A DNA stretch of 10,250 bases, taken from contig CAZECW010000175.1 in the NCBI GenBank assembly GCA_964510585.1, positions 1 to 10,250 of the forward strand. Direction: 5' to 3'. The notes beneath the pieces were generated by a model that saw nothing but the letters and a program-made list of their open reading frames with translations, was not told the DNA's origin and ran no database searches. Positions 1 through 10,250 of the stretch are shown piece by piece; positions within the stretch are counted from its first letter, which is position 1, and each line of letters opens with the position of its first letter. This DNA is from an uncultured archaeon (GTDB lineage Archaea; Asgardarchaeota; Jordiarchaeia; Jordiarchaeales; Jordiarchaeaceae). The translations under genes and the position numbers were made by a program.

Positions 1-1106
1 CTATTTCTCTCCTCGCCAATCTTACGCGTTATTTCACTTAATTCCCTACTTCTCTCTTTGATGATCCATCCTGGGATTTGGTTTTCCATTTTTTCTGCTT
101 GTGTTCCCGGTCTTGGCGCAAATCTCGAAATGTTGACGATATCGGGTTTTATGTCTTGGATGAGCTTAACTGATTCTTGGAAGTTTTCGTCTGTTTCTCC
201 CGGAAAGCCGACTATTATATCGGTGGATAGGGTTAAGTCGGAAATTTTTGTTTTAAAAGCTTTAACGATTTCCAAGAATTGTTCCTTTGTGTAACCTCTA
301 TTCATGGCCTTCAAGATTTCGTTGCTTCCTGACTGTACAGGAATGTGGAGGAACTTGTAAATCTTGTTGTTTTGATAAATATCTATGAGTTCCTCAAGAA
401 TGGGTGTTGTATGTTTAGGATTTGTCATACCCACTCTAACTTTAAAATCTAGAGGTAGTTCAATAATTCTTCTAAGTAAATCGGGGAGCCTTTCACCCTT
501 CCAGCTATAGGTTCCTGTATCTTGGGAGGTTAACCATATTTCCCTACAACCACCCTGAACTGCCTTTTCTACCTCTTTCAGAATAATTTCTGGAGGGTAG
601 CTTAAAAGTTTGCCGCGGGCAAATTTTACGCAGCAGTAATAACAATCACCTAGGCATCCCTCACCTATGGGAATGATTGCAATTACTGGGTTAACTAATT
701 TTCTTGGATTCCCCAGCTTAATGCCTTTTTTGTCCTCAAGGGATATGATTCCACGCTTGCCATTCTCTACCTCTCTTACTATGTCCTTAATTTTGAATAG
801 GGAGTTGGTGTCCAATATGGCAGCGAATTTCGGCCCCGCTTCTATTACGCCTCTTAGATTTATTCTCGGTAAACAGCCACACACGATAAATGGTTTTCCC
901 GACTGGTTGAGTTGCGAAATTTTTTTCAGAACCTTTTTTTCAGTAGGTTCTTTTACGCCGCAGGTATTCACAATCAGAATATCCGCGTACTCCTCCGACT
1001 CTGCTATACTATAGTTTGCCTCTGTTAGTGCACCTAACATAATTTCTGTATCAGCTTGGTTCATAGAACAGCCATAAGTAATGATATGTACTGAAACCAA
1101 AACCAT
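1..1106 (-). CDS. mtaB: Archaeal MiaB-like/MtaB (CDKAL1-type) tRNA methylthiotransferase, radical SAM; 3' end lies outside the window
   Basis: Manual translation from ATG at 1106 (in-frame GTG at 1109) stays open to the window edge. It shows the N-terminal UPF0004 motifs TYGCSMNQADTE, VNTCGVK and VCGCLP, the radical SAM motif CLGDCYYC (about 633-656), and SQDTG, HIPVQSGS, TDIIVGFPGET and SRFAPRPGT. It is missing from the ORF track, probably because its stop codon is outside the window. Confidence 0.92.
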   Translation of the reverse strand, partial: MVLVSVHIITYGCSMNQADTEIMLGALTEANYSIAESEEYADILIVNTCGVKEPTEKKVLKKISQLNQSGKPFIVCGCLPRINLRGVIEAGPKFAAILDTNSLFKIKDIVREVENGKRGIISLEDKKGIKLGNPRKLVNPVIAIIPIGEGCLGDCYYCCVKFARGKLLSYPPEIILKEVEKAVQGGCREIWLTSQDTGTYSWKGERLPDLLRRIIELPLDFKVRVGMTNPKHTTPILEELIDIYQNNKIYKFLHIPVQSGSNEILKAMNRGYTKEQFLEIVKAFKTKISDLTLSTDIIVGFPGETDENFQESVKLIQDIKPDIVNISRFAPRPGTQAEKMENQIPGWIIKERSRELSEITRKIGEERN

Positions 1107-1121
1107 CACTCATACTTTTTC

Positions 1122-1436
1122 CTAAAAAACAGTAAGGCGAAGGGTATTCAGGCTGCCTCCAGCTACGGGTGGAAGTATAGCCAAAACATCTCTGTCTCTA
1201 AGAGGAGTGTCTAATCCTCTGAGTTCATTGATGGATATACCATTAATCATTAAAAGAAAAGCAGGTTTGGGTTTTCCGTTCTTTTCAATCAAGTAGTTTG
1301 CCAGCTTGTCCCCATACTTTTGGGTTAACAACTTTATTGCGTCAGAGACGGTTATGTTATCCTCTGACTCCAATTCTATTTCCTTTGCTTTGGTTATCTC
1401 CCTTATGGTCGCAAAGACTTTAACTTTGAATTTCAT
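1122..1436 (-). CDS. MoaD/ThiS-family ubiquitin-like protein (SAMP1/Urm1-like sulfur carrier or modifier) with a C-terminal extension after the di-glycine
   Basis: Beta-grasp family hallmarks: VKVFATIRE at the N-terminus, LLMING, and DVLAILPPVAGG. The GG (1155-1160) is followed by SLNTLRLTVF and then the stop. Confidence 0.88.
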   Translation of the reverse strand: MKFKVKVFATIREITKAKEIELESEDNITVSDAIKLLTQKYGDKLANYLIEKNGKPKPAFLLMINGISINELRGLDTPLRDRDVLAILPPVAGGSLNTLRLTVF

Positions 1437-1606
1437 TCTTCTACCTTCCCCTAATACTCTTCAAATGAATCATTGCATAGTGGAGTGATAAATTTTCTAG
1501 GTGAAATATTAATGTAGTCCTGTCTTAAACTTTACTTACTCATCTTTAAAAATATTTAAATAATTATGTATCAATGTGGACGATTACAAAAGGAGAGATG
1601 TAATTT
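1437..1606. promoter_or_regulatory. Divergent intergenic/promoter region between the SAMP-mtaB unit and hypB
   Basis: 170-bp AT-rich gap between divergent starts, with TATA-like TTTAAATA at about 1555-1562 and SD-like AGGAG at 1591-1595 ahead of the hypB ATG at 1607. Confidence 0.5.
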
Positions 1607-2259
1607 ATGAGCGGGCAGACATTCCGAATTTTTGATGTTGAGCAGGACCTTATTAAGGCTAACGAGAAGCTTGCAAAAGAGATTCAAAAGGTTTTCACGA
1701 GAAGGGAATCAAAACTTTTGATATTGTGGGAGCCATAGGTGCGGGTAAAACGGCCATCCTTGAAACTCTGGTAGAGAGACTAAAAGGAAAGTATAGATTA
1801 GCACTGGTTACCGCGGATGTAACTACGGAGATAGATGCTGATAGGATTAGGCGTCATGGGGTTGAATGTATACAAATCAATACTGGTAGGGAGTGTGCTT
1901 TAACAGCGAGTCTCCTAAAAAATGTTTTGGATAGGCTACCCTTGAACAACATTGATGTACTCTTTGTGGAGAATGTTGGCAACTTGATTTGCCCCGCAGA
2001 TTTCGTGGTCGGCTGTGATAAAAGGATTGTTGTGGTTAGTATAACCGAGGGAGGACATGTTATTATAAAACATCCTCTACTTTTTAAAATGTCTGACATT
2101 GCCGTAATCAATAAGATAGACTTAAAGAACATTATGGATGTAAATCCAGAAAAAATGGTTGAAGACGCCCTAACAATTAATCCCTCTCTAAAAGTGGTTT
2201 TAACTAGTGCAAAAACTGGTGAGGGCATAGACGAATTAATTAAATTACTGGGCCTTTAA
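1607..2259 (+). CDS. hypB: Hydrogenase maturation GTPase HypB, interrupted by a -1 frameshift near 1686-1695 (sequence error, pseudogene or recoding)
   Basis: Frame from ATG 1607 reads MSGQTFRIFDVEQDLIKANEKLAKEIQKVF, a HypB-like N-terminus, and stops at TAG 1736-1738. The -1 frame (open from 1663) carries HEKGIKTFDIVGAIGAGKT (P-loop), ENVGNLICPADF, SITEG and NKIDL. The ORF-track start at 1726 truncates the gene. Confidence 0.88.
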
Positions 2260-2433
2260 AATAGTTCACTAAAATTGAAAAGGCAATCATGTTGAGTCAA
2301 TAATGATTTGAGGGTAGGTTATTTAAATTCAATATTAGTTTTATTAAATTAACCTGAACTATTTGTATGCAAATAATGGGCAAGGGTCACTCGACTGGGA
2401 GAGGCTAAATGGCGTGCGTTCGGAGGATCTGTG

Positions 2434-3507
2434 ATGTCTACTATTTGGGTTGATTATGTTGCTCCCAAAGATGTTGTCTACTTTATGAATATGGTGAAGC
2501 GGCTAAAAAGTAGAGGCGACATTGTTGTTGCAACAACTAGGAAGTTTCGAGAAGTAAATGAACTAATGAAATTGAAGAATGTTGAGGCGAAGATTCTGGG
2601 TCGCTATGGTGGAGGAACACTTAAAGGCAAATTGGTTGAAGGAGCAAAAAGAATAGCCAAATTGGCGGAGTACATTACGAGATTTAATGTAGATGTTATG
2701 ATATCCTACTGTTCGCCTGAAGCAGTTCGTGTAGCTTTCGGATTGCAAATTCCCATCATAAATGTTTATGATGCTCCTCATGCCATTAAACAAGTACTTT
2801 TGGTATCAAAGCTTGTGGATGTACACATTTCCCCAAAATGTATTCCAAAAAGGGAATGGCTTAAGCTGGGTTTCAAACCGGAGCAACTCCTGTTTTATGA
2901 TGCCATAGATCCTGCCGCTTGGCTCAAAAACTTTACACCCAATGAAAACATTTTCAAAAATTTGGGGCTGGATCCCGAAAAGAAAATTGTTGTAGTCAGA
3001 GCAGAGGAAGCTTTTGCTTCATATCTCCTTGGAAAAACCTCAGATGATAATCCTCTGATAACTCCTTTAATTAAGGAACTTTTAGCCTTCGATGATGAAC
3101 TTCAAATCGTTGTGCTTTGTAGGTATGGTCGCCAAAAATCAAGTTTAAGTAAACTTTTCCGGAAAATAACTATTACTGAACACGTTGTAGACTCGGCTAG
3201 TTTAATTTCTAAAAGCGTCCTCTTCATTGGGGGAGGTGGAACAATGACCTGCGAGGCAGCCCTCTTAGGAGTACCCTCCATCTCCTTTTTCCCTGGAAGA
3301 CTTTACTATGAGGAGCCACTCATAAAAGAAAAACTACTCTACCACCCAAAGACACTAGACCAAGCCAAAAGACTAATTGAAAAAATACTGAGCCAATCAG
3401 AAGATTATTCAAAAATGTGTAAAAAAAAGGCTAAGCGCCTATTAGAATCTATGGAGGACCCCACAGACACTCTAATTGCAACAATTGACAAATTCTTAAA
3501 AAAATAA
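2434..3507 (+). CDS. DUF354-family protein (predicted GT-B glycosyltransferase-like)
   Basis: Recognisable family motifs: IWVDYVAPKD, VVATTRKF, GRYGGGTL, SYCSPEAVRVAFGL, YDAPHA, and FIGGGGTMTCEAALLGVPSISFFPG. SD GGAGG at 2422-2426 fits ATG 2434; GTG 2431 is an alternative start. Confidence 0.82.
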   Translation: MSTIWVDYVAPKDVVYFMNMVKRLKSRGDIVVATTRKFREVNELMKLKNVEAKILGRYGGGTLKGKLVEGAKRIAKLAEYITRFNVDVMISYCSPEAVRVAFGLQIPIINVYDAPHAIKQVLLVSKLVDVHISPKCIPKREWLKLGFKPEQLLFYDAIDPAAWLKNFTPNENIFKNLGLDPEKKIVVVRAEEAFASYLLGKTSDDNPLITPLIKELLAFDDELQIVVLCRYGRQKSSLSKLFRKITITEHVVDSASLISKSVLFIGGGGTMTCEAALLGVPSISFFPGRLYYEEPLIKEKLLYHPKTLDQAKRLIEKILSQSEDYSKMCKKKAKRLLESMEDPTDTLIATIDKFLKK

Positions 3508-3516
3508 TGGTTCAAA

Positions 3517-3831
3517 CTACGTGGCCAATTTTTCCTTACCGAGCTCCACCCAGAACAGTTTTTTGGATAGTTTATACCATATATACAACCACGCCAGCAC
3601 AAGCAATCCTGAAAGAATTATTTGAATAATGTTTCTAATCATACTCCAGAATTCTCCTTGGCCCTGATCGAGCCTATAAGGCGTGGTGAGGTAGTTTATG
3701 ATTAACCAGTATGTTTCTTGAGGCGGCCTCCAGGGAACAATAATCGATTCTATAACTACAAACACTACAGTTATTGTGACCCAAACAAATAGAATTAGCA
3801 ACAAAAGGGGAAAGTACCTTCTGAACTCCAT
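3517..3831 (-). CDS. Small hypothetical membrane protein with two predicted TM helices
   Basis: 104 aa with two long hydrophobic stretches (LLLLILFVWVTITVVFVVIESII and IIQIILSGLLVLAWLYIWY) and a basic tail. It starts 4 bp after the aglH stop and fills the gap between convergent genes. Confidence 0.72.
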   Translation of the reverse strand: MEFRRYFPLLLLILFVWVTITVVFVVIESIIVPWRPPQETYWLIINYLTTPYRLDQGQGEFWSMIRNIIQIILSGLLVLAWLYIWYKLSKKLFWVELGKEKLAT

Positions 3832-3835
3832 TTTT

Positions 3836-4876
3836 TCACCACCAAACCATTAGTATTGCTGTCAAAATGGCTAAGAACGAGCTGAAGAAGCTTAATAGAT
3901 AGAATCCTCTGACAATCTCGGGTTCAGTTAGAGGGCCTCTTGCAAGTATCATACGCACCAAAGGTATGGGCGCCTTTGGATCCTTACTAGCTGCGATTCT
4001 ACCGTCCGGAAGGAGTATAGTTGCCGGAGACTTTACGAGTCTATACTCCATCAATTTTCCCATACTACTCAACATATAGAAAGAATTCATAATGAAGGGT
4101 ATCAGCGCTATAACTGTAACTATCTCTAGCTCTCCCACAATTGCAAGGGCACCAATCGCGGCCCCCACAGTTAAAGAACCCACATCACCCGAAAAAACTC
4201 TAGCCGGGTACCTGTTAAACCTATAGTACGCTATCATAACACCCAGCATTACCGCCGATATAATTATACCTGTTTTTGAATCTAAGAGAACCGAGCAGCA
4301 CAACATAGCTCCAAATGTTATTATAGTGGTTCCCGGCATCACCCCATTCATAATATCCAACATATTCACTGTATTGGAGCAAACAGCCACATTAACTGGA
4401 ACGTATATGGGGTAAAGGATGCTTAACCTGGTTCGCCCAATGAAGGGGAAACGTGGAGAAGAAACTAGGATGGGATAGAAAAAGTTTATTATCAGTAGTG
4501 GGAGGGCGGCAATTACGGTAAGTATGGTTTTCGTGTACGCCCCTAACCTTTTTAAATCATCTATAATGCCCACCGCTCCCGAAGCAGCCACAGTTAATAA
4601 AAACCCTAACAACCTCAATCTAGTAAGGTTGTCCTCAAAGAGTACGGCGGTCAGCGACAAGCCCACAATTATACTAATCAGAATAGCAAGACCCCCCATT
4701 TCTGGTATAACTGGCTTATCGAGTTTATGTACGTCAACCCCCGTAATTTTTAAATCCTTCATCTTTCTCATCACGTGGGGAACCAAAAAATTACAAATCA
4801 GAAAAGAAAAGAAGAACCCAAATATAACATATAAAATTTCAATTGGTTTAAGGTATATCACGCTGCCACCAACCAT
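3836..4876 (-). CDS. aglH: UDP-GlcNAc:dolichyl-phosphate GlcNAc-1-phosphate transferase (AglH/ALG7/DPAGT1-like, glycosyl transferase family 4)
   Basis: Polytopic membrane protein with the PNPT/GPT motifs TGVDVHKLDKPVIPEMGG, GIIDD, NTVNMLDIMNG and YPARVFSGDVGS. A GTG at 4861, preceded by GGTGG, is an alternative start. Confidence 0.88.
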   Translation of the reverse strand: MVGGSVIYLKPIEILYVIFGFFFSFLICNFLVPHVMRKMKDLKITGVDVHKLDKPVIPEMGGLAILISIIVGLSLTAVLFEDNLTRLRLLGFLLTVAASGAVGIIDDLKRLGAYTKTILTVIAALPLLIINFFYPILVSSPRFPFIGRTRLSILYPIYVPVNVAVCSNTVNMLDIMNGVMPGTTIITFGAMLCCSVLLDSKTGIIISAVMLGVMIAYYRFNRYPARVFSGDVGSLTVGAAIGALAIVGELEIVTVIALIPFIMNSFYMLSSMGKLMEYRLVKSPATILLPDGRIAASKDPKAPIPLVRMILARGPLTEPEIVRGFYLLSFFSSFLAILTAILMVWW

Positions 4877-5042
4877 TTAAACCAGTTAAAGCAAGACTTT
4901 TATATCGCAATAAACATTTTACAAACAAAAATTGCACACATTTATATTTATATTAGTATAGCAATATTACCATTTGTGTTCTGGGACAATGCATATTTAG
5001 ATTTCGGTATAATTGTTATAAATCTTGGCCAAAGGTGATTAC
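4877..5042. promoter_or_regulatory. Bidirectional promoter region between aglH and the ribophorin-I-like gene
   Basis: Short AT-rich gap between divergent genes, with TATA-like elements at about 4898-4905 (TTTTATAT) and 4941-4953 (TTTATATTTATAT). SD AGGTGAT at 5033-5039 precedes an in-frame TTG at 5043. Confidence 0.5.
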
Positions 5043-6770
5043 TTGCAAAAAAGCACGGCTGTACTATTGATACTGTTAATTCTAACAATGGGATTCGTAA
5101 TCCTCATAGCACTAAATAGCAACGCCTACTCTCCCGTCTACCACCACCCTATCATTCAAACCACCAACACCGTGACTTTGAAAAACATGGAAATTACATC
5201 CACAGGCAATCTGACTAATAGTTTAGTGCTAAGAAATATCTCCATAAACAATTTCGGCATAGCCACTGTTACAGACACTTTCATAGTGAGAAATGACGGA
5301 ACAAACTCCACAAAATCTGCAAATGTGCTCTACCCCGAGAATGTGTGGTCAGAGCTCATCACGTACACTGCTTGGCACGAGAACATCCAACTTAACACAG
5401 AAAGAATTTTTTCAGGAGGAGTAAATGGAACCCAAATAATATTTCATAAATCGTTATCTCCCGGGGACAACTATACATTTACGTTAAAACAATATTTTAA
5501 AGGCACCCTCAGTACAGTTAGCTCTCAGATGCGGTTTAGCTTCCCCGCTTATCCTTATTCACCCTACCGAACAGAAGAGTGCAGAGTTTCAGTGATATTA
5601 CCTAAAGGCGCTTATTCTACATCCTCTCTAAAATACAACTACGCTAATATATCACCCTTTGACGCCAACAATACCCTAGGAATAAACTTCACGTTTAACG
5701 ATGGGAGTTCTATTGTGTCACTTAAAACAGTCTATAGGCAAGTAACAGTCGATCCCTGGATGGGAATAAATGTGATAGAAGTCCATCTAATAGAAAATAA
5801 GGGGGTTTCAAATCTAAACAAAACCTATTTTCAAGCTCCCGCGGGCACAGTAAAGTTTGAGGCCAATGACGCCGCTGGAACCCTAACATCTTGGCCCGCG
5901 GGCGATAGCGTAGAAATTTATACACGCTACTCGATTCCCCCTAATGGAACCTACGTCTACTACCTTACATACTCCATTCCCATAGCGTTTTCACAAATTG
6001 GCAGCTCTGGAACTTACCTACTCGCCTTTAACATTGTTCCTAACTATGGGGGAATAATTGAAAACTTCTACATCTCCCTGATATTCTCCAACTTCCTAGG
6101 CATATCCTTCCAGAGTCCTCCAACACTACCAATCACCTCAATTAATAAGAACATTTATCTCTACACCTACAAAAACATCATTCCAACACAAAATATATTG
6201 TCATACTTCCTTTACAGCGTCGGATTTCCAAACACCTATCTTCGCCCCCTCACCCTAACGCTAGTATTTGGCTCCGCAGCTGCTGTTTACGCCCTTGTCA
6301 GGTCACGTCGCGTAAAGGCTGCACCAGCTATAGTGAGACCCGCAGAAGTTAAAGCTTCGATTCTCAGCGAATTCCTCAACCTGTATGAAGAAAAGAATAC
6401 GTTAATACTCGAAATGGAACGTTTGCGTGAAGACGCCCTTAGAAAAAAGGTTAGCAAGTTAGAGTATGCCCAAAGAATAAAAAACTCGGAAAAAGAACTA
6501 GCCAGACTTGAAAGTGAAATAAACAAAATAAAGACAAAACTCATAGAAGCAGATAAAAAATATGTGTCAGACATCAGATACTTTGAAATAAATGAGGCAG
6601 ACCGAGAGCAAGCCAAACTGGCTCTACAAAGCCTCAGAAGAAGGTACCTCATGAAACGCCTAGACAAAGAAACCTACCTCAAACTAAAGGAAGCCCAAGA
6701 AAACAAACTCAGAAAAGCAGAATCGAACCTGGACAAAAGAATACAGGACCTACGCAGAGAAACCATCTAA
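5025..6770 (+). CDS. Ribophorin I (Ost1/RPN1)-like type I membrane protein, putative oligosaccharyltransferase accessory subunit
   Basis: Architecture: N-terminal signal/anchor helix, beta-rich extracellular region, one TM helix (LRPLTLTLVFGSAAAVYALV, about 6240-6300) and a charged helical cytoplasmic tail. RQVTVDPWMGINVIEVHLIENKG and RYSIPPNGTYVYYLTYSIP resemble the ribophorin I motifs [23 protein letters not shown] and RFPLFGGWKTHYIVGYNLP (recalled from memory, not searched). The real start may be TTG 5043, which has an AGGTGAT SD. Confidence 0.78.
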   Translation: MAKGDYLQKSTAVLLILLILTMGFVILIALNSNAYSPVYHHPIIQTTNTVTLKNMEITSTGNLTNSLVLRNISINNFGIATVTDTFIVRNDGTNSTKSANVLYPENVWSELITYTAWHENIQLNTERIFSGGVNGTQIIFHKSLSPGDNYTFTLKQYFKGTLSTVSSQMRFSFPAYPYSPYRTEECRVSVILPKGAYSTSSLKYNYANISPFDANNTLGINFTFNDGSSIVSLKTVYRQVTVDPWMGINVIEVHLIENKGVSNLNKTYFQAPAGTVKFEANDAAGTLTSWPAGDSVEIYTRYSIPPNGTYVYYLTYSIPIAFSQIGSSGTYLLAFNIVPNYGGIIENFYISLIFSNFLGISFQSPPTLPITSINKNIYLYTYKNIIPTQNILSYFLYSVGFPNTYLRPLTLTLVFGSAAAVYALVRSRRVKAAPAIVRPAEVKASILSEFLNLYEEKNTLILEMERLREDALRKKVSKLEYAQRIKNSEKELARLESEINKIKTKLIEADKKYVSDIRYFEINEADREQAKLALQSLRRRYLMKRLDKETYLKLKEAQENKLRKAESNLDKRIQDLRRETI

Positions 6771-7150
6771 CACATCCACTACAAACAAAAAACATTATAT
6801 CCATGCTGACTAGAGATAAAACAACTCTGTAGAAACAAAAATTTTTGGCAGCAATTCACATCGTAGCTAGTCATAGCTTTCCTCTTACGTATGCTGATAT
6901 CGAGAAACAATTCGAATAAAAATGACTTTCAGAAAGCATAGGATTCCAATCTAACCATTTGTTAGTATCCCCTTTTTGGATTCTTTCACACTTCTCGCGA
7001 CTTGGCTATCACGTTAATGCCTTTGTATAGAAAAATGATGCTATGCAAATACGACAGCGAGAATCTGTTCTGTCTGGGCAGTACTAATGACCTAAGCCAA
7101 AACATAATCTCCCACCTTGATGGAGTTGTTCTTTGCATAATTTATAGTTT

Positions 7151-7156
7151 AAAAAA
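7151..7156 (-). terminator. Oligo-T tract terminator downstream of tRNA-Gln
   Basis: TTTTTT on the minus strand, 5 nt after the encoded CCA. Confidence 0.55.
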
Positions 7157-7161
7157 GGGAT

Positions 7162-7267
7162 TGGTAGCCCGGCGCAGATTCGAATTCCGCGGCTAAACCA
7201 ATAGTGTGGTTGCACTGCGGTCAAAGGGTCCAAAGCCCTCTATGCTTGTCCGCTACACCACCGGGCT
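7162..7267 (-). tRNA. tRNA-Gln(UUG) with encoded CCA and a 30-nt intron at 53/54
   Basis: Mature 76-nt cloverleaf: AGCCCGG/CCGGGCT acceptor stem with the archaeal Gln A1-U72 pair, D arm GTGT/GCAT, anticodon arm GAGGG-CT-TTG-GA-CCCTT (anticodon 7231-7233), T stem CGCAG/CTGCG, loop TTCGAAT, then A-CCA. 106 nt in total = 76 + 30. Confidence 0.95.
7185..7214 (-). other. BHB-type tRNA intron, non-canonical position 53/54
   Basis: Intron sequence TGCAACCACACTATTGGTTTAGCCGCGGAA. The central helix is CCGC (exon)/GCGG (intron), the bulges are AG|T and AA|T, the exon-side helix is TTTGA/TCGAA, and there is an internal hairpin AACCA/TGGTT. Confidence 0.9.
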
Positions 7268-7301
7268 AAAGGCCTTCTTTTTTTGGGAAGAATTCGTATG
7301 T

Positions 7302-7316
7302 TATGTATACCTTTCG
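7302..7316 (-). promoter_or_regulatory. BRE + TATA promoter of tRNA-Gln
   Basis: Minus strand reads CGAAAGG-TATACATA, about 35 nt upstream of tRNA position 1. Confidence 0.65.
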
Positions 7317-7372
7317 AGTTTTTAACTCTTATCTTTATTGATTTCTATTATTATGACAAAAGGATGTCAGGC

Positions 7373-7587
7373 TTAATCTTCTTCTATGGTAATTGCTGAA
7401 TAGTCGCATTGGATTTCGCATGCCCTGCAAACTAGGCACTCGTCTTCAGATACTACCTTTGCTAAATTTTTTTCAAGTTTGTAAACTTCTGCGGGGCAGA
7501 TTTTTACGCGGTAAGGCTGGTGCCTTATTCCTCTACGCACACCCCACAGCCGACGCACTTGTTTTTGTCAACCTTTATTTTCACCAT
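7373..7587 (-). CDS. 2[4Fe-4S] dicluster ferredoxin (61 aa) interrupted by a 29-nt putative BHB intron; exons 7587-7533 and 7503-7373
   Basis: ATG 7587 has SD GAGGAG at 7597-7602. The spliced product is MVKIKVDKNKCVGCGVCVEICPAEVYKLEKNLAKVVSEDECLVCRACEIQCDYSAITIEED, with two CxxCxxCxxxC motifs. Unspliced, the frame stops at TAA 7525-7527 after 20 aa. Confidence 0.88.
7504..7532 (-). other. Putative BHB (tRNA-type) intron in ferredoxin pre-mRNA
   Basis: Insert sequence AGGAATAAGGCACCAGCCTTACCGCGTAA. The central helix is GCGT/GCGT (two G-U pairs), the bulges are AG|A and AA|A, the intron-side pairs are GG/CC, and there is a perfect hairpin TAAGGC-ACCA-GCCTTA. Removal restores the frame and the Cys spacing. 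Confidence 0.8.
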
Positions 7588-7653
7588 TTTCTGGGGCTCC
7601 TCATAAACTGTTTCCTTAACAGTTGTAAGACTGTTACTGGTTTGTTCTTTGTT

Positions 7654-7667
7654 TTAATATACTTTGG
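7654..7667 (-). promoter_or_regulatory. Candidate BRE + TATA promoter of the ferredoxin gene
   Basis: Minus strand reads CCAAAG-TATATTAA, about 70 nt upstream of ATG 7587. Confidence 0.5.
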
Positions 7668-7717
7668 CTAAAGTGTTTTGTACTTCCAAAATGGGTATTT
7701 GAGAATTATTTGCGCCT

Positions 7718-8329
7718 TTATTTTAGATTGAATGGTTTCCCCTCATTCAGAATCTTCTTTGGAATATTGTTTTTCCATTTTTCTAAAAAGGCCTTGTCTT
7801 CTTTGGCTTCGCGGAGATCGTCAGGTAGCATGTGGGGTATTGTTTCTATTATGGGATACCATCTGTTGCACTTTTCGCAGATCATTAGGCCCTCCTCTAC
7901 TTCGGCTCGATATAATAGCCAGTTTATCAGGTATATGCTTGTGGTGAGTTCGGAGGTGAGACTTGCTGGGGGCTTTTCCCTTCTAGTTTCCAACGCTTTT
8001 TTTACAAGTTGCGCCGAGGAGGTGCCGCTCAGGTCTTCGATGGTAGTTAATATGTCTAATTTTTCTGCGAATGTTTTGAGGTAGTCTTTAAGCGGTAAAG
8101 GTTCCTTAGTCATCTCGTCCTCTATCTTAACAGTAGATCCTGATTCATCAATTGTGATTCTGCCCTTCAGGGCCTTTTTTAGAAAGAATAGGTCCTTTTT
8201 TTGTATATCCTCAAAAACTTTTTCGAAATCCTCTTGTTTAGTCTCCCAGCTGAAGATTTTAAGCTTAAGAGGGTAACTTTTGCACCCTTCAATGGGGCAA
8301 GCCAGAATATCTAACAACCATAGCTTCAT
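7718..8329 (-). CDS. trm112: Trm112-family methyltransferase activator, long form with a central insertion
   Basis: N-terminal MKLWLLDILACPIEGCKSYPLKL and C-terminal EVEEGLMICEKCNRWYPIIETIPHMLPDDLR are the two halves of the Trm112 zinc-binding domain, separated by a charged insert of over 100 aa. SD GAGGT lies upstream. Confidence 0.85.
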   Translation of the reverse strand: MKLWLLDILACPIEGCKSYPLKLKIFSWETKQEDFEKVFEDIQKKDLFFLKKALKGRITIDESGSTVKIEDEMTKEPLPLKDYLKTFAEKLDILTTIEDLSGTSSAQLVKKALETRREKPPASLTSELTTSIYLINWLLYRAEVEEGLMICEKCNRWYPIIETIPHMLPDDLREAKEDKAFLEKWKNNIPKKILNEGKPFNLK

Positions 8330-8534
8330 TTTTGAACCTCTTTAGAAATTGTTGCTTCTCAGTTTTTAAAATTTCTACAACATTCCTTTTTCTAATTTAA
8401 TTCGTCGTTTATCCGCTTTTCTGATTGGTGCTAACTTGCCCTAAGTAGCAGTGGGCATTGTATTAACGATAAGATAATACTTTAATATAAAAAACTTTTG
8501 TACAATCCTCTTTTCTTAACTATTTGTGCTATAC

Positions 8535-9674
8535 TTAGATCTTTGTTCTTACTATACCACTTATTTGGCCTTCAACCCACAGATCGGGCCATATTTTTGA
8601 CCCAGGTAAAACTATGGTTGAGTCTGCTATTTTGCAGTTGGGTCCCACTACTGCCAGTTTACCTATCTCTACCCTATTCCCCACTTCACAGTTTTCAGCT
8701 ATAATGCATTCCTGGAGGCGGGAATTAGAGGCAACTTTTGAGTTCTGATACATTACAGCTTTGTCGATTTTGGTCTCCCTTCCTATACTTACTCCCGACT
8801 TCACTATTGAGCAGGGCTGAATTTGGACATCTGCTTCTATTGTGCAGTCATTTTCAATAATTGCTGGACCTTGAATCTTTGTGCCTTTCTTTATTACTGT
8901 ATTTTCTCCGATGTGAACTGGACCAGTTATTTTTCCCTCTATTTCCGCCGTTTCACTTATGTACCTCTTTATCTGGCTAACGATCCATTCTGTGGCTTTC
9001 ATGTATCCTTCAGGTTTACCCACATCTACCCAAAATCCCTCTGCTTTGTAACCGTAGATGCGTTTGCCTTTCTTTAACATCAGAGGAAAGAGGTCTTTGC
9101 CAAAGTCAAAAGGAGTATTTTCTGGAATGTAATCCAGAATTTCAGGCTCTAGGATGTAGAGCCCTGTGCTTGCAAGGTTGCTGAAGCATTCGTCCGGCTT
9201 TGGCTTTTCGATAAATCTTTTTATTTGATTTTTTCTGTTTAGTTCTGCTATACCAAATTGCCAGGGATTTTCTACCCCGACAAGTGAAATTGTAGCTATA
9301 CCGTCCCTTTCCTTATGGAATTTTAAGGCACTTGCCAGACTTATCTCTGTGATATTATCTGACTGTATTACTCCAAAGGTTTCATCAAGATATTTTTCAG
9401 CGTTTTTAACTGATCCCGCGGTTCCCAGCGGTTCATCTTCCTTAGGATAATATATTTTTACCCCAAAATCCCGTCCATCCCCCAAATGTTTCTTAATCTT
9501 ATCCTCCAAATAGTTGGTGGTAATAATAATTTCATCAAAACCCTGTTTACTAAGATAGTCAATTATCCACTCTACAACAGGTTTATTGCAAATAGGTAAC
9601 ATAGTTTTAGGCGTAGTATAGGTTAAGGGCCGCAGTCTGGTGCCATAGCCTCCAGCTAATACCACTGCCTTCAT
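8535..9674 (-). CDS. NDP-sugar pyrophosphorylase (mannose-1-phosphate guanylyltransferase/GlmU-like, COG1208) with a C-terminal left-handed beta-helix
   Basis: Signature AVVLAGGYGTRLRPLTYTTPK, then EPLGTAG, GRFIEKP-like KRFIEKP and FWVDVGKP, followed by hexapeptide repeats ending KIWPD. SD AGGAGAGGT at 9681-9689. The sugar and nucleotide specificity cannot be determined by eye. Confidence 0.9.
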   Translation of the reverse strand: MKAVVLAGGYGTRLRPLTYTTPKTMLPICNKPVVEWIIDYLSKQGFDEIIITTNYLEDKIKKHLGDGRDFGVKIYYPKEDEPLGTAGSVKNAEKYLDETFGVIQSDNITEISLASALKFHKERDGIATISLVGVENPWQFGIAELNRKNQIKRFIEKPKPDECFSNLASTGLYILEPEILDYIPENTPFDFGKDLFPLMLKKGKRIYGYKAEGFWVDVGKPEGYMKATEWIVSQIKRYISETAEIEGKITGPVHIGENTVIKKGTKIQGPAIIENDCTIEADVQIQPCSIVKSGVSIGRETKIDKAVMYQNSKVASNSRLQECIIAENCEVGNRVEIGKLAVVGPNCKIADSTIVLPGSKIWPDLWVEGQISGIVRTKI

Positions 9675-10250
9675 GCTACTACCTCTCCTTTTAACCCAAC
9701 CCTAGCCTTATCGAAGTGATAAGATTAACTTTGGTCTTTTCCCAATTAACTTTTTTATAATTAAAAATAACTTCAATCGGTTCGAATTCTATTGTTTAGT
9801 TTTAAGATTTCCTCTAATATAAATCTAATGGAATATTTTGCGAAACATTTCTCATACTTATTCTGTGCCATTCAAACCCAATGGCTCATATTAGCACTCT
9901 TCCATACCTTTCTACAGTTTGTTTTTCCCTGATAGTTTTGGCGGAGTTATCGTCTTTAATACTCATTTGCTGGGAGATTCTATGTTTTTAAGGACGAGGA
10001 GAGCCAAAAAGCATTCTCCGAGGCCCATGTCGTGAATCAACAATTAAATGGTAAGTTAAAGTAATTGCCAACGAATAAGTCAAAAGCTCAATAACTATGT
10101 GGACTTTCTAAATCATTTATGTATTAAAATAAATTATTTTCTATATTTAAAAAATTGTATGGTTTAGAGATTTAAAAAAGATTGTATATGTATGCTGTGT
10201 TGCATAATTCCTTGATTTTTGTAGTTTAAGCTAGGTATCCGTGTTTCACA

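What the first reader, a model, noticed from the sequence alone, without database searches (positions are those of the whole stretch)
7373..7587. Candidate bulge-helix-bulge intron in a ferredoxin mRNA, splitting the first [4Fe-4S] motif
Seen (minus strand): ...TGT GGG GTG TGC GTA G|AGGAATAAGGCACCAGCCTTACCGCGTAA|AA ATC TGC CCC... The 29-nt insert adds an in-frame TAA and shifts the frame. It folds as a 4-bp helix GCGU/GCGU with 3-nt bulges AGA and AAA on opposite strands, a GG/CC intron-side helix and a perfect 6-bp hairpin. Cutting after the second nucleotide of each bulge, the EndA rule, joins the exons into C-V-G-C-G-V-C-V-E-I-C-P and a complete 61-aa dicluster ferredoxin. The SD, candidate promoter and all eight cysteines are intact, which argues against decay. 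The exon-side helix is weak (one U-A pair, then an internal loop before GGGG/CCCC), so the motif may be a relaxed BHL form. Established: BHB introns occur in archaeal tRNA and rRNA, and the well-documented mRNA case is crenarchaeal cbf5. Eukaryotic XBP1 is switched on by removing a 26-nt frameshifting intron with RtcB as ligase. Inference: ferredoxin production here depends on the tRNA splicing machinery, a possible on/off post-transcriptional switch. More such hidden introns may be mis-annotated as frameshifts in this lineage.
Basis: partly seen in the sequence, partly recalled or inferred. Interest (0 to 1): 0.95.

Follow-up and report, generated by a model that had tools for sequence, protein, structure and literature searches.

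The report
tRNA-type mini-intron in a ferredoxin gene
A small iron-sulfur electron-carrier gene of a hot-spring Asgard archaeon is interrupted by a 29-base insert that looks like an archaeal tRNA intron, which matters because only one archaeal protein-gene family (cbf5) is documented to carry such an intron in its coding region.

Summary
On the minus strand, ATG 7587 to TAA 7373 encodes a 61-aa 2x[4Fe-4S] ferredoxin only if 29 nt (7532..7504) are removed.

- **Conservation:** the insert is present in every orthologue found, meaning five species of the genus plus one metagenome contig.
- **Length change:** it is 29 nt in some copies and 28 nt in others, while both exons stay under purifying selection and keep all eight cysteines.
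- **Splice rule:** cutting after the second base of each bulge gives C-x2-C-x2-C-x3-C-P in every copy. The product aligns without gaps to uninterrupted Asgard homologues.
- **Machinery:** the genome (Candidatus Jordarchaeia/Freyarchaeota) encodes a catalytic EndA, a His-less EndA paralogue and RtcB.
- **Same rule elsewhere:** it repairs the tRNA-Gln 290 nt downstream and 14 other protein genes I checked, including rtcB, cbf5, kae1, ppsA, tyrS and ahcY.

Earlier agents of this scan had already reported such mRNA introns on other contigs of this genome. This is one more, with a relaxed motif.

No RNA evidence could be obtained, so splicing itself is inferred, and covariation is thin (one compensatory pair). 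The proposed "on/off switch" has no support; constitutive splicing is more parsimonious. The target-site-duplication, bypass, frameshift and pseudogene readings are disfavoured.

The parts
7373..7587 (-). Interrupted ferredoxin gene (ATG 7587 to TAA 7373). After removal of the intron it encodes a 61-aa 2x[4Fe-4S] ferredoxin.
   Evidence: The spliced product matches Fer4 (E 1.9e-11) and Fer4_9 over profile positions 1-52 of 52. It aligns without gaps to uninterrupted Asgard homologues.
7533..7587 (-). Exon 1 (55 nt, 18 codons plus 1 base). It ends ...TGC GTA G and carries the first three cysteines.
   Evidence: G000 versus G002 differ at 7 synonymous and 1 non-synonymous codons.
7504..7532 (-). 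The 29-nt intron, in phase 1, with an in-frame TAA two codons after the 5' splice site. It is 28 nt in three other lineages.
7373..7503 (-). Exon 2 (131 nt). It starts AA ATC TGC CCC and carries the fourth cysteine of cluster 1 and all of cluster 2.
   Evidence: G000 versus G002 differ at 12 synonymous and 7 non-synonymous codons, and all cysteines are kept.
7535..7538 (-). 5' strand (exon 1) of the central 4-bp helix, GCGU.
   Evidence: It is invariant in 4 lineages.
7506..7509 (-). 3' strand (intron end) of the central helix, GCGU. Position 7506 is U or C in different lineages and pairs with G either way.
7532..7534 (-). 5' bulge AGA. The predicted cut lies between 7533 and 7532.
   Evidence: This bulge is unpaired in the minimum-energy folds of all three divergent copies.
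7503..7505 (-). 3' bulge AAA. The predicted cut lies between 7504 and 7503. In the minimum-energy fold 7505 pairs with 7539 and the bulge is 6 nt long.
   Evidence: This is the relaxed side of the motif.
7510..7531 (-). Intron-side structure: GG (7531-7530) pairs with CC (7511-7510), and a hairpin spans 7527..7512 (6 bp, loop ACCA).
   Evidence: The hairpin pair G-C changes to A-U in other lineages and the 1-nt indel falls in the loop.
7490..7502 (-). 3' strand of the exon-exon (outer) helix. A 7502 pairs with U 7539, then 3 unpaired bases, then 7498..7490 pairs with 7540..7548 (the GGGG/CCCC core).
7539..7548 (-). 5' strand of the exon-exon (outer) helix.
   Evidence: The synonymous changes here, U to C and G to A, keep the pairs.
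7597..7602 (-). Shine-Dalgarno-like GAGGAG, 9 nt upstream of the ATG.
   Evidence: Read from the sequence. GAGG is invariant in 5 species.

Best explanation
The 29 nt at 7532..7504 are an archaeal bulge-helix-bulge (BHB) type intron inside the coding region of a small dicluster ferredoxin gene of a Jordarchaeia/Freyarchaeia (Asgard) archaeon.

**Proposed mechanism**
1. In the transcript, the last bases of exon 1 (GCGU) pair with the last bases of the intron (GCGU) to form the 4-bp ruler helix.
2. This helix is flanked by the bulges AGA and AAA. An intron hairpin and an exon-exon GGGG/CCCC helix hold the fold.
3. The splicing endonuclease EndA, here a catalytic subunit plus a His-less paralogue (the heterotetramer type known for relaxed motifs), cuts after the second base of each bulge.
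4. RtcB joins the exons to GUA GAA AUC. This restores C-x2-C-x2-C-x3-C-P and the reading frame.
5. Unspliced mRNA can yield only a 20-aa peptide.

**Shown here:** the anatomy, its conservation, selection on both exons, the exact restoration of the protein, the presence of the enzymes, and the same rule working on 15 other genes of the genome.

**Inferred:** that cleavage and ligation actually occur, and that they are constitutive.
For: 1. **Conservation.** All orthologues found carry the insert at the same place: G003 and G004 (97% identical), G002 (79%), G005 (75%, a complete genome) and metagenome contig Ga0315314_1000007. These come from separately assembled records, so an assembly artefact is excluded.
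2. **Length change.** The insert is 29 nt in G000/G003/G004 and 28 nt in G002, G005 and Ga0315314, with the indel in the hairpin loop. The unspliced frame relation therefore differs between species, yet the BHB rule gives an in-frame product in each (VEICP, or VKICP in G005).
3. **Selection.** Synonymous codon changes equal or outnumber non-synonymous ones in every comparison, most clearly in exon 1 (G000 v G002: exon 1 7:1, exon 2 12:7; G000 v G005: 7:2 and 12:12). All 8 cysteines are kept.
4. **Protein product.** It matches Fer4 (E 1.9e-11) across the junction and Fer4_9 over profile positions 1-52 of 52. The unspliced alternative frame gives only E 4.9e-4. Uninterrupted homologues (53-58% identical) from other Asgard families align without a gap and have D or E where splicing puts E.
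5. **Structure.**
   - The same architecture is the minimum-energy fold in three divergent copies.
   - 90.9% of cells are paired, against 30-49% when partners are slid.
   - Changes that keep pairs include G-C to A-U in the hairpin and G-U to G-C at 7506. The latter state occurs in three lineages: G002, Ga0315314 and the 97% strain in runs X1/X2.
   - Further pair-keeping changes are U-A to U-G at 7512, and U-G to C-G and G-U to A-U at synonymous exon sites.
   - Shuffled inserts meet the motif at the right place in 0.2% of trials, and with a hairpin in 2.5e-5.
6. **Machinery.** There are two EndA-domain genes.
   - One is closest to PDB chain 3p1z_B, named tRNA-splicing endonuclease (E 2.8e-45), and keeps the catalytic His.
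   - The other has Thr at that position.
   - RtcB is present.
7. **The rule works elsewhere in this genome.**
   - Removing 30 nt (7214..7185) by the same rule turns the undetected downstream gene into a canonical tRNA-Gln(UUG).
   - A motif-free comparison with a whole distant genome found 13 conserved protein genes broken by 25-33 nt. Each has a BHB solution of exactly the length that homology implies.
   - For kae1, cbf5 and ppsA, the Pfam profile coordinates run on across the junction. For rtcB, exon 2 starts at profile position 21 and splicing restores PD|AHQGYG.
   - Their contiguous exon-exon helices are 0-8 bp (median 2), so the ferredoxin's weak one is not unusual.
Against: - **No RNA evidence.** The only runs holding this DNA gave contigs that cover the gene unspliced at flat low depth. 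They are probably DNA, so nothing can be concluded.
- **Thin covariation.** There are four distinct sequences, one truly compensatory pair, and the shuffle control is not significant (136 of 500).
- **Non-canonical 3' side.** The minimum-energy fold makes a 5-bp helix and a 6-nt bulge. The canonical geometry needs a less stable conformer closed by a single U-A pair.
- **Coding constraint on the helices.** The GGGG/CCCC outer helix and the GCGU exon strand lie in Cys/Gly/Pro codons. Part of their conservation is therefore due to the protein.
- **Translation coupling.** The intron lies only 55 nt after the start codon. How splicing outruns coupled translation is unexplained.
Confidence: 0.8

Rival explanations
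1. The intron is real, but its removal is conditional. It would act as a post-transcriptional on/off switch for ferredoxin, in the way XBP1/HAC1 are switched.
For: - Unspliced mRNA gives only a 20-aa peptide, so splicing efficiency must set the ferredoxin yield.
- The motif is relaxed on its 3' side, which could make cleavage rate-limiting.
- The ligase gene rtcB itself carries such an intron.
Against: - The same kind of intron sits in at least 14 other genes, mostly housekeeping ones: rpl44e, tyrS, kae1, cbf5, ppsA, ahcY and an Alba-like gene. That points to a general intron load, not a dedicated switch.
- No sensor, alternative fold or condition-dependent element was seen.
- No expression data exist.
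Confidence: 0.1
2. The insert stays in the mRNA and the ribosome gets across it by recoding. This would be either a gene-60-like bypass from GUA to the second GUA, or a programmed frameshift.
For: - In G000 the codon GUA precedes the insert, and a second GUA lies 29 nt on inside the GCGTA repeat.
- A hairpin lies between them.
- The exon-2 frame is open through the insert back to GTG 7558.
Against: - The landing codon is GCA, not GUA, in G002 and Ga0315314.
- No stop codon follows the take-off codon.
- The shift needed would be of opposite sign in the 29-nt and 28-nt species.
- A frameshift product would carry about 10 extra, unconserved residues inside C-x3-CP and so break the cluster motif.
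- The insert varies like a structured RNA, not like codons.
Confidence: 0.04
3. The gene is a pseudogene inactivated by a small insertion, possibly a mobile element with a 5-bp target-site duplication, that was inherited by the genus.
For: - There is an in-frame stop and a frameshift in the unspliced reading.
- GCGTA is repeated at both ends in G000.
- No close intron-free orthologue was found.
Against: - The excess of synonymous change, the eight conserved cysteines, the conserved start and the Shine-Dalgarno-like site persist at 75% nucleotide identity.
- The insert is single-copy in the genome.
- The repeat is not kept in two lineages and is explained by the self-pairing helix.
- The structural positions of the insert are invariant while the loop positions drift.
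Confidence: 0.04
4. The insert is removed from the RNA, but by a nuclease or ligase other than EndA/RtcB, or at other positions within the A-runs.
For: - The 3' side does not fold as a canonical 3-nt bulge in the minimum-energy structure.
- Runs of A at both junctions would allow cuts shifted together by one base. That would give Lys where the BHB rule gives Glu.
Against: - The 5' bulge, the 4-bp spacing and the intron size match the other 14 introns and the tRNA-Gln intron of this genome, which follow the EndA rule exactly.
- Homologues have D or E at the junction residue, as the rule predicts for G000 and G002.
Confidence: 0.02

Closest known systems
BHB intron in the cbf5 pre-mRNA of Crenarchaeota (Desulfurococcales and Sulfolobales; Watanabe 2002, Yokobori 2009, PMC2738675)
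   Same: - A short intron (16-44 bp in cbf5; 28-29 nt here) inside a protein-coding region.
- tRNA-type exon-intron boundaries.
- A lineage with many non-canonical tRNA introns and a two-subunit EndA.
- Removal restores the frame.
   Different: - A different gene (ferredoxin) and a different phylum (Asgard, class Jordarchaeia/Freyarchaeia).
- Splicing of cbf5 was shown experimentally; here it is only inferred.
- It is not alone: this genome's own cbf5 and at least 13 more protein genes carry such introns. PMC7714728 states that cbf5 was the only reported case apart from the Haloferax 5' UTR intron.
Non-canonical archaeal tRNA introns (Thermoproteales; Freyarchaeia and Atabeyarchaeia, PMC11291895; preprint 10.64898/2026.10.13.758758)
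   Same: - The same predicted motif and cut rule.
- The same size class as the 30-nt intron at position 53/54 of the tRNA-Gln 290 nt downstream.
- The same lineage, in which 92-95% of tRNA genes are reported to be interrupted.
   Different: - The host RNA is an mRNA. The exon-side helices are made of codons, not of a tRNA stem.
- Those two papers describe tRNA introns only. I found no mention of introns inside protein genes in them.
BHB intron in the 5' UTR of HVO_1309 mRNA of Haloferax volcanii (PMC7714728)
   Same: An mRNA processed by the tRNA splicing endonuclease. Removal is reported to be important for expression of the gene.
   Different: It lies in the untranslated leader, not in the coding region, so it breaks no reading frame. 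It occurs in a euryarchaeon.
Unconventional splicing of XBP1/HAC1 mRNA in eukaryotes
   Same: - It works in a like way: a small frameshifting intron (26 nt in XBP1).
- The intron is cut at stem-loops by a protein endonuclease.
- In animals the exons are joined by RtcB, and this changes the protein made.
   Different: - The nuclease there is Ire1, a stress sensor, not EndA.
- That system is a regulated switch. No regulation is indicated here.
- Membership was neither tested nor claimed.

Membership tests
Archaeal bulge-helix-bulge (BHB/BHL) intron | Two 3-nt bulges on opposite strands, separated by a 4-bp helix. | tested here: inconclusive
   The 5' bulge (AGA) and the 4-bp helix GCGU/GCGU are predicted in all copies. 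On the 3' side the minimum-energy fold gives a 5-bp helix and a 6-nt bulge. The 3-nt AAA bulge needs a conformer closed by one U-A pair. This is best described as a relaxed motif.
Archaeal bulge-helix-bulge (BHB/BHL) intron | Flanking helices on the intron side and on the exon side. | tested here: met
   The intron side has GG/CC plus a 4-6 bp hairpin. The exon side has 1 bp, then 3 unpaired bases, then a 9-bp helix. Contiguous outer helices of 0-2 bp are common among the other introns of this genome.
Archaeal bulge-helix-bulge (BHB/BHL) intron | Cuts after the second base of each bulge give a functional joined RNA. | tested here: met
   The join is in frame and gives C-x2-C-x2-C-x3-CP in all four distinct lineages, despite 29-nt and 28-nt inserts. 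The product makes a full-length Fer4 match and aligns without gaps to intact homologues.
Archaeal bulge-helix-bulge (BHB/BHL) intron | The genome encodes the splicing endonuclease (of a type that accepts relaxed motifs) and the ligase RtcB. | tested here: met
   There are two EndA-domain genes, one catalytic and similar to PDB 3p1z_B, the other with His replaced by Thr. RtcB is present. That this enzyme type has broad specificity comes from the literature (PMC5829648, PMC3241643) and was not tested on this enzyme.
Archaeal bulge-helix-bulge (BHB/BHL) intron | Conservation of the structure with pair-keeping changes. | tested here: inconclusive
   90.9% of cells are paired, against 30-49% when partners are slid. 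There is one compensatory pair and five one-sided pair-keeping changes. With 4 sequences the shuffle control is not significant.
Archaeal bulge-helix-bulge (BHB/BHL) intron | The intron is actually excised: spliced transcripts and a circular intron are seen. | not testable with these tools
   The only holders gave unspliced contigs that are probably DNA. No RNA holder was listed for the relative G005.
Translational bypass (phage T4 gene 60 type) | Matching take-off and landing codons, with a stop codon right after take-off. | tested here: not met
   GUA...GUA holds only in some lineages. The landing codon is GCA in G002 and Ga0315314, and the codon after take-off is GAG or AAG.
Insertion element with target-site duplication | Several copies in the genome and a conserved flanking direct repeat. 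| tested here: not met
   It is single-copy, allowing up to 3 mismatches. The repeat is degenerate in two lineages.
Group I / group II self-splicing intron | A ribozyme core recognisable by Rfam models. | tested here: not met
   There was no Rfam match in the window. At 29 nt it is far too short.

The most novel reading that the evidence does not exclude
Splicing of this relaxed-motif intron is rate-limiting and conditional. Ferredoxin output would then be set by the capacity of the EndA/RtcB system. That capacity would itself feed back through the intron in the rtcB mRNA. The result would be an archaeal counterpart of XBP1/HAC1-type regulated unconventional splicing, in a close relative of eukaryotes.
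Probability: 0.1. Interest if true: 0.92.

Novelty: new member of a known kind. Interest (0 to 1): 0.8.

Why it matters
Protein-gene introns cut by the tRNA splicing enzymes have been documented in archaea for a single gene family, cbf5 (PMC7714728, PMC2738675).

Here a ferredoxin gene, and in my own checks 14 more genes of the same Asgard genome, appear to need that pathway to be readable.
- **If confirmed by RNA data:** routine mRNA splicing without a spliceosome would be a feature of a lineage close to the origin of eukaryotes.
- **For annotation:** gene callers and annotation pipelines systematically truncate or miss these genes. The databases hold only an out-of-frame 61-aa ORF for this one.
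- **For testing:** the ferredoxin case is a small, clean substrate. A 61-nt transcript carries the whole motif, and it probes how relaxed a motif the enzyme accepts.

Tried and rejected
- **RNA evidence, this window.** Two look-ups of sequencing runs and one laying of reads were made.
  - Runs X1 and X2 are labelled metatranscriptomic but are probably DNA.
  - They gave contigs covering the gene unspliced at flat depth 7-13, with no joints.
  - X3, which is RNA, does not cover the gene.
- **RNA evidence, relative G005.** No RNA holder was listed. None of this bears on splicing either way.
- **ORF-based BHB scan of the whole genome.**
  - Counts at the true cut position did not exceed those at shifted positions. 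Junctions between neighbouring same-strand genes swamp the signal.
  - I dropped it as a statistic and used it only to pick candidates. It did find kae1, cbf5, ppsA and rtcB.
  - A homology-first comparison replaced it.
- **Candidates rejected from that comparison.** C165, C171 and C35 are gene ends read through. Several were weak alignments. C3 (a 27-nt in-frame insert with TAA) has only a weak BHB solution and was left open.
- **Intron-free orthologues.**
  - The sister family of the class has only a 40-45% identical ferredoxin in a different gene neighbourhood, probably a paralogue.
  - The 5.8-billion-protein search returned only the window's own out-of-frame ORF.
  - The time of intron gain therefore cannot be set.
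- **Standard RNA finders.** ARAGORN and Rfam found nothing in the window.
- **Readings rejected.** Target-site duplication, bypass, frameshift and pseudogene (see rivals).
- **A chance resemblance.** The 3' ends of the ferredoxin intron and the tRNA-Gln intron both read CCGCG-K-AA. I judged this too short to mean anything.

Full report
**What is there.** On the minus strand an ATG at 7587 opens a frame that reads M-V-K-I-K-V-D-K-N-K-C-V-G-C-G-V-C-V-E-E and stops at a TAA. A second frame, open from 7558, carries I-C-P-A-E-V-Y-K and a complete second C-x2-C-x2-C-x3-C motif, ending at TAA 7373. Removing 29 nt (7532..7504) joins GTA G to AA ATC. The result is a 61-aa protein with two full cluster motifs.

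**Fold.**
- RNA 7550..7490 folds at -23.9 kcal/mol, z = -2.3.
- The fold has an exon-exon helix with a GGGG/CCCC core and the helix GCGU/GCGU between the end of exon 1 and the end of the intron.
- It also has a 3-nt bulge AGA holding the 5' junction, a GG/CC helix and a 6-bp hairpin.
- On the 3' side the program adds a U-A pair and leaves six bases unpaired. The textbook 3-nt AAA bulge is an alternative conformer, so the motif is relaxed.
- Shuffling the insert 200,000 times gives the helix plus two inner pairs at the exact frame-restoring position in 0.2% of trials. A hairpin as well appears in 2.5e-5.

**Relatives.**
- The organism is an Asgard archaeon. Neighbouring-gene matches carry the record titles Candidatus Jordarchaeia (QZM_A3, RPF2) and Candidatus Freyarchaeota (SQRJ_82). 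The runs holding this DNA are labelled hot-spring metagenomes.
- Its GTDB class holds 11 genomes.
- Four of the five other species of the genus have the gene, and all four have the insert at the same place. So does a 427-kb metagenome contig.
- The insert is 29 nt in G000, G003 and G004, and 28 nt in G002, G005 and the metagenome copy. The one-base difference lies in the hairpin loop.
- The unspliced frame relation between the exons therefore differs between species. The rule "cut after the second base of each bulge" still gives an in-frame C-V-(E/K)-I-C-P in each.
- Synonymous codon changes equal or outnumber non-synonymous ones in both exons in every comparison, and all eight cysteines are kept at 75% nucleotide identity (G000 v G002: 7:1 and 12:7; G000 v G005: 7:2 and 12:12).
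- These points exclude an assembly error and make a pseudogene very unlikely.

**Protein.**
- The spliced product matches Fer4 (E 1.9e-11) across the junction, and Fer4_9 over the whole profile. The unspliced alternative frame gives only a partial match at E 4.9e-4.
- Uninterrupted ferredoxins of other Asgard families (53-58% identical, single open frames) align to it without a gap. They have Asp or Glu at the junction residue. This fits the Glu predicted by the rule in G000 and G002.

**Structure conservation.**
- In the four distinct sequences, 90.9% of cells pair, against 30-49% when partners are slid.
- The hairpin shows one compensatory change, G-C to A-U.
- Position 7506 is U or C and pairs with G either way. 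C occurs in G002, in the metagenome copy and in a 97% strain seen in runs X1/X2. That strain also has U-A to U-G at 7512.
- Two synonymous exon changes keep outer-helix pairs.
- This is consistent but thin. The shuffle control is not significant (136 of 500), and the exon strands are also constrained by Cys, Gly and Pro codons.

**Machinery.** The genome has two EndA-domain genes.
- The 192-aa protein is closest to PDB chain 3p1z_B (E 2.8e-45). From memory this is the catalytic subunit of the Aeropyrum pernix heterotetramer. It keeps the catalytic His.
- The 198-aa protein has Thr at that position. That is what a structural subunit would look like.
- The heterotetramer type is the one reported to cut non-canonical motifs (PMC5829648, PMC3241643).
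- RtcB is present.

**The same rule elsewhere.**
- About 105 nt downstream of the ferredoxin stop codon lies a gene that ARAGORN and Rfam miss. Taking out 30 nt (7214..7185, between tRNA positions 53 and 54) by the same rule gives a canonical 76-nt tRNA-Gln(UUG) with encoded CCA.
- While checking RtcB I found a 30-nt insert with an in-frame TGA between the conserved PD and AHQGYG. It has a perfect CCCG/CGGG helix and 3-nt bulges.
- My first genome scan, which looked for BHB motifs first, was swamped by junctions between adjacent genes. It did pick out kae1, cbf5 and ppsA. Their Pfam profile coordinates run on across the junction: TsaD 8-61 then 64-264, and PPDK_N 3-113 then 115-317.
- I then made a motif-free comparison.
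  - All ORFs of a complete 1.42-Mb genome of the same phylum were searched against this genome.
  - Thirteen conserved proteins are broken by 25-33 nt. For each there is a BHB solution whose length equals the insert implied by homology.
  - Eight I could name: rtcB, cbf5, ppsA, tyrS, ahcY and rpl44e, plus the alpha subunit of a 2-oxoacid:ferredoxin oxidoreductase and a protein isoaspartate methyltransferase.
  - The other five are an Alba-like gene, an aconitase-family gene and three genes I did not name.
- With kae1 and the ferredoxin that makes 15.
- Their contiguous exon-exon helices are 0-8 bp (median 2) and their bulges are A-rich. The ferredoxin intron (29 nt, AGA/AAA, 1 contiguous outer pair) is an ordinary member apart from its two G-U pairs and its loose 3' side.
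- Earlier agents of this scan had reported several of these on other contigs. I re-found them independently.

**RNA evidence.** None could be had. The two runs that hold the DNA gave unspliced contigs at flat low depth and are probably DNA. The RNA run does not cover the gene. No RNA holder was listed for G005.

**Rivals.**
- Bypass from GUA to GUA fails because the landing codon is GCA in two lineages.
- A frameshift would need opposite signs in different species, and it would put about ten unconserved residues into the cluster motif.
- A mobile insertion with a target-site duplication fails on copy number and on the non-conserved repeat. That repeat is just the two strands of a self-pairing GCGU helix.
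- A regulated switch cannot be excluded. It is not indicated, given how many housekeeping genes carry the same kind of intron.

**Literature.**
- PMC7714728 (2020) states that cbf5 is the only archaeal mRNA reported with such an intron, besides the 5' UTR intron of Haloferax HVO_1309.
- PMC2738675 gives 16-44 bp for cbf5 introns.
- PMC11291895 and the preprint 10.64898/2026.10.13.758758 describe the extreme tRNA-intron load of Freyarchaeia/Jordarchaeia. I found no mention of introns in protein genes in either.
- Searches for such reports found none.

**Verdict.** This is a real, conserved feature. It is most likely (0.8) a BHB-type mRNA intron removed by EndA and RtcB. It is a new member of a known but very rarely documented kind, in a genome where the kind appears to be common. 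Splicing itself remains to be shown.

Noticed in passing
window 7162-7267 (minus strand); intron 7185-7214: A tRNA-Gln(UUG) gene that ARAGORN and Rfam miss. It carries a 30-nt intron between positions 53 and 54 (T arm), with a CCGC/GCGG helix and bulges AG|U and AA|U. After removal ARAGORN calls a canonical 76-nt tRNA with encoded CCA. The metagenome copy (L033, about 4310-4400) has the intron at the same place with a different sequence.
   Followed up: yes
G000 contig C58, 3762-3791 (L011 1561-1590): The gene for the splicing ligase RtcB is itself interrupted by a 30-nt BHB intron with an in-frame TGA, between PD and AHQGYG. The enzyme that would join the exons needs splicing of its own mRNA.
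   Followed up: partly
G000 contig C18, 27688-27718 (L031): This Asgard genome's cbf5 also carries a BHB intron (31 nt, bulges AGA/AAA, 5-bp outer helix) splitting GHAGTL|DPKVTG. cbf5 is the one gene family with a documented archaeal mRNA intron. I did not compare the position with the crenarchaeal one.
   Followed up: partly
G000 contigs C16, C18, C180, C181, C187, C20, C4 (two sites), C56, C72, C73: The motif-free comparison with a distant genome found conserved proteins broken by 25-33 nt, each with an exact BHB solution. They include kae1, ppsA, tyrS, ahcY, rpl44e, a 2-oxoacid:ferredoxin oxidoreductase alpha subunit, an isoaspartate methyltransferase, an Alba-like gene and an aconitase-family gene. 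This is a lower bound, because only genes shared with a 1.4-Mb genome could be seen.
   Followed up: partly
G000 contig C3, minus strand, about 19184-19211 (strand coordinates): A 27-nt in-frame insert with a TAA in a well-conserved protein (278 bits) has only weak BHB solutions (L 21 or 27). It may be a still more relaxed intron or something else.
   Followed up: no
G000 contigs C157 (L009 1468-2046, minus) and C126 (L010 1192-1788, plus): Two EndA paralogues. One has the catalytic His and is closest to PDB 3p1z_B. The other has Thr at that position. This suggests a two-subunit (alpha-beta) endonuclease in an Asgard archaeon.
   Followed up: partly
window 5025-6770 (plus) and 3517-3831 (minus): A 581-aa ORF and a 104-aa ORF have no Pfam match.
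   Followed up: no
window 7718-8329 (minus): The gene upstream of the ferredoxin is a 203-aa Trm112-like protein. Its 40-position zinc-ribbon profile is matched across residues 5-161, so it carries a large insertion. Relatives occur in Jordarchaeia, other Asgard and Thermoproteota records.
   Followed up: no
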